From the sequence record PZ445436.1: DNA of 64,000 bases, one strand, 5' to 3'. The DNA comes from a phage. Position numbers and translations under genes: made by a program. Below, piece by piece: positions 1-64,000 of this stretch (its first letter is position 1; each line of letters begins with the position of its first letter). Below the pieces are notes generated by a model. That model saw nothing but the letters and a program-made list of their open reading frames with translations, was not told where the DNA came from and made no database searches.

Positions 1-165
1 ACGGAATGAATTCTGATTTAATTTTCTACCTTCATGCGTTACTCCAATCTCATTCAGAAATGCAATAAAATTAGCACGATTTTCAACAATATCTTCTCTG
101 GAAAATTTAATCAAAATAGACGCAACAGTAATAATTTCACGCACAACTTCAACAGCATTATTCAT
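1..165 (-). CDS. asiA: Anti-sigma70 factor AsiA, N-terminal 55 codons (3' end lies beyond the window edge)
   Basis: Minus-strand translation from ATG at 163-165 gives MNNAVEVVREIITVASILIKFSREDIVENRANFIAFLNEIGVTHEGRKLNQNSFR, matching recalled T4 AsiA; ORF runs off the window. Confidence 0.88.
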   Translation of the reverse strand, partial: MNNAVEVVREIITVASILIKFSREDIVENRANFIAFLNEIGVTHEGRKLNQNSFR

Positions 166-204
166 AATATTCCAACTCAATAAGATTAGCCATTTATTCA
201 ATAA

Positions 205-240
205 GTTTATTATAACAAACCTATTCTTCTTGTAAACTAC
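205..240 (-). promoter_or_regulatory. Early promoter upstream of asiA
   Basis: Minus strand GTTTAC (232-237), 17-bp spacer, TATAAT (209-214). Confidence 0.55.
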
Positions 241-345
241 TTTGTACAACTTTTTCTGGATTTGTATAACCTTGTCCCAAGAATTCTGCAGCTGTCTGGG
301 CTTCTCTAAGACGTTCTGACTCAACTACTTGCTCAAGATTATGAC

Positions 346-660
346 TCATAGGAGTTCCTCTATGCAACTATCATTATCCTTATAGCTATCAATATAGTCC
401 TGTAGGTCAAAGAAAGCCATTTCATATTCTAGAGCTTTAAGAGCTCGTTCTTCGGTGTAGTCAGAACCGAAGACAATAATGATTTCACCAGGCCAGTTGC
501 GGTCGAAGTCGACACTAAAAGGAATACGAGAACATACTTCGTCTGCCATATCTGCAATAACATTGCGATACACATTCTTGTTAACACGATAGAGCTCTGC
601 GAGTTCTTCACAGCGAATAACCAGTTCAGTGGCAGGAGTTTCTTTTATTTTAGTAAGCAT
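346..660 (-). CDS. Hypothetical small protein (104 aa)
   Basis: ORF in the six-frame track, same strand and packing as neighbours. Confidence 0.5.
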   Translation of the reverse strand: MLTKIKETPATELVIRCEELAELYRVNKNVYRNVIADMADEVCSRIPFSVDFDRNWPGEIIIVFGSDYTEERALKALEYEMAFFDLQDYIDSYKDNDSCIEELL

Positions 661-761
661 AATCTTTACCCTTATGTTTCTGTTTGCGTTTAGATTGAAG
701 TTCTACTTTCTTCTTGTCTTTATGGACAGAAGCCTTATTAAAATCATGCTTTGCTACGAGA

Positions 762-1037
762 TTATTCATCTTCCAATTTCCTTAATTGATATTGCAAAGA
801 GCTAATAATTTCTTCGTTCATTTTAGTATACATATCACGTAAGAAAGGTTTTAGTCCATCACGAATAATAGCTAATGTATCGCCTTTAGCTAAATTAATC
901 AGATAAGGATGGTCCAAAGCATCCCAACCAGGTTGATTAGCATACATCCCGTAATCCTTTTCCATCATATGGTTAAGACGTTTAATTTCTTGAATACGAT
1001 TTTCAATAGCGTCTTTCTGGAGTTGTTTATTATTCAT
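762..1037 (-). CDS. Hypothetical protein (91 aa); size and position compatible with an Arn-type anti-restriction protein, not verified
   Basis: ORF track; lies between asiA and motA as in T4. Confidence 0.45.
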   Translation of the reverse strand: MNNKQLQKDAIENRIQEIKRLNHMMEKDYGMYANQPGWDALDHPYLINLAKGDTLAIIRDGLKPFLRDMYTKMNEEIISSLQYQLRKLEDE

Positions 1038-1498
1038 TAGTAAAGGTCCTCAGAGTAAAGTTCTTTTTCACTACCACCACGTTCAATACGTACTTGTCCA
1101 GCGTAAGTTGCAATAATCATTGCTTCTTCACGTGTCCAATAATTACTATATTGGTCAATAAACCCTTGGTCATCATCACAAACTTGTTGAGTAACTAATT
1201 GAGGTTTAACTACATCTAAAACTTCGGCCATATCTTTAGAATAATGACGAGCACCTGGAATAATAAGAGTTCGTCCATCTTTTAATTTAAACCGATTAGC
1301 AGCACATACAATTCGTCGTTGATACTTTTGGTTTTCATCCCAGTACGCAGTCTGCCAACAGATTTCAGGAACTTCTTTCAGAATATCTTCTTCTGTGCAT
1401 TTATAACCATGCGCTTTAAATTTTTCAACAAGACTTTCTGGAGTTTCACGAGATAAAGGAACATTTAACATTTTTAAACGATTAATAAATGGGTTCAT
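1037..1498 (-). CDS. Hypothetical protein (153 aa)
   Basis: ORF track; start/stop overlap with neighbours. Confidence 0.5.
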
Positions 1499-1824
1499 TT
1501 AAACCATCCTTTAATACGTTGCCACAAAGTTTTCTGCTGAGCTTTGTTAACACCAATTGAACGAATAACTGGTTGAGATTCCTGGAATTCTTTATAATCA
1601 GCAAGGTAAATTTCGTAAGCTGCATCCGTAAATGAACTTATCGCTGCCATAAAATTATTGCGAATACCTACTGGAGCATCTTTACTTTCACGAATAATCA
1701 TGTATTTACCAGTCTTAATCTTTACGATAGTTCCAAGATAAGCTCCATGATACCAGATGTCCCAACCCTCTTGAGTGGGTTCTGCGCAACGACGAAGTTC
1801 ATTAATAATTTCTAACTTGTTCAT
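1495..1824 (-). CDS. Hypothetical protein (109 aa), motA-adjacent
   Basis: ORF track; 4-nt overlap with upstream ORF. Confidence 0.5.
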
Positions 1825-1834
1825 TATTTATTCC

Positions 1835-2470
1835 TCACAGTTCAGATGCTACAGTGATTACTGCTTCAATGTTTTCTGCCGAACGTTTAATGTCAAGATA
1901 CACATTACCGTTTTTAGCGATTTTACATGACATTCCGATGTCAGTAAATTTCTGAATATGATGTTCCATCATTTTGTATCCAAAAATTCGCATGTTTCCA
2001 TTGTTGTTAATTTCAAAATTACGAATTCCGTGAGTGCGTTTTTCTAAAATAGCGAGATAGTTACTGCGATAAGTTTCAACCTTTTTAAGAACAAATCCAT
2101 TTTCATCTAAAAGTTTTAACATGAGGTCTTTATCTTCTTCCATATCGGAAGTAATCTCACGAGCTTTACGAGTTGCTCGTTTTTTCAGCAGTTCCGGAGC
2201 ATTTTCTTGTGCGTATAAAGTTGCTGCATTTGAAATAATATCCTGAGCTTCACCTGTAATGATTAATCCATCACCAGATTTCTCCACCAAGCCTTTTTTA
2301 ATCAATACCCCAATATTACTATTAACTACTGCGTTACCTAAATCTGGATGCACCTCACGAACTTCTGCAGCTGTAATGAAATCTTTCTTAGCAATAGTAA
2401 TTAAAATCGCAGCAGTTTTTTCATTCAGAACATCGTTAGAAGCTTTGATGATGTAAGTTACTTTAGACAT
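1835..2470 (-). CDS. motA: Middle-transcription activator MotA
   Basis: 211 aa, sequence matches recalled T4 MotA (MSKVTYIIKASNDVLNEKTAAIL...). Confidence 0.88.
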   Translation of the reverse strand: MSKVTYIIKASNDVLNEKTAAILITIAKKDFITAAEVREVHPDLGNAVVNSNIGVLIKKGLVEKSGDGLIITGEAQDIISNAATLYAQENAPELLKKRATRKAREITSDMEEDKDLMLKLLDENGFVLKKVETYRSNYLAILEKRTHGIRNFEINNNGNMRIFGYKMMEHHIQKFTDIGMSCKIAKNGNVYLDIKRSAENIEAVITVASEL

Positions 2471-2507
2471 TTTCTAATCTCCGTAATTCTGTATCAGTAG
2501 TTGATAG

Positions 2508-2545
2508 TTGTATAGTACCACAGTATGCTTTGGTTGTAAACCGTT
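2508..2545 (-). promoter_or_regulatory. Early promoter for motA
   Basis: Minus strand GTTTAC (2536-2541), 18-bp spacer, TGG-TACTAT (2512-2517), conserved leader ACAACTATCAACTAC. Confidence 0.55.
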
Positions 2546-2569
2546 TTGTGAAATTTTTTTTTTTTTGAA

Positions 2570-2598
2570 ATAAAAAAGGGAGAGCCGAGGCTCTCCCT
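2570..2598 (-). terminator. Intrinsic terminator-like hairpin
   Basis: GGGAGAGCC-GAGG-CTCTCCC stem (2578-2597) followed on the minus strand by a U-run. Confidence 0.55.
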
Positions 2599-2602
2599 AA
2601 AA

Positions 2603-2752
2603 TTACTGCATGACTGTGATAACTGTCATGATAACACGTTGAATTCCGAACGCAAGAAGACCTCCTGCTACGGCTGGAACAACACCTAAACCCGCCAGTA
2701 AAATGCTACCAGATACTAATGCAGCGCTTGTAATACCAATGAATGGACTCAT
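2603..2752 (-). CDS. Small hydrophobic protein (49 aa), translationally coupled to gene 52 (ATGA overlap); absent from the ORF track because under 60 aa
   Basis: Hand translation: MSPFIGITSAALVSGSILLAGLGVVPAVAGGLLAFGIQRVIMTVITVMQ. Confidence 0.45.
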   Translation of the reverse strand: MSPFIGITSAALVSGSILLAGLGVVPAVAGGLLAFGIQRVIMTVITVMQ

Positions 2753-4077
2753 TTGATTTCCTCTAAATCTTTGGTGTATTCGGTAACTACATCAGTAGTT
2801 TTCCAATATTCATTTTCTTCTTTTTTAGCTTTAGCTTCTTCAGCAAGTTTCTTTGCTTCGTCGGAAGTCATATGAAAAATATTCATTCCAACTAATTTAT
2901 CAACATAAGAAGAATACATCTCAATTTTAGAAAGTTCTTCGGTCAGTTCTTTACGAGTTTTACCCTGTACAACAATTTCACCTGAAATTACTTTCTTAAT
3001 GAAATGCGCCTTGGCAAAGGCTAAACGAAAAGCTGACTCAGTTTCTTTAATTTTGTTATCAATTCGTTTTTGGACATAAGTTTTACGAACTTCGACGAAG
3101 TCTTTGATTAAATCAACTACGTTATCGTAAACTTGCAGTTTTCCTTTCTCATTAATAACCGTAATATTCTGAGAACGACGCTCAATCAACCCAAAGTCTT
3201 TCATAATTTTTGCATGGCGTTCTTCTTCGTTATCGCTCAAAGAATATTCTTTACGGAATTTAACTTTGAAGCCAAAGCCATGCTCACCACAAGCATCATC
3301 CCATGTAATGAAGCCTTTATCTTCAAGTGGGTCTAAGATTTTACTCACATAAGTTTCACGATCATACTTATACGGAATCTCAGTGATATTCATTTGAGTT
3401 CGTGAAGTAAACTTGTACGTTCCACGAATTTCATATTGACCGTCAATCTCAACGACTTCACCACGAAATTCTGGGAATTCTACCTTCGGTTTAGTTACTT
3501 TCTTTCCTTGAATAGCTTGCAGTACAGCTTTCTTGACAGAAGAAACACTATGAGGAAGAATGTAAGTTGCATAACCAGTTGCAATACCGGAAACGCCATT
3601 AAGAAGAACAGTAGGAATAATAGGCAAATAGAAAGCAGGCGGAATGTGTTCTTTATCTTGATGTACCGGAGCATATTCAGTATCTTTATACACGTTATAG
3701 AAATTTTTACTTATACGAGCAAAAATATAACGACTCGCCGCTGCCTTTTGAACGGTACGAGAACCAAAGTTTCCTTGACCATCTAACAGAGGAAAGTTAT
3801 TATTCCAAGTGTTAGCCATCAAAGCTCCCGCATCTTGCGCAGAGTTTTCGCCATGGTGATATCCAAGGTCCGCTACACCACCTGCGATAGAAGCGAGCTT
3901 ATGAAACTTATCTTTATTTCCTCGTGCCAAATCAAGAGCTCGAGCAATAACAAATCGTTGAACTGGCTTAAATCCATCAATCATATTTGGGATAGCACGA
4001 TTTTCAACCGTGTACATAGCATAAGCCAATGCTTCATTATCAATGATACTTTTTAAATCGCGATTATTCAGTTGCAT
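2749..4077 (-). CDS. 52: DNA topoisomerase II medium subunit (gp52)
   Basis: 442 aa as in T4 gp52; GyrA-like cleavage/rejoining region. Confidence 0.88.
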   Translation of the reverse strand: MQLNNRDLKSIIDNEALAYAMYTVENRAIPNMIDGFKPVQRFVIARALDLARGNKDKFHKLASIAGGVADLGYHHGENSAQDAGALMANTWNNNFPLLDGQGNFGSRTVQKAAASRYIFARISKNFYNVYKDTEYAPVHQDKEHIPPAFYLPIIPTVLLNGVSGIATGYATYILPHSVSSVKKAVLQAIQGKKVTKPKVEFPEFRGEVVEIDGQYEIRGTYKFTSRTQMNITEIPYKYDRETYVSKILDPLEDKGFITWDDACGEHGFGFKVKFRKEYSLSDNEEERHAKIMKDFGLIERRSQNITVINEKGKLQVYDNVVDLIKDFVEVRKTYVQKRIDNKIKETESAFRLAFAKAHFIKKVISGEIVVQGKTRKELTEELSKIEMYSSYVDKLVGMNIFHMTSDEAKKLAEEAKAKKEENEYWKTTDVVTEYTKDLEEIK

Positions 4078-4214
4078 AAATTTACCATACTAGTGAATGT
4101 AGTGCCATAATAACATCAGAAATGAAAAGCACGACTTGAATTAATCCGAACATTATTCCGTAATATAACGCTATCAATAAAATAGCAAGGGCTAATGAAT
4201 AGCCCAAGATTTTC

Positions 4215-4370
4215 TTAATCATTAGATAACAACACAAATGTTAAATATGCACACATACCCTGAGCTAAAGCTTGCGAAAACACACTGCTGGCATCGATAC
4301 AGATAGTTAAAACACATGCTACTATCCAACAAATAAATGAAATAACTCCTAATAATTTTGCGATATTCAT
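4215..4370 (-). CDS. ac: Ac-like small membrane protein (51 aa)
   Basis: Hand translation MNIAKLLGVISFICWIVACVLTICIDASSVFSQALAQGMCAYLTFVLLSND; SD GAGGAAAAT before ATG; size and position match T4 ac. Confidence 0.55.
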   Translation of the reverse strand: MNIAKLLGVISFICWIVACVLTICIDASSVFSQALAQGMCAYLTFVLLSND

Positions 4371-4457
4371 ATTTTCCTCACTGGCGTCCGAAGACGCCTT
4401 TAGTTTTAAGATTATTACGATAGAACTGCATCACGTGTTCGTTGTGGAAATTACTCA

Positions 4458-4916
4458 TTAATATGCCTGCAAAACGAATTTAAAATTATCAGCCAACATA
4501 CGGTTCATTTCTTCAAGTGTTTGATACTCAGAATGATGATTACGAGTAAACGCCAAAGCTAACTGACCTTTTCCAAATCCCGTCGTCAGAGGTTTCATCT
4601 TAGAAGCAGGCAGATAAAATACTGTGTATGGAACATTGTTATTTGCAATAGTACGTGCAAGCTGAGACCGACGTTGACGAATATGACTTAGAACTGCACT
4701 GAATCCTTGCTTAGAACGCTGATTACCTACATAAAATCGTGCAGACACACATGGATTACTAAATGGACGACCATCTAATTTACTTACTAAAAAGTAAAAT
4801 CCAGGTTTAGACAAAATGTCTTTGTGCGGAGTTCCCAAAAACCATTCACCGCCCTTGATTGTACCAATAACAGTTGCGCCTGCATTGTTCAGATCAGTAA
4901 CAGTCATGTATTTCAT
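4458..4916 (-). CDS. ndd: Nucleoid disruption protein Ndd (start refined to MKYMTV...; the track ORF carries a 16-codon upstream extension)
   Basis: 152 aa from ATG at 4914-4916 with SD GAGGAAA; sequence recalled as T4 Ndd. Confidence 0.75.
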
Positions 4917-4976
4917 ATTAATTTCCTCTAAATTATTTTCTACTCCAAGGCCGCATGAATACACGCGGCCATTAAA

Positions 4977-5192
4977 TTAATCGTCGCAGTCGACGCTCAA
5001 TTCCCAAAACTCTTCTACGGTATAAGTTTCAGTATCATTTTCAATACAGAAACGTTCATTACTATTGTTTGCTAAAGTAGCATTAACTGTCATTTTTTCG
5101 CTAGTGCTCTTAAGAGGTGAAATGCGAATTAACTGATCACCATTATCTAAACAAAAAATTTCACCAACTTTTACATCTTTAAAAATTTTCAT
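4977..5192 (-). CDS. Hypothetical protein (71 aa)
   Basis: ORF track. Confidence 0.45.
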   Translation of the reverse strand: MKIFKDVKVGEIFCLDNGDQLIRISPLKSTSEKMTVNATLANNSNERFCIENDTETYTVEEFWELSVDCDD

Positions 5193-5307
5193 AATTCACC
5201 TCAAGGAGTATAAAATCCGAATGCAGTTGTTGACCATCCCATCCAATATGGAAAATTTGCACCAATGTAAAACATAAGAATATAAAACCAAATGTTTAGT
5301 AAATTCA

Positions 5308-5526
5308 TTATTTTACACCATTCCAAATTGTTTCAACCACAGATTTTAAACCATTTTGATGAATATCAATTCCGACTACTGTCATCAAATAGATTCCAAC
5401 TACAACTGAACCCAAGGCAAAAATCAGCATGAAAATGAATAAAGCCGGAAAAATATTATCGAAAAACCATTCAATAAATGTAAAAGCACTGCGTTTACGC
5501 TTCATATTTTCCTCACATAAATCCAA
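5308..5526 (-). CDS. Small membrane protein (72 aa)
   Basis: ORF track; hydrophobic. Confidence 0.45.
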   Translation of the reverse strand: MDLCEENMKRKRSAFTFIEWFFDNIFPALFIFMLIFALGSVVVGIYLMTVVGIDIHQNGLKSVVETIWNGVK

Positions 5527-5626
5527 AGTAAACGTTTAATACATCAATCATTAAAACGATTGGGAATATACTCAAAACTATTAGTATTATAACTACATTC
5601 CATATAGCTTTAACAATCTTTTTCAT
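5513..5626 (-). CDS. Small membrane protein (37 aa); the track ORF 5513..5761 is extended by read-through of the promoter/leader
   Basis: ATG at 5624-5626 preceded by leader GGAGGAACAGAAA; upstream codons translate the conserved promoter element. Confidence 0.4.
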   Translation of the reverse strand: MKKIVKAIWNVVIILIVLSIFPIVLMIDVLNVYFGFM

Positions 5627-5651
5627 TTTCTGTTCCTCCGTAGTTGATAGG

Positions 5652-5686
5652 GTAATAGTACCACGGAAGAACAGTCTTGTAAACAA
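5652..5686 (-). promoter_or_regulatory. Early promoter
   Basis: GTTTAC (5679-5684), 18 bp, TACTAT (5655-5660). Confidence 0.5.
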
Positions 5687-5869
5687 CTTTTTTAAAAATA
5701 TTCGTAATAAATGTGAATACCAACTACTACCGCTGAAACCTGTGCAACCCACCACGCACAAGCAATAAGTACAGAATTCAAAATTTTCATAATAACCTCA
5801 TCACAAAAGTAAATGTTAAACAAATTAATGGAATACTAATTAACCAAACAAAACACCACCATAATGAAC

Positions 5870-6133
5870 TCATAGTTCAATCTCAATGATTTCCAGGTGT
5901 TTTTGTTTTATTGCCTTTTTAACACAATCATGGACTAAATATGACCATGAATCATTATATTCTCCATTAACTAATCGTTGGAGATCTTCACGTGATGATA
6001 AGTAAGGTTGATCTGATTCCCATTTTGATAAAAATACTGCAGTAAAAATATCTCCTTCACCTGTAGTTGAAGTCGTAAATGCAATAAATTCACCGGTAAT
6101 TTTATGTTTAGCGTAATAAAATTTAAATTTCAT
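5870..6133 (-). CDS. Hypothetical protein (87 aa; start refined to MKFKFYY...)
   Basis: ATG at 6131-6133 directly after GGAGGAGTAAAA leader; track extension is promoter read-through. Confidence 0.5.
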   Translation of the reverse strand: MKFKFYYAKHKITGEFIAFTTSTTGEGDIFTAVFLSKWESDQPYLSSREDLQRLVNGEYNDSWSYLVHDCVKKAIKQKHLEIIEIEL

Positions 6134-6157
6134 TTTTACTCCTCCGTAGCTGATAGT

Positions 6158-6192
6158 TGTATAGTACCACGGTCCTTGTGGTATGTAAACCA
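6158..6192 (-). promoter_or_regulatory. Early promoter
   Basis: GTTTAC (6185-6190), 18 bp, TACTAT (6161-6166). Confidence 0.5.
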
Positions 6193-6207
6193 TTTTGTGA
6201 AATTTTT

Positions 6208-6765
6208 TTAAATGGAAAGATACCATCCGTTGTAGTTGCTTTTTCTTACAACCTTACGAAGGTCTTCTCTGTCACCGATGAACTTCGGAGTGTACTGGAT
6301 GACACCTGGATGAATTTCTTTAGTGTTGAATATAATTATACAGTCAGCGACTTGATGATTTAGAATGGGCCCTAGATTTATTCCAGAACCGTATGGATAC
6401 TCTCCGCTGCATCCTGTTGTTACAGAAATCCAACGTGAGTCAGTTTGGTGTGTCTTAACTTCTACACGAAGCCCGCAGTATCTTGGATGCGCCAATACAT
6501 CCCATGCGTATGTATACGGGTCATTAACATCCTCTTGGCCTTTATTAACATACCCGCTTAACCAATCTGCTACAAAAAATTCTGCGTACACAGCGATACG
6601 ACATCTTTCAATAACTTCTGCTTTATCCTGGTTCGGGTTTTGTTTTAAAGAGTATCTTGCTGTATCAGCAATTTTGACCTTCATTTCACTAGTCAAGTCA
6701 CTGTTCGATAGGGTAAATGTCGGAATCTGAAATAGTCTCTGTAAACCCGGATTCGTTTTCTGCAT
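6208..6765 (-). CDS. denB: Endonuclease IV (DenB)
   Basis: 185 aa as in T4 DenB; SD AAGGAAAG before ATG at 6763-6765; lies between ndd and rIIB. Confidence 0.65.
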   Translation of the reverse strand: MQKTNPGLQRLFQIPTFTLSNSDLTSEMKVKIADTARYSLKQNPNQDKAEVIERCRIAVYAEFFVADWLSGYVNKGQEDVNDPYTYAWDVLAHPRYCGLRVEVKTHQTDSRWISVTTGCSGEYPYGSGINLGPILNHQVADCIIIFNTKEIHPGVIQYTPKFIGDREDLRKVVRKSNYNGWYLSI

Positions 6766-7027
6766 TTAGACTTTCCTTTTTACCACTGAGATAGGCGTTA
6801 TATACTTTAAGAGTGCCATAATAAATTCGGTCATTTTCATCTAAAGACTCGCGGTCAAGTTCATCGAGCTCCTTTTTATCCATGACTATAACATCATTAC
6901 AGTAAAGAAACCCAAGTTTTTCGTGACCAAACTCAAATTTATTACAGTACACAATATTAGCGTGATGATTTCCGTGCAGTTTAATCTCTTTTATGTCGGA
7001 ATCACCGATATTCATACAATAAATCAT
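6698..7027 (-). CDS. Hypothetical protein (109 aa); 3' end overlaps denB start by 68 nt
   Basis: ORF track; ATG 7025-7027 with SD AAGGAAAAA. Confidence 0.45.
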   Translation of the reverse strand: MIYCMNIGDSDIKEIKLHGNHHANIVYCNKFEFGHEKLGFLYCNDVIVMDKKELDELDRESLDENDRIYYGTLKVYNAYLSGKKESLNAENESGFTETISDSDIYPIEQ

Positions 7028-7043
7028 AATTTTTCCTTAAAAC

Positions 7044-7066
7044 AAAAGGGCCGAAGCCCTTTTGTT
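7044..7066 (-). terminator. UUCG-type hairpin (terminator/processing site)
   Basis: AAGGGC-CGAA-GCCCTT palindrome followed on minus strand by UUUUGUUUU. Confidence 0.45.
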
Positions 7067-7261
7067 TTACTTGAATTGTGCAATTCTTTTCTCTAGACAT
7101 TCAGCATAAGATTTCATTGAGATGAACTGTGAAAGTAGCAGTTCTTGCTCAACTGCACTAACTGTTAGAAACTTTGCGCTTTCTAAAAATTTACTCAGTG
7201 CATTAATTTTGAGCATTAATTGATCGTATTCTTCTTTTACTCGTGCTTGATAACCTAACAT
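7067..7261 (-). CDS. Hypothetical protein (64 aa)
   Basis: ORF track. Confidence 0.4.
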   Translation of the reverse strand: MLGYQARVKEEYDQLMLKINALSKFLESAKFLTVSAVEQELLLSQFISMKSYAECLEKRIAQFK

Positions 7262-7273
7262 AATTTTCCTTAG

Positions 7274-7293
7274 TTAAGGGCCGAAGCCCTTAT
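7274..7293 (-). other. GC-rich hairpin overlapping the rIIB stop codon
   Basis: AAGGGCCGAAGCCCTT at 7276-7291. Confidence 0.4.
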
Positions 7294-8228
7294 TTAAATT
7301 GTTCAGTAACGTCTTCAACTACTTCGTATTGGCAGGTACGCATTTTAGCATCGTTGTAATCAATCGGAATTGATACTACATCACGCGGATGTACTTTAAC
7401 TTTTACGACTCGGCTGGTTGAACTGCCAAAGTGACGAATATAAGATTTAGAACACACATGCAGACCACGAGAACAAGTTTGTGTATCATCGTCATTCACA
7501 CGAGTACGCGGCATTTTAACTACTTTACCAGGACTGTTATCAAAGGTGTTTGAGTGACAGTCAAAGTAGTTGTCACGAACTACTTTCCAAGCATAGAAGT
7601 AACCATCTTCTGTAATTTCAATATCGTTTGCTACCAAGAAATCAAAGAGTCGAGATACCGCTTTTTGGCTTGGGTTTTCCAACAGATTTTCCAAGAACGG
7701 AAAATAAAATTCAAAGTTTTCGCCTTTTTCCATCGAGTCAAGAATACGATCAACCAAACCAGACCGCAATTCAATATTTTGATAGAACAAGCTTCCACCT
7801 TCAATTCGAACATCGCCGGAAATATATTTTTCAACAGCACGACGAACATTAATTTTTTGTGCCGCTTCTTCCAGCTTATCTGCTACAAGCAGATTAAGAA
7901 TTTCCTGGAAGTTTGAATGAGTATTAGGAGTTGCGTTATAAGTTACACCGTCAACAGTAATTGAAATGAATTTTTTAGATGCATTCCAAATAATGTCAGA
8001 TTTAGCAACTGGAGCAATAACTGCATCGCTATTAACTTTAATTGTAATATCACCGCTAATAGTAACTTTAGAGCGTTTAGCTTCTTCAGCATTTTTCAAA
8101 ACACGACGAATTGTGTCAACCGATACACCTTGCCAATCAGCCAATTCCTGTTGGGTGTAATTACCACTTGAATACAGCTTAACAATTTCAGCTTGTTCGT
8201 TTTTGGTCAGGCATTTAATATTGTACAT
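7290..8228 (-). CDS. rIIB: rIIB protein
   Basis: 312 aa as in T4 rIIB; directly downstream of rIIA. Confidence 0.88.
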   Translation of the reverse strand: MYNIKCLTKNEQAEIVKLYSSGNYTQQELADWQGVSVDTIRRVLKNAEEAKRSKVTISGDITIKVNSDAVIAPVAKSDIIWNASKKFISITVDGVTYNATPNTHSNFQEILNLLVADKLEEAAQKINVRRAVEKYISGDVRIEGGSLFYQNIELRSGLVDRILDSMEKGENFEFYFPFLENLLENPSQKAVSRLFDFLVANDIEITEDGYFYAWKVVRDNYFDCHSNTFDNSPGKVVKMPRTRVNDDDTQTCSRGLHVCSKSYIRHFGSSTSRVVKVKVHPRDVVSIPIDYNDAKMRTCQYEVVEDVTEQFK

Positions 8229-8239
8229 AATTTTCCTTA

Positions 8240-10417
8240 TTAGGCCGCAAGGGCCTTCATAGTTTTAGCGATTTGGGAAACTTCATCATCACTTAAAGAG
8301 TTGCGATAACCGATGAAGTCGGAAACAATACGGAATTTCTTGGTAAACTCAGCAACCATTTTATCACTGTTTTTTGAAGCATTATTTGATAGTACATCAA
8401 AAAGATTAGTTACTGTCCAGATGTCATGACCGATGGTATCTTTTCCACCATTAAAATATACGCCGCGCAATGAACTAACTATATTAGCGAGTCGTGTATA
8501 TTCTTCAGAAACTTCATCTGTACTGAAGTACTTCATCATAAAATCTAGTTCAGGATACTTAATAATTTTATCAATATATCGTTGAGCTGAACTTGAATAA
8601 CCTACATACTTATCATAATCTACATCATCAAAAGCATCTACATATAAATCACGCAAAGCTTCAAAAATACATTGGCACTGACCGAGTTCTTTTACCTTTT
8701 TCTGTAAAAGCGGACGAATAACATAAAATTCATTAATGCCAATAAGATTAGCCATACGAATCAAAATATTCATAGATGGATGACAAAGCGATGTAGTACC
8801 ATCCATAGAGAAAATATCAGAACGATGCATATACGCTACATAACCAGTAATTTCATCTGCTTCTGACGTGAGTGTAAATAGTTCCTCTTTTTCCCATCGC
8901 CCATCTTTAATTTCAAATTTAAATGCTGTAGCAGCTTTAGGACGAGGAGCTTTACTTTTAACTACCTTTGGAATATAGCTTTTAACTAAAGCTTCAATTT
9001 CTGACAAATAATGAATGTTAACTTCATCACTTTCAAACATTGCCATAATATCAGGTAGTAAATCAATCTGCGATTCTACTTCCGGATTAATAAACAGAAG
9101 ACGCTCATTGTGATGAATATTTAAGGTGTTATTAAATTCACTATCATCTAATGCACGTGCTAATCCACGGACAATATTAACACGATTTTTAATATTATCA
9201 ATAACAATATTAATTTTTGTCGTATTAATACCAAACAGACGATAACTTGATGCAACGGCTGAAGTTTCATGACTTTGCTTAATACGCTTCAGTCGAGGGT
9301 CAAGATTTACTTCATACACCACGCCTGCATTACATAACTTACTGTCAGGTTCAAACATGCTCTGCATTTTCTTATATGACAGATTTTTAGTCGTGAATTT
9401 GACTGAATTACTAATCATATAATCTCGAGCAGAATACCCCATCTTCATCAATTCACGATATGTATGACGAGGAGATGTAGATTCTTTAAATCGTTTTACA
9501 TCTTCATTAAATGCTTTCTCACTGAGTTCTTTAACTCGTTCAATAATATTTTTACGAGTACGATCATCTAGTGAAAGAGCCTCACGAGATGGAGCAATAT
9601 CAAGTGAACCCATTGGAAACTTAATGTAATTCACTTCATTGCGGATGCTTAGCCAGTTACGGTCTCTAATAACACCATCGATAGGATAAACAATACCGCC
9701 ATAGATAGCATATAATCCACCACGATCTGGCCAGTATCTTTCTGGATTTACGCCATAATAATCATCAAAATCCGGAAAATAATCAATTTCGCGGTCAAGA
9801 CCATTAATGATAGCCAAATCTTTGAACGGTCGCATGATATAAGAAACTTCATAAGCAAAGTTTCTAAAGTCTTTTTCTTCAACTGGAACTACGATTTCAA
9901 TACCAGTTTTATCATCTGGACCCATTTCTTTTACGAATGTAGGTTTAATCTGTGGGCCATCACCATCCATGTAAGCTACATAACCACGAATTTCACCTTT
10001 ATGATACGAAGTAATACTAAACGTATCAGTATAACTAAACGGAGATTTAGAACCTAAACCAAATCCGCCAATGAAATCGTTAGATTCAGCCTTAGATGAA
10101 CTGAAGTATGAATTATACAGTCCAGGAGAATTATCATCACCCTGAATATCAAAATCACTCATACCCGGACCAAAATCTCGGCAAACAAATCGCGGGTCTA
10201 ATCGTCCTGGAACTTGAATGATAAATTTTTCAGGATTTCCATTGAGAGCATGGGCATCAATCATGTTAGTAATCAATTCACGAACTACTGCGCGAATCTT
10301 GTTTGTATACAAATCAGATGACAGAATTTTAAATACTTTAGGAGACGCTGTGATGCTAAATGCTTTTGATTTAGAACCATTACCAAGAATTGTTTCTTTT
10401 TCAGTGGTGATAATCAT
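8240..10417 (-). CDS. rIIA: rIIA protein
   Basis: 725 aa as in T4 rIIA; GHKL-like ATPase region. Confidence 0.88.
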
Positions 10418-10427
10418 AATTTCCTCA

Positions 10428-10631
10428 TTAATTCATATTACGCTTAATAACTTCAGCAACTTCTAGTAGTTCATCTTTAGTTGCGGTGTCGGATTGAATT
10501 TTATCTCTAATATCTTTAAAGCGGTTTTTAAATTCTTCGGCTTCTCCCATATCGAAAAAGCGTTGAATGATTCTATATTCTCGATGAACTGCTTTATCAA
10601 AAAGCTCTAAATTTACTTTATATGATTTCAT
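10428..10631 (-). CDS. Hypothetical protein (67 aa), rIIA.1 position
   Basis: ORF track; between gene 39 and rIIA. Confidence 0.5.
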
Positions 10632-10654
10632 TTCAATATCCTCATTTGCCCAAT

Positions 10655-10688
10655 TAATTATACCACATCCTTGTGGTAAAGTAAACTA
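10655..10688 (-). promoter_or_regulatory. Early promoter (rIIA.1/rIIA), overlapping the 3' end of gene 39
   Basis: GTTTAC (10681-10686), 18 bp, TATAAT (10657-10662). Confidence 0.55.
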
Positions 10689-12506
10689 CTGGCTCATCCA
10701 TTCTTTACGAAGGTCAGCATTATCTCCCATGAGCATTTCAAAAAGCTCTTTCCAGTTCTCAGGAAGTTTAACAACATCATATACTGGGTTTTGAATCATC
10801 TCACGATATTCAGATTTTTCCAAAGAGCCAAGTCCCTTAATATAACGGATGCTATGTTTAGGTAGAGCATCTTTGGCACTCTCATATTCAGCGACTGTAT
10901 AAAACCATTCTTGTTTTTTACCGACCTGAGCGATGATTACAGGAGTTTTGACAAAGCGAATTCGTCCTTGCTCAAACAATTCTGGCCAATTACTAAAAAA
11001 CCCGAGCAGAGAAGGATAAATGCTTCCTAGACCATCATGGTCAGCATCAGTCATAATAGCAATATTATGATAATTCAAGTTTTCAGCTTTTTCACCAAGA
11101 ACTAATCCAGTGATTGCGCAAATATCAAATAGTTCTTTATTTTTAAGCATATCAGCATATGACATACCCCAACTGTTGAGAACTTTACCACGCAATGGAT
11201 AACCACCATGAAGTTCTTTATCACGAACATCAATAAGATATCCGATAGCAGAATCACCCTCAGTCAAGAAAAGAGTAGTATCAGCATCTTTACCGCAAAG
11301 ATTCGCTTTGATATGTTTATGAACCTTAGCTTTAGAAGCCTTTTTAGCTGCTTTAGTTTCTGCTGCTTTTTCTGCCGCCAATTTACGAGCCAAAGCAGCT
11401 TCAATAATCGGCATTAGAATTGCTTCATTATTTAGAATAGCACGTGAAATCTTTTTAGCATCAAGTTGAATATGACTACGGATTTCACCAAATGGAGAAG
11501 TCAAACGCTCTTTAGTTTGAGAATCAAATCGCATGTTTTTCATATCACGGACAAACATAACGATAGTCAAACATTCTTTGACACGTGCTTTAGTTACATC
11601 AATTTTGAACTTACGTTTGATTTGTGGAATAAGGTCTTCACAAATATCATCCATAACACAGTCAATGTGATGGCCACCATTCTTAGTATGAATGTTATTG
11701 ACGTATGTTAATTGACGAAAACCATCTGGTGAACGACCAACCGCAATAGAACAATTTTCTTGTTCTTGAACGATAGCATGTTCATCATACTGTCGTGCGT
11801 ATTTCTTAAAATTACCCTGAACCTTTTTACCATTAAAGGTAAATTGAATATCAGGATAAACAACAGCAAGTGTCTGGAGACGATCCAGTGTAATGTCAAG
11901 ATAAACTTGGGACAGCTCATTAGTTTCAAATGACATAAAATCTGGAATGAAAGTAACACGAGTTCCTTTCCATTTTCCAGGAATAGTTTCCCAGGATTTA
12001 TTTTCCATGCCATTTGAACAACGAACTACAATATTATTTTGACCATCGCCAGTTTCACCGACAAACATCACAGAAAAAATGTTAGTTAAACTAGAACCAA
12101 CACCATTCATACCACCGGTGACACGTTCTTTATCATCACCAAAGTTACCACCCGCTTTTGGAATAGTCCAAGCAGCAACTGGACCAGGAATTTCTTCACC
12201 GGTAGGTGTTTTAACCATCGCTTGTGGAATACCACGACCGTTATCTTCAACTGTTACTTGATTGTTTTTGATAGTAACATTAATTTTATTTGCGAATTTA
12301 AACTTAGTACGAATACCTTCATCTACTGAGTTATCGATAATTTCATCAATAAGCTTAACAAGACCAGGTACATACTGAACACTTTCCCATTTACCAAACA
12401 GAAAGCGCTCATGCATTTCATTAGCAGAAGAGCCAATATACATGCCGCTACGCTTTTTGATATGTTCAATATCGCTCAGAATTTTAATTTCATTCTTAAT
12501 CATCAC
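10686..12506 (-). CDS. 39: DNA topoisomerase II large subunit (ATPase + TOPRIM), unsplit 606-aa form
   Basis: GyrB-like motifs; one continuous ORF, unlike the T4 split into genes 39 and 60. Confidence 0.88.
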   Translation of the reverse strand: MMIKNEIKILSDIEHIKKRSGMYIGSSANEMHERFLFGKWESVQYVPGLVKLIDEIIDNSVDEGIRTKFKFANKINVTIKNNQVTVEDNGRGIPQAMVKTPTGEEIPGPVAAWTIPKAGGNFGDDKERVTGGMNGVGSSLTNIFSVMFVGETGDGQNNIVVRCSNGMENKSWETIPGKWKGTRVTFIPDFMSFETNELSQVYLDITLDRLQTLAVVYPDIQFTFNGKKVQGNFKKYARQYDEHAIVQEQENCSIAVGRSPDGFRQLTYVNNIHTKNGGHHIDCVMDDICEDLIPQIKRKFKIDVTKARVKECLTIVMFVRDMKNMRFDSQTKERLTSPFGEIRSHIQLDAKKISRAILNNEAILMPIIEAALARKLAAEKAAETKAAKKASKAKVHKHIKANLCGKDADTTLFLTEGDSAIGYLIDVRDKELHGGYPLRGKVLNSWGMSYADMLKNKELFDICAITGLVLGEKAENLNYHNIAIMTDADHDGLGSIYPSLLGFFSNWPELFEQGRIRFVKTPVIIAQVGKKQEWFYTVAEYESAKDALPKHSIRYIKGLGSLEKSEYREMIQNPVYDVVKLPENWKELFEMLMGDNADLRKEWMSQ

Positions 12507-12528
12507 TTATCCTCGTTTGGTTTCGGGA

Positions 12529-12557
12529 ATATTATACTCCGGTAATCATAAAGCTAA
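12529..12557 (-). promoter_or_regulatory. Candidate MotA-dependent middle promoter for gene 39
   Basis: Minus strand AGCTTTA (MotA-box-like), 12 bp, TATAAT (12531-12536). Confidence 0.4.
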
Positions 12558-12576
12558 AGGCCCGAAGGCCTTTTAT
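12556..12576 (-). other. GC-rich UUCG-type hairpin
   Basis: AAAGGCC-CGAA-GGCCTTT palindrome. Confidence 0.4.
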
Positions 12577-12842
12577 TTAAAACGAATAGTTGAATCCTTA
12601 AAGAACAGCCCAGAACATACTGTTCCTTCTACTTTCTGCCCAGTAGGTCCAACAGCACGAAATCCAGTATGTTGGAAATCATTTTCAGAGCAACCGAACC
12701 AGTTATATCCAGTGATTTCAATATTCGTAAAACCACTTGATGATAAAATTTTAGTTGCATTATCAGCATCAGTGCATCCTACTAAAGATACTGCTAATAC
12801 TAATGCTGCGATAGAACGATTAACATATTTCATAATTTTCAC
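12573..12842 (-). CDS. Putative lipoprotein (89 aa)
   Basis: N-terminal signal peptide with lipobox LVGC (MKIMKYVNRSIAALVLAVSLVGCTD...). Confidence 0.5.
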   Translation of the reverse strand: MKIMKYVNRSIAALVLAVSLVGCTDADNATKILSSSGFTNIEITGYNWFGCSENDFQHTGFRAVGPTGQKVEGTVCSGLFFKDSTIRFK

Positions 12843-13210
12843 TTAAATTTAATGGCTTGAAGGAGACTAATAATTCTTAAACGGCTTCTTTCATCTTTAA
12901 CTGTAAAAGAAAGAGGGTCGCCAGATTTCATAGTAATAGTGCATTCAAAATCAAAATCTTCTGTGACTTCTTCGAAGAAGTCAAATTCTTCATCATAAAT
13001 TAGAACACTACTTTGCAGACTGTGGAGAGTTTTTCCAGCATTTCCAGATGCTGTACCAATCATTGTAACATTATGACCTTTCATATCTTCAACGATAAAT
13101 TCGTTTGTCAATATTACAGCATTAATAGAACTATTCCTATTACTAACAGAAAGTAGAAATTTCTGTTCTTCACCTTCACGAATACGATATTTCTTACCAA
13201 TTTTAAACAT
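12839..13210 (-). CDS. Hypothetical protein (123 aa)
   Basis: ORF track. Confidence 0.5.
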   Translation of the reverse strand: MFKIGKKYRIREGEEQKFLLSVSNRNSSINAVILTNEFIVEDMKGHNVTMIGTASGNAGKTLHSLQSSVLIYDEEFDFFEEVTEDFDFECTITMKSGDPLSFTVKDERSRLRIISLLQAIKFK

Positions 13211-13212
13211 AA

Positions 13213-13389
13213 TTACCCTTTAAGTAAGTCGTAAAAACCACCATTCACATGCTTAGGAGCAGAAGGCCGACGAGTAGACAGACGATGACATTTAGGGCAA
13301 ACATCATTTTCTCGTTCAGAAATCTTTTTAATTTTTTCATATTCATGCCCGCAATCTTCGGATTGGCATTTATAATCATACATTGGCAT
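13213..13389 (-). CDS. Small zinc-ribbon protein (58 aa, two CxxC pairs); absent from the ORF track
   Basis: Hand translation MPMYDYKCQSEDCGHEYEKIKKISERENDVCPKCHRLSTRRPSAPKHVNGGFYDLLKG; SD AAGGA; fills the gap between flanking ORFs exactly. Confidence 0.5.
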   Translation of the reverse strand: MPMYDYKCQSEDCGHEYEKIKKISERENDVCPKCHRLSTRRPSAPKHVNGGFYDLLKG

Positions 13390-13391
13390 AA

Positions 13392-13817
13392 TTATTCCTT
13401 AAAATGTGCTTTCAACATCTGATACAAGGACCATGCATGTTCATTATTTTCAATAGTAACTTTCATGACCGGGAATTCTGTGAAATCTTCTATTTGTTCT
13501 TGCTCTTTCTCTTCCTGCTCTTGCTCTTCGGCTGCCTGGTATGGATTTTCCACTTCATCAAAGAACACAGCTTCGCTCGTTGAAAGCCAGATAAAATCTT
13601 CATCCAAAATATCTTTACCAGAAGATAACGCCAATTTTCCACTAGATGTCACAAGTTTAGTAGGACGACCAAGATAGTCAATATCTGTAACTCTAAAAGG
13701 TTCCATACCAAGACGACGTGCATAAATTCCGTTTTCAGTATGGTCCTTGATAAAATCTTCTTGAGCTTGTTTATTTTTAAATTGATACCATTTATTAACT
13801 TCAAATTTAATAGCCAT
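13392..13817 (-). CDS. Hypothetical acidic protein (141 aa); size and position suggest goF, not verified
   Basis: ORF track; acidic [11 protein letters not shown] stretch. Confidence 0.5.
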
Positions 13818-14032
13818 TAATAAGTTTCCTTCCAGTAAGTTGTGCCATCTTCAGTAATTTCACGAAATACACCGTAAATTGGTTGTTTATCACCAACCTT
13901 TTCATACACATAAACCGAAGTCAAGTGAGTAAACTTAACGGTATGTTCTTTTTGAACTACTACCAAATCTGGATCGAATAGTACATCTTCAAATTCGTCA
14001 TTAGTGCAATTCTGAACAATTTTACGTTTCAT
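13817..14032 (-). CDS. Hypothetical protein (71 aa)
   Basis: ORF track. Confidence 0.45.
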
Positions 14033-14045
14033 TACAATTTCCTCA

Positions 14046-14327
14046 TTAATTGAACAGTGGAGCGATGCGTTTCAGAAGAGTAGCAGCACCTTTAGCGAAT
14101 TTTACATCATGAAAAACAGTTTCTTCTTCCGTTACAACACGAGCTTTAATGTTTTCACAATCCCAATTTTTGCGAACAATCTTCAAAAGCTGCAGTAAAT
14201 CTTTACATTCAGCAATATCGATAACACATCCACGAGAATCTTCCATTATCGCACGATAACCGTAAGCCATACCATAATCATTGAAAGATTGCTCGATGAT
14301 AATTAAATTTTCCATTTTATTCTCCAA
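14046..14327 (-). CDS. Hypothetical protein (93 aa)
   Basis: ORF track. Confidence 0.45.
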   Translation of the reverse strand: MENKMENLIIIEQSFNDYGMAYGYRAIMEDSRGCVIDIAECKDLLQLLKIVRKNWDCENIKARVVTEEETVFHDVKFAKGAATLLKRIAPLFN

Positions 14328-14337
14328 GTTGTTTTCT

Positions 14338-14390
14338 GTATCAGTAGTTGATATTGATATAGTACCATAATCAACTACTGATGTATATAG
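14338..14390 (-). promoter_or_regulatory. Promoter-like element with a perfect 12-bp inverted repeat flanking the -10
   Basis: TCAGTAGTTGAT (14341-14352) and ATCAACTACTGA (14370-14381) flank TACTAT; -35 diverged from GTTTAC. Confidence 0.4.
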
Positions 14391-14412
14391 TTTTATGAAA
14401 AAATTTTAAACT

Positions 14413-14904
14413 TTATGCATAGCGAGCTTTGCTATAGTGTTTAATCCAACTTTCAGGAATGACTTTGTATGTTCCTAAAAATACCGCGTTGTATAACTTA
14501 ACGCCATCTTCTACCCATTGATCAGTAATGTATGCACACATAGCGCGAGTACGGTTAACAACACCTTCCTCACCTTCAGTAAATTCAAACTCATAAGGAG
14601 CAACGAACTTAATAGCCTGACCGAGTTTCCACTTAAAGTCTACACCTACATGCGAAGTATCAATCGTTTCAATTCCTTTAGCAGGAACAGCTTTCAAAAA
14701 CGCAGATTCAAGAAATTTCGCACGAACATAGCCAAACTGAGGTTTAGACTTTCCATCTTTAGGAATGATACGCACTTTTACTTCAGAATCTTCATCTTTA
14801 ACACCGTGTTTAAGCTGAATGCTTACAACTTCGACCAATTTTCCTGCCGCTTTAGAGCGGGATTTATCAGATACACGAGCTAATTCACCAATATTAATAA
14901 TCAT
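14413..14904 (-). CDS. Hypothetical protein (163 aa), paralog of the next ORF
   Basis: ORF track; C-terminal TDQWVEDGVKLYNAV motif shared with 14978..15415. Confidence 0.5.
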   Translation of the reverse strand: MIINIGELARVSDKSRSKAAGKLVEVVSIQLKHGVKDEDSEVKVRIIPKDGKSKPQFGYVRAKFLESAFLKAVPAKGIETIDTSHVGVDFKWKLGQAIKFVAPYEFEFTEGEEGVVNRTRAMCAYITDQWVEDGVKLYNAVFLGTYKVIPESWIKHYSKARYA

Positions 14905-14946
14905 AGTTATCTCTCACTTGTTAAAAAGATTTTATACTCCACGGGA

Positions 14947-14980
14947 CCATTATACTCTGGTCCCAAGAGTTTGTAAACTA
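14947..14980 (-). promoter_or_regulatory. Early promoter
   Basis: GTTTAC (14973-14978), 18 bp, TATAAT (14949-14954); GGGACC/GGTCCC inverted repeat around the -10. Confidence 0.5.
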
Positions 14981-15415
14981 GCTTACACGAACATTAATCA
15001 CTGCGCTGCGAGGAACTACAGAGTACTCTCCAGCATGAACTACGTTCAGAAGTTCAACACCATCTTCAATCCACTGATCAGTCACCCATCCACCCACAGG
15101 ATTCGCGAATGGACGACGAATATAAACTGCCTTACACAGTAGATCAGTTGGATCTTCAGGTTTTTCAATTTCTGTCAATAGACTAAAATCTTTTTCATAA
15201 ATAATAAGCGGTGATACCATTCCATAATAGTTTCTAATTTCAATATACATCATACCGATAAGAATTCCGCTATTAACACTAATAACAGTAAAAGGATATC
15301 CGCCAGTTAAAGCAAGAAGTTCACAAAACTTATTATGAGCTGTATTAGACAGTACCGGAAAATTCTTAATTTCATCAAATTTTTTCAATTGATAAACAGC
15401 ATTATTTTTAATCAT
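14978..15415 (-). CDS. Hypothetical protein (145 aa), paralog of 14413..14904
   Basis: ORF track; shared C-terminal motif VTDQWIEDGVELLNVV. Confidence 0.5.
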   Translation of the reverse strand: MIKNNAVYQLKKFDEIKNFPVLSNTAHNKFCELLALTGGYPFTVISVNSGILIGMMYIEIRNYYGMVSPLIIYEKDFSLLTEIEKPEDPTDLLCKAVYIRRPFANPVGGWVTDQWIEDGVELLNVVHAGEYSVVPRSAVINVRVS

Positions 15416-15425
15416 AATTTTCTCT

Positions 15426-15938
15426 TTAATCTAAGGTAATAAAGCCTTTTAATTCGGCATGCGATTTGCGGAACATTACTTGATGTCCGCCAATGATAAC
15501 TTGGTCATCTGGCACTTCATAAATCGCAATGTACATTCCACGTTCTTTTAAGTCTTCACGCTCTTCTCGAGTGAACCATCTCATCATATCATATTCACTA
15601 GCGAAAGCAAAATGATATAATGCAATAAACCATAATGGAATATAATTTTCAATTCGTGAATAATCTTTATTCCATTTAGTTTTAATAACATCATTAGCAT
15701 TTTCAACTAATAACTTATCATCGTGTGGAATAGGAATACTTTCATGGCTTTCATAATTATCGCTATGATGATGAAATGATGATGAATTAATACCACAAAA
15801 TTTTAACCAAGTTCGAGTTTTCATAGAATCAAATCCACGATAAGGAGTTGATTGAACGCATAACTCTTGCCTAATTTTCATTATACCACTATCATCATTT
15901 AATGCACTAAACGATGATTCAACACGATAAATTTTCAT
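15426..15938 (-). CDS. Hypothetical protein (170 aa; start refined to MKIYRV...)
   Basis: ATG 15936-15938 after GAGGATAATAAA; track extension is promoter read-through. Confidence 0.5.
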   Translation of the reverse strand: MKIYRVESSFSALNDDSGIMKIRQELCVQSTPYRGFDSMKTRTWLKFCGINSSSFHHHSDNYESHESIPIPHDDKLLVENANDVIKTKWNKDYSRIENYIPLWFIALYHFAFASEYDMMRWFTREEREDLKERGMYIAIYEVPDDQVIIGGHQVMFRKSHAELKGFITLD

Positions 15939-15963
15939 TTTATTATCCTCAGTAGCTATGGTG

Positions 15964-15997
15964 TTATAATACCACAACTAACCGAGGAAGTAAACAA
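15964..15997 (-). promoter_or_regulatory. Early promoter
   Basis: GTTTAC (15990-15995), 18 bp, TATTAT (15966-15971). Confidence 0.5.
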
Positions 15998-16001
15998 CTT
16001 T

Positions 16002-16685
16002 TTATCGTTTTGTTGGAAGAGATAGAGGATCGCATTCTTCCTCTGATGGAGCATCTTCAAGACCCATAGCATATCGCAAAGCATACTTCATCATCAGGAT
16101 GTCTTTCGCACAGTCATGAATAGAATCATGCGCAACGAATCCATCTAAAGTTCCTTTTGGAAGAGGACACGTGGTCATATCACGAACAAGCAGAAGTGCT
16201 TCAATTCTGGTACGAATATCACGCTGATTCCAGAATTTACAAGGTTCTAACTTAAATGTGTCAAGCTCATTCTCGGAAACGCCGTTAAGACGTTGAATAT
16301 CGCGAATGAGATCGACTAAAATTGGAAAATCAAACGACATTCCACGGCACCAACCTTGAGATTTCCAAGGATCGATATTATGTGCATTGATGTAATCATT
16401 AAATTTTGCAATACCATCGATAGTGCTTACATCTTCATCGGATGGTGCAATATTTTTTCGAGCTTCAGGAGACTGATTTTTCCACCATTCGATAGTGCTT
16501 TTAGTAAAAAGACGATGTCCTTTTTGGCTTTTTAAATCAAATTTGATTTTAATGCCACGTGAAACTAATTCATCAAATGTTTCAACTACTTCTGGGTTAG
16601 GGTCAAAAGCAATTACAGCCAAATCAATAACAGCTGCTTTTTCACCGCTTCCCATTGTTTCAAAATCTATAATAAAATCAAACAT
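16002..16685 (-). CDS. dexA: Exonuclease A (DexA)
   Basis: 227 aa as in T4 DexA; DEDD-type exonuclease residues; adjacent to dda. Confidence 0.75.
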   Translation of the reverse strand: MFDFIIDFETMGSGEKAAVIDLAVIAFDPNPEVVETFDELVSRGIKIKFDLKSQKGHRLFTKSTIEWWKNQSPEARKNIAPSDEDVSTIDGIAKFNDYINAHNIDPWKSQGWCRGMSFDFPILVDLIRDIQRLNGVSENELDTFKLEPCKFWNQRDIRTRIEALLLVRDMTTCPLPKGTLDGFVAHDSIHDCAKDILMMKYALRYAMGLEDAPSEEECDPLSLPTKR

Positions 16686-16942
16686 TAAATTTTCCTCGCT
16701 AAATCACGAATTTGACCTACAGTATAGTCTTGAATATAAACTTTATTGATAGGCTCATCAATAAATTTTGCCATAGATTCAATGTCTTTTTGTATTTCTT
16801 CAAGACTGTATACTATCTTTAAAGCTTTTTCGCGAATAGTAATATTTTCAGGACCCTGATTTTCTTCAATGACAGCTTTAACATTTGTCATAAGAGATTT
16901 AAACTGGTACCAACTCAACTCAATCATTAATAATCGCCTCAT
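16685..16942 (-). CDS. Hypothetical small protein (85 aa), member of a tandem triplet
   Basis: ORF track. Confidence 0.45.
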   Translation of the reverse strand: MRRLLMIELSWYQFKSLMTNVKAVIEENQGPENITIREKALKIVYSLEEIQKDIESMAKFIDEPINKVYIQDYTVGQIRDLARKI

Positions 16943-17180
16943 AAAGATAGCTAATTTCGCCTAAAACGTAATCACTGATTGTAACAGTTTTCACTTCACC
17001 GCAAAAGAATTCTAACGCAATTAAATCTCGTTCAATTTCTTCTAATTGAAGCATCAACTTATTAGATTCAATTTTTACAGTTTCACGATTTTTACCATGA
17101 GCAATTTCATAAATTTCGCTCACTTTATCTTGAAGCAGATAAAACTGATCTTTAGTTATTTCCACGAATAGCTTCCTCAA
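16920..17180 (-). CDS. Hypothetical small protein (86 aa), member of a tandem triplet
   Basis: ORF track. Confidence 0.45.
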   Translation of the reverse strand: MRKLFVEITKDQFYLLQDKVSEIYEIAHGKNRETVKIESNKLMLQLEEIERDLIALEFFCGEVKTVTISDYVLGEISYLYEAIIND

Positions 17181-17412
17181 ATTTAATTAGTAATTTACAG
17201 ACACTTTCATCTAGTGTAATTACCGTATCTGTATTACTGTGATATGATTGTTTTTCAATTCGTTTAATTGCTAATATAGTATCACTTATAAGATAAAGCT
17301 TATGAAGGAGCTCAGCTCCTGTTACCATAACATCGAGATTATCTTGCTTATTAGTATGCTTCCTTATACCATCTATTAGACGATTTAAATATTTTGAATT
17401 GATGTTAATCAT
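17152..17412 (-). CDS. Hypothetical small protein (86 aa), member of a tandem triplet
   Basis: ORF track. Confidence 0.45.
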   Translation of the reverse strand: MININSKYLNRLIDGIRKHTNKQDNLDVMVTGAELLHKLYLISDTILAIKRIEKQSYHSNTDTVITLDESVCKLLIKFEEAIRGNN

Positions 17413-17418
17413 ATAGCC

Positions 17419-18738
17419 TCACACATAAAATACATCATAACGACCACGAGTTACACCAACATAAAGAAGTTGTTGGGCCAATTCAGCATCTGCATAATGA
17501 ATACAAGGCGTATAAATGAAAGCACGGTCTACAGACATACCCTGAGCTTTATGGAATGTTGATGCAGGAAGTGCTTTCACTTTACTAAACTGTGATTTAG
17601 CATCCCAAAAATCACTCCATGGAGCTTTTCCGCCTTTGTTCCAATTTTTATAAGTTTCTGCCGTTTTACCTAAAAATAGGTTAAACTTATACAATTCTTC
17701 ATCAGATGAAATTATTTTAATCTTTTCACGATAATATTCATCATCGCCGTAAGTTTCTACTGTTAAATCCCAATGACGAATTAAGTATTCTCCAGGAACA
17801 CCACGGGCTTTAACAAACGTTGATGTATACTCTGCTTCTATAATACGAACTAATTGTCCGTTATTAAAAATAATTTCTGACACAGGCTTTCCATCAATTT
17901 TATATGTTTTAATTAATGGTTCCTGCATTACAATAATTTCACCTACAATAAAATCTTTATCAGTTTCAAAAATCTTTTTACGAATAATGCTATTTAACTT
18001 GTCAACAGATTTATTCGTAAATGCCATTACGCGATTTTCAAACAAATCATCTAGAGATTTGACGATTGAAAAATAATTTACCATAAAATCGCGTAAAGCG
18101 GTATCACCTGTAAATCCACGTACTCCATGCCCGTCAACAACTTTATCATAAATCCACTTACCGTTGCGAACATCAGTAGCTACATCAATAATAGGAGCAT
18201 TACTGCGTTTAACTTCAGTAAGTTCACACTGATAAAAATCTTTGTGTGTAAAGAATGGACTGATATAAGCAGTATTTTCTCCTGGATCAACAGGTCTAAT
18301 TTGCTTATTATCCCCTATTCCAATTATAGTACACCAAGGTGGAATAGTTGAAAGCAGAATTTTAAATAGCTTTCTATCATACATTGACACTTCGTCGCAG
18401 ATTAATACCCTGCATTTAGCTAAATCTGGTACTTCCTTCTGTTCAAAAAGAACGTTTTCTTCATACGTAACTGGGTTAATTTTAAGAATACTGTGAATAG
18501 TACTCGCTTCTTTCCCCGACAGTTTTGAAAGAATCTTTTTAGCTGCATGTGTAGGAGCTGCCAAAATGATACCAGTTTCGCCTGTTGATATTAAAGCTTC
18601 AATGATGAACTTAGTAAGAGTAGTCTTACCGGTACCAGCAGGTCCATTAATAGTTACATGATGTTTCTTTTCTTTAATAGCCTTCATAACAATGTTAAAG
18701 GCATTTTTCTGGCCTTCGGTCAAATCATCAAATGTCAT
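17419..18738 (-). CDS. dda: DNA helicase Dda (SF1B)
   Basis: 439 aa; Walker A GPAGTGKT; sequence matches recalled T4 Dda. Confidence 0.88.
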   Translation of the reverse strand: MTFDDLTEGQKNAFNIVMKAIKEKKHHVTINGPAGTGKTTLTKFIIEALISTGETGIILAAPTHAAKKILSKLSGKEASTIHSILKINPVTYEENVLFEQKEVPDLAKCRVLICDEVSMYDRKLFKILLSTIPPWCTIIGIGDNKQIRPVDPGENTAYISPFFTHKDFYQCELTEVKRSNAPIIDVATDVRNGKWIYDKVVDGHGVRGFTGDTALRDFMVNYFSIVKSLDDLFENRVMAFTNKSVDKLNSIIRKKIFETDKDFIVGEIIVMQEPLIKTYKIDGKPVSEIIFNNGQLVRIIEAEYTSTFVKARGVPGEYLIRHWDLTVETYGDDEYYREKIKIISSDEELYKFNLFLGKTAETYKNWNKGGKAPWSDFWDAKSQFSKVKALPASTFHKAQGMSVDRAFIYTPCIHYADAELAQQLLYVGVTRGRYDVFYV

Positions 18739-19046
18739 CGGAAAGTCCCTGCAATTGGAATACTAACAATACGCCCAGTATCTAGAATTCGTTGATATAA
18801 TCTTTGTGTATCTACATCAGGCTTAACATGTTTAACTTCTATTTTATTAAACCAAAATTTACGTGGAGTCTCAACTAATCTTGGAATTCCCTTACCTAAA
18901 GCTAGTTGATACTGCTCTTTAAGAGTGGTAAATACTTTGTCAGCAATATTCCATTCAAAAAATACAGCAGGACGATGTTCATCAAGCGGAACTGGCGCCG
19001 TAAATCCGTCTTTGTCTCGGTAAACTATCGCATATACATAAACCAT
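18735..19046 (-). CDS. Hypothetical protein (103 aa)
   Basis: ORF track. Confidence 0.45.
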   Translation of the reverse strand: MVYVYAIVYRDKDGFTAPVPLDEHRPAVFFEWNIADKVFTTLKEQYQLALGKGIPRLVETPRKFWFNKIEVKHVKPDVDTQRLYQRILDTGRIVSIPIAGTFR

Positions 19047-19047
19047 A

Positions 19048-19794
19048 TTATCCTCGGATAAGTTTAAAAATTGAACAATTTAGCGGGTATCCTCTTTTTA
19101 ATTTGAGTTTATCAATAAATGATAAGTTTTGAAACCGCTCTACACCTTGAATAATTTTATCACACATATCATATTGCATTTCTGCTTCTGACAACTTTTT
19201 CACAGTTTTCCAATCCGAGCCTTTAAGAAGAACGTTCAATTTAACAACTTCAGCGCCTTCTGCTATACGAGAACCATCAATACGAGCTTTAAGTGCTATA
19301 ATTCTTAGCTTAATGTCAGAGGTCTGTTTTGATTTAGAAAGCTGAGAAATGTGTTCAATTCGGTTTTCACGTTTTTTCTGTATAGCTTTAATTTGATTAT
19401 AAGTCTTTTTGATTTTAGCCCATTTCTTTTCATCTAAATTTAGTTTATGAACTTTTTTCGCAGATGAACGACCAATTCGCAAAGCAAATAAATCACGCTT
19501 TTCAATCAACTCTTCTAAAGTATAATCAGAACGAAATGTATTATACTTTTTCTTTACTGCAATAACATTCCCTTTAATGTATCCAACGTTATTATCAAAA
19601 CGTTCTAATGATAATTTCTCTCCTTCAATACGATTATCAAAAGGTTCTCCCGAGTAAGCGCAAACTTTTTGATCTAAAATGTTCTTAATGTAATTGAAGT
19701 CTAAGTTAAAATCTTTAGAACGTCTTTTTGCAGATGCCTGGGTATGCTCTAGACGACGTTTAATTTTACGAATTTGGTTATTAGACAGCTTCAT
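19048..19794 (-). CDS. Hypothetical basic protein (248 aa); occupies the srd position of T4, not verified
   Basis: ORF track; own early promoter upstream. Confidence 0.5.
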   Translation of the reverse strand: MKLSNNQIRKIKRRLEHTQASAKRRSKDFNLDFNYIKNILDQKVCAYSGEPFDNRIEGEKLSLERFDNNVGYIKGNVIAVKKKYNTFRSDYTLEELIEKRDLFALRIGRSSAKKVHKLNLDEKKWAKIKKTYNQIKAIQKKRENRIEHISQLSKSKQTSDIKLRIIALKARIDGSRIAEGAEVVKLNVLLKGSDWKTVKKLSEAEMQYDMCDKIIQGVERFQNLSFIDKLKLKRGYPLNCSIFKLIRG

Positions 19795-19828
19795 ATTTTT
19801 CTCACATCTTACGGACGGTTAACTACTT

Positions 19829-19862
19829 ATACTATAACATTTTTACTTTAACTTGTAAACAA
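19829..19862 (-). promoter_or_regulatory. Early promoter
   Basis: GTTTAC (19855-19860), 18 bp, TATAGT (19831-19836). Confidence 0.5.
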
Positions 19863-19916
19863 CTTTATGAAAAATGCTTTAAAACTTTCATGGTATAATG
19901 AATCTAAGTCCTTCCA

Positions 19917-20519
19917 TTATAGATTAAATCCTTCAAAATCAAGAGTATAGATAGTGTATGTTGAATACTTTTTATACTCATATCTATCCGCAATTCTAAA
20001 TACACTTCCAGCTGGTATCATTACTTCCTGTTCATCTGAAACTAATTCCATATTACGATAACGATGACTATCCGGAAACTTAAAGTTTGGATTGTATTCT
20101 TTACAGCGTAGAGCTTTTATAGCATACTCCTGGAAATTGAATACCATAGGAGCTTTGAATTCAAAAATAACTTGTGTGTTATATTCTAAACCAGAAGCAA
20201 AATGTAGAGCTATATTTTTATCATATGAAGCTGATACTACTTTATCAAATGTAATAATATCAATTCCTTGATTTAATACTTGTTTAGTCTCAGCTGGAAC
20301 ACCTCTCCAAAGAGGTTTATCGTTTGGTTCCAAACGAGATTTGATTATTTCATTTAACCAAGTATGGTCATCTGGTTTATTAGTAATACAATGAATTAAA
20401 AGTTCAATTTCAGATAAATTAAACCCTTCAGAAAGTAATTCTTCACGAATAGAAGCACGCACCGATGCATCCATTGATTTTATTTTAAAATCTTTTAGTT
20501 GCATTACTGAGTATTTCAT
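19917..20519 (-). CDS. modA: ADP-ribosyltransferase ModA (assigned by size, 200 aa)
   Basis: Adjacent 200-aa and 207-aa paralogous ORFs match T4 ModA/ModB lengths and position. Confidence 0.55.
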   Translation of the reverse strand: MKYSVMQLKDFKIKSMDASVRASIREELLSEGFNLSEIELLIHCITNKPDDHTWLNEIIKSRLEPNDKPLWRGVPAETKQVLNQGIDIITFDKVVSASYDKNIALHFASGLEYNTQVIFEFKAPMVFNFQEYAIKALRCKEYNPNFKFPDSHRYRNMELVSDEQEVMIPAGSVFRIADRYEYKKYSTYTIYTLDFEGFNL

Positions 20520-21139
20520 TCAACTACCTCAATATCATAAACTTTAAATGTTCCAAATGAATCGTGTAATTTTTCTTTTGAAATAGAAGTTATTCTATAC
20601 TTTCCAATTGGAATCATCCATTCCTGTTCACGCACAATCATCATTAAGTTATCAGTACGCTCTGAATCTAATCCATCAGTATCTTCATACGTGTACTTAA
20701 ACTCAGTATTAGGAGAAGAAAGTATAATATCGCTGATATGGTCAGAATAATTAAAAGCTTTATTAGTTTTTAAGCGAAGTATTATTTTAGTAAAATATTC
20801 AGCGTAAGAAAAAGAACATGCTGTGAGCAAACTAGTAGTAAATGAATCTACTCTATTCGTTGAAAACACTTCTCCAACTTGTAAATCTTTAATAAGTTCT
20901 TCTGTTGATTTTGATATACCACGATATAACTGATAAGGCGATTTAGTTAAATGCTTTTTAATGATTTTATTCAATTGCCGATGAAGAGCTTCATTCTTTT
21001 TAGCTTCCATACATTGCCAAAGAACAGACTGCTCAAAATCAGTAAATTTTTCACAGACCTTTTTATACATATCATATTGAAAATCGACGCTTTCAGCTTT
21101 TATAGATAACTGTTCAACATCTGCAAGATTAATAATCAT
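20516..21139 (-). CDS. modB: ADP-ribosyltransferase ModB (assigned by size, 207 aa)
   Basis: As above; 4-nt overlap with modA. Confidence 0.55.
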   Translation of the reverse strand: MIINLADVEQLSIKAESVDFQYDMYKKVCEKFTDFEQSVLWQCMEAKKNEALHRQLNKIIKKHLTKSPYQLYRGISKSTEELIKDLQVGEVFSTNRVDSFTTSLLTACSFSYAEYFTKIILRLKTNKAFNYSDHISDIILSSPNTEFKYTYEDTDGLDSERTDNLMMIVREQEWMIPIGKYRITSISKEKLHDSFGTFKVYDIEVVE

Positions 21140-21163
21140 GATAGCCTCCGTATACTTCAGAAG

Positions 21164-21197
21164 CTATCATATCATCGTTAGAAAGGAAAGTAAACAA
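21164..21197 (-). promoter_or_regulatory. Early promoter for modB/modA
   Basis: GTTTAC (21190-21195), 18 bp, TATGAT (21166-21171). Confidence 0.5.
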
Positions 21198-21206
21198 CTT
21201 TTTGAA

Positions 21207-21389
21207 TTATTTTGCCCAGGGAGCCCAAGGCGGAGGGTCAAGATGGTATGAAGCTAGTTCTTCTAGAAGAGCATCTGGGGCTTCAATTCCATAATTCTGT
21301 AATACTATACGGTATTCTTTCTTATAATCACTAGAATCATTCTGGATATTCGTAGAATGATTATCTTCTAACATCTCAAATAAATCCAT
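21207..21389 (-). CDS. Hypothetical protein (60 aa)
   Basis: ORF track. Confidence 0.4.
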   Translation of the reverse strand: MDLFEMLEDNHSTNIQNDSSDYKKEYRIVLQNYGIEAPDALLEELASYHLDPPPWAPWAK

Positions 21390-21397
21390 ACTAATTC

Positions 21398-21868
21398 CTA
21401 GCGATAAAAACCAAATTGACGATTAGCTTCAATAATCTTTCTTTCTTCTTCGGACATTCTCCAACGTAGTCCAACATCAAAATGAGCCCAGACCATCTTA
21501 ACAAATGCATTTATATCTTTAATATCTTCAATAATGAATGTTTTACTTTTAGAAGGTTGACTCGCTAATTTAACTTTATCGTCTTCAAACATGTCAAAAA
21601 GACCATATTCATGAGCTCTTTTATAGCCTTTAATAGTTAAAGCTTCGGAAGAAGAAAACGGTGAATCAGTATTCTGTAAAATATCTTCAGTATGCTTTAT
21701 AATTAGAATAACATTTTCTGGATATTTTCTTTCTTTTATATCTTTAATTAAAAAATCCGGATTTTCTGCTAAAGGAATAATTAATGAGCATTTTTTATCA
21801 AGTGTATTTACTGATTTACCTTCTTTGGACATAAATTCTATTGAATATAATTTTGCTACTTCAATCAT
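21398..21868 (-). CDS. Hypothetical protein (156 aa)
   Basis: ORF track. Confidence 0.5.
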
Positions 21869-22021
21869 GTGATTTCCTTTTGCCTACTAATGGACCGTCA
21901 GGAATTTTATTTTCCTGGATATACTTCTCATTTTCTTCCATCATTTTACTGCCAATTTTAAGAAGCAAATCCAAGGCTTCATTTGCTTTAGCCTTTGCCT
22001 CTTCTAACGTCATATCTTTGC

Positions 22022-22225
22022 TCATGATTTATCACCATAGATGTCTCTCATCAATTTAAGCGCTGAGAGTTCTAATTTCTTTTCTTTCTCAGCACTAATC
22101 ATTGATTTCATCCATTCTTCCGATTCGTTCTGCATTTCTTTATTTGCTTGTTCAACCCAACCATCATCAATATACATTGAGTTTGGTCTATTGAACCATT
22201 CAAGAATCTTCTTGAGAGCTTTCAT
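22022..22225 (-). CDS. Hypothetical protein (67 aa)
   Basis: ORF track. Confidence 0.4.
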
Positions 22226-22685
22226 TTATTTTACCTAAAACGATAGTATGGACACCGTCAAATTCATGAATTTTTAGCAAATTTGGATTTAAATTATTCC
22301 ATAAAGAGGTAATAAAATATGATAGCGCACTTTCGTCCGTAATTATAAATTTATTTCCCTTATCAATTTTCCAGTCATATATTGAATCATATGAATAGAA
22401 GGATAACGGTTTATTATTATAGTATGCTTCAGCAACATCAATATAGTTAGATTTAGTAAATGCTTGAATTGCCATAAATGGAGAATTTTGTACAGTTTCA
22501 ATAATTCCGATCTTTTTAAGTTTTATTTCAACATCTTCTGGAACTGGCATTGAAATAAAATCTTCTACTAGATACATGTCATTGTCATATCTTTTATCAA
22601 TCATTACTGCTACTGTAATTGGAACATCCTTGACAAACGCCATATTAATACTATTGATAGACATTTCAAACAAAATCGCTTCCAT
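22200..22685 (-). CDS. Hypothetical protein (161 aa; start refined to MEAILFEMS...)
   Basis: ATG 22683-22685 with SD GAGGAAAATT. Confidence 0.5.
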
Positions 22686-22693
22686 AATTTTCC

Positions 22694-23035
22694 TCAATCG
22701 CAAGATGTAGATGAACAACTAGAATCACAAGAACTTCCACATGAATCGCCCGTCCATACATGAACAGGAACATTGGTGTCATATGAATCAGAACTAGACT
22801 GTGTATTCTGTGCATTAGATGATGTAGTAGGTACTGACCAGCGCCAAGGATTTTTATAATATTCTTGGGCTTCTTCATAAGTCATAGTAACTGCTTCTAC
22901 TGTTCCATCTCCCATATAAACATATTCAACTACAGTTAAAGGAAGATAGTCATTTGAAATAGGAACTACACCTTCTCCCGGAGTTGTAGAGAAAAAATCT
23001 GTAAAGAAATTTTTAAACAAATTAAAGATAAACAT
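22694..23035 (-). CDS. Hypothetical protein (113 aa) with Cys/Ser-rich C-terminal tail
   Basis: ORF track; tail [16 protein letters not shown]. Confidence 0.45.
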
Positions 23036-23241
23036 TACAAAAAGCCTCTTTTGAATTCGACTTGCTTCTCACCATAATCATATCGAATCTCTGCGTTAAA
23101 TTCAACAGAACCATCTGCGTACATCATAAATGAATGCACAACAACTTCTGTAGACCATGGTTGCAATTCATATTTCTTCATTACATGCCGTGAAATGATA
23201 ATATCTAAATCTTCATTTGGTTTAATCCAACGATTTAACAT
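23035..23241 (-). CDS. Hypothetical protein (68 aa)
   Basis: ORF track. Confidence 0.45.
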   Translation of the reverse strand: MLNRWIKPNEDLDIIISRHVMKKYELQPWSTEVVVHSFMMYADGSVEFNAEIRYDYGEKQVEFKRGFL

Positions 23242-23265
23242 AGTGCTCTCCTCTATAAGATAATT

Positions 23266-23299
23266 CTATTATACCATACTCATTTTGATATGTAAACTG
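23266..23299 (-). promoter_or_regulatory. Early promoter
   Basis: GTTTAC (23292-23297), 18 bp, TATAAT (23268-23273), SD GGAG. Confidence 0.5.
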
Positions 23300-23302
23300 C
23301 AA

Positions 23303-23334
23303 AAACGAAAAAAGGAACCCCGAAGGATTCCTTA
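23303..23334 (-). terminator. Terminator-like hairpin
   Basis: GGAACCCCGAAGGATTCC imperfect stem followed on the minus strand by a U-rich run. Confidence 0.4.
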
Positions 23335-23338
23335 AATT

Positions 23339-23596
23339 TTAACCACCAATACCTGGAGTTGGCGTAACAGTCCAAAGACCTTCATTAGCAGTGATCCATT
23401 CAGTACGCTGATTTTCTTCATATACTGTAGAATATGCTGCTTTTTCAGAAGGGAATGTCTGATAATGAGCACCAGAAATTTTGTGAACATCAGAATAAAG
23501 AGGGAAAGCTACAGAAATTTCTTTACCCTGAATTGTACCACCATCAACTGCTTGGTCAAATGTTTTGATATTAACATAACCGCGAGTACTAGCCAT
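23339..23596 (-). CDS. Hypothetical protein (85 aa)
   Basis: ORF track. Confidence 0.45.
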   Translation of the reverse strand: MASTRGYVNIKTFDQAVDGGTIQGKEISVAFPLYSDVHKISGAHYQTFPSEKAAYSTVYEENQRTEWITANEGLWTVTPTPGIGG

Positions 23597-23612
23597 GTAA
23601 TTCTCCTTTTAT

Positions 23613-23822
23613 TTAAATTACATGATTATTTATAATAAATTCTCGCGGAACGTTAAAATACCCGATTTTAGTTAATATAACAACATCACCGTTAATAATT
23701 ACCGGAGAATAATCTTCTGGAGCATTAAATTTCCAATGGGCTCTAATATTATATCCATCAGAACCAAATGCTCGAGTAGCCGGTCTCCCGGCTTTTTGCC
23801 ACGCGTAGAAATCAAATTTCAT
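23613..23822 (-). CDS. Hypothetical protein (69 aa)
   Basis: ORF track. Confidence 0.45.
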   Translation of the reverse strand: MKFDFYAWQKAGRPATRAFGSDGYNIRAHWKFNAPEDYSPVIINGDVVILTKIGYFNVPREFIINNHVI

Positions 23823-24013
23823 TTTGAATGATCTATAATTAATTTTAAATCTTCTTCACTGACAAAAATTTCGTCAGGACCTTCTATAACTTCAACCATA
23901 CGAAGTTGATTAGTTAAGAGCTCACATACGAGCTCCTTGTTATAATCTTTAAATAGCTGGTCAATACGTTTCTTATGGGCTTTCTTAAGCTGACGCTTAT
24001 TTAAACGAGCCAT
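23819..24013 (-). CDS. Hypothetical protein (64 aa)
   Basis: ORF track. Confidence 0.45.
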   Translation of the reverse strand: MARLNKRQLKKAHKKRIDQLFKDYNKELVCELLTNQLRMVEVIEGPDEIFVSEEDLKLIIDHSK

Positions 24014-24531
24014 TAATAACCTCGGTCTTGACGAGCGAAGTTTTCAGCATTTTTCAGGTAATAAAGTTTAAAGATTTCTTCAGCTGACATTCCAAGAGCA
24101 ATAAATTTATTCATGAAAAAGTGAAATTGATCAATCAGTTCAAATTTAATTTCAAGTTGATCTTCAGGAGATAAGTCTTGAATTTTCTTGGATTGCATTT
24201 CAGAATAACGTTTCTTCCAAGGTTTCCATACAGCAGAAGCTTCTTTTTCACCATTACTCATACCACCAAGAGAAGTATATAGCTCGCGAGTTTCGTCTGC
24301 AATATAATCGTCTTGGTTTCGCAACCAAGCAAGAACTTCTCCTGCAGTTTCAAGTGAATCAGGATGACGATTTGTTTCTGGTTTATCATTAGCCAAACGA
24401 ATCTGTAAATGCCGCTGCATATCAAGCATAACCTGCAGTGGGTCAATATTGTGCATAATATTCTCAGCATATGCACGATTTGCTTTATCAACACCTTCGA
24501 TCAAATGAGCACATTCATTAAAGTGAGCCAT
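24013..24531 (-). CDS. Hypothetical protein (172 aa; start refined to MAHFNECAHL...); possible all-alpha NTP pyrophosphohydrolase (MazG-like) fold
   Basis: ATG 24529-24531 with SD AAAGGA; acidic E..GE...DE stretch; fold assignment is a guess. Confidence 0.5.
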   Translation of the reverse strand: MAHFNECAHLIEGVDKANRAYAENIMHNIDPLQVMLDMQRHLQIRLANDKPETNRHPDSLETAGEVLAWLRNQDDYIADETRELYTSLGGMSNGEKEASAVWKPWKKRYSEMQSKKIQDLSPEDQLEIKFELIDQFHFFMNKFIALGMSAEEIFKLYYLKNAENFARQDRGY

Positions 24532-24602
24532 TATTTTTCCTTTCAATTCATGGGTTAGTAGATTAATTATACAATAAATATATAAAGCAATAAGGAGGAC
24601 AT

Positions 24603-24803
24603 ATGGTACAAAAATTAATGGCACTTGTTAATGCCATCAAAGGTAATAAAAAGCGTATAGCTTTTACTATTTCTGCTATGGTAGGAATTTTACTCTGGAA
24701 CTTTATTTTATCACCTGTTGCAATTGCACATGGTATTAATATTCCAGTAGTTACTCTTGATACATTCGTAGATTTAGCATTTGCTTTAGTTGGGTTAATT
24801 TAA
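24603..24803 (+). CDS. Small hydrophobic protein (66 aa) on the plus strand, convergent with gene 61
   Basis: Strong SD AAGGAGG 4 nt before ATG; stop shares the TTAA tetranucleotide with the gene 61 stop; predicted TM helix. Confidence 0.45.
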   Translation: MVQKLMALVNAIKGNKKRIAFTISAMVGILLWNFILSPVAIAHGINIPVVTLDTFVDLAFALVGLI

Positions 24804-25828
24804 ATCTTGGCATATTTAGATAGCCGCATTTTAGCCATCAACCCCTGCGCAATATTATTTTTCATATATTCCATAATTTGTTCAGGGGTTGCACCTTCCT
24901 TTCTAATCATATCATTAACATCTTTTGATTTCCAGGGAGATTTATCCCAAAACATAACCCTTTCTCCTGCATCAACTAATTTAGTCATTCGCTTAATAGT
25001 GTCAGGATGACGAGGTTCATTATCTAAAACCCACACTCGTCTATCTTTAAATGGAACAACTTCTAGGTCTAATTGACCACCTGTAATAGCTATACCATTT
25101 TCAATAAAAAGTGAATCTATAGGTCCTTCTAGAACATATACATCACCATCTTTAACTCGTTCAACACCGTAAATTTTTGTTGCCTCAGGATAAGCTTTAA
25201 TGGTGATATATTTTTGAGGAGCATCTTTCTTTAATGCACGTCCTTGAAAAGACTCAGCTTTTCCATTAGCATTATAAATTGGAATAACAAGACGAGGCTC
25301 AGAAATTTCCTTTTTGTATGTTCCCGGTGCTATGCTATTAACTAATTTAGGCCATTCGGTTGTAAACCAAAGATATTTCCATTTATCCTTTGGAATACAA
25401 CGAGCTTTTACATATTTTATAATTGGATGGTCTTCCGCCAGTTTATCTAATCTAACACATGACGGAAGAGATTTAATTATTTTCTTCTCAGGTTGCTTAG
25501 GAAGTTCTTTAGGTTTTTCTACTGGACGACTTTTACCTTTTTCTTTTCTTATTTCAAAGATATACTCACGATATAAATCAGGTTCAAACTCCTTTAAATA
25601 TATTCCTATCGGTGCATGATAGTTACAGTTATAACAATGAATATTTCCTTCATTATTATCACCATAATACCATCCACGAGCTTTATTCTGGTCGGTTTTT
25701 GAATCTCCACAAACAGGGCATCTAAACCGCAATTTAAAAGTTGAACTATTATTTACTTGTGTGAATTTAGGTAAATGAGCTAATGCACGGTATGCAAACT
25801 CATTATCAATCCAAGGTATTGATGACAT
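24800..25828 (-). CDS. 61: DNA primase (gp61)
   Basis: 342 aa as in T4 gp61; N-terminal zinc ribbon (CPVCGDS...CYNC) and TOPRIM region. Confidence 0.88.
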   Translation of the reverse strand: MSSIPWIDNEFAYRALAHLPKFTQVNNSSTFKLRFRCPVCGDSKTDQNKARGWYYGDNNEGNIHCYNCNYHAPIGIYLKEFEPDLYREYIFEIRKEKGKSRPVEKPKELPKQPEKKIIKSLPSCVRLDKLAEDHPIIKYVKARCIPKDKWKYLWFTTEWPKLVNSIAPGTYKKEISEPRLVIPIYNANGKAESFQGRALKKDAPQKYITIKAYPEATKIYGVERVKDGDVYVLEGPIDSLFIENGIAITGGQLDLEVVPFKDRRVWVLDNEPRHPDTIKRMTKLVDAGERVMFWDKSPWKSKDVNDMIRKEGATPEQIMEYMKNNIAQGLMAKMRLSKYAKI

Positions 25829-25830
25829 TT

Positions 25831-25995
25831 TTACTCTTCTTTTTCTTTAGATTCCTCTTTTTTCTTTTTAGGAATCTGTTCAGGACCTTTATTTACTACA
25901 GCACCTGATGTTGTTCCAGTAGAGATATTTTCAGGATTACCACCTGAATCTCCAGCAACCATATCTTCTTTGATAAATTCTTTATATGTTTTCAT
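25831..25995 (-). CDS. Small hydrophilic protein (54 aa), tightly coupled upstream of gene 61; absent from the ORF track
   Basis: Hand translation MKTYKEFIKEDMVAGDSGGNPENISTGTTSGAVVNKGPEQIPKKKKEESKEKEE; stop lies 2 nt before the gp61 ATG. Confidence 0.4.
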   Translation of the reverse strand: MKTYKEFIKEDMVAGDSGGNPENISTGTTSGAVVNKGPEQIPKKKKEESKEKEE

Positions 25996-25996
25996 A

Positions 25997-26623
25997 TTAA
26001 CCTCTATTCATAAAAGCATTAAAAATTTGGTCATCAATAGAAACATTTACTTTAGACTGTTTTTCTGATGGTAATTCATATCCACATATTACAATTTTGT
26101 GATCAATATCAAAATACACAGAAGCAATATGATTAATGATGTTTTCAGTAAAGTCTAAATCAACATCAATATCTTTTTGACCACAGCCCAAAGGATAAAT
26201 AATGCGAGTAATTCGATTATCTTTAACAAATATTCCACCGACATACTCTGTGCTGCGTTTAAAGTCTACACGCCGACGAAATGAAAAATATTCAGGCTCT
26301 CTATGAGCTCGGCTCATAGGACACAACGAGTAACTAGAATAAGAGATGTCAAATCCTACGCCTTCAATATGAGCCAAAGTGTCATGATTAAACCAATTAT
26401 AATCGTACGCCAAATCCATTAGATTATAATATGTAAAAGGCACCGGATTAACATCATTAGTCACAAGCATGTAATTAGCAACTGCTATAATTTCATTGTT
26501 TTTAACGAATACAAACCGTGATTGATGCGAATGACCTGGACCCGCGTTTTCACGATTAATGATATAACACTGGGCACCTTTATATTTGTATGTATCTTTG
26601 CATTTGTGCATTTGATAGAGCAT
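25997..26623 (-). CDS. Hypothetical protein (208 aa) in the 41-61 intergenic insert
   Basis: ORF track. Confidence 0.5.
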   Translation of the reverse strand: MLYQMHKCKDTYKYKGAQCYIINRENAGPGHSHQSRFVFVKNNEIIAVANYMLVTNDVNPVPFTYYNLMDLAYDYNWFNHDTLAHIEGVGFDISYSSYSLCPMSRAHREPEYFSFRRRVDFKRSTEYVGGIFVKDNRITRIIYPLGCGQKDIDVDLDFTENIINHIASVYFDIDHKIVICGYELPSEKQSKVNVSIDDQIFNAFMNRG

Positions 26624-26916
26624 TATTCACCTACCACTTCAGCGATGATATTTTTATTATTAAAGTTTTTATCGCAATACAGAACATAATTATACTGCAT
26701 TACACCACCAGACTTAAGCTGTTTTTGCACTTCGGCTTTCATTTCAGGACGATCGCGCTCAACGATATTCATAATATCTGCTTCAATTTGGGTTTCAACT
26801 TCAGTCTGATCCGCAATCATAGACCATTCGCACAAATCTTTATCATAGCCTGCCATAGCAGGCTGAGCAGCACAAGAAGCTAAAGCAAAAATTGTAGCAA
26901 AGATAAATTTTTTCAT
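26623..26916 (-). CDS. Putative lipoprotein (97 aa)
   Basis: Signal peptide with lipobox LASC (MKKFIFATIFALASCAAQ...). Confidence 0.5.
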   Translation of the reverse strand: MKKFIFATIFALASCAAQPAMAGYDKDLCEWSMIADQTEVETQIEADIMNIVERDRPEMKAEVQKQLKSGGVMQYNYVLYCDKNFNNKNIIAEVVGE

Positions 26917-26976
26917 GATAATCTCCTCAGTAGTTTATGTTTATATAGTATCTCAATTTCCAATAAAAGTAAACAG

Positions 26977-27276
26977 TTATTTTAAAATTTTTGCATAATC
27001 ACATGTTACAAACTGTTTCTCTAGCTTGACGATTTTACGAAAGTATCTTTTGCATTGGCGAATCTGTCGCTTCGTAGGACGTACAGCAAACTTAATAAAT
27101 TCCACTCGACCAAATGGAGGGCTTTCTTCTGCTGGAATATCTAACACCAATTCCCACGTATCTGCAATAAGTGCTTTGAATTGCGTATTTTTCCTGACGT
27201 TATACGGAGTAGGTTTAAATAAAACAATATGCATATTATCCTCGGCAATCCACTTCACATACTTTCTTGTCATCAA
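26977..27276 (-). CDS. Hypothetical basic protein (99 aa)
   Basis: ORF track. Confidence 0.45.
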   Translation of the reverse strand: MMTRKYVKWIAEDNMHIVLFKPTPYNVRKNTQFKALIADTWELVLDIPAEESPPFGRVEFIKFAVRPTKRQIRQCKRYFRKIVKLEKQFVTCDYAKILK

Positions 27277-27418
27277 TGAAAGCTTTAACTAATGCTTTAT
27301 TAACTTCAGCATACTGAGTAGTAGCCCATTGAACGTCATCTTTCATCATTGTGGTTTCTTTAGTAAACATGCTTTCATTCTTAAACCACCCCATAAAAAC
27401 TACCTTTACCAATTCCAT
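27236..27418 (-). CDS. Hypothetical protein (60 aa)
   Basis: ORF track. Confidence 0.4.
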   Translation of the reverse strand: MELVKVVFMGWFKNESMFTKETTMMKDDVQWATTQYAEVNKALVKAFIDDKKVCEVDCRG

Positions 27419-27445
27419 AACAATCTCCTCATTTAACCAACAAGA

Positions 27446-27479
27446 CTACTATACCATAGTCTCGTTAGCTTGTAAACTA
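27446..27479 (-). promoter_or_regulatory. Early promoter overlapping the 3' end of gene 41
   Basis: GTTTAC (27472-27477), 18 bp, TATAGT (27448-27453). Confidence 0.5.
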
Positions 27480-28904
27480 AAATTTTAATTCATTCGCCAA
27501 AGCATCTAACTGAGCTCGGGTGGATTCATTTCTTTGATAGCGATTCTGTTCAGCCTGAATCTGCTGTGAACCTGCTACTTCACTCACTTCAGTTGGAGTA
27601 GAATCTTGTTCAATTTCTACCCATTTCTGATTTCCCTTTTGAACACCCATCAAAAACTTATTCCACTTATTCTTATCGCCATATCGTGATTTAATTTGCT
27701 TAATGAGTTGTTGTTCAGCAGCTGCTAGCTCCTCGGTTTCAATGACCGCAAGCATAAAATCAGCTGTTGCTGGAAGACCAGCAGATTCTGCAATATCGCT
27801 CATGTTAACATCAGAAGAATCCCAAGCCTGTTTACCAACCTGTGCTGCAGTCCAAAGAACAGTTTCGGTTTCAACAGCTAGAGCACGCAATTCCTCTGCA
27901 ATAGCTTTAACAGTTGTGTAACTATTTTCTGAATAAACTCGGATGCGACAAGATTTACAAATACCTAGATAGTCGACAATAATGATTGTTGGAACAAAAT
28001 TCTTTTTGAGCTTCAATTCATTCAATAGAGACCTGAATGTGTTAGCATCTGCCCCACCAGTAGGATACTGTTTAACGATTAAACGGCCGAGAGTAGATTT
28101 CTCACGCCATTTTTCCATTTTTCCTTTATACTCAGCGTAAGAAATATGCCCATCATCAATGTCATCAAGAGAAACATCAAGCATATTAGCATCAATACGT
28201 TTAGCACAGACTTCTTCTGCCATTTCCATGGAAATGTAAAGAACATTATGTCCGAGCTGTAAATAATCTGCTGCCAATGAACACAATCCTAATGACTTAC
28301 CAACGTTAACGCCAGCCATTAAAACGTTCAGTGTTCCAGTCTCAGCTCCGCCTTTCGTAATTTTGTTTAGAATTCTGAGTTTAAATGGAACCTTACGAGC
28401 TTTATTCATATAAGATAGCCAACGTGCTTCGTAGTCATCCATCCAATCATGACCAACGTAACTATCAAATGAAATTGATAATGCTTGGCGCATGATGTCA
28501 GGAATAGCACCAACATCCGGCATTTTCTTATTTCGTTTTTCCGGAGGAAGTTCAGCATTAGTTTGAATTTCGATTATTTTAGACGTAGCATTAAACATCG
28601 CCCTTTGCTGAACATATTTTTCTGTTTCTTTTATTAACCAACTGTGGTCTTCCGGAGAATCAGCCAGTTTTGAAATAAGTGTTTTTACACCAGAATATTC
28701 TGTTTCAGTAAATGAACTATTTTCTAATGCAACATTTAACGCATTAATAGATGGAACGCTATGATACTCATTGACATGAGATTTAATTAATTTGAATGTA
28801 TTTTTAGCTGGACCACTTTCAAAATATTCTGAATCCATATATGGCCAAACTTTTGAAAAATAAGCTTGATCAAATATGAGATGAGAAAGAATAATTTCTA
28901 CCAC
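27477..28904 (-). CDS. 41: Replicative DNA helicase (gp41, DnaB family)
   Basis: 475 aa as in T4 gp41; Walker A GVNVGKS. Confidence 0.88.
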   Translation of the reverse strand: MVEIILSHLIFDQAYFSKVWPYMDSEYFESGPAKNTFKLIKSHVNEYHSVPSINALNVALENSSFTETEYSGVKTLISKLADSPEDHSWLIKETEKYVQQRAMFNATSKIIEIQTNAELPPEKRNKKMPDVGAIPDIMRQALSISFDSYVGHDWMDDYEARWLSYMNKARKVPFKLRILNKITKGGAETGTLNVLMAGVNVGKSLGLCSLAADYLQLGHNVLYISMEMAEEVCAKRIDANMLDVSLDDIDDGHISYAEYKGKMEKWREKSTLGRLIVKQYPTGGADANTFRSLLNELKLKKNFVPTIIIVDYLGICKSCRIRVYSENSYTTVKAIAEELRALAVETETVLWTAAQVGKQAWDSSDVNMSDIAESAGLPATADFMLAVIETEELAAAEQQLIKQIKSRYGDKNKWNKFLMGVQKGNQKWVEIEQDSTPTEVSEVAGSQQIQAEQNRYQRNESTRAQLDALANELKF

Positions 28905-28913
28905 ACTTACTCC

Positions 28914-29276
28914 TTAAAAGAATTTAAATTTTTTCTTTGACCTTTTATTAAATGCATCTTGCAGTTGCATTGTAATACATTTTTCTACATGAGGAGCTAA
29001 CTCAGCTTTTCTTTCTTGGTCAAGAACAGCAAAGTCCATTACAACCTTTCCATCAACCCAATCCAGTTTAGTTACATACACTATATGCGTAGAACCATCT
29101 TCTAGTTTAATGACAATCTCCTGGATAACATTTTCCATAGCAGATTTAATTATCTTAAGAGACTCATTAAAAAGACGTTCTTTTCTTTCTTCTTCCCCCT
29201 CCGAAGAGGGGGATTCATCGATAATTTCCAGATCTAAATCTAAATCATCTTTATTCATTAAATTCTTCCATATCAC
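28914..29276 (-). CDS. Hypothetical acidic protein (120 aa) in the gene 40 position
   Basis: ORF track; lies between uvsX and 41. Confidence 0.5.
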   Translation of the reverse strand: MIWKNLMNKDDLDLDLEIIDESPSSEGEEERKERLFNESLKIIKSAMENVIQEIVIKLEDGSTHIVYVTKLDWVDGKVVMDFAVLDQERKAELAPHVEKCITMQLQDAFNKRSKKKFKFF

Positions 29277-30432
29277 TTAACTGTTCGAGGTCAGTTTCTA
29301 AATCAGCAGCTGATTTACTTTTACTTTCTGGAGATTTAAATTTTTCAACCTTTGAGTTAATCAATTCATCAACTTCAGCTTCAACAATTTCATTGCTATC
29401 AATAGCACCTAACTGATAAGCACGTTTAATAGCATCTCGGAATGGTTGATGCTTAAATAAAGGACCCCAGAATGTAGTGCAGTTGGTATCTTTTGCACGC
29501 CAAGATTTTTCTTCGCGAATCATCTCACCGGTTTCTTCATCAAGAAATTCACGGGCATACCAGCCATTTTTAGGTTTTACTACAAATCCTAATTCTAGAG
29601 CCATATCTAACAATCCAGAATAAGGATCGATACCACCGTCAAATTTAACATCAATAAAGAATTTACTTTTTTCTTTAACGGTACGAGATTTTTCTACATT
29701 TAGAACAAATTGATACCCCTGAAGATCAGAACCATCTTTAATCTGGCGTTTACCGATAATGAATACGGTATCAGCCGAATACATTACGCCTGTACCACCT
29801 GTCATCACGGTTTTACTAAACATTTCAATTGTTTCAATTGTATGGTTAACCGCAACGCACGGAATATTTTTAATGCTAAAATAAGGAGTAACAATACGGA
29901 ATAATGACTTCAGTGATTTAGCACGAGTCATATCTGCCACAGATTTTTCATTCAAGGCATCTTCCGTTTCTTTCTTAGAAGCCATATTACCGATTGAGTC
30001 GATGAATACAATAACCTTTTCACCACGCTCAATAGCTTCAAGCTGGTTCACCATATCAATTTTCAGCTGTTCAACTGACTGGATTGGCGTATGAATTACT
30101 CGTTCCGGGTCAACTCCCATGGATCGCAAATAAGCTGGAGTAATACCAAATTCGCTATCATAGAATAGACAAACCGCGTCAGGATATTTGTTCAAATATG
30201 CCGCAACCATAGTCAAAGACATATTTGATTTAAAGTGTTTAGAAGGCCCTGCGAAAATAGTTAAACCAGACTGCATACCGCCATCAATCGCACCAGAAAT
30301 AGCAATATTAAGCATTGGGATTTTTGTACGGATTACATCCTTTTCATTAAAGAATTTAGATGTAGTCAGTTCAGCAGTCATTTTAGAAGTGGAAGCTTTA
30401 ATCAAACGGGATTTTAAATCTGCAATAGACAT
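29251..30432 (-). CDS. uvsX: Recombinase UvsX (RecA-like)
   Basis: 393 aa; sequence matches recalled T4 UvsX. Confidence 0.88.
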   Translation of the reverse strand: MSIADLKSRLIKASTSKMTAELTTSKFFNEKDVIRTKIPMLNIAISGAIDGGMQSGLTIFAGPSKHFKSNMSLTMVAAYLNKYPDAVCLFYDSEFGITPAYLRSMGVDPERVIHTPIQSVEQLKIDMVNQLEAIERGEKVIVFIDSIGNMASKKETEDALNEKSVADMTRAKSLKSLFRIVTPYFSIKNIPCVAVNHTIETIEMFSKTVMTGGTGVMYSADTVFIIGKRQIKDGSDLQGYQFVLNVEKSRTVKEKSKFFIDVKFDGGIDPYSGLLDMALELGFVVKPKNGWYAREFLDEETGEMIREEKSWRAKDTNCTTFWGPLFKHQPFRDAIKRAYQLGAIDSNEIVEAEVDELINSKVEKFKSPESKSKSAADLETDLEQLSDMEEFNE

Positions 30433-30509
30433 TCATTTTTTCCATAGGCATCATTATATTTTCCTCACTGGTTAAAGATAGAGTAATTATAACACAATAA
30501 ATTTAGGCA

Positions 30510-31358
30510 TTAATCAACTGCTATTGGATGAATAGCATTAAACTTATGAAATGCTTCTGATTTTTCTTTACGCGAAACACACATGCGAAGAACCTTTAGT
30601 GGTTCGTCTTCTTCACCCAACGATTTTCGTTTTTCAATATTAGAAGTTTTCCAACGAGCTTGCTCTGGAAACTCTCTATTGATTTGCTCAAGCGCTCTAT
30701 TATGTTTAGAATTACTACGAATTGAGCTGCACCCGCCAGGAGCTTGTGCTTTTCCAGATACAACCAGATATTTGAACAAGGCCAAATGCGGATAACCTTG
30801 ATTAATTAAATTGAGAAATGCATACATATCTTCGCATAAATCAATTTTTCCATACCCAATTTGTTCTGTCGTAAGTTTTCCGAGGTCATACCATGTATTC
30901 GTGAATCCGTATGAATTTTCACGATAATTACCCCAAGATGAAGTAATTTTAAAAATAGGTAGACGAGCATGGCCATGATAATACCCGCAATCCATGGCAT
31001 CTTCAACGTATTGAATCAATTCATAGAACTGTTCACGAGTTAATTGATTAACTTTATCTACGCAGCGACGATCATCTCTCTTTCGCATTGAACTCATACG
31101 AATAGTAGTATCATCGTCAATCATCCAGATTCGTTGACCTGCATACATATCAGTAATTGCTTTACGAGTACCGGCAATTCCGTTTACATCATCAGGAATA
31201 GTTATAATTTTAGCTCTAGACCCATAAGCATCATAATAAGCTTTTTCTTCGTGTTCACGCACTACAATATGCGGTTCATAATCAGTCGGAAACATATCAA
31301 GGGCAGAAACTGCCCCGACACGTTGATAACTTGGAATTACGAATTGAATCATTTCCAC
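30510..31358 (-). CDS. Glycosyltransferase, GT-A-like (DxD motif), in the slot occupied by beta-gt in T4
   Basis: 282 aa with IDDD motif; T4 beta-gt is recalled as 351 aa and GT-B; consistent with a T2/T6-type second glucosyltransferase. Confidence 0.55.
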   Translation of the reverse strand: MEMIQFVIPSYQRVGAVSALDMFPTDYEPHIVVREHEEKAYYDAYGSRAKIITIPDDVNGIAGTRKAITDMYAGQRIWMIDDDTTIRMSSMRKRDDRRCVDKVNQLTREQFYELIQYVEDAMDCGYYHGHARLPIFKITSSWGNYRENSYGFTNTWYDLGKLTTEQIGYGKIDLCEDMYAFLNLINQGYPHLALFKYLVVSGKAQAPGGCSSIRSNSKHNRALEQINREFPEQARWKTSNIEKRKSLGEEDEPLKVLRMCVSRKEKSEAFHKFNAIHPIAVD

Positions 31359-32089
31359 TCACCTTTATAGTCTTTTTTCACAATATGAGTTTCGCCAGTA
31401 TTCCACCAATGATCAACCAAATAAAAATGACGAGAATATACATGAAGACTTCCAACATTCCATATAATAGAACCTGCTTTATACTGACGAGTTGAATCGC
31501 CTGCATTCAAATCAGATACTAATTTATCTAATACGTATTTTTGCCATGCATAATCATTACGGAATCCGAAGACCACGTCATTTGAGCGCATGTTAACAAC
31601 TGCATTAATTTTCTTGTCACGAATCAGATACTGTACGGTATTCGTACACATGAAATCTGACATGCCATCTTTATTGTAGTCAAACTGCATAGATGGACGA
31701 GTATAAATCATGATACCACGTCGAGAATCAGGATTTTGACCAAGTTCAGCTAAACACATATCATACTGGGCATAGTTATCTTCTGACCAAATAGCCCAGC
31801 CATAATTCGAGTTAATTTCGCCTTTAGAAGATGCTACCTGCTGCCAAATCTTTGGTGTTTCACCCGGAATATCTTTAACGAACAAACTCTTAGATTTATA
31901 CCATTCAAGTTCACGCTGAATGTATTCATCATTAAGAGCGCCAAAAATAAACGGTTCATCTGCTACAAATGATGCGCCAATAATTTCAATAGTTTTAACG
32001 CCAGTTTTATCAACTACGAAATCTTTTTCCTTTAATGCAGTTCCCAAATAAAAACGGATTTCTTCAACTGTCATAGAGTCATTAATCAT
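31349..32089 (-). CDS. 42: dCMP hydroxymethylase (gp42)
   Basis: 246 aa as in T4 gp42; thymidylate-synthase-like. Confidence 0.8.
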   Translation of the reverse strand: MINDSMTVEEIRFYLGTALKEKDFVVDKTGVKTIEIIGASFVADEPFIFGALNDEYIQRELEWYKSKSLFVKDIPGETPKIWQQVASSKGEINSNYGWAIWSEDNYAQYDMCLAELGQNPDSRRGIMIYTRPSMQFDYNKDGMSDFMCTNTVQYLIRDKKINAVVNMRSNDVVFGFRNDYAWQKYVLDKLVSDLNAGDSTRQYKAGSIIWNVGSLHVYSRHFYLVDHWWNTGETHIVKKDYKGEWK

Positions 32090-32242
32090 TTAAACCTCAA
32101 TTGATGCATTCATATTTAAATTGTAACAGTAATAAACCCCACCCTATGATAAGAGTTGGAATCATAGCAGGAACTGTTACGCTATAGTATATACTTATTA
32201 TAACCATCAAGATTAAAAGCAACACTGCTATAATTTTGCTTT

Positions 32243-32494
32243 TCATTCCTTTTCTCTGATGATAATTACCTGATTTGGCTGTGTAGACTTTTTAGTTTCA
32301 CCCGCAATTGACCAAATAAATGTAATAAACCAACCAATAATTGACCAGTTAAACAGTAAAGATGTGAAAAAGATTCCTACTGTCGATTTTGACCCACGCA
32401 TCAAGGCGATAAACCATGGAAGCATGTATATAATAATAGCCAACACGCCTGAAACTAAAACCATAAAAATTGAACCTGCTACTAAAGTTTCCAT
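32243..32494 (-). CDS. imm: Superinfection immunity protein Imm
   Basis: 83 aa membrane protein in the T4 imm position. Confidence 0.65.
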   Translation of the reverse strand: METLVAGSIFMVLVSGVLAIIIYMLPWFIALMRGSKSTVGIFFTSLLFNWSIIGWFITFIWSIAGETKKSTQPNQVIIIREKE

Positions 32495-32501
32495 GTTTTC
32501 C

Positions 32502-32882
32502 TCACTTAGTCAAATTTTTTACACATGAATTATAAGAATTCACTACATACTCCATCGGAGCATTTTTACCGGTACGCCATTGGTAATTATTAGCCCAATT
32601 AGCCCAAAGCTCGGCGCAGTAGTTTTCAATTTTTTCTTCGCGTGTAATTACATCCGAATTACGATATGCTTGAGCAGATTCATCTGGACGAATAGCTTCG
32701 TCAAAATTCGCCTGCATTTGTTCGACTGTTTGCTTTGGAGCTTCTTTATAACACTTGACATTAGGATTATAAAATTTGCTTGAACAGTTTACAATTTTTC
32801 CTACATCAGACTGATTTACTACCGGTCCTTGAGCTACACAACCAGTAAGACCTAATGCAATAACCAAAATAGCGATTTTCAT
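32502..32882 (-). CDS. Putative lipoprotein (126 aa)
   Basis: Signal peptide with lipobox LTGC. Confidence 0.5.
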   Translation of the reverse strand: MKIAILVIALGLTGCVAQGPVVNQSDVGKIVNCSSKFYNPNVKCYKEAPKQTVEQMQANFDEAIRPDESAQAYRNSDVITREEKIENYCAELWANWANNYQWRTGKNAPMEYVVNSYNSCVKNLTK

Positions 32883-32892
32883 AATAATTTCC

Positions 32893-33141
32893 TCAAATGC
32901 AAGTAGTAATTACTCCAGTAGTGCTTATGCAGGTATTACCCATTTGCACACCTAGCGTTCCATTAGTATTCATATGAAGATTATCATCAATTTTAACTGA
33001 TATTTTACCATTAGTGTGAATAACGGTGCTAGATTCAATCACAGGTTGAGTATCATTTTCAACACTAACAAATGGAACTGCTGCTAATGCAACTAAACAA
33101 ACTGCTAAGCATCCCATAACAATTTTCATTTTATTCTCCAA
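32893..33141 (-). CDS. Secreted/membrane small protein (82 aa)
   Basis: Hydrophobic N-terminal signal-like segment. Confidence 0.45.
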   Translation of the reverse strand: MENKMKIVMGCLAVCLVALAAVPFVSVENDTQPVIESSTVIHTNGKISVKIDDNLHMNTNGTLGVQMGNTCISTTGVITTCI

Positions 33142-33164
33142 ATCTGTATCAGTAGTTGATAGTT

Positions 33165-33198
33165 GTATAGTACCACAGAGGAACAGTCTTGTAAACAG
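33165..33198 (-). promoter_or_regulatory. Early promoter
   Basis: GTTTAC (33191-33196), 18 bp, TGG-TACTAT (33167-33172), conserved leader. Confidence 0.55.
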
Positions 33199-33277
33199 TT
33201 TTGTGAAAAATTTTTTAGGGAATTCTAAAGGTCCAGAATCATCTGTTTTTCATAAGTATAGATTTATATTACTTGTA

Positions 33278-33302
33278 TGAAAAAGGGACCCGGAGGTCCC
33301 TA
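33278..33302 (-). terminator. Intrinsic terminator after gene 43
   Basis: GGGACC-CGGA-GGTCCC stem (33285-33300) followed on minus strand by UUUUU. Confidence 0.55.
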
Positions 33303-33313
33303 GATTTATTCTA

Positions 33314-36010
33314 TCAGCCAAACAGGAAGTCTAACGAAGCTTTTTCTTCATAGTCCATACCAGCCGATTCACACATGCCTGCAAGCGGTTTAACAAACGA
33401 TTTTTGGAACAAAGTTGAGTAGTCAATCCAAGACAGTACGTCAGAACGAATTTCTTTTGGAAGTTCTGTACCCGACGGCCAAGCAATGCATTTGTCACCA
33501 AATGGATTTCCTTCACGCAATGGAAGAACCATTACTTTATTTCCATCCAAAATTGGAGCTACACCTAAACCGCTAACAGCTCGACGATAAGTTAGCACAC
33601 CACGAATATGGAACGGACATTTAAATCCTGGCCAACCTTTATCATCATATTTCGCTATATCGTTCGCAGTTTTTACTTCAGCAATAACTTTATAGTCAAG
33701 TTGACGATATTCTTTCTCGAAGTTCTTGTAATATTCTTGGACAGACTCTTCACCTTCCTGAAGAATACGACGAATACTTTCTTCGAGAGCTTCTTGGACC
33801 GCTTTAGGCGTTGAACTCTGCTGAGTTTCCATACCCATGATTTTTAGATGCGGTTCAGCAAATCGCTTATCTTCCATATCATATACGTTCAGAGCATAAC
33901 GCTTTTTCGCTTTCCAAAATCCACCAACGCCCTTTGAACCAAGTGGAGGGCAAGAAATAGCTTCACGGTCCATATGCATCAGATGCTCGCGGTTATTCAT
34001 ATAATCACATAACTCACGATATGCAACATCAATCATAGGTTCCATCTTTTTCTTACCGAACTGATTCATGAATTCAACTAAATCGTTCTGCTCTTTGAAT
34101 CGGTCAAGACCAACTTTTTCAATAACTTTATCTACACAAACATATACCGAATCAGTATCACCTGCTGCAATGAAATCTTCGCCATTAGTTCCGCATACTT
34201 TATTCAGATATTCATTAATTTTACGAGCAATCCACTGAATACCGACTTGGCCAAAAATTGTGATAGCAGTAGCATTTCGCAAATCATAGTAACGGAAATG
34301 AATATTACCAAGAGCACCATAAAGACTGTTAATAAGAATTTTACGGTTCAGCTGATTTGTGTTAGCAAGTGTAGCCGCTTTTTCGCATTCCTCAATCAGA
34401 CTATTGAGAACAGATTCAGTATAATTCGATAGTTCATTTAAGAAATCATCACTGAACTTAACATATCGTTCAACTTCTGGTTTAGTTGAACAGGACCCTG
34501 CGCCTTTCATAATAATCTTTTTAATAGCTTCGGCATTCATTTCTTCAGCGAACATTTTCTTTTTCCAATCTTTACGCTGGAAAAATACTTTAGCGATTTC
34601 CTTTGGAATGATACCTTCTTGATGCTTATCATACATCCATCCATTCGGAGAACAAGAATATTCATCACTCGGTTTAGGAGCTGTTCCTGCGATATATTCA
34701 TGAATTGGATGAACTTTAAACTGCCCACGAATAGTCTCAGGACTAATGTTAACCTGACGAATAATGCTCGGATACAGAGACGTCAAGTCAAAACTCATAA
34801 TATATCGACGAGCAATTGGTTTAGGTTCAAATACAAATGCACCCGGAAAACTTTGTTTAACGTGCGAACCTTGTTGAGGAATAACCTTGTGTTCACCTTT
34901 CAATGAGTTAAAAATAATAGCATCCCAAGTTTTAATAGGACTCATTACACCAGAAAAAGGCATTTTAGCGTAATAAGACATACTTAAAACTAGATCGATA
35001 AACCCGCGAATTTTATCAATTGCTTGAACTGATTCTACGTCAATGATGTTATAACTAATGTATCGTTGATGATTAGTCTCACGAAGTTTATTAATAGGAC
35101 CGTCGTATGGTAATTTACCTTTTTTGGTTTCATGTTGAGCAACTGATTCCAAAGAGAATGACGGCAAATTAGTAAAAGCAAATTTCTTGTACAAATCTAA
35201 ATAATCAAGAATAGATACACCATCAATAGAATAAATTTCTTTGCTGCCGTACATATTTTGAATTAGTTTAGATTTTACTCGACCGATTGGAGAGAAGCGT
35301 TTCATACTGCGTTCACCGAGAACCATTTTAACACGGTTCATGATATACGGAACGTCAAATCCCTCAATATTCCAACCAGTAAAAATAGCAGGTCGTTTCT
35401 GTTCCCAGAGATTGATATATTCCATGAGCATATCACGCTCATTATCGAATGGCATATAAATTACTCGGTCAAGAATTTCTTGAGGAACTTCATCACCACC
35501 TTCACAGTCAAGCTTAGCAGCTAACTTTGCATCCCATTTTGATACTGAACCATACATTGAATTCAAAAGGTCGAAAACATAAAAACGATCATCAATTGAA
35601 TCGTAATGAGTGATAGCATCAATTTCATATTCAGCTTTCATTGGGTCAGGAAATTTATCACCAGTAACCTCAATGTCACAGTTAGCTACACGAACAAATT
35701 TTCGGTCATAAACAATTTCTGAACCGTATGTATCACTGATATAAGCGAGTTTAAAATCGTTCATACCGAGAGCTTCGAGACCGATGTCTTCCATTCGTTT
35801 CATCCAATCTCGAGCATCTTTCATTGATGGAAATTTTTGAGGAGCGCAGTTTTTACCATAGATGTCTTTGTACTTTGACTCTTCCTTACAATGCCTAAAC
35901 ATAGTTGGAAGATATTCTACTTCACGAGTACGTTCCTTTCCATTTTCATCAATATAACGTTCAACAATATTATTTCCGACTGTTTCAATAGAGATATAAA
36001 ATTCTTTCAT
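33314..36010 (-). CDS. 43: DNA polymerase (gp43, family B)
   Basis: 898 aa exactly as T4 gp43; exonuclease and polymerase motifs (DTDS). Confidence 0.93.
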   Translation of the reverse strand: MKEFYISIETVGNNIVERYIDENGKERTREVEYLPTMFRHCKEESKYKDIYGKNCAPQKFPSMKDARDWMKRMEDIGLEALGMNDFKLAYISDTYGSEIVYDRKFVRVANCDIEVTGDKFPDPMKAEYEIDAITHYDSIDDRFYVFDLLNSMYGSVSKWDAKLAAKLDCEGGDEVPQEILDRVIYMPFDNERDMLMEYINLWEQKRPAIFTGWNIEGFDVPYIMNRVKMVLGERSMKRFSPIGRVKSKLIQNMYGSKEIYSIDGVSILDYLDLYKKFAFTNLPSFSLESVAQHETKKGKLPYDGPINKLRETNHQRYISYNIIDVESVQAIDKIRGFIDLVLSMSYYAKMPFSGVMSPIKTWDAIIFNSLKGEHKVIPQQGSHVKQSFPGAFVFEPKPIARRYIMSFDLTSLYPSIIRQVNISPETIRGQFKVHPIHEYIAGTAPKPSDEYSCSPNGWMYDKHQEGIIPKEIAKVFFQRKDWKKKMFAEEMNAEAIKKIIMKGAGSCSTKPEVERYVKFSDDFLNELSNYTESVLNSLIEECEKAATLANTNQLNRKILINSLYGALGNIHFRYYDLRNATAITIFGQVGIQWIARKINEYLNKVCGTNGEDFIAAGDTDSVYVCVDKVIEKVGLDRFKEQNDLVEFMNQFGKKKMEPMIDVAYRELCDYMNNREHLMHMDREAISCPPLGSKGVGGFWKAKKRYALNVYDMEDKRFAEPHLKIMGMETQQSSTPKAVQEALEESIRRILQEGEESVQEYYKNFEKEYRQLDYKVIAEVKTANDIAKYDDKGWPGFKCPFHIRGVLTYRRAVSGLGVAPILDGNKVMVLPLREGNPFGDKCIAWPSGTELPKEIRSDVLSWIDYSTLFQKSFVKPLAGMCESAGMDYEEKASLDFLFG

Positions 36011-36013
36011 AGA

Positions 36014-36048
36014 TATTCCTTAGTTTATAGCCCGAGTTATTAGGCTCT
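36014..36048 (-). promoter_or_regulatory. gp43 translational operator hairpin plus SD
   Basis: mRNA GAGCCUAAUAACUCGGGCU hairpin just 5' of the SD and AUG, as recalled for the T4 gp43 autoregulatory operator. Confidence 0.45.
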
Positions 36049-36065
36049 TGATATATTATACTCCA

Positions 36066-36090
36066 AATAAGGGGCCGAAGCCCCTTTGCT
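36066..36090 (-). terminator. UUCG-type hairpin terminator
   Basis: AGGGGC-CGAA-GCCCCT stem followed by a U-rich run. Confidence 0.5.
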
Positions 36091-36327
36091 TTAAATTTCT
36101 ATTGTACGACGCGATATAACGGACTTGCCATCTTTATTTGTGGTTTTGATAATCGCATGAAATGCGCGTTGGTGTGGGTAAACTAATCGTTGGAATTCTT
36201 TTTGGAATTCTATTTGTTTATCTTCCGGGAGGTCAAAAACCAGTTGGGTAGAAGACAGACCATATGTTTGTTTTAGATTTTCGAATATTAGAAAAGCTTC
36301 GGTAAACTGAATCTCTGATTGTGTCAT
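36091..36327 (-). CDS. Hypothetical protein (78 aa; start refined to MTQSEIQ...)
   Basis: ATG 36325-36327; lies between regA and gene 43. Confidence 0.45.
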   Translation of the reverse strand: MTQSEIQFTEAFLIFENLKQTYGLSSTQLVFDLPEDKQIEFQKEFQRLVYPHQRAFHAIIKTTNKDGKSVISRRTIEI

Positions 36328-36337
36328 ATAATTTACC

Positions 36338-36706
36338 TTAATTACCAATCGTATATTTAGGAACGAGTTTCCATTCATGTTTTTGTTTAAAAGAAATAAC
36401 TCGGAAGTTATTAGTTAAATCTTTCATAAAAGTTCTTTGACCAGGAACGATTTCAATCAGTCCCCAATCTTCTAATAGCCATGCAATCGAATCACGACGA
36501 ACTTCATCTTCTTCTGTCATTTCAACTTGACGGCCATCCATACGAAGCATTTCTTTAAAATGAACGATATAGTATAGTCCTTTTTTCTGAAGAATATGAC
36601 AGGACTGATACAGAACTTTATCTTTATTATTAGCAATTCCCATACGAGTCAAAGTTTCTTTTACTTTCAGAAAATCTTCAGGTTTTTTAAGAGTAATTTC
36701 AATCAT
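36338..36706 (-). CDS. regA: Translational repressor RegA
   Basis: 122 aa as in T4 RegA; position between 62 and 43. Confidence 0.8.
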   Translation of the reverse strand: MIEITLKKPEDFLKVKETLTRMGIANNKDKVLYQSCHILQKKGLYYIVHFKEMLRMDGRQVEMTEEDEVRRDSIAWLLEDWGLIEIVPGQRTFMKDLTNNFRVISFKQKHEWKLVPKYTIGN

Positions 36707-36707
36707 T

Positions 36708-37271
36708 TTACCATTCCAATGCTAGTTTTTTGAGTTGTTTCTGTTCTTTTACGTTCTTAGTCACTTCTTTCAAAAAATCATCCGTGACTAATCCTTTAAG
36801 TTCTTTTAATACTAAAGGTAGTTTTCCATTTTTAGTAAGAATTGATTTATAGTTAATTGCATCATTTGTATTAACTTGATACCGCTTAGCAAGTAACTTA
36901 ATAATCAATACTTCGGTGGAATCTTCAACCAGTTTTGCCCATTTACCATATCTTTTACCACGAGGAACTGCAGCCATCAGATAATTAAAATGGGCTTCAT
37001 CACTTAAACCTGATCCAATTAAATTCATAGCATATACAGCTGGCATGCACTCTGGAAATTGTGATAATGCATTTTCGACCATGAATTTTGAATAATCTTT
37101 TTGAGCAATAGAGCATTTAGTTTTATTATTGATAGCTCCAATTATTTCAAAAAATTCATTTTCAGCTTTTTCTTTAAAAGAATCAGCAGCGGATTGGACA
37201 GCTGTCCAATCTTTTGAATACCAAGCAACTTGATGCTCGTTTAATTGAATATCATCTTCAAATAAGCTCAT
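36708..37271 (-). CDS. 62: Clamp-loader subunit gp62 (start refined to MSLFEDD...)
   Basis: 187 aa from ATG 37269-37271; matches recalled T4 gp62. Confidence 0.82.
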
Positions 37272-37272
37272 A

Positions 37273-38232
37273 TCACTTCCACTGCATTTCACATGCTAAT
37301 TGAATGAAAAGATAAACTAAATGCAATTCAGTATTAGCTGCAATACCATGATACTGATTATTTTCACCAACAATTTCGTACATACGAATAATACTCTGTG
37401 GAGTTACACGTGAATAGATTTCTTCGGCAAGTTTACCCACGAACCACGAATAATCAGCCGCATATTTTGGTGCTAAAGCTCTGAGTTGTTTAACATCTTT
37501 ATTTTTGAGAGACTCAAGAACATCATCAATAGCACCACGATCGTTAGTAACCAGTGATAAAATACCAGCATCCAAAACACCTTTAGATGAATAACTATCG
37601 AGCTCGCCAATAGTTTTACGAAAATCAGGAAAATTCTTTTTAACCAAAGCTGCTACAACTTTCATATCAGCTATAGCAATTCCTTCATGCTTACAGATTT
37701 CAGTCAATCGACGAATCATCTGCTTCATCATTTCAATTTTATCTTCATCGGTCGGTTGACCGAATGTAATAACTCGACAGCGTGACTGAAGTGGTTTAAT
37801 AATACCATCAATGTTGTTAGCAGTAATAATAATACTACAGTTTGAACTATAAGCTTCCATAAATGAACGAAGATGTCGCTGAGACTCTGCTAACCCTGAG
37901 CGGTCAAATTCATCAATAACGATTACTTTTTGACGACCATCAAATGAAGCTGCACTGGCAAAATTAGTCAAAGGACCACGAACGAAATCAATTTTACAAT
38001 CTGATCCATTCACAAACATCATATCAGCATTTACATCATGACACAATGCTTTTGCTACAGTTGTTTTACCTGTTCCTGGAGAAGGAGAATGAAGAATAAT
38101 ATGTGGAATCTTACCTTTACTTGTAATAGATTTAAAGGTTTCTTTATCAAAGGCGGGAAGAATACATTCATCGATAGTAGATGGACGATATTTTTGTTCA
38201 AGAATGTGTTCTTTTTCATTTACAGTAATCAT
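37273..38232 (-). CDS. 44: Clamp-loader ATPase gp44 (start refined to MITVNEK...)
   Basis: 319 aa; Walker [11 protein letters not shown]; matches recalled T4 gp44. Confidence 0.85.
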
Positions 38233-38259
38233 AATTTCCTCATTCAAGTTTTAGTGTAA

Positions 38260-38281
38260 ATTTAAGGGCCGAAGCCCTTTA
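38260..38281 (-). other. GC-rich hairpin between genes 45 and 44
   Basis: AAGGGCCGAAGCCCTT at 38264-38279. Confidence 0.45.
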
Positions 38282-38968
38282 TTAAAAATCGTGGGTAGAA
38301 TCAGCTTCAAGAGCTACTACATAATTCGCGTGTTCACCTTCAAATTTAGCAGCACCTTGTTTACCTTTTGCCCAGAGCAGAAGTTTATAATTTCCTGGTT
38401 GCATTTTCATATTTGCCATATTGATAATGAAATTAAATGTATTTTCACCATCATAATCACCAAGAGTCAAAGAATATTTAACGCGGGTCAAAGCAGAATC
38501 TTCTACTTTATTAAAACCGTTAATTACGATTTTACCTTCTTTTACTGTGATAGCAATTGTATCAATCTGCAGACCGCGAGATACACGCAACAGCTGCTGA
38601 AGGTCTTCAGCTTTAATTTCAGTAACAACAGATGCTACCGGGAATGGAATTGGTTTATTAGGAGCAACTACTGTACTCGGATCGGCTGCTGGCCAAAAAA
38701 TTGTTGAACGGGCATCAGCAATTTTAATATTTCCATCTTCTGACTGGGAAATTTCTGCATCATCATTAACTAGAGACAGAATACCAAGAAAACCGTTTAA
38801 ATCGTAAATTGCTACATCAAAATCAATAACGTCAGAAATATTTGCTTCCGCATAAGTTGTACCATTAACTGCGCGAGTCATAATAAATTGACCGGATTTA
38901 AGCATAATACCGGAGTTAATAGTAGCGAAATTTTTAAGCAGAGCAGTAGTATCTTTAGACAGTTTCAT
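38282..38968 (-). CDS. 45: Sliding clamp gp45
   Basis: 228 aa as in T4 gp45. Confidence 0.88.
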   Translation of the reverse strand: MKLSKDTTALLKNFATINSGIMLKSGQFIMTRAVNGTTYAEANISDVIDFDVAIYDLNGFLGILSLVNDDAEISQSEDGNIKIADARSTIFWPAADPSTVVAPNKPIPFPVASVVTEIKAEDLQQLLRVSRGLQIDTIAITVKEGKIVINGFNKVEDSALTRVKYSLTLGDYDGENTFNFIINMANMKMQPGNYKLLLWAKGKQGAAKFEGEHANYVVALEADSTHDF

Positions 38969-38984
38969 GTAATTTCCTTCAATT

Positions 38985-39012
38985 CAAATGAGATTTAATT
39001 TTATAACTAATT
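38985..39012 (-). promoter_or_regulatory. Candidate MotA-dependent middle promoter for gene 45
   Basis: Exact MotA-box TGCTTTA (minus; plus 39005-39011), 12 bp, TAAAAT (38987-38992). Confidence 0.5.
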
Positions 39013-39023
39013 TAATAAAGCAA

Positions 39024-39413
39024 TTAACGATTAAAATCAGCCGCAATTGTTTCCGCAACAATTTGAGCAGCAACAATTAGACGTTCATCTGCATTACCAC
39101 AATAATCATCTTCAAGGCGTTCACCACATGAAGTCATAATAAATTTAGCACCGGCGTTTAGGGATTCTGTAGTATGTTTGCGCATTAGTTCAATCCATTT
39201 ATTACTTACTTCACGATCGATAGCTTCATAATACGCATGACGAGCAGGTGCAGATTTAATTTTGTTCTGAATAACTTCCATTGCGTTATCAGAAAGAGAC
39301 AAAACCCATGCTCGACGAATTTTATTTTGGTTTTGCGGATTTGAGTCAGAACGCACGTGTTTTGGCTGAATATCTTTTACGTCAACAGTATAATTCACAG
39401 TAATTTTAGTCAT
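39024..39413 (-). CDS. rpbA: RNA polymerase-binding protein RpbA
   Basis: 129 aa as in T4 RpbA; between 46 and 45. Confidence 0.65.
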
Positions 39414-39422
39414 AATACACCT

Positions 39423-39611
39423 TTAGTCATAATAATCAGTAACAGTCCAAGCTTCATTTCTATTGGACATTATTTTTGTATATTCTGCTTTAAATGCATT
39501 CCTAAGCATAGATTCAGTAACTATATGCTCTTCATTAGAAAAATTATTTCTCAGAATATATCGTTTTATTTCAGGAAAAGTTAATAGATGCTGTCCAGTT
39601 GAATATTCCAT
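39423..39611 (-). CDS. Hypothetical protein (62 aa)
   Basis: ORF track. Confidence 0.4.
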   Translation of the reverse strand: MEYSTGQHLLTFPEIKRYILRNNFSNEEHIVTESMLRNAFKAEYTKIMSNRNEAWTVTDYYD

Positions 39612-39666
39612 GTTTTTCCTCCATAGAGATTATACTCTAATAAATTAAAGCATAATCTCTTATAAA

Positions 39667-41349
39667 TTAAACCATTACAGTAAATCGACCAACTTTCTTC
39701 ATTTGAAGATGCTGACCATATGCTTGTGGGTCATGGTCTCTATGCGAGATAACAAAAACATTAGTATTTTTTAAACTATCTAAAATAGTTGAAATAGCTT
39801 TTACACCTTCAACATCGGTCGCTGAATCAAAAACTTCATCAAGAATTAACGTGTTTATTTTAACACCTGAAACTTTTTCAGCAATATCACGCCAAGTAAA
39901 TAAAAGAGCAATATCAATTCGTGCTTTTTCACCTTGACTGAATGAAGCATAACTAAAATCTTCACGACCACGGGATTTAATTGTCTCATTAAATTCTTCA
40001 TCTAATGTAAACACATAATCCGCTTCCATTATTTTAAGATAATGGTTAATCTGTTTATTAAATAATGGAATGTACTTTTTAATAATAGCACCTTTAATAC
40101 CAGAATCTTTGAGCATATCAGTCAAAATTCCTCGGTGGTATTTTTCCATTACTAAATTAGTTTTTGTCTTAACAATTTTATCAAGTTCTTCTTGAAGCAG
40201 TGCTATTTCATCAGCATGGTCAATAAACTCAGAAGATGCTTTTTCTATAGCTGCTTTAACTTTTTTAGCTTTATCTACTGTCGTGATTAGAGATTGCTTT
40301 TTATTGCGAATATCATTTGCCAACGACTGCTGGGTTTTAATATTATCTCGGTATTCATCAACAAGAACTTTTAAATTATCACGATGTGTTGAAAGCTGTT
40401 CAAACGAATGCGTACATTCAGAAACTTTATCTTTAATTTTAGAAACAACTTTATCACCGGAACTTAATTGTGACAAGCAGGTTGGACATAATCCACCTTC
40501 GTGATACATATTAATGACTTTATTATACGAGTCAATTTTTGATTTAATTAAAACTGCTTCTTGACCGATTTTATTAAATGCATCAGTCGGGTCTTCATCC
40601 AAAACAATATTAACTAATCTTTCATTAGCTTCTTCTATTTCCGATTTTAACGTTCTAGCTTCTTTTGCCAAATCATCATACATATTCTGTAGACGAGTGA
40701 GGTTATCACCAGTTAATTTTTTCTGGCGTTCAACGTTATCATTATATATTTTAATTTGTTGGATAATACTATCTTTTTTAACATCAAGCACTTGGTTTTG
40801 TGAATTTAATTCACGTATTAGTGCTTTATTAAGCTTATCCATTTCAGCTAATGTTCCTACCTCGAGCAGGTCTTCCACAAGCTTTCTTCGCGCAGGGGTC
40901 GACAAACCCATGAAAGGGGTATACCCTGCTGTACCAAGGACAACAATCTGCTTGAAACTGGCATATGACATTCCGATAAGCTGTTCAAATTCTGCTTGGA
41001 AATCTTTACTGCTGGCAGATTCATTAAGACGTGTACCGTTAACGGTGATTTCGAAAACGTTTGGTTTTTGTCCTCTTTTGATATAGTACTTTTTCTCATC
41101 ATATTCCATCCACAGTTCAACTAAAAGTTCTTTCTTATTTGTGCTGTTTATTAATTGACCTTTCTTTACATCACGAAATGGCTTGCCAAAAAGCCCAAAT
41201 GTGATGGCTTCTAACATAGTAGACTTACCACCGCCATTTCGTCCAGTAATAAGAGTTTTTTGAACCTTATCTAATTGAATGTCAATAGGATTTCCACCTA
41301 CTGACATTATATTTTGATACCTAACTCGGTTTAGTTTAAAATTCTTCAC
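39667..41349 (-). CDS. 46: Recombination nuclease subunit gp46 (Rad50/SbcC-like ATPase)
   Basis: 560 aa as in T4 gp46; Walker A GRNGGGKST, coiled-coil, zinc hook CPTC. Confidence 0.88.
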   Translation of the reverse strand: MKNFKLNRVRYQNIMSVGGNPIDIQLDKVQKTLITGRNGGGKSTMLEAITFGLFGKPFRDVKKGQLINSTNKKELLVELWMEYDEKKYYIKRGQKPNVFEITVNGTRLNESASSKDFQAEFEQLIGMSYASFKQIVVLGTAGYTPFMGLSTPARRKLVEDLLEVGTLAEMDKLNKALIRELNSQNQVLDVKKDSIIQQIKIYNDNVERQKKLTGDNLTRLQNMYDDLAKEARTLKSEIEEANERLVNIVLDEDPTDAFNKIGQEAVLIKSKIDSYNKVINMYHEGGLCPTCLSQLSSGDKVVSKIKDKVSECTHSFEQLSTHRDNLKVLVDEYRDNIKTQQSLANDIRNKKQSLITTVDKAKKVKAAIEKASSEFIDHADEIALLQEELDKIVKTKTNLVMEKYHRGILTDMLKDSGIKGAIIKKYIPLFNKQINHYLKIMEADYVFTLDEEFNETIKSRGREDFSYASFSQGEKARIDIALLFTWRDIAEKVSGVKINTLILDEVFDSATDVEGVKAISTILDSLKNTNVFVISHRDHDPQAYGQHLQMKKVGRFTVMV

Positions 41350-41609
41350 AAAAGATTCCTTTTAATGTATCTTTTAGACCATTCTATCATATCATCATAA
41401 TCTAAAAAGTATTCATCAAATTCAGCCATGCAAACAACACCTTGTGCTGCTTTTGATGTGATATAAATTATTCCAACATATCTAGAATCTTCTTCGGTAT
41501 AATCAATATTTGCTATGAATTCATCCTTAATGTCAAATGTCGAAAACTTCACAGTATGCATCCTTAATACAAGATACAGCCATATCTTGTAATGATTTAG
41601 GTGTGTCAT
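41346..41609 (-). CDS. Hypothetical protein (87 aa)
   Basis: ORF track; overlaps next ORF in another frame. Confidence 0.45.
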   Translation of the reverse strand: MTHLNHYKIWLYLVLRMHTVKFSTFDIKDEFIANIDYTEEDSRYVGIIYITSKAAQGVVCMAEFDEYFLDYDDMIEWSKRYIKRNLL

Positions 41610-41796
41610 TATCTAAAATGTTGAAGTTAAAAGATACAGCCCAGTCAGTGCAGACTGTAACCTTTTTAATACAATTATCTTCAACCTCTAACGGTTCAAA
41701 CCAATATTCAATAATTTCTTTATGCCCAATATCATCTTTTACTTCGCATTCAAAATGCTGACTCATCATAACATTTTTAAATTCATCAAAAGTCAT
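41533..41796 (-). CDS. Hypothetical protein (87 aa)
   Basis: ORF track. Confidence 0.45.
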   Translation of the reverse strand: MTFDEFKNVMMSQHFECEVKDDIGHKEIIEYWFEPLEVEDNCIKKVTVCTDWAVSFNFNILDNDTPKSLQDMAVSCIKDAYCEVFDI

Positions 41797-42812
41797 TGTG
41801 TTGCCTCTACATATAGCTGATTCGCATATTGAATAAGTGCTTCACGGTCAGAATCAGTGATGTCTGGAATTGCATTAATGTATTCTTCCATCAACGTCTG
41901 AAGAGATTGAACTTCAACTTCTTCACTGTCATCTGACTCGACAGAGTTATCAATCTTTGACACAACTCGTAATGAATGCACAACTTTTTCTAGTTCAGAT
42001 TCGAACTTCGTTAGATTTTTGTCTACTTCAGTTACTATAACACGTACTGATAGATTTGTAAAATCTTTATAGTCAATTTTTCCTTTAAATGGATAATGAA
42101 TTCTACGATGCCAGGTAGTATTGTTTGGAATAAATTCCATTCGTTCTGTTTCTGTATCAAACATCCAGAACCCGCGAGGGTCATTCTCGTCACCTGCAGT
42201 TAGTGTCCATGGTGTCCCAATATATCTGACGTTTGCAGCCTCAGAAATAGTATGGAAGTGACCAGACCACACTTCTTTATAAGTCTTAAGGAAATCAGGT
42301 TCAAGACCGTGAGATTTCATTCCTTTATAAAAATAAAATCCATTCAGTTCCCAGTGACCAACGCAAAAAGAAGCAGATGAAGTTTTGATGTGTTCAAGAA
42401 TTTCACCAGTATTTTCTTCACACATCCAAGGAATTAAATCAATTAAACATCCGTCAAAATCTACTGTAGTAGGCTTATCATATACTTTAACATTGGGATA
42501 TTTAGCCAAAAGCTCAGTAGAAGCATTTGGATGCATTACATTTTTGTAGTGGAGATCGTGATTTCCTACAATAGTATGTAATGTGATTCCAGCGTCATCA
42601 AGCATTTGAACTATTTCACGGGCAAACTCCATAGTTTTATGTGTGATTGCTTTTCGCACATCAAAAATATCACCATATTGAATCCATACAGTAATTCCAT
42701 TTTTCTTAGAATATTCTATCGCTTGCTTAATTCCATCAATTTGAATACCGCGAATCCACTCATCATCAGCTTTAACGCCTAAATGCCAATCACCCAAGTT
42801 TAGTATTTTCAT
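41793..42812 (-). CDS. 47: Recombination nuclease subunit gp47 (Mre11/SbcD-like)
   Basis: 339 aa as in T4 gp47; calcineurin-like phosphoesterase motifs (GDWH, GNHD). Confidence 0.88.
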   Translation of the reverse strand: MKILNLGDWHLGVKADDEWIRGIQIDGIKQAIEYSKKNGITVWIQYGDIFDVRKAITHKTMEFAREIVQMLDDAGITLHTIVGNHDLHYKNVMHPNASTELLAKYPNVKVYDKPTTVDFDGCLIDLIPWMCEENTGEILEHIKTSSASFCVGHWELNGFYFYKGMKSHGLEPDFLKTYKEVWSGHFHTISEAANVRYIGTPWTLTAGDENDPRGFWMFDTETERMEFIPNNTTWHRRIHYPFKGKIDYKDFTNLSVRVIVTEVDKNLTKFESELEKVVHSLRVVSKIDNSVESDDSEEVEVQSLQTLMEEYINAIPDITDSDREALIQYANQLYVEATQ

Positions 42813-43440
42813 GGTGTCTTTTCCATCCTAATTTAGCTGCTTTTGAAACCAGTTCTTTAATTTTTCCTTTTGTCCATTCAGGACCAGGAGGTTCATGACA
42901 TAACATTTGCCTAACTCCGTTATTATACCATTTTTTACCTTTATTATGTGATGAAGCTTTAAATTTATTTGACCTTCCTTTTACATAACCTTCTGGAATA
43001 TAAGGCAAAAAGGCAGATTTTCCTGTTAATGGATCATGCGAATGTATATTTCCTTTACAATTATGAGAACCATATAATGGATGATTTTGTCCTTTATTAT
43101 CTCTTCCAAATGAACCTTTTGGAGCAGCATATGACATATTAAAGAATAATGGATTTTTAACTGCATCATGCAATCGTTGATAATATAACTCGCATTTAAT
43201 AGCTTCTTCACGCGTATCAAATTCAGCTAAAATGCATGAATCAAATAAGTGAGGATTATCTGAAAGCTCTTTATTATAAATTTTCTTATACTTTTTAGAT
43301 AAAACTGAACCATGATATCCAGCTAAATGCCTATCTAAAGACGTAGATCCAATATAAAAAGGAGGAAGTTTATCTCCACTATATATTGTTAAATAAGTTA
43401 TATATTTTTTCATATACCAAGAACCGTCATTGAAATGCAA
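42790..43440 (-). mobile_element. Putative GIY-YIG-type (Seg-like) homing endonuclease ORF
   Basis: N-terminal IYSG...(10 aa)...YIGST spacing typical of GIY-YIG; basic K/G/N-rich C-terminal half; weak translation signals; start uncertain (TTG 43440 or ATG 43413). Confidence 0.45.
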
Positions 43441-43548
43441 AATAAAATTATTGAAATAAATCCATCTGGAGTGCTAAAGAACCCAATCCAACATGCTTTA
43501 GTGAATAGATAAAATGCAAGAAAAAGTATCACATATTCAAGAAATATC

Positions 43549-43592
43549 ATTATATCAAACTCCGTATAAAGCTAAAGGGCCGAAGCCCTTTA
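43549..43592 (-). promoter_or_regulatory. Hairpin at the alpha-gt stop plus candidate middle promoter
   Basis: AAAGGGCCGAAGCCCTTT (43575-43592) then minus AGCTTTA, 12 bp, TATAAT (43549-43554). Confidence 0.4.
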
Positions 43593-44792
43593 TTTTGTAA
43601 TAATGTCAAACTGTTCTTTAAAGCAGAAGCTTGAATCTTGATGCTGATACAAAAATTCATAAGCTTTTTCGCGTTCGCGGTCATAAAGAGTTCGGTCAGA
43701 TGACAGTTCTTTAATACGTTCAAATGTTGATTCCATGTCATTTTCATCAAACCAAATGATACCGCTATCATGCGAGGTCAAAGGAGTATTATCAACACGG
43801 AATTTTAAATTTTCGCCAGTAGATTTCCAAAATACCGGAATTGTTCCACATGCACCAAGCTCGAGATGAGTATATTCTAAAGAACGTTGTAGATATTTTT
43901 TATCCAACTTACTCAACTGATAACCAAAACCGGATTTACTCATACGTTCAAGCATTTCGCTATTTACATAACGGTCAAGAATTTGCGTTGGCAAATTAGG
44001 AGCAATTTTAATTTGGTCTACTTGATGAAGACGATAATACTCGTATGGAATTCCTTTTTCTTTAATAGGAATGAACGCTGGAGAACGTTCCAGACCTTCC
44101 ATAATAGTACTTAGTCCTGCAGGTTTAAGATGTTTTTCGTGAAAATCAAACATCTGATAAAAACCTTTCCATGTAGTCGTACGACCAATCCAACGATTGA
44201 TATTCATGTTAATTTCAGAAACATCTTTCCAGTAGGTTGACCGAACCTTCGCAATATCCATAGGAGGCTGAAAGTTATATACTGTCGGTGCTTCTTCAAT
44301 ATCATCAAACAGAGAAACTGTTTCAGGATACCATTCTTTCATCAGAACTTTATTAAAATCACCATTATCAGAATGGCTAAAAATAACATCAGCTCGACGA
44401 ACAGTTTCTTCTAATCCCAAATTTCGGCGCAAAGAAAGAGAAGAATGGTCATGTTGATAAACTACAACACGAACAGAAGGTTTAATGTTATCAATAATTT
44501 TTTTATAGTTATTAATAGTGTCTTCTTCAACCGAAGTAGCAGGAACTGAATTGATAATTAGAATATCACAATCATTTACCAGCTTAAGTGTTTTATCATA
44601 TTCTTTTGCCAATAAAACCGGAATTGAAAATGATTTATAATCATGCGCGCAATTACGAGTAAATGATTTATCTTTAGCATAAACCAAAGTTACTTCATGA
44701 CCATTCTTAATAAACCAATCACGTTGCTCAAGAGAAAATTTAGTTACACCACAACCTTCAAGACCTCGAGCCATAAAAATACATACTTTCAT
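43590..44792 (-). CDS. agt: DNA alpha-glucosyltransferase
   Basis: 400 aa as in T4 alpha-gt; between 55 and 47. Confidence 0.8.
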   Translation of the reverse strand: MKVCIFMARGLEGCGVTKFSLEQRDWFIKNGHEVTLVYAKDKSFTRNCAHDYKSFSIPVLLAKEYDKTLKLVNDCDILIINSVPATSVEEDTINNYKKIIDNIKPSVRVVVYQHDHSSLSLRRNLGLEETVRRADVIFSHSDNGDFNKVLMKEWYPETVSLFDDIEEAPTVYNFQPPMDIAKVRSTYWKDVSEINMNINRWIGRTTTWKGFYQMFDFHEKHLKPAGLSTIMEGLERSPAFIPIKEKGIPYEYYRLHQVDQIKIAPNLPTQILDRYVNSEMLERMSKSGFGYQLSKLDKKYLQRSLEYTHLELGACGTIPVFWKSTGENLKFRVDNTPLTSHDSGIIWFDENDMESTFERIKELSSDRTLYDREREKAYEFLYQHQDSSFCFKEQFDIITK

Positions 44793-44813
44793 TTAATATC
44801 CTCTTTGTTTTGG

Positions 44814-44842
44814 TTTATTTTACCAAAAATTTATAAAGCAAT
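44814..44842 (-). promoter_or_regulatory. Candidate middle promoter for alpha-gt
   Basis: Minus TGCTTTA (plus 44834-44840), 11-12 bp, TAAAAT. Confidence 0.35.
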
Positions 44843-44858
44843 ATAGGAGCCGAAGCTC

Positions 44859-44975
44859 CTATCCACATAATACGCCATACAGAGGCTCGTTAGAACTTTT
44901 AAATTTTATGCGCTTATATTTTATAGTTCCTTCTGCTTTAGCTTTATCATGAGACGCTTTAAAGAGTCTCATCAT
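44859..44975 (-). CDS. Possible small basic protein (38 aa); absent from the ORF track
   Basis: Tandem ATG ATG with SD AAAGAGGAAA; 3' end runs into a GGAGCCGAAGCTCC hairpin. Confidence 0.3.
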   Translation of the reverse strand: MMRLFKASHDKAKAEGTIKYKRIKFKSSNEPLYGVLCG

Positions 44976-45035
44976 TTCCTCTTTAGAGGAACGAATTTTA
45001 TTATAATCTATTTCAGAAGTCTGGGTGTTCATCTT

Positions 45036-45242
45036 TCATAACTGCCACCATTTTTTGACTTGATAAGAATCAACCCACACTTTCATATTAGGGTCTGCTC
45101 TTACAATAGGAGGATTAACTTCTTTAATTGAACTATCATGGTATTCTTTTTCAGAAATTTTCACACAAAGATGACCATTCAAAGATTCAGTAAATCCTGC
45201 ATTAATTTTAAGACGCTTGAATTTTACGTGTGTAAGCATCAA
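45036..45242 (-). CDS. Hypothetical protein (68 aa)
   Basis: ORF track. Confidence 0.4.
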   Translation of the reverse strand: MMLTHVKFKRLKINAGFTESLNGHLCVKISEKEYHDSSIKEVNPPIVRADPNMKVWVDSYQVKKWWQL

Positions 45243-45525
45243 TCATATCCTCAATTTGCGATCTAGTAGTCTTCCAAAGAATACTGATGAGTTCATCGTT
45301 ATATGGCTGTTTTAGAATATCCCGACTTTTCTTGATAGCATATTCGTATTGAGCAAAATTATTGTTTTCAGCTGCAATCTGAGCGTGCTTATAAAGACGA
45401 TTCAGTTCGCGTTTGTTTTTAGACAATAACTTATTTGCTTTTCTTTCTGCTTCAAGACGGTTCTTTTCTTCAATAGAAGAAATAAGCTTTTCCACTTCAT
45501 CATTAATTTCGGGTTTATCAGTCAT
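45208..45525 (-). CDS. Hypothetical protein (105 aa)
   Basis: ORF track. Confidence 0.45.
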   Translation of the reverse strand: MTDKPEINDEVEKLISSIEEKNRLEAERKANKLLSKNKRELNRLYKHAQIAAENNNFAQYEYAIKKSRDILKQPYNDELISILWKTTRSQIEDMIDAYTRKIQAS

Positions 45526-45526
45526 A

Positions 45527-45745
45527 TTATTTCTCTAATATAAAATAAAAATCATCATCTGTTAAATGATACCTGTAATTTAATTCTACACCATTAGATT
45601 TAAAAGCGGTATCATACGGATTTTCTGGATCAATATCAATGTCAAGAGCTAAAACTTCCCTGAGATACATTTTAAGTAAATAGGGAATAGCTTCAACTTC
45701 AGGTATTTCTTCCAAGAATCCGGAGAGGTTAATCGTTAGCCTCAT
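45527..45745 (-). CDS. Hypothetical protein (72 aa)
   Basis: ORF track. Confidence 0.45.
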
Positions 45746-46286
45746 ATAAAAAATCCAAACTAGGAGAATCGTCTACAACACTTTTCTTTTCAGCCCCCGG
45801 TGTTCTATAGGTTGATTCTTCGTAATGCGTCATTTTATCGTAGATGTCTTGAATAAAAGTTTCATCTACTAACGCAACCATATCGTCGTCACGACTGTCA
45901 TAGACATTGTGAACGAAGTAACTATATTTCTTTGCAACTTCCTTACGTTCTTTTTTAATACGCTGGACGAATGCATTAAAACAAGCTTGAGTTATATACG
46001 CATGTGGGTTTTTATATTTCGTTTCATCAAAATTATGAAGCCCCTTAATAGAAGCTTCTATACCATCTGCAATCATTTCTTGTTTCCAAGACTGGGTGTA
46101 TCCTGAAAAGTTGAAACGTTTAGATAAGCCTTCTGCAATAAGCATAATGGCTAATCCAATAGTATCATTTTGACGAACTACTTTATTTGGGTCTTTATTA
46201 TTTGCTAATTCTGTTTTCCAATCAATAATAGCTTGTAAAAGCTCTTTATTGTTTACGTAATTATATTTAGGCTTAGTTTCTGACAT
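45729..46286 (-). CDS. 55: Late-transcription sigma factor gp55 (start refined to MSETKPKY...)
   Basis: 185 aa; matches recalled T4 gp55. Confidence 0.85.
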
Positions 46287-46364
46287 TTTCACCTCTTAGC
46301 TCAATTTATAGATCTATTATATCATAATATTTGAAGATCTATCTTAAAGCATAGAGGATATCAG

Positions 46365-46634
46365 TTATCTAAGTAAACAGTATGCTTGGAATACTTTTTC
46401 CATCATCTTTTTAAATTCATGAATATCTATATAATGACTAGTTAAATCAGCATGATATAAAAAGTCTAAAAACTTTTCATGTGTACTAACATATTCACTT
46501 TCATTTAATTCAGAAACATGACTTTCCCAATATCCAACACCAGTTTTATTTGGGAAAAATGAAATTTTCATGTATTGGTCAACATAGAAAATGCCATAAT
46601 TTTCAATAGTAATAGAAATATTAATAAATTTCAT
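46365..46634 (-). CDS. Hypothetical protein (89 aa)
   Basis: ORF track. Confidence 0.45.
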   Translation of the reverse strand: MKFINISITIENYGIFYVDQYMKISFFPNKTGVGYWESHVSELNESEYVSTHEKFLDFLYHADLTSHYIDIHEFKKMMEKVFQAYCLLR

Positions 46635-46846
46635 ACATTCATCAACTTAGCCGCTTCAAGAGCTGCATCTAGTGAATCAAATTGGTCAACATATTCAATC
46701 AATTCGCCATAATTGGCATATAACCACCATTGGCTAAATTCATACTCAAGGATGAATCCATTTCCTTCAATTTGAGTTAAACCATTGCCGTTTGTATTTA
46801 CTTCATATCCGGCAAGACGCAAATCGTTAATAAGAGCTTCGTTCAT
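46631..46846 (-). CDS. Hypothetical protein (71 aa)
   Basis: ORF track. Confidence 0.45.
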   Translation of the reverse strand: MNEALINDLRLAGYEVNTNGNGLTQIEGNGFILEYEFSQWWLYANYGELIEYVDQFDSLDAALEAAKLMNV

Positions 46847-46848
46847 AA

Positions 46849-47175
46849 TTATACCTTAGTAATTTTCAGGTCTGCAAATTTTTTCTTGCGTTGATTTTTC
46901 ATGCGACGAATAGTTTTATCGGAAATTTCATGCTTTTGATAAGCTTTAGATTCTACACCAAAAGCTTTAACATCAAATTCTGACAAGATATATTGAACCA
47001 ACAATTCACGGACAGTATTGCGTCCAATCTTCTGATCATTCTGTTTCATCGTCTGATGAAGCTCTTTTTCCCATTTATCCAAAATTTGAGGAGTTACAAT
47101 ATCGCCTTTTTCTAGCAAAGAAACTACTTTATCATATGCGTAAGAATTAATGACGTTTTTAATTTGAATAGTCAT
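46849..47175 (-). CDS. Hypothetical protein (108 aa)
   Basis: ORF track. Confidence 0.45.
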   Translation of the reverse strand: MTIQIKNVINSYAYDKVVSLLEKGDIVTPQILDKWEKELHQTMKQNDQKIGRNTVRELLVQYILSEFDVKAFGVESKAYQKHEISDKTIRRMKNQRKKKFADLKITKV

Positions 47176-47204
47176 ACATTATCCTCAATTACGTTAAAAT
47201 TTTA

Positions 47205-47230
47205 TTATCCAAAAAGGGCCGAAGCCCTTA
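47205..47230 (-). terminator. UUCG-type hairpin terminator
   Basis: AAGGGCCGAAGCCCTT followed on minus strand by a U-run. Confidence 0.5.
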
Positions 47231-47428
47231 GCTAAACTTTTTGGCACCCTTCCAGCCTTCATACATCATTGCGGCTGATATTAATATTGCTCCTGAGCAA
47301 CTTGAATATTTGTGATTCCAAAACCAGTTTAGAAAAACTTCATCATCAATACCTTGGGCTATCATATTTTCAAAGAACTGACGACGAGATTCGGCAATTC
47401 GTTGTGATAATTTAGATTCAGGATTCAT
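47228..47428 (-). CDS. Hypothetical protein (66 aa)
   Basis: ORF track. Confidence 0.4.
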   Translation of the reverse strand: MNPESKLSQRIAESRRQFFENMIAQGIDDEVFLNWFWNHKYSSCSGAILISAAMMYEGWKGAKKFS

Positions 47429-47644
47429 TTAAATTTTCCAGTTACCGTTTTCATCAATAAATTTAATCCAGTCATTTACTGACCACTTAGTTGTATCACC
47501 TTTTGGAGTAACATTTAAAGTGTATAACCCCTGCTTAAAAAGCATTCGTTTGATATTCATAATTTCCTCAGCTGTAACGATAACACTCGTTTGATTTACG
47601 TTTAGCAACTCGTTGAGAAGTATTATAATCAAAATCATCGTCAA
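47429..47644 (-). CDS. Hypothetical protein (71 aa)
   Basis: ORF track. Confidence 0.4.
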   Translation of the reverse strand: MTMILIIILLNELLNVNQTSVIVTAEEIMNIKRMLFKQGLYTLNVTPKGDTTKWSVNDWIKFIDENGNWKI

Positions 47645-47861
47645 TGTAAACTGATTTTTTCAACTTTCTTACTTCACCACGTAATTGGCGATTTAGCTCA
47701 TCTTTAACTTCTGAATCAATACCTTTCATTCTACGCCATTTATCTGAGCGAAAAATGTTTTCAACCATATCTTTATGACTTACCCCATCAGGAGCTTTAC
47801 GCTTTCCGAAATAGTCATAATCACGCACTTTTAAGTCTTTACGACGATACGTTTTACCCAT
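47568..47861 (-). CDS. Hypothetical basic protein (97 aa; start at MGKTYRR...)
   Basis: ORF track with internal ATG; overlaps previous ORF in another frame. Confidence 0.4.
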   Translation of the reverse strand: MGKTYRRKDLKVRDYDYFGKRKAPDGVSHKDMVENIFRSDKWRRMKGIDSEVKDELNRQLRGEVRKLKKSVYIDDDFDYNTSQRVAKRKSNECYRYS

Positions 47862-48036
47862 GGAGTTTAATTTCCTTAGCAACTGAACTAAATGCAGCAC
47901 GATCGCAAATCATGCGTTTATGTAACTTGAGTATAATATAGCAAACTTCAAAACTATTTACATGAGTAACACGAACAGCATTACCATTAATGAGATAATA
48001 CTGTCCCTTTTTAATTTCTTTATCAACCATAATCAT
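47854..48036 (-). CDS. Hypothetical protein (60 aa)
   Basis: ORF track; early promoter upstream. Confidence 0.4.
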   Translation of the reverse strand: MIMVDKEIKKGQYYLINGNAVRVTHVNSFEVCYIILKLHKRMICDRAAFSSVAKEIKLHG

Positions 48037-48064
48037 ATCAATTCCTCAAAGGTAATTCATATGT

Positions 48065-48098
48065 TAATAATACCATGGTTTGAACTTGTTGTAAACAA
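48065..48098 (-). promoter_or_regulatory. Early promoter
   Basis: GTTTAC (48091-48096), 18 bp, TATTAT (48067-48072). Confidence 0.5.
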
Positions 48099-48167
48099 CT
48101 TTATGAAAAATATTTTAGGGAATGATAAGAAAGGAACGATAGCTTAGAATGGTAATATACAGAATGT

Positions 48168-48195
48168 GAGAAAGAAAGGCCCAGAGGGCCCGTCT
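48168..48195 (-). terminator. Terminator-like hairpin
   Basis: GGCCC-AGAG-GGCC stem followed on minus strand by UUUCUUU. Confidence 0.45.
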
Positions 48196-48518
48196 TAATC
48201 TTCTATGATATCTCTATCATATCCAAGTGAAATGAGAGTTTCTTTGAAGTGTTTAATGTTCTTTTGTCTGGAATCATTAATGAAAATGACTGGATAACGA
48301 ATGTTAAGAGATGTGAATCCAGCGCGTTTAGCAAGAGATACAATCAGTTGACGATCATACTCAATCTTACCATTATTAGTAAGAACTTTATAAAAAGTAA
48401 AAGGAGCATTAAGCTCCTTTAGAAGTTTTGTAACTGATTGACATCCAGGACAACGACCTACTTCATCTGGAATTCCATAGACTTCAATCTTATTCTTTAA
48501 GTTCGAGTTTTGTTCCAC
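48195..48518 (-). CDS. Thioredoxin-fold redoxin (glutaredoxin/NrdH-like, CPGC motif); start uncertain (possible GTG at 48516-48518)
   Basis: KIEVYG...CPGCQ motif; position next to nrdG as T4 nrdH; no in-frame ATG downstream of the preceding ORF. Confidence 0.45.
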   Translation of the reverse strand: MEQNSNLKNKIEVYGIPDEVGRCPGCQSVTKLLKELNAPFTFYKVLTNNGKIEYDRQLIVSLAKRAGFTSLNIRYPVIFINDSRQKNIKHFKETLISLGYDRDIIED

Positions 48519-48801
48519 GAGAAATAATTCCTTGGTAAGCCCAATAAGGAGGATTAACAGAATCCTCACCAGAGTTTTCTTCAGGAAAATAAACCTGGAT
48601 AACGAAGCCGGATTCATCAAAGGTAAAATAAACCGTAGGCAGTTCACCTAACAAATCGGCACGAGCGTTGATTTCTTCGAGGTCTTGTTCACGTCCAGCC
48701 CAGAAGCTTGGGTTCAGACTACATTCATAGAAATAATAGTCATTACCGAACATATCAAAACCATTCCAACTCTCTACTACATACCGCTCAAAACTAATCA
48801 T
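48490..48801 (-). CDS. Hypothetical protein (103 aa)
   Basis: ORF track. Confidence 0.45.
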   Translation of the reverse strand: MISFERYVVESWNGFDMFGNDYYFYECSLNPSFWAGREQDLEEINARADLLGELPTVYFTFDESGFVIQVYFPEENSGEDSVNPPYWAYQGIISRGTKLELKE

Positions 48802-48803
48802 AA

Positions 48804-49019
48804 TTATTCCTTTTTATCAAGAACCGCATTCAGCTTGTTAGTAATTTTATCCAGACGCTCATTGAACTCACTAGAAGATAAGCCCTTTTCTGGAGAAATT
48901 AAACTAATCACGAAAAATATAGCAATAAAAGGAATAAGGAAAATAGCTCCAACTGCCATAAACAAAAAGAATGTTACAGTTGTAAGAAAATCAGCTAAAC
49001 CTTTACGAAATTTATACAT
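48804..49019 (-). CDS. Small membrane protein (71 aa)
   Basis: ORF track; two hydrophobic segments. Confidence 0.45.
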   Translation of the reverse strand: MYKFRKGLADFLTTVTFFLFMAVGAIFLIPFIAIFFVISLISPEKGLSSSEFNERLDKITNKLNAVLDKKE

Positions 49020-49134
49020 ATTTTACCCTTAATTGATTAACCAAGCATTGATAAGCACTAAACTATACTGCGAATAAAATTCTGGACCAAAATGAAAAAT
49101 CATATCATTTATAGTATCCATAATGTAATTCAAT

Positions 49135-49605
49135 TTAATCATGTTTCCACACCCCATCGGTATTTGACCAAAGCCGCTGATTATCTGATCCTCTCCACAG
49201 CTTTTTGGTCGGAAGATTTTTCTCATACTTCCCATCAATAATAACATCAACATATTTAAGCATTTCTAGTTGTTTAATATCTTCAAACTTATATCCTGTC
49301 CACAACCAAATGCTTTTATTGGGATAAAGATTTTTTACTGTTTGAACAATGCAATGAATACCATCTCGATTATCAGGATAGAGAGGGTCTCCTCCAGTTA
49401 TAGTTAATCCTTCTATATAATCATTATTCAAACATTCAATTAATTGTTCTAGTGTTTCACCAGTGAATGGAATACCATTTCTAGCATTCCATGTTGATTT
49501 ATTATAACACCCTTCGCATTTATGCAAACAACCTGTAACGAAAAGAACGGTCCTGCATCCAGGGCCATTCACAAAGCAGCACGGGTATATTCTGTCATAA
49601 TTCAT
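49135..49605 (-). CDS. nrdG: Anaerobic ribonucleotide reductase activating protein NrdG (radical SAM)
   Basis: 156 aa as in T4 NrdG; Cys cluster CCFVNGPGC...CLHKCEGC. Confidence 0.85.
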   Translation of the reverse strand: MNYDRIYPCCFVNGPGCRTVLFVTGCLHKCEGCYNKSTWNARNGIPFTGETLEQLIECLNNDYIEGLTITGGDPLYPDNRDGIHCIVQTVKNLYPNKSIWLWTGYKFEDIKQLEMLKYVDVIIDGKYEKNLPTKKLWRGSDNQRLWSNTDGVWKHD

Positions 49606-50434
49606 TTATATATTTCCAATTATAGCCTTCAACACTTTTACGTTCGCCATTTAAACATTTTAAAATATTTCCTTTGCTAGAAATATTAAAATATTTTGCT
49701 GCGTCTGGTATATAATTAAATGTTTTTAAAAGAACACCATCTTTATATGCGCCAAATAAATCAAGAGTATATTTTTCTCGAAGACGCTGATGTTTCCTTT
49801 TCATAACCTCAGGATTTGCATACGCCAACTTCAATGAATTTCTATGTTTTTCTTTTACTTCAGGTTTTTGCATTGCTAACTTAGTTAGCCTGGAAATTTT
49901 ATTTCTAACTTCATCAGTTTTCATTGCATTTGACAAATTTAATAAAGTTTTATTTCTAACTTCAGGTTTTTGCATTGCTAACTTAGTTAGTTCTCTATGT
50001 CTTTTTCTAAAATCGTCATCCTTCCATATATTTTTCGATAATTTTGACATAGAGCGGTGAAATAATTCCTTTTCACTGGAATACAATTTAAAAATTTCAT
50101 CCAATTCATCCGCATTAAATCTATCGGTATTCGAGTTTATCATTCTATGAAAGGCATAACACATTTTACTATTACTTGTTTTAGCTAAATAGTAATGAGC
50201 TAACGCATGGTCATAATATGACAAATTAACAATATTCCATTTATCTGTTTTATATTCAGGAAATATAGATTTGGGAAGCACGTGATGTGCTTCCGTTTTT
50301 CCTTTTATTTTAGGATTATTATAATTTTTTGTTATCAAATCAACATATGACAATAGTAAATCATTATTTTCTTCAAATATTAAAGCTAATTTATCATTCA
50401 CAAAATCGCAAGGATAAAATCTATCATAATTCAT
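49595..50434 (-). mobile_element. HNH homing endonuclease ORF (Mob-like) inserted between nrdD and nrdG
   Basis: 279 aa; HNH region AHHVLPKS...WNIVNLSYYDHALAH; repeated KLAMQKPEV modules; first about 40 nt duplicate the nrdG 5' end. Confidence 0.65.
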
Positions 50435-52248
50435 TGGTGTTTAACCCTATGCATGATTTCTTTATTTTTACCGAGATTAAATCCGCGTTCGTTCGGATTT
50501 CCCAAATAACCACATGTTCTTCTTATTGTGTTCATCTTTTTAGGATCAGTTTCTCCACAAATAGAACAAACAAATCCGTTTTCAGTAGGAGTCATTTCAT
50601 GGGTACTTCCGCATGTAAAACATTTATCTACCGGCATGTTAACACCAAAATAATCTAAATGTTGTGCAGCATAATCCCATACAGCCTCAAGACCTTTTAG
50701 GTTATTTTTCATATCAGGAAGTTCAACATAAGAAATGTGACCACCTGTCGCAATGAAATGATATGGCGCTTCACGAGAAATCTTTTCAAACGGAGTAATA
50801 TTTTCTTCTACTGAAACATGGAAACTGTTAGTGTACCAGCCTTTATCGGTAACATCTTTTACACTTCCATATTTTTCTGTATCAAGTTTACAGAAGCGAT
50901 AACAAAGGTTTTCAGCAGGAGTCGAATATAAACTAAAAGCAAATCCGGTTCTTTCAGTCCACTGTTTAAGATGGGCATTCATTTTAGTTAAAATTTCTTG
51001 TCCAATATCACGACCGACAAGAATATTCAATTCGTGAATACCAATGTATCCTAAAGACACTGAACTTCTACCGTTTTTAAATAACTCAATTATGTCGTCA
51101 TCAGGTTTAAGACGAACCCCAAATGCACCTTCTTGGTAAAGAATAGGAGCAACAGTCGCTTTAACTCCTTTTAAGGAACTAATTCTACACATCAAAGCTT
51201 CAAAACACAAATCCATTCGTTCATTGAACAATTCGATAAATTTCTGTTCATTGAACTGTGTTCCAATATAAGAATCTAATGCGATACGAGGAAGATTCAG
51301 TGTTACAACACCAAGATTATTACGTCCATCAAGAATTTCATTACCAGTCGAATCTTTCCATACGCTCAAGAAACTACGGCAACCCATCGGAGAAACAGGA
51401 ACAGATGAACCAGTGATAGCTTTATTGTTCTTAGCTGAAATAATATCAGGATACATCCTTTTGCTTGCGCACTCTAGAGCAAGCTGTTTAATATCATAGT
51501 TCGGATCGTCTTTATAAAGATTAACACCTTCTTCAACAAACATAACAAGCTTAGGGAAAATAGGAGTTATCCCATCACGACCAAGACCTTTAATACGATT
51601 TTTCAGAATTGCTTTCTGAATCATTCGTTCAGTCCAGTCAGTTCCCGTACCAAATGTAATTGTTACAAAAGGCGTTTGTCCGTTTGAACTAAAGAGAGTA
51701 TTTACTTCATATTCATAAGCTTGGAATGCATCGTATACATCTTTTTCTGTTTTAGATTGAGCATAATTCAGTGCATCGGCGATTTGCCATTTTTCTGCAT
51801 CCTCAATATGTTTTGCATAGGTGCGTTTAACATAAGGAGAAAGTACTTTATCTACATTAGCAAAAGTCGTTCCGCCGTATTGATGGGAAGCAACCTGTGC
51901 AGTAATTTGTGCCATAATTGCAGTAGCAACTCCAATTGATTTAGGAGTTTCAATCTGCGCATTACCAAGCTTAAATCCGTTCTCAAGCATTCCTTTTAAA
52001 TCTACTAAACAACAATTAGTAAATGGAAGAGCAGGGGAATAATCAATATCGTGGAAATGGATAATTCCGCTTTCATGCGCTTTCATAATAAAAGACGGGA
52101 CCATATTTTTGGCAATGTGTTTAGACACAATACCAGCCATAAGGTCCCGTTGAGTTGGAAAAACACGAGAATCTTTATTAGCATTCTCGTTTAAAAGGTC
52201 TTTATTAGTTTTATGAATCAATCCTTCAATTTCTTTTTCAATTGTCAT
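50431..52248 (-). CDS. nrdD: Anaerobic ribonucleotide reductase NrdD, uninterrupted
   Basis: 605 aa continuous ORF; C-terminal glycyl-radical motif (RRTCGYLG) and Zn-ribbon cysteines. Confidence 0.88.
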   Translation of the reverse strand: MTIEKEIEGLIHKTNKDLLNENANKDSRVFPTQRDLMAGIVSKHIAKNMVPSFIMKAHESGIIHFHDIDYSPALPFTNCCLVDLKGMLENGFKLGNAQIETPKSIGVATAIMAQITAQVASHQYGGTTFANVDKVLSPYVKRTYAKHIEDAEKWQIADALNYAQSKTEKDVYDAFQAYEYEVNTLFSSNGQTPFVTITFGTGTDWTERMIQKAILKNRIKGLGRDGITPIFPKLVMFVEEGVNLYKDDPNYDIKQLALECASKRMYPDIISAKNNKAITGSSVPVSPMGCRSFLSVWKDSTGNEILDGRNNLGVVTLNLPRIALDSYIGTQFNEQKFIELFNERMDLCFEALMCRISSLKGVKATVAPILYQEGAFGVRLKPDDDIIELFKNGRSSVSLGYIGIHELNILVGRDIGQEILTKMNAHLKQWTERTGFAFSLYSTPAENLCYRFCKLDTEKYGSVKDVTDKGWYTNSFHVSVEENITPFEKISREAPYHFIATGGHISYVELPDMKNNLKGLEAVWDYAAQHLDYFGVNMPVDKCFTCGSTHEMTPTENGFVCSICGETDPKKMNTIRRTCGYLGNPNERGFNLGKNKEIMHRVKHQ

Positions 52249-52718
52249 TTTAAACTCTTTCTAAGCTGCTTCTTGAATGAAGCTATTAATTGTGTTTTGG
52301 TGTCAGATTCATTATATTCAAATCCTCTTTGAAGCATCTCAGCCATCATTTCCTCTTTTCCTAAACGAGAAAATTCCTTTGATTTATCTCCAACAAAGTT
52401 AGGGTGAATATTATTTTGGGTGTAATCGGATTTTAAATAAGTAAGTAAATTTTCTAACCATTCAAGATAATCAACACCTTGCCCCTTTAAGCCAGAACGA
52501 TTAAATTTATGTTTCATTTGACCTTCTGCGGCATTGCAGAGATTACAAAGCAATCCACGTACCTTTCCTGCTTTTGGTCCATTTAATTCATGGTCATGGT
52601 CGAGGTGATTAGCTTGAACGTCAGGATTTAGTTCTCGTTGGCAAATTAAGCATTTACCATTTTGTGCATCATAAAATTTCTGTTTTTCTTCTTTATATAA
52701 TTTGCCAGTCAATAACAT
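52245..52718 (-). CDS. 49: Endonuclease VII (gp49, Holliday junction resolvase)
   Basis: 157 aa as in T4 endo VII; Cys-rich zinc site and H-N-H-like residues. Confidence 0.82.
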   Translation of the reverse strand: MLLTGKLYKEEKQKFYDAQNGKCLICQRELNPDVQANHLDHDHELNGPKAGKVRGLLCNLCNAAEGQMKHKFNRSGLKGQGVDYLEWLENLLTYLKSDYTQNNIHPNFVGDKSKEFSRLGKEEMMAEMLQRGFEYNESDTKTQLIASFKKQLRKSLK

Positions 52719-52760
52719 AATAAAACCCTTACCTTAAATAGATAAGGGTATTTATTATTT

Positions 52761-53246
52761 TCAAGTATTGTAAAACATTTGATTCAATCGCTTATATTGC
52801 CGAATCTTTTGGTCAGAAAAAGAAATTTGGGTTTCAAGCCATTCAATATATTCTGCCGCAGCTTGCATCAAATTTCCTTCATAGCCATCGTTATTTTCTT
52901 GTGCAGCTAATTTAGCTAATGCGTATGAAATACGTTCACCCTGAAAATCGGCTTTAGGCTTCTGAACAACTTGATTAGTTCGCTCTACAACTTCTTCAAT
53001 TTCGCCATTTTCTACTGATTCAGTATTCCACAAGCACCAATACGTAATTGGCTTATCGTAGATGTTAATAATCTTTCCATCAGAAAGTTCAATTTCAATA
53101 ATTCCAGTATCAGGCTCTATATCATCTTCACATTCTTTTGCAAGTTCACGAACTTTAAAGACAGTACCTGCACTAAGTTCCGGCCAGTAATTACACAGCC
53201 CTGTATCAGCACGATTAATTCTAAACCACTTATCCACTGTAATCAT
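52761..53246 (-). CDS. pin: Pin-like protease inhibitor (start refined to MITVDKW...; track start is a TTG)
   Basis: 161 aa from ATG 53244-53246, matching T4 Pin length; adjacent to gene 49. Confidence 0.6.
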   Translation of the reverse strand: MITVDKWFRINRADTGLCNYWPELSAGTVFKVRELAKECEDDIEPDTGIIEIELSDGKIINIYDKPITYWCLWNTESVENGEIEEVVERTNQVVQKPKADFQGERISYALAKLAAQENNDGYEGNLMQAAAEYIEWLETQISFSDQKIRQYKRLNQMFYNT

Positions 53247-53369
53247 GTCCCATCTCCATATCAATTAAGTCATTTATCGTTGGTTCATTATATACTGTTT
53301 CTTCATCAGTGTAAACCGGTTCTTCCGGCTCTGGCTCTACAGTTTCCCATCTAGCCGCCCACCAAGGTT

Positions 53370-53690
53370 TTATAGCGTAATCCATTCTCGTACTGTCTGA
53401 GTTACTACACGTTCATGGGGCTCGACTAGTTCAACAGTCGGAACTGCATAATACCAGTCAGAATGATAAGAACCTGACCGAGATTCATTTACAGCCACAT
53501 GTACATTATGTTTTGGACTAAAGTAAACACACTGACGATATTGACATTTACCATCTTGCACCCAGTCTTCTATTTCGACAGGTTTAAGATAATCGGAAAA
53601 ATCGAAATCATAGTTTTCCGAAAATGCATCATGGTCTTCAATGATTTCGCTCAGAACTGCATCAACATCTAATTTATTTTCAATAGTCAT
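53370..53690 (-). CDS. Hypothetical acidic protein (106 aa)
   Basis: ORF track. Confidence 0.45.
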   Translation of the reverse strand: MTIENKLDVDAVLSEIIEDHDAFSENYDFDFSDYLKPVEIEDWVQDGKCQYRQCVYFSPKHNVHVAVNESRSGSYHSDWYYAVPTVELVEPHERVVTQTVREWITL

Positions 53691-53700
53691 TTTTCACCAA

Positions 53701-53871
53701 TTAATTTCGCAATTTATTAAGTTCTTCATCATCAATCCAGGATTCTAGTCCTGATGGCAGGTCACATTCAATTTCCCAAAGAAGTTCTTCAATTTTCTGA
53801 AGACGATCTAGTTCTTCGGCTGGAATAGTAACCATTGACGGAGCTCGTGATACATTAATATCGTAAATCAT
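53701..53871 (-). CDS. Small acidic protein (56 aa); absent from the ORF track
   Basis: Hand translation MIYDINVSRAPSMVTIPAEELDRLQKIEELLWEIECDLPSGLESWIDDEELNKLRN; ATG 2 nt after the upstream stop. Confidence 0.4.
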   Translation of the reverse strand: MIYDINVSRAPSMVTIPAEELDRLQKIEELLWEIECDLPSGLESWIDDEELNKLRN

Positions 53872-53873
53872 AT

Positions 53874-54089
53874 TTACCCCAATTTAACCATACAATCGCC
53901 GTATTTCCACTTAGAAATAGACTTTTCACCATTAGAATAATAAACTTCGAGTTTAGCACGATTATTTTTAATTTGAATAACCTTGGCTGTCATCAAAGTT
54001 CCATACCCATAATAAACTGCAACTTCATCACCTACATATACCGCGCTTCCGCGGTAATCATGAATATAGTCATTTCCTTCGAGCATCAT
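53874..54089 (-). CDS. Hypothetical protein (71 aa)
   Basis: ORF track. Confidence 0.45.
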   Translation of the reverse strand: MMLEGNDYIHDYRGSAVYVGDEVAVYYGYGTLMTAKVIQIKNNRAKLEVYYSNGEKSISKWKYGDCMVKLG

Positions 54090-54349
54090 TTAAAATATTC
54101 TCGCAGCTGGTCAAATCCACCAATATGACTTCCATCAGAAGCAAATACCTGGGGCATTGTCAAGCCGATTTGAGTATCACGACCTAGTTTAGTCAGAAGC
54201 TCAGCGATTTTCTCATCATCAAAAACACCTTTTTCCGGCATAATGTTGATAAATTCAAACGGCTGTTTCTTCACGGTCAAAAGACGTTTTGCATTATCGC
54301 AATACACACATTTATGAATGTTGCTATCATAACCATATACTTTAAACAT
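54086..54349 (-). CDS. nrdC: Glutaredoxin/thioredoxin NrdC
   Basis: 87 aa with CVYC active site; matches recalled T4 NrdC. Confidence 0.75.
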   Translation of the reverse strand: MFKVYGYDSNIHKCVYCDNAKRLLTVKKQPFEFINIMPEKGVFDDEKIAELLTKLGRDTQIGLTMPQVFASDGSHIGGFDQLREYFK

Positions 54350-54350
54350 A

Positions 54351-54593
54351 TTATTCCTTAATTCCTAGTACTTGTTTAAAAGTCTCGTCGTAATCAAGAC
54401 TTTGGCCCGTTTGTTCTTTATGTTTGTATATAATATCACTTACTTCTGATAGCATATTTTTATATGAACGAGTTAAAGCAGATTTAAGCACGCTGTATCT
54501 ATCAGGAAATTTACCATGTTCATTATAATAAGCTATTGCTAATTCACGGACTGCCTTTTCAGCAGCCTCCATATATTCTTTACGCTTGGTCAT
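54351..54593 (-). CDS. Hypothetical protein (80 aa)
   Basis: ORF track. Confidence 0.45.
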
Positions 54594-54595
54594 TT

Positions 54596-54985
54596 TTAAT
54601 CCAAAATATTATTAGGCATTGGTTGAACACTCACAAGTTCTTTAAAGAACTCAGTAGAGTCAGGCAATTTAACCATTTCCGGAGCATGCTTACTGAATTT
54701 ATGTTTACATTGACGGCATTTATATTCAAGCTCTGGTTTACGCCAGTTAATCAATTGAACTTGTTCAGTACCGCATTCAGGGCAATTAGGAACGTTTTTA
54801 GAAGCTCTTTCACGTCGTTCAACCATAGCCATAATAGCATCCCATGCTGGAGGTTTAAAATCTAAATCGTCGCAGCCGTGAATCTTTCCACGCATTTCCA
54901 TATCATCTTCCTCACCAGCCATAATAATTTTAATTAAACTGGAATTACTTGAAGCTGCAATGTCTTCTAATAAACGCTTTTTCAT
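54596..54985 (-). CDS. Hypothetical protein (129 aa) with a C4 zinc-ribbon-like motif
   Basis: CPECGTE...CRQCKHKF. Confidence 0.45.
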
Positions 54986-55911
54986 TTCAATACCTCAATA
55001 GCATTACGTAAACCATTTGCTTTTGCATTAAGAGCTTTTAACAATTTGGTGTGTTCTGCAATTTGGGCTTCAACTTCAGTCAAACGGACATTGAGATATT
55101 CACGTTCTTCACTCAGATTATCAACCTTTTCTACTTTAGGCTCTTTTACAACTGTCTTATATGTATTAGGGTTCTTCAGTTTAATTAGAATGCGTGAACT
55201 GTATAACATTGAACCATTATCTTCGGTTTCGTCATACATTTCCACTACGTCCATAATTTTTAACATCATGCGGAGTTTATAAGACAACGAACGAATAGTT
55301 TTGTTGTGCTTATTAATTTCTTTAGCTGTCATGGTGCCAAGATTACGTGAGTAATAATAAGGAACCTGGATATTAATTAATACTGGTGAACCACCTGGCT
55401 TGTGTGTTACTTCATCAGCAATAACCCAGTCCTTAACATGAACTGTATTTGTACGGTCATCGCCCGCGGTAAATAGTTTGCGAGCATGCTTAAAAAGCAT
55501 ATTCACTTGGTCATTGAATTGACAAGCAAATTTATCAGCAAATTTAGTTTCAGGAATGGTAGAAAACCAATCAGCCAAATGAGTCTTTTTAACATCATTA
55601 ACAATAGTAAATTCAACCAAATCGGTTATAGATGTCTCAGATTTAATGAAGCTCGGCTTCATAAAGTTTTTAATGTTCTCATGAGCTACAGTAGAAGATA
55701 ACATACGAGAACGTTTAAACCATTCAAGCAAATTGCCTAACGAATGAGAATAAGCGTTTTGAGTATCTTTACAGATATGATTTTCCTGACCAACATATTG
55801 AAGGAAATCACGAAGAATATTATTGATTACTGCTCTGTGCCCGATCTGATAATTACGGTGTTTAGTAATAAGACTGTCAAAATAATCAATATAATGTTTA
55901 CGAGTTTTCAT
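54982..55911 (-). CDS. Hypothetical protein (309 aa) with C-terminal coiled coil
   Basis: ORF track; C-terminal heptad-like K/E/L-rich segment. Confidence 0.5.
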   Translation of the reverse strand: MKTRKHYIDYFDSLITKHRNYQIGHRAVINNILRDFLQYVGQENHICKDTQNAYSHSLGNLLEWFKRSRMLSSTVAHENIKNFMKPSFIKSETSITDLVEFTIVNDVKKTHLADWFSTIPETKFADKFACQFNDQVNMLFKHARKLFTAGDDRTNTVHVKDWVIADEVTHKPGGSPVLINIQVPYYYSRNLGTMTAKEINKHNKTIRSLSYKLRMMLKIMDVVEMYDETEDNGSMLYSSRILIKLKNPNTYKTVVKEPKVEKVDNLSEEREYLNVRLTEVEAQIAEHTKLLKALNAKANGLRNAIEVLK

Positions 55912-55963
55912 ATTCTTCTCACTTGGTTAATGGTTTATACTCCGAGCCATCCTTGGCTTTAAA

Positions 55964-56965
55964 TTACTTAATTAACTGTAAAGCTTGTTCAAGACGATCA
56001 AGACGATTAACGGATTCTTCCCAAATCTTTTTAGCCTGCTCATATTCTTTCTGCGCTTTATTAGAAATTTCTAGAACTTCTTTATAAGCTTTTTCTAATG
56101 CAATAACTTCTGGACGAATTTCTACCGGTTCAGGTGAATCATCAAGACATTCCATTAGTTCCTCAAGGGTAGTTTCTTCTTTAGGAGTATTCACAATTTC
56201 ATCACATTTTTGTTGGTAAATTTCTTTACTAGTAGGTGAATAAGTACATTTCACTTCACGAAGACTAACTACAATTTTATATCCTTCCCAACCGCATATA
56301 TTCTTAAAAGGATATGTATGAATATTTTCTACTGTTTCCATACAGCCCAAAACCGCCTCTAATTGATAAGTTATAGTGCTAGCAATTGAGAAAAATTTAT
56401 TAATATTCTTTTGGTTAGCGTTTGGTGTAAAAAATCCATAATTCACAAAAATAGCTACTTTATTTTCATCAAGCTCATATTCTTTTACGATAATCATATC
56501 AGAAGCCAAAGGATGAATTTGACGATAATCGCCATAACATAATTTAGAAGCTGATTTTAGAATTTGTCCTTTGAAAAGTCTGAAATTACTAATCCAACGA
56601 CGAGTAAAAATATTCTCAGGGTCTTCTTTATTATTAAGATGATAAGAATTAACATCACCGAACCAATTATATCCTACTACATCTTTAGTTCGTTTAATTT
56701 CTTTCCCAAAATTACCAAGAATATCCCGATTAACCAAATATGAAAGAAGACGAGATCCTTTAAAGGTTTTCTTAATGGCATCTTTATCTGTACGACTAGA
56801 AATTTCACGAACTTCATGAATAAATTTGCCGGAAGAAACAATACTTGCATCAATATTATTGAGCCATTGATTGATAATAGAAAGAACACTATTTTGGCCA
56901 AACAGCGGTATAACTTTATCATCAATAACGCTATTGAATGATTTGATATATTCGTTACGAGTCAT
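55964..56965 (-). CDS. Hypothetical protein (333 aa; start refined to MTRNEY...) with C-terminal coiled coil
   Basis: ATG 56963-56965 after SD GAGGAGATTAAT; track extension is leader read-through. Confidence 0.5.
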   Translation of the reverse strand: MTRNEYIKSFNSVIDDKVIPLFGQNSVLSIINQWLNNIDASIVSSGKFIHEVREISSRTDKDAIKKTFKGSRLLSYLVNRDILGNFGKEIKRTKDVVGYNWFGDVNSYHLNNKEDPENIFTRRWISNFRLFKGQILKSASKLCYGDYRQIHPLASDMIIVKEYELDENKVAIFVNYGFFTPNANQKNINKFFSIASTITYQLEAVLGCMETVENIHTYPFKNICGWEGYKIVVSLREVKCTYSPTSKEIYQQKCDEIVNTPKEETTLEELMECLDDSPEPVEIRPEVIALEKAYKEVLEISNKAQKEYEQAKKIWEESVNRLDRLEQALQLIK

Positions 56966-56991
56966 ATTAATCTCCTCAGTAGAAAGTAAGA

Positions 56992-57025
56992 ACATTATAC
57001 CACATCCTTGTGGCGAAGTAAACTA
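56992..57025 (-). promoter_or_regulatory. Early promoter
   Basis: GTTTAC (57018-57023), 18 bp, TATAAT (56994-56999). Confidence 0.55.
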
Positions 57026-58042
57026 GTTCAGTGCATTTAGTGCGTTGTTCAGTTTAGAACGTTGCTTCGTGAGATTTTTGACTTTTTCTTGAGCTTTTTC
57101 TAGCATCTTTTCAGCTTCTAGCACTTCATTGGTCGCTTTAACGAGTTCATCATCTACTGCCTTGATAGACTTCTCAATCGCATCCGCGTGCCATTTTTCA
57201 ACAGGTTTAAGACTCGGATTTTCAATAGGAAGAAAATTCACTTTATTGAATTTCCATGCATCTTTATTGCCTGAACTATACATCCAAAATTTAGGATCGT
57301 TTGATGAGTAATTAGATAAATTTAAGTTATCTTGCACTTCTTGCTTTTTCTCTTGCGGGACTTCATCCTTTCTCAAAAAATCGTATTTAAATGAAACGAT
57401 CATATCAAGTTCATATGTTGTTGTATGTTCCCAATTTCGCTCAAAACGAGGTAAAATCTTAGAATGAACAGCGGCAACAACATCCATATACTTAAATGCT
57501 TCTGTCAACTGCGATTTAAGGCATTCGCAAATTGAAAGAGAATTTTTTGTATTAGGTTTAAAGCTAATTCGTGCAGTTCTATTATTTTCTTTTAATGGTC
57601 TTACTTCCATCTGAAGAGTATAACCATCAAATTTCAGGTTCTTTAAGTTAATGTCAGAACCTTTTAATCGACTAGCCGTCGACAAAATTTGATTTAATTG
57701 TTTACGGAATAGAGCAATAAATCTCCATTCAATACGATAATGATTTGGATTGAAAAATCCAGATGATAAATCGACCTTACTCTGACCAACACCTTGAACA
57801 AATAGAGGATTTTTATAATCAATAGTTTTACAGAAATCGGTGAGCTGCTCACGAGCAGTCATTTGTGTAATATACCCTGCTTCGTTAAAATGACGTAACC
57901 ATTCACTGCTATTCATATACTTAAAGTGAATGGAACTATTAACTCTATCAGGGTCTAAATTATTTTGACACAAAAATGTCATAACATCACGAGTATAGCT
58001 GGCATTACGAACCATATCTTCAATTTGAGAACGAGTTTTCAT
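57023..58042 (-). CDS. Hypothetical protein (339 aa) with C-terminal coiled coil
   Basis: ORF track. Confidence 0.5.
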   Translation of the reverse strand: MKTRSQIEDMVRNASYTRDVMTFLCQNNLDPDRVNSSIHFKYMNSSEWLRHFNEAGYITQMTAREQLTDFCKTIDYKNPLFVQGVGQSKVDLSSGFFNPNHYRIEWRFIALFRKQLNQILSTASRLKGSDINLKNLKFDGYTLQMEVRPLKENNRTARISFKPNTKNSLSICECLKSQLTEAFKYMDVVAAVHSKILPRFERNWEHTTTYELDMIVSFKYDFLRKDEVPQEKKQEVQDNLNLSNYSSNDPKFWMYSSGNKDAWKFNKVNFLPIENPSLKPVEKWHADAIEKSIKAVDDELVKATNEVLEAEKMLEKAQEKVKNLTKQRSKLNNALNALN

Positions 58043-58050
58043 GGTGTTCC

Positions 58051-58959
58051 TTAAGATTTAAGTAAATCAACAATTTTAATTAACTTTTCACGCTCAGATT
58101 TAGCTTTACTACTCAATCCAGATAGTCTGAAAATTTCATCATCATATTGTTGAATAGAAATATTCAGCTCTTCAATCTGCTTATTAAAATAATCAATTTG
58201 CTCAGAATGTTTTTCGTTACTACGAACTGGCGCAGGTTTTGTAGGCAATTTAGTTGAACTGGATTCATCCGGGCGATAAATTAAAATACAACTTGAACCA
58301 ATCGGACATTTTGCCCCAGATGAATATTCTAATGTTCCAGCTTCTTTTAAAACTTCAAAAGCTAAACAGAGATGATGCCCCATATTAACATAATCTGTAG
58401 AGCGAGCTCTGACGTAATAATCATCTCCACGAGTGCTAAATTTAAAGCATTTAAGGTCTTCTGTATTATTAGTTTTAAAAATCATTTGTTTATCTAGACC
58501 TTTAGCTAATCGAGCGCCTAATGCTAATAATCGTCGTTGATTTTCCCACAAATCTGCGATCATTTGGTCAAATGATAATTTCGGCATTAGTCGACCGTAA
58601 AGGTCATATCCTTTATTATAATTACGAAGGATTTCACTCGCGTTAATACGAGACAATGCTCCAATTTTATTAAGGGCTTTCATAATGCGATTAGATAAAC
58701 CCATTCCAGACCCGTTTGTTCGCTGCAAATGTTTTTCTAATCCAAATCCAATATCAACTTTAAACTTATCTAAAATTTCTGCATGAACATCTCTGTCAAT
58801 AACATTCAAATCCAAAGTTGGGTTAAATCTATGAAAAAATTTATCTGGCTCTCCACGACGAAGTACAGTCCATTCATTCATTTTTTTATTAACTAAAGAT
58901 TTAATTACTGTATTGACATTATTAATTACTACTGACATATTTTCCTCACTCAATTTCAA
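58051..58959 (-). CDS. Hypothetical protein (302 aa) with C-terminal coiled coil
   Basis: ORF track. Confidence 0.5.
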   Translation of the reverse strand: MKLSEENMSVVINNVNTVIKSLVNKKMNEWTVLRRGEPDKFFHRFNPTLDLNVIDRDVHAEILDKFKVDIGFGLEKHLQRTNGSGMGLSNRIMKALNKIGALSRINASEILRNYNKGYDLYGRLMPKLSFDQMIADLWENQRRLLALGARLAKGLDKQMIFKTNNTEDLKCFKFSTRGDDYYVRARSTDYVNMGHHLCLAFEVLKEAGTLEYSSGAKCPIGSSCILIYRPDESSSTKLPTKPAPVRSNEKHSEQIDYFNKQIEELNISIQQYDDEIFRLSGLSSKAKSEREKLIKIVDLLKS

Positions 58960-59353
58960 TTTTACTAAATATACAGAATATGATGGAAAAGACTATATAA
59001 GCACCACACACAGATTGAACTAATACCATTCCAAAGAACCAAACAATATTATCAAACAATGTCTGTTTTACGTCGAAAGGACGTAAACTTACAGTAATAT
59101 TATCGCCTTTTTCTATTGATGAATACATCTCTGGTGAAATATATTCACTAAATCTATAACCGTCTTTGAGTTCATATACGGCAATAAACGATAAACTAGA
59201 CCCCTTTCCTTGAGTTCCTGTAAGGGTATTAACTACAGTAACATCATAATCTTTATAATGCATATAATCATTAATTGCATAATAACCATATGCAACTACT
59301 ACACATAAACAACATATCAATAAATTCAATCTTTTAATTATCAACTGTTTCAT
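58946..59353 (-). CDS. Membrane protein (135 aa)
   Basis: ORF track; N- and C-terminal hydrophobic helices. Confidence 0.45.
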   Translation of the reverse strand: MKQLIIKRLNLLICCLCVVVAYGYYAINDYMHYKDYDVTVVNTLTGTQGKGSSLSFIAVYELKDGYRFSEYISPEMYSSIEKGDNITVSLRPFDVKQTLFDNIVWFFGMVLVQSVCGAYIVFSIIFCIFSKIEIE

Positions 59354-59380
59354 AATAATCTCAGTTAAAAGGGCTTAGAA

Positions 59381-59408
59381 CCATTATACCATCCTTGGTA
59401 TAAAGCGG
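59381..59408 (-). promoter_or_regulatory. Candidate MotA-dependent middle promoter
   Basis: Minus CGCTTTA (plus 59401-59407), 12 bp, TATAAT (59383-59388). Confidence 0.4.
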
Positions 59409-59936
59409 TTATGCGAGTACCGTCTTTAACCGTTCTTCAAACTTCCGAAGAGTATTTTGGCGTTCAGCTCTTTGCTTTTTGTAAGTTTCAATACGCTCTG
59501 AAATGAGAGTGTATCGTTCATTTACTGATTCTTTCATAAAATCAGGAATTTCACGAGAAGCTTTAATCTCATCAAATTTATCAATAACAGCTTGCTCTTC
59601 AGCAATTAAGTTATCATACATCAAAATATCTTTCTTGATGAACTCAATATCTTCTTGAGTTACACGAGATAATTTAGATGCTTTATCCTTTTTGTACTGT
59701 TCGTTAGTATCACGAGACCAGTGTAATGTACGATTTTTATTCGTATTCTTGTAAATTTCTACAATACCAATCTCATCGATAATAACGATCCAATTCCAAT
59801 GAGATTTGTAAATTTGTCCTCCGTCAACCGTGATTTCACCTCCGATTGAGATGTCATTAAAGAACTTGCTTTGTGCTTCAGATTTAAATTTACCATCGTT
59901 GTAATTTACCAGGTTGAAAATATCTTTAGCGTTCAT
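59409..59936 (-). CDS. Hypothetical protein (175 aa; start refined to MNAKDIF...)
   Basis: ATG 59934-59936 after GGAGGAACACAAA; track extension is promoter read-through. Confidence 0.5.
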   Translation of the reverse strand: MNAKDIFNLVNYNDGKFKSEAQSKFFNDISIGGEITVDGGQIYKSHWNWIVIIDEIGIVEIYKNTNKNRTLHWSRDTNEQYKKDKASKLSRVTQEDIEFIKKDILMYDNLIAEEQAVIDKFDEIKASREIPDFMKESVNERYTLISERIETYKKQRAERQNTLRKFEERLKTVLA

Positions 59937-59962
59937 TTTGTGTTCCTCCGTAGTTGATAGTT

Positions 59963-59996
59963 GTATAGTACCACAGAGGAACGGTCTTGTAAACAA
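59963..59996 (-). promoter_or_regulatory. Early promoter
   Basis: GTTTAC (59989-59994), 18 bp, TGG-TACTAT (59965-59970), conserved leader. Confidence 0.55.
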
Positions 59997-60311
59997 CTAA
60001 AAGAAACTTCTTTCACAATTTTTTCCACTGAACCACGCACTCACTGCTTTCTTAGTCTCAGGAGCAGTGTTATCCATAAACCATTCAAAGGCAGCCTTTT
60101 TATGATTCTGGAGGGCTTCTCGGGCTTTAATCTGCTCACGGTCTATTAACACTAACATATGAGCCTTTCTTGTCACCAGGGGCTTCTTATGATTTTTTGA
60201 ATACTCCCAATCATTTGTCCATCGCATCGTTGTTGCGAATTGAAGTACAGCTTCCTTAATCTTAGTTTCGTAAATTTCACGAGCCTTTGAGTATAACATC
60301 ACTACCTCCAT
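59997..60311 (-). CDS. Hypothetical protein (104 aa)
   Basis: ORF track. Confidence 0.45.
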   Translation of the reverse strand: MEVVMLYSKAREIYETKIKEAVLQFATTMRWTNDWEYSKNHKKPLVTRKAHMLVLIDREQIKAREALQNHKKAAFEWFMDNTAPETKKAVSAWFSGKNCERSFF

Positions 60312-60400
60312 TTACCAGTTTAATTCTAATCATCTTTTTGATGGCAGTCCATATAATCTATTTCTGAACTGCCTTTTTGTCATAGAAGGCCTCTTATGAA

Positions 60401-61369
60401 TTATTTCAGAAGAGTAACCTCAGCAATTTCTTCCCAACCGTTTTTGTCGGTCATAATAAAGTCAGCAAGATAAAGTGCAGTACGCAGTGAAACATTGCGT
60501 AAACGATTAACATTGACTTTCATCCATGATAATGCTTTATAAGTTTCTTCATCAGAAAGACCGCGTTTTTGCATCATGTCAGTTGAAAGAATAACATCTT
60601 CAACCCTGACCATAATTTCTTCATTAGTGTGAACACCCAAATCTAAATAAACTGAGCGGGAAACTAATGCTTGTAAATGTGGAGCAAGTTTAGTACCACG
60701 ATCTAATTCGCGGTCAATGTCAACGTTTGTGATAAAAACAATCGTTCCTTTAAATTCAAACTCACGCTCAATGCCTTTTTCTTCTAAGTAAGAAGATGCG
60801 GTGCTCCAGCAGACTTTACGGGTCTCTCCGGTGTCAAGAGCAGCTTTCAGAAGATTAAGAATGTCCATATCAGAGAAAACATCCACATCATCAATCAAAA
60901 GGACAGAATTCTCTTCACGATTATTCCAAAGCTGTTCATAAAGACCGATACCGGAGATTTTACCGTTAATGCTTTTATATTCAATGTATCCAATATCATT
61001 TGCTTTATTTAAAGCTTTATCTAAAGAATACGTTTTACCAATACCCGCCGCACCAGAGATAATTAATGAACGAATATTTCCATTAATAATACCATTCGTC
61101 ATCATTCCCATAACATTAAATCTTTTATTAATGCGGGTTTTCATATCTTCATACGATTCTTTAACTTCTTCAACTTTTACACCATCATATGAAATGTCTG
61201 ATTTGTAAACCCAAACACCGCGACGCTTACCGTCAATTTCAACAAAAACTTTACCATCTCCTTGTGCATCTACCGGAGCATTATCTGGAAACCATTCGCC
61301 TAAGAGCTCAAAAGTTCCAGAGATTTCTTTACCGAAGTAGATACCCTTATTGATAGTTACAGTTTTCAT
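60401..61369 (-). CDS. P-loop NTPase (AAA-like ATPase), 322 aa
   Basis: Walker A GAAGIGKT and Walker B-like LLIDDVD. Confidence 0.55.
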   Translation of the reverse strand: MKTVTINKGIYFGKEISGTFELLGEWFPDNAPVDAQGDGKVFVEIDGKRRGVWVYKSDISYDGVKVEEVKESYEDMKTRINKRFNVMGMMTNGIINGNIRSLIISGAAGIGKTYSLDKALNKANDIGYIEYKSINGKISGIGLYEQLWNNREENSVLLIDDVDVFSDMDILNLLKAALDTGETRKVCWSTASSYLEEKGIEREFEFKGTIVFITNVDIDRELDRGTKLAPHLQALVSRSVYLDLGVHTNEEIMVRVEDVILSTDMMQKRGLSDEETYKALSWMKVNVNRLRNVSLRTALYLADFIMTDKNGWEEIAEVTLLK

Positions 61370-61426
61370 TTTATTCTCCTTTGATTTGATAGGACTACTA
61401 TAACATAGTCCTATCAGTTTGTATAC

Positions 61427-61627
61427 TTATTTTGACATTTCTTCGATGTCACGACGATACCCGTCACGAACTTCACGAAGAGCTTCAAGGCCACACATAG
61501 GCTCGATACCTGTAATGTGAACTTGATTAATCTGATACTCTACATCTTCTAACTGAGCGAAAACATAACGACGTTCAGCTGCACAACCAGATTTAGCTTT
61601 ACCGAAACGTTTATTCAAAGTAGTCAT
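61427..61627 (-). CDS. Hypothetical protein (66 aa)
   Basis: ORF track; early promoter upstream. Confidence 0.4.
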   Translation of the reverse strand: MTTLNKRFGKAKSGCAAERRYVFAQLEDVEYQINQVHITGIEPMCGLEALREVRDGYRRDIEEMSK

Positions 61628-61663
61628 TTTGTATCTCCAATTTACTCATTTGTTTTGATAGGT

Positions 61664-61697
61664 CTATAGTATCAACAACTACAGACCATGTAAACCG
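61664..61697 (-). promoter_or_regulatory. Early promoter
   Basis: GTTTAC (61690-61695), 18 bp, TACTAT (61666-61671). Confidence 0.55.
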
Positions 61698-61714
61698 TTT
61701 TGTGAAAAATTTTT

Positions 61715-61745
61715 GAAATAAAAAAGGGAGCCCGAAGGCTCCCTA
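61715..61745 (-). terminator. Intrinsic terminator
   Basis: GGGAGCC-CGAA-GGCTCCC stem (61726-61743) followed on minus strand by UUUUUU. Confidence 0.55.
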
Positions 61746-62759
61746 TCATTTATAATAACTTCGGTGGTTTTCAAGATAGACCTTCTCAAGGAAGTCATCC
61801 CAGAAACTCATGTCTACTGTTTTAGGCATACCGTTCTTAGAAGCTTCAGTAGATGCTGCTTCTACTTGATCGACCACATCTTCCAAAAACTCTTGAACTG
61901 TTTTAAATGGATGTTTACCCAACTTCACGTCGAGAATAAATGGAGCATCTTGAAGTGGATAGACTAAGTCACCAGTTTTGTAAATTTCCAATAGTTGGAG
62001 TCCACCACGACAAGCATGACTCAAAGCTTTCCAGTCAATACCTTCATTGGCTTCAGCCTTACGAGCACGTTCACCGTATTCAGCATCTAATTTGTTCAGT
62101 GACTGCTTAAGCTCAATAAGAGAAAGCGTTGTCTGATATTTACGACCCAACACTGTGTAAAACGTCTGTGGGCCTGTTTTCTCATGATTATGGAACACCC
62201 ATTCACAGAATTCGTTTTCTGGAAGACGATGCTTAATATCTTCAACTTTAGTACGACGCTGCTTAATGGAACCGTCTTCTTGGTAATCAACCCATTGCTC
62301 AGGGATTTGATTAACTACTTTCAATACATCGCGTAATGCAGCCAAACGAGAACCCTTGACACCGTATTTAGAAGCTTGCTTGCGGACATATCCTAAATAG
62401 GATTTCATGTTAGTCGTATAAAAACGAGAACGGTTGTCTTGAATAAACTTCCACACATCAGGCAAATCAGATTTAACCACTAGTTCAGGTGGAGTATGAA
62501 GCATATCCAATGCTACAGTTTCACCATCTGCTGCTAATTTAAAGAAATATTTAAGACTGTATAGTTCATGGTCAATATCATCTTTAGTGTTTTTAGATGA
62601 TGTGTTGTTAGTGTTTTTACTCATGTGCTCTTTGACATTTCCGATAAGAATATCACGAGCAGGAGGAACAAAAATTTCTTTAAAATCTACATCAGATTCT
62701 GGGGTAGAAGTTCCATAAAGATGACTACCAAAATAGCTTTTCATTACTGTTTTCATCAT
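61746..62759 (-). CDS. Putative nucleotidyltransferase-fold protein (Pol-beta superfamily-like), 337 aa
   Basis: N-terminal GS-x10-DVD motif (GSHLYGTSTPESDVDF) with a later acidic residue; fold assignment by motif only. Confidence 0.45.
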   Translation of the reverse strand: MMKTVMKSYFGSHLYGTSTPESDVDFKEIFVPPARDILIGNVKEHMSKNTNNTSSKNTKDDIDHELYSLKYFFKLAADGETVALDMLHTPPELVVKSDLPDVWKFIQDNRSRFYTTNMKSYLGYVRKQASKYGVKGSRLAALRDVLKVVNQIPEQWVDYQEDGSIKQRRTKVEDIKHRLPENEFCEWVFHNHEKTGPQTFYTVLGRKYQTTLSLIELKQSLNKLDAEYGERARKAEANEGIDWKALSHACRGGLQLLEIYKTGDLVYPLQDAPFILDVKLGKHPFKTVQEFLEDVVDQVEAASTEASKNGMPKTVDMSFWDDFLEKVYLENHRSYYK

Positions 62760-63217
62760 TCAGCCTTATATTCAATAACAGGACATACTTTAGCTTTACG
62801 AGCTTTTAAAAATTCAACGATAATCGATTTCTTGGGTTGAATAGGAGGTAAACCTTTATACGCCCTATCAATATTTTCTATGTGTAAAGCATAATCCTTT
62901 TTCCATTTATAATCTTTATATTTTTCATGCAAATGTGCAGGAATAACAAATGAACCGATAATAAGTAAAACAACCAAAAGCGCAAGTATAAATGCTGATG
63001 GAAGAAGAGTCCATAAACTACCGAAAATAAGCCAACGTTGTAGGCTTTCTGCACAAATAATTGTTAGCCCTACGAGTATAGCACATCCAAAAATAGAAAC
63101 GAAAAATGTAGGAATGGCAATAGACCAAAAATATGCGCATAGTGTCTTAGGTCGTTGCCATTCATCGTTAAACAATTTGAATAATTTATAGTGCCAAGCG
63201 TTTTCATTAATAATCAT
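62756..63217 (-). CDS. Membrane protein (153 aa)
   Basis: ORF track; several hydrophobic segments. Confidence 0.45.
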   Translation of the reverse strand: MIINENAWHYKLFKLFNDEWQRPKTLCAYFWSIAIPTFFVSIFGCAILVGLTIICAESLQRWLIFGSLWTLLPSAFILALLVVLLIIGSFVIPAHLHEKYKDYKWKKDYALHIENIDRAYKGLPPIQPKKSIIVEFLKARKAKVCPVIEYKAE

Positions 63218-63219
63218 AA

Positions 63220-63741
63220 TTATCCTTTCATTGAAGGCGTAACAGTTGTTAAATACTTAATCATAGCTTCAGCTTCTGATTTTGATAATGAAATTTCTCC
63301 ATTGTTTTGACGAATAGAAATAAAATCCGGATGACGGTCACCACCAGCTTTTAAAACACACATATAAGTATCAACTTCATCTTCAATATTTGAAATGATT
63401 GAAGCAGTTCCACATGAATGCGGTTTTTGATAAATCAATGCAGCTTTTCTTCCGCCATTTGACTGTTCATAAACTTTTAATACATCAAACAAATCACTTC
63501 TTTTATCAATAGCTAAAATGTTATTTTCATCTTCAATGTTAAATCCTTCGGATACTTCATAAAGTGTCACCCATAAATCGCCAATATCAATAACAGCGTT
63601 CACTTTTCCATGACTTTCAAGAGCATGACAAATTTTCTTGATTTCGTCATAACTCATTTTAATAATATCATCTCCTTGAATAAGAAAGATGTCATTTTTA
63701 AATTCAACACGAATTAAACCACTTCCACTTGAAATAAACAT
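63220..63741 (-). CDS. Hypothetical protein (173 aa)
   Basis: ORF track; SD GTGAGGAAAT. Confidence 0.45.
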   Translation of the reverse strand: MFISSGSGLIRVEFKNDIFLIQGDDIIKMSYDEIKKICHALESHGKVNAVIDIGDLWVTLYEVSEGFNIEDENNILAIDKRSDLFDVLKVYEQSNGGRKAALIYQKPHSCGTASIISNIEDEVDTYMCVLKAGGDRHPDFISIRQNNGEISLSKSEAEAMIKYLTTVTPSMKG

Positions 63742-63747
63742 ATTTCC

Positions 63748-64000
63748 TCACTTTGAAATCATAGTTGGAATGACAGAATCAAGATAAGTCTTTAGCGCAA
63801 TAGCTTCGTCTTTGGTAAATGTGACAATATGTGCTCGAGAATCATCATTTTGGCGAACAAGTACGACATCGCCATCTTCATAAGAAGTCTTGACATCCAA
63901 AGTCGTAGTATAGTTTGCAGCTACTGGATTAATAATGTTAGCACCGCGATCTTTAGCCCATTGAAGTTTAGCCTTTTCGGGTGTTTCGACTGTTTCAGAT
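63748..64000 (-). CDS. Hypothetical protein, C-terminal 84 codons (5' end lies beyond the window)
   Basis: Open minus-strand frame from the window edge to TGA at 63748-63750. Confidence 0.4.
   Translation of the reverse strand, partial: SETVETPEKAKLQWAKDRGANIINPVAANYTTTLDVKTSYEDGDVVLVRQNDDSRAHIVTFTKDEAIALKTYLDSVIPTMISK

Follow-up and report, generated by a model that had tools for sequence, protein, structure and literature searches.

The RlaP family, whose name stands for RNA-ligase-associated Pol-beta, reportedly owes this name to a 2016 paper in NAR by Burroughs and Aravind. Members of this family from Pseudomonas fluorescens and P. aeruginosa, which are encoded in rtcB-rlaP-rtcA operons, pass the threshold of the Pfam family PF10127, as does the protein NrdC.11 of T4-type phages. 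The Pseudomonas RlaPs add one or two NMPs to the 3′-OH ends of RNA and prefer Mn2+ for this reaction (bioRxiv 10.64898/2025.12.29.696909). Each of the four NTPs is accepted for the labelling of rRNA, tRNA, and cleaved tRNA, the preferred part of a nicked tRNA mimic is its 5′ half, and neither DNA nor E. coli proteins serve as substrates (bioRxiv 10.64898/2025.12.29.696909). The crystal structure of PfRlaP consists of an NTase domain and a helical domain, the last helix of which packs onto the NTase domain (bioRxiv 10.64898/2025.12.29.696909). RlaP has been predicted to act ahead of ligation and to put back the nucleotides that RloC-like RNases have removed (PMC7824862). A match between the product of the T4 gene nrdC.11 and a nucleotidyltransferase COG dates from 2006 (PMC1524935); the protein is annotated as 'nucleotidyltransferase' in RefSeq and has been placed in PF10127 as a protein 'of unknown function' (bioRxiv 10.64898/2025.12.29.696909). 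The family assignment of NrdC.11 is already known, and its repair role is predicted in the literature.

The second system to which NrdC.11 can be compared is the tRNA repair pathway of T4 itself, in which PseT and Rnl1 counter the anticodon nuclease PrrC. The pathway belongs to the same phage lineage and has the same presumed purpose as NrdC.11. T4 also encodes the repair activities PseT, RnlA, and RnlB. The T4 ligases are 5′-phosphate ligases and require a 3′-OH of the kind that RlaP produces (bioRxiv 10.64898/2025.12.29.696909). The end left by PseT is a 3′-OH, the substrate of RlaP, and the 3′-OH left by RlaP is in turn what Rnl1 and Rnl2 require. The roles of PseT and Rnl1 are experimentally established, whereas NrdC.11 stands outside the described pathway and its gene is unlinked to theirs.

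The analysed DNA (the window) is a stretch of 64,000 nt of phage DNA from the record PZ445436.1, in which the piece 60,401-62,759 carries the two genes of interest. The phage is T2/T4-like; the region shares 97-99% identity with T2/T4-type phages, and its gene order is syntenic with nrdC.10 and nrdC.11 of T4. The two main open reading frames, which had been described from the sequence alone, were found in the ORF list at the coordinates given for them and on the minus strand. The following features were located:

61746..62759, minus strand: nrdC.11 orthologue, 337 aa, with matches to Pfam RlaP and PHROG 388 and 98-99% identity to NrdC.11 of T2/T4-type phages
61725..61744, minus strand: putative intrinsic terminator from a consensus scan, hairpin AGGGAGCC-TTCG-GGCTCCCT and then TTTTTTATTT
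61666..61694, minus strand: putative T4 early-type promoter from a consensus scan, GTTTACA, 17 nt, TACTAT
61427..61627, minus strand: orf66, 66 aa, PHROG 6200, between the early promoter and nrdC.10
61386..61425, minus strand: hairpin with a 12-bp stem and a weaker promoter-like site, from a scan
60401..61369, minus strand: nrdC.10 orthologue, AAA+ ATPase, 322 aa

The first ATG of nrdC.11, an early gene of the T-even phages, overlaps the stop codon of the upstream gene (aATGAtg). Since annotation of the orthologues begins at the second ATG and gives 336 aa, the true start of the gene is probably at position 62756.

The 337-aa product had been regarded as a Pol-beta-superfamily nucleotidyltransferase because of a GS-x10-DxD motif. 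This motif is present at residues 11-26 as GSHLYGTSTPESDVDF, with G11-S12, ten residues, and D23-V-D25, and it is conserved in the homologues. NrdC.11 matches the Pfam RlaP family (PF10127) with an E value of 3.1e-11 and a score of 43.9 bits (cut-off 23), and a precomputed match to this family exists for every listed homologue. The match to PHROG 388, 'nucleotidyltransferase', has an E value of 7e-138, and 3508 cluster representatives are homologous to NrdC.11 at E<=1e-3. The family signal lies well above chance expectation. The conservation of the acidic residues and the outcome of structure prediction had both been set beforehand as tests of this assignment. Conservation among 146 diverse cluster representatives amounts to 100% for G11 and S12, 99% for D23 and D25, and 97% for D63, and all five residues are invariant in the alignments A1 and A2. 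The AlphaFold (AF2) model, with a pLDDT of 87, displays a Pol-beta NTase domain and a helical domain; D23 and D25 start the strand 24-31, and D63 lies within the strand 62-68. Family membership, fold, and conserved catalytic residues are observed for NrdC.11 itself, and the nucleotidyltransferase assignment is borne out by the Pfam match, the conserved carboxylates, and the fold matches.

The relationship of NrdC.11 to canonical RlaP is restricted to the N-terminal part of the protein. A comparison with the canonical short RlaPs in hhalign gave an E value of 2.7e-5 and a probability of 75% over NrdC.11 residues 5-93 only. Within this segment the GS...DxD...D set aligns residue for residue: GS corresponds to GS, D23 and D25 to D43 and D45, and D63 to the invariant D82. 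The match to the Pfam RlaP profile covers only positions 23-142 of 249, and the C-terminal half of NrdC.11 matches canonical RlaP neither by Pfam nor by hhalign. [quoted passage not shown] In both proteins the NTase domain precedes a helical domain; the C-terminal helical domain of NrdC.11 is predicted in the model, while its sequence homology to that of RlaP is undetectable. This part of NrdC.11 contains the conserved motif D242-W-K244-x3-H248-x2-R251, and the model shows a beta insertion at about residues 155-209, which is specific for the clade. Since the C-terminal half and the beta insertion are clade-specific, the substrate choice of NrdC.11 could differ from that of RlaP. It is, in our view, quite unlikely that the long-form clade is more than a redundant RlaP and that these two elements confer a distinct specificity on it, such as selection of the correct wobble nucleotide for one given tRNA, or HalB-like priming of oligonucleotide synthesis.

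The solved folds nearest to the NrdC.11 model are those of HalB and of KNTase-like enzymes. HalB, which synthesizes oligodeoxyadenylate in the Hailong system (PDB 9dbh), shares 17% identity with NrdC.11 over 126 residues, with no sequence relationship detected; it is 217 aa long and lacks the beta insertion and the long helical domain of NrdC.11. With KNTase/ANT(4′) and related enzymes (1kny, 6p06, 3c18), NrdC.11 shares the architecture of an NTase domain and a HEPN-like helical bundle. An active HEPN RNase in the C-terminal bundle was also considered, and this reading was dropped because the Rx4-6H motif is absent. Searches of the PDB chain sequences with NrdC.11 alone and with the short-form profile A4 returned nothing meaningful, in a chain set that contains no RlaP structure. 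The long-form profile A2 found only two unrelated, chance-level matches among the PDB sequences at E<=1 (E 0.3 and 0.83), and HalB was not among them. A scan with NCBIfam gave no usable matches.

The gene nrdC.10 encodes the 322-aa protein that had been described as a P-loop ATPase, and this description proved correct. Its Walker A motif is found at residues 105-113 (SGAAGIGKT) and its Walker B motif at residues 156-163 (VLLIDDVD); G106, G109, G111, K112, D160, and D161 do not vary among 54 homologues. The protein is composed of an N-terminal beta domain (1-61), an AAA+ core (73-245), and a helical lid (249-320), with N215 as sensor-1. NrdC.10 thus has the Walker A, Walker B, and sensor-1 elements and the alpha/beta core with helical lid by which AAA+ proteins are recognized, and all Pfam AAA models score it below their cut-offs. 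When it is compared with the MoxR (NorQ/CbbQ), initiator (DnaA, Cdc6/ORC), and clamp-loader groups, none of them stands out. NrdC.10 is a generic AAA+ ATPase with an early promoter of its own.

The sequence-only reading had assigned a terminator and an early promoter to a block formed by the two genes. Both elements are real consensus matches, but they lie between the nucleotidyltransferase and the ATPase genes instead of enclosing them as one block. The terminator, an 8-bp GC-rich stem with a T-run read from 61744 to 61725, starts two bases past the nrdC.11 stop codon; its sequence is identical in T4 and in G50, where it is annotated as a terminator. The -35 and -10 elements of the early promoter are kept in T4, where they directly precede nrdC.10. 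The terminator is predicted to end the nrdC.11 unit and the promoter to restart transcription towards orf66 and nrdC.10. With these two elements between them, nrdC.11 and nrdC.10 belong to different transcription units. The small gene orf66 is absent from T4, in which nrdC.11 and nrdC.10 are directly adjacent, and it is present in only one of 79 IMG/VR loci. Immediately ahead of the ribosome-binding site of nrdC.10, the 12-bp-stem hairpin (61386-61417) overlaps the weaker promoter-like site TATACA-17-TATAGT (61425-61397); both came in with orf66.

Gene neighbourhoods were compared in a cellular set of 80 genomes with full-length NrdC.11 relatives (32-54% identity) and in a viral set, the 79 IMG/VR loci, with neighbours taken within 10 kb. 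It is very unlikely that NrdC.11 works with NrdC.10 as a two-component system, with the ATPase loading, remodelling, or regulating the nucleotidyltransferase or with both proteins modifying nucleotides during host takeover. In 38 of the 79 viral loci, NrdC.10 does follow NrdC.11 downstream, on the same strand and at a distance of 0.1-3.3 kb; these loci include Tequatrovirus, Mosigvirus-like, and Klebsiella and Acinetobacter T4-like phages, and the catalytic motifs are retained in both proteins. However, in T4, G50, and the window alike, the strong terminator and the early promoter stand between nrdC.11 and nrdC.10, and the spacing of the genes varies and tolerates inserted ORFs. The remaining 41 viral loci have no NrdC.10 within 10 kb; among them are those of relatives with 82% and 69% identity as well as all whose relative falls below 51%. 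None of the 80 cellular loci contains an NrdC.10 homologue; the conserved partners there are RNA-repair genes. In Vibrio phage D533, NrdC.10 is found in a replication module (clamp loader, dUTPase, helicase) with no nucleotidyltransferase nearby. The functional pair suggested earlier does not withstand this comparison, and NrdC.10 is a syntenic neighbour of NrdC.11 only through the conserved Tevenvirinae-type gene order.

In the cellular loci, a canonical short RlaP is encoded immediately downstream of the NrdC.11 relative in 24 of the 80 cases (Pfam match across the full profile, E 4e-73). One or more RNA-repair genes lie within 7 kb in 16 of the 80 loci: RtcB in nine, Pnkp in seven, Hen1 in six, and Ro60 in four. 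The order Hen1-Pnkp-long RlaP-short RlaP is found, for example, in L142, L155, and L156. The cellular members of the clade often accompany the short RlaP and do not replace it. Besides the rejection of the signalling and pair ideas, this study adds that the NrdC.11 clade itself, and not only canonical RlaP, occurs in operons with Pnkp/Hen1 and with RtcB, frequently as one of a tandem with a short RlaP.

In the phage loci, RNA-repair genes within 10 kb of the NrdC.11 homologue encode PNK and a CCA-adding enzyme (L066 and L068), a CCA-adding enzyme (L057), Rnl1 (L067 and L077), RtcB (L075), and an RNA ligase located 3.4 kb away on a distant phage contig (L003). In Rheinheimera phage Barba19A, a CCA-adding enzyme is encoded one small gene away from the homologue. 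The other three of the four distant phage contigs with Pfam-annotated neighbours (L082, L083, and L084) carry DNA-metabolism genes and no ligase. Because only one of these four contigs has a ligase neighbour, the association within phage genomes is loose. No RNA-repair gene is found near nrdC.11 in the window or in T4, whose pseT, rnlA, and rnlB genes are more than 50 kb away. Unlike the operonic RlaP, the T-even NrdC.11 stands alone, at a distance from the ligase genes. The RNA-repair neighbourhood that is the basis of the RlaP name holds for the cellular NrdC.11 clade and for some phage loci, and not for the window or T4.

These neighbourhoods also bear on other functions that could be assigned to NrdC.11. 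It had been suggested, as a speculation, that the pair could modify nucleotides or counter a host signalling defence. A role of this kind, in which NrdC.11 would make or mimic a nucleotide or oligonucleotide signal like a CD-NTase or HalB and so subvert CBASS, Thoeris, Pycsar, or Hailong, is extremely improbable and found no support in structural matches, defence-system profiles, or operon context. CD-NTase, cGAS, and DncV are absent from the top structural matches, the CD-NTase family is absent from the Pfam matches, and a PADLOC scan of NrdC.11 gave no match at E<=0.1. The likeness to HalB is confined to the generic NTase core common to KNTase-like enzymes and, as described above, the profile A2 does not pick up HalB. 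The relatives of NrdC.11 have no HalA-like partner beside them in the loci examined, and the operons that contain the cellular clade members are those of RtcB and Pnkp/Hen1 and not of defence signalling. Another candidate is an enzyme of the KNTase/MNT type with a small molecule or a protein as the target of nucleotidylylation, either an antibiotic-like compound or, as in MNT-HEPN, a HEPN toxin. We regard this as hardly credible. All matches of this type are far below the family thresholds, the conserved residues of the helical domain are K244, H248, and R251 and not an Rx4-6H motif, and the Pseudomonas RlaPs act neither on E. coli proteins nor on DNA (bioRxiv 10.64898/2025.12.29.696909). The genes that accompany the clade in genomes encode RNA ligases and enzymes that heal RNA ends.

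An action of NrdC.11 on RNA 3′ ends for another purpose, such as the tailing of host or phage transcripts so as to alter their stability or the mending of the tRNA 3′-CCA, is unlikely. The ability of the Pseudomonas RlaPs to use all four NTPs on rRNA, tRNA, and cleaved tRNA would agree with it, as would the several phages in which the homologue adjoins a CCA-adding enzyme and not a ligase. However, addition by RlaP is capped at one or two nucleotides, the 5′ half of the nicked tRNA mimic is favoured over the 3′ end, and the conserved cellular partners of the clade are ligases and Pnkp/Hen1.

We consider it moderately likely that NrdC.11 is a long-form RlaP that adds one or two NMPs to broken RNA and serves tRNA repair during infection, with NrdC.10 as a mere neighbour. 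From the family relationship and the operons of the clade we infer that NrdC.11 shares the chemistry of the Pseudomonas RlaPs and acts in tRNA repair in the infected cell, where it probably helps the phage to mend tRNAs cut by host defences. In the proposed mechanism, D23, D25, and D63 would bind two divalent metal ions, and the enzyme would transfer one or two NMPs from NTPs to the 3′-OH of a broken RNA. In this way it would rebuild the nucleotide lost from the cleaved anticodon loop of a tRNA through trimming by a host ribotoxin; an example of such a lesion is the removal of the wobble base by anticodon nucleases of the RloC type. The PseT kinase/phosphatase would heal the ends, NrdC.11 would then add the nucleotide, and Rnl1 or Rnl2 would seal the break. 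Unlike PseT and Rnl1, NrdC.11 is proposed to be needed only after nucleotide loss, that is, after damage of the RloC type. The segment nrdC.11-mobD.3 can be deleted from T4 (PMC9825161), and one T4 record (H90) keeps only the last 39 codons of nrdC.11. Any role of NrdC.11 is thus conditional on the host.

The idea that phages repair RloC damage has already been published (PMC7824862; bioRxiv 10.64898/2025.12.29.696909). If NrdC.11 indeed restores nucleotides at tRNA ends, the two-enzyme T4 pathway of PseT and Rnl1 would gain a third component. [quoted passage not shown]

The window ends in the "hyperplastic" nrdC-tk early region of a T2/T4-type phage (Tequatrovirus). Across bases 60300-62900 the identity to hundreds of T2/T4-type genomes is 97-99%, and the T4 gene order nrdC.8, nrdC.9, nrdC.10, nrdC.11 is reproduced, with the genes on the minus strand throughout. 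The nucleotidyltransferase ORF and the Walker A/B ATPase ORF described in the sequence-only reading are both real and are the orthologues of nrdC.11 and nrdC.10, respectively.

Features of the region
63220-63741, minus: y05I-like putative transcription factor (Pfam T4_y05I_N, E 2e-34; T4_y05I_C, E 7e-23)
62756-63217, minus: predicted membrane protein, 153 aa (PHROG 944); stop codon overlaps the nrdC.11 start
61746-62759, minus: nrdC.11 orthologue, 337 aa; GS-x10-DxD motif (G11-S12, ten residues, D23-V-D25)
61744-61725, minus: terminator (GC-rich hairpin and T-run), beginning two bases past the nrdC.11 stop
61694-61666, minus: T4 early-type promoter GTTTACA-17-TACTAT, downstream of the terminator, between nrdC.11 and nrdC.10
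61427-61627, minus: 66-aa ORF (PHROG 6200), inserted, compared with T4, downstream of the early promoter; terminator and promoter are conserved
61386-61417, minus: second hairpin after the 66-aa ORF, overlapping a promoter-like site
60401-61369, minus: nrdC.10 orthologue, 322 aa; Walker A 105-113, Walker B 156-163
59965-59993, minus: second copy of the early-promoter consensus (TTTACA-17-TACTAT, TG upstream), between nrdC.9 and nrdC.8

The first ATG of nrdC.11 overlaps the stop of the preceding gene; in annotated orthologues the second ATG is the start (336 aa). The y05I-like gene and the membrane-protein gene lie upstream in one transcription unit with nrdC.11. The two genes had been described as a block with its own terminator and early promoter; both signals exist, but they are located between the genes. 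Thus, nrdC.11 ends the upstream unit and nrdC.10 belongs to the next one. The two consensus copies imply that early promoters punctuate the region every few genes. In T4, the early promoter stands immediately before nrdC.10. In this phage and in the comparison genome G50, an insertion made up of the 66-aa ORF and the second hairpin/promoter-like element separates promoter and nrdC.10; this ORF also occurs in one of the 79 IMG/VR loci. The arrangement at 61370-61700 resembles the promoter/stem-loop cassettes by which small ORFs may be shuffled within the hyperplastic regions of T4-type phages.

NrdC.11 is almost certainly an RlaP-family nucleotidyltransferase. It scores 43.9 bits for Pfam PF10127 (RlaP, "RNA repair pathway DNA polymerase beta family"), where the cut-off is 23, with a match in the N-terminal half of the profile only; PHROG 388 "nucleotidyltransferase" is matched with an E value of 7e-138. 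Its relatives form 3508 clusters (50% identity) at E<=1e-3 and 832 at E<=1e-30, the latter nearly all full-length (300-350 aa). A nucleotidyltransferase alpha/beta domain occupies residues 1-110 of the AlphaFold2 model (alignment of 115 sequences, pLDDT 87), followed by helices (119-150), then a beta insertion (155-209) and finally a helical bundle (214-336). The model bears out the predicted Pol-beta fold. The catalytic acidic residues are likewise kept among homologues: G11, S12, D23, D25 and D63 are 97-100% conserved in 146 diverse representatives. A second conserved set, R231, D242, W243, K244, H248, R251, K279 and G281, is C-terminal. PDB sequence searches found no RlaP structure. NrdC.11 is a divergent protein and exceeds the roughly 260 aa of the canonical, short RlaPs. 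Profile-profile alignment of its long clade with the short RlaPs is significant at residues 5-93 only (E 2.7e-5), where the GS, D23/D25 and D63 match the invariant GS, D43/D45 and D82 of the short family. A 2006 study (PMC1524935) had already matched the gene with a nucleotidyltransferase COG and nrdC.10 with AAA ATPases, and RefSeq annotates T4 NrdC.11 as "nucleotidyltransferase". In many GenBank T4-like genomes NrdC.10, NrdC.11 and their neighbours are named "thioredoxin", evidently a systematic misannotation propagated from the "nrdC.x" locus names; one such genome names NrdC.11 "putative HNH homing endonuclease".

Since the canonical RlaPs are shorter and NrdC.11 is divergent, the association with RNA-repair genes was checked in its own clade. 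One genome per prokaryotic species was scanned, the best 80 of 156 relatives (full-length identity 32-54%) were used, and their neighbours were clustered and the representatives scanned against Pfam. A short RlaP lies directly downstream of the long RlaP at 24 of the 80 cellular loci (Pfam E 4e-73, whole profile). At least one RNA-repair gene is found inside 7 kb at 16 of them: RtcB at 9 loci, Pnkp (kinase-phosphatase-ligase) at 7, Hen1 at 6 and Ro60/TROVE at 4. We infer from the window size that this 20% far exceeds chance placement, because a 14-kb window is less than 0.5% of a bacterial genome.

Operons in cellular genomes
L142 3055-8748; L155 1894-8784; L156 5385-11066: Hen1-Pnkp-long RlaP-short RlaP
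L122 2558-15383: Ro60-RtcB-long RlaP-short RlaP-Hen1

The tandem arrangement suggests that two different RlaPs cooperate, or act on different RNA ends, in cellular RNA repair. In phages the link to RNA repair is visible but looser. Seven phage loci (L003, L057, L066, L067, L068, L075 and L077) have an RNA ligase, PNK, CCA-adding enzyme or RtcB inside 10 kb, and in Rheinheimera phage Barba19A a CCA-adding enzyme is one small gene away from the homologue. On three other phage contigs the neighbours are solely DNA-metabolism genes. Among phages, the short form was found in phiKZ-like jumbo phages but not in T4-like ones.

Two further arrangements were observed beside RlaP homologues. Shortly downstream, several environmental contigs share a UDG-family protein (about 500 aa) together with a SNF2/ResIII helicase; some of these contigs are binned as bacterial MAGs but are phage-like in appearance. 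The 61-kb phage-like contig L083 carries an IS605/TnpB-type element (OrfB_IS605, Cas12f1-like_TNB) directly after the homologue, and a duplicated kinase-SSB gene block flanks the element.

Positions on these contigs
L082 9284-12396; L095 1614-4799; L096 7846-11036; L106 8561-12098: UDG-family protein and SNF2/ResIII helicase
L083 5350-10698: region with the IS605/TnpB-type element

A true partnership of NrdC.11 with NrdC.10, as the sequence-only reading suggested, is improbable. NrdC.10 does follow NrdC.11 at 38 of the 79 viral loci, with a gap of 0.1-3.3 kb. However, terminator and promoter separate the genes, and NrdC.10 is not within 10 kb at the other 41, including those of relatives at 82%, 69% and all below 51% identity, nor at any of the 80 cellular loci; in Vibrio phage D533 it occurs alone among replication genes. 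With these two signals in between, NrdC.10 and NrdC.11 are most plausibly neighbours through conserved local gene order rather than members of a functional module. The suggested role in countering host signalling defence likewise found no support.

According to Iyer et al. 2021 (PMC7824862), RlaPs are predicted to replace, ahead of ligation, the nucleotides that RloC and similar RNases remove, and in jumbo phages they are distributed like the RNA ligases. In 2008 it had been suggested that RloC thwarts the tRNA repair of phages by excising the wobble nucleotide (PMC2610378). A preprint of December 2025 (10.64898/2025.12.29.696909) describes two Pseudomonas RlaPs that extend RNA 3'-OH ends by one or two NMPs. 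These enzymes prefer Mn2+, do not use DNA or protein as substrates, favour the 5' half when given a nicked tRNA mimic and improve aminoacylation of tRNA missing a nucleotide; T4 NrdC.11 is marked there as a PF10127 member of cluster 5 "of unknown function". From the chemistry of these distant relatives we infer a role for NrdC.11 during infection, and we regard the following mechanism as reasonably likely. PseT would first convert 2',3'-cyclic or 3'-phosphate ends into 3'-OH. NrdC.11, with two metal ions bound by D23, D25 and D63, would then transfer one or two NMPs onto the 3'-OH of the damaged RNA before Rnl1/Rnl2 seal the break, so that the seven-nucleotide anticodon loop would be rebuilt after attack by a nucleotide-excising ribotoxin. 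Its 3'-OH product would be directly usable because the T4 ligases are 5'-phosphate ligases, unlike the case of RtcB, which puzzled the preprint authors (10.64898/2025.12.29.696909). T4 pseT, rnlA and rnlB are encoded elsewhere in the genome, away from nrdC.11. T4 tolerates deletion of nrdC.11-mobD.3 (PMC9825161), which fits the T4 record OL964745.1 (H90; Escherichia phage T4, 159,752 bp), where nrdC.11 is reduced to its last 39 codons.

The nrdC.11 gene is a known, annotated member of a now-characterised family, the role of the T4-type protein itself being predicted. Modestly new is that the long NrdC.11 clade itself sits in Pnkp/Hen1 and RtcB operons, and that the long form is often paired with a short RlaP in cells, while T-even phages carry the long form only.
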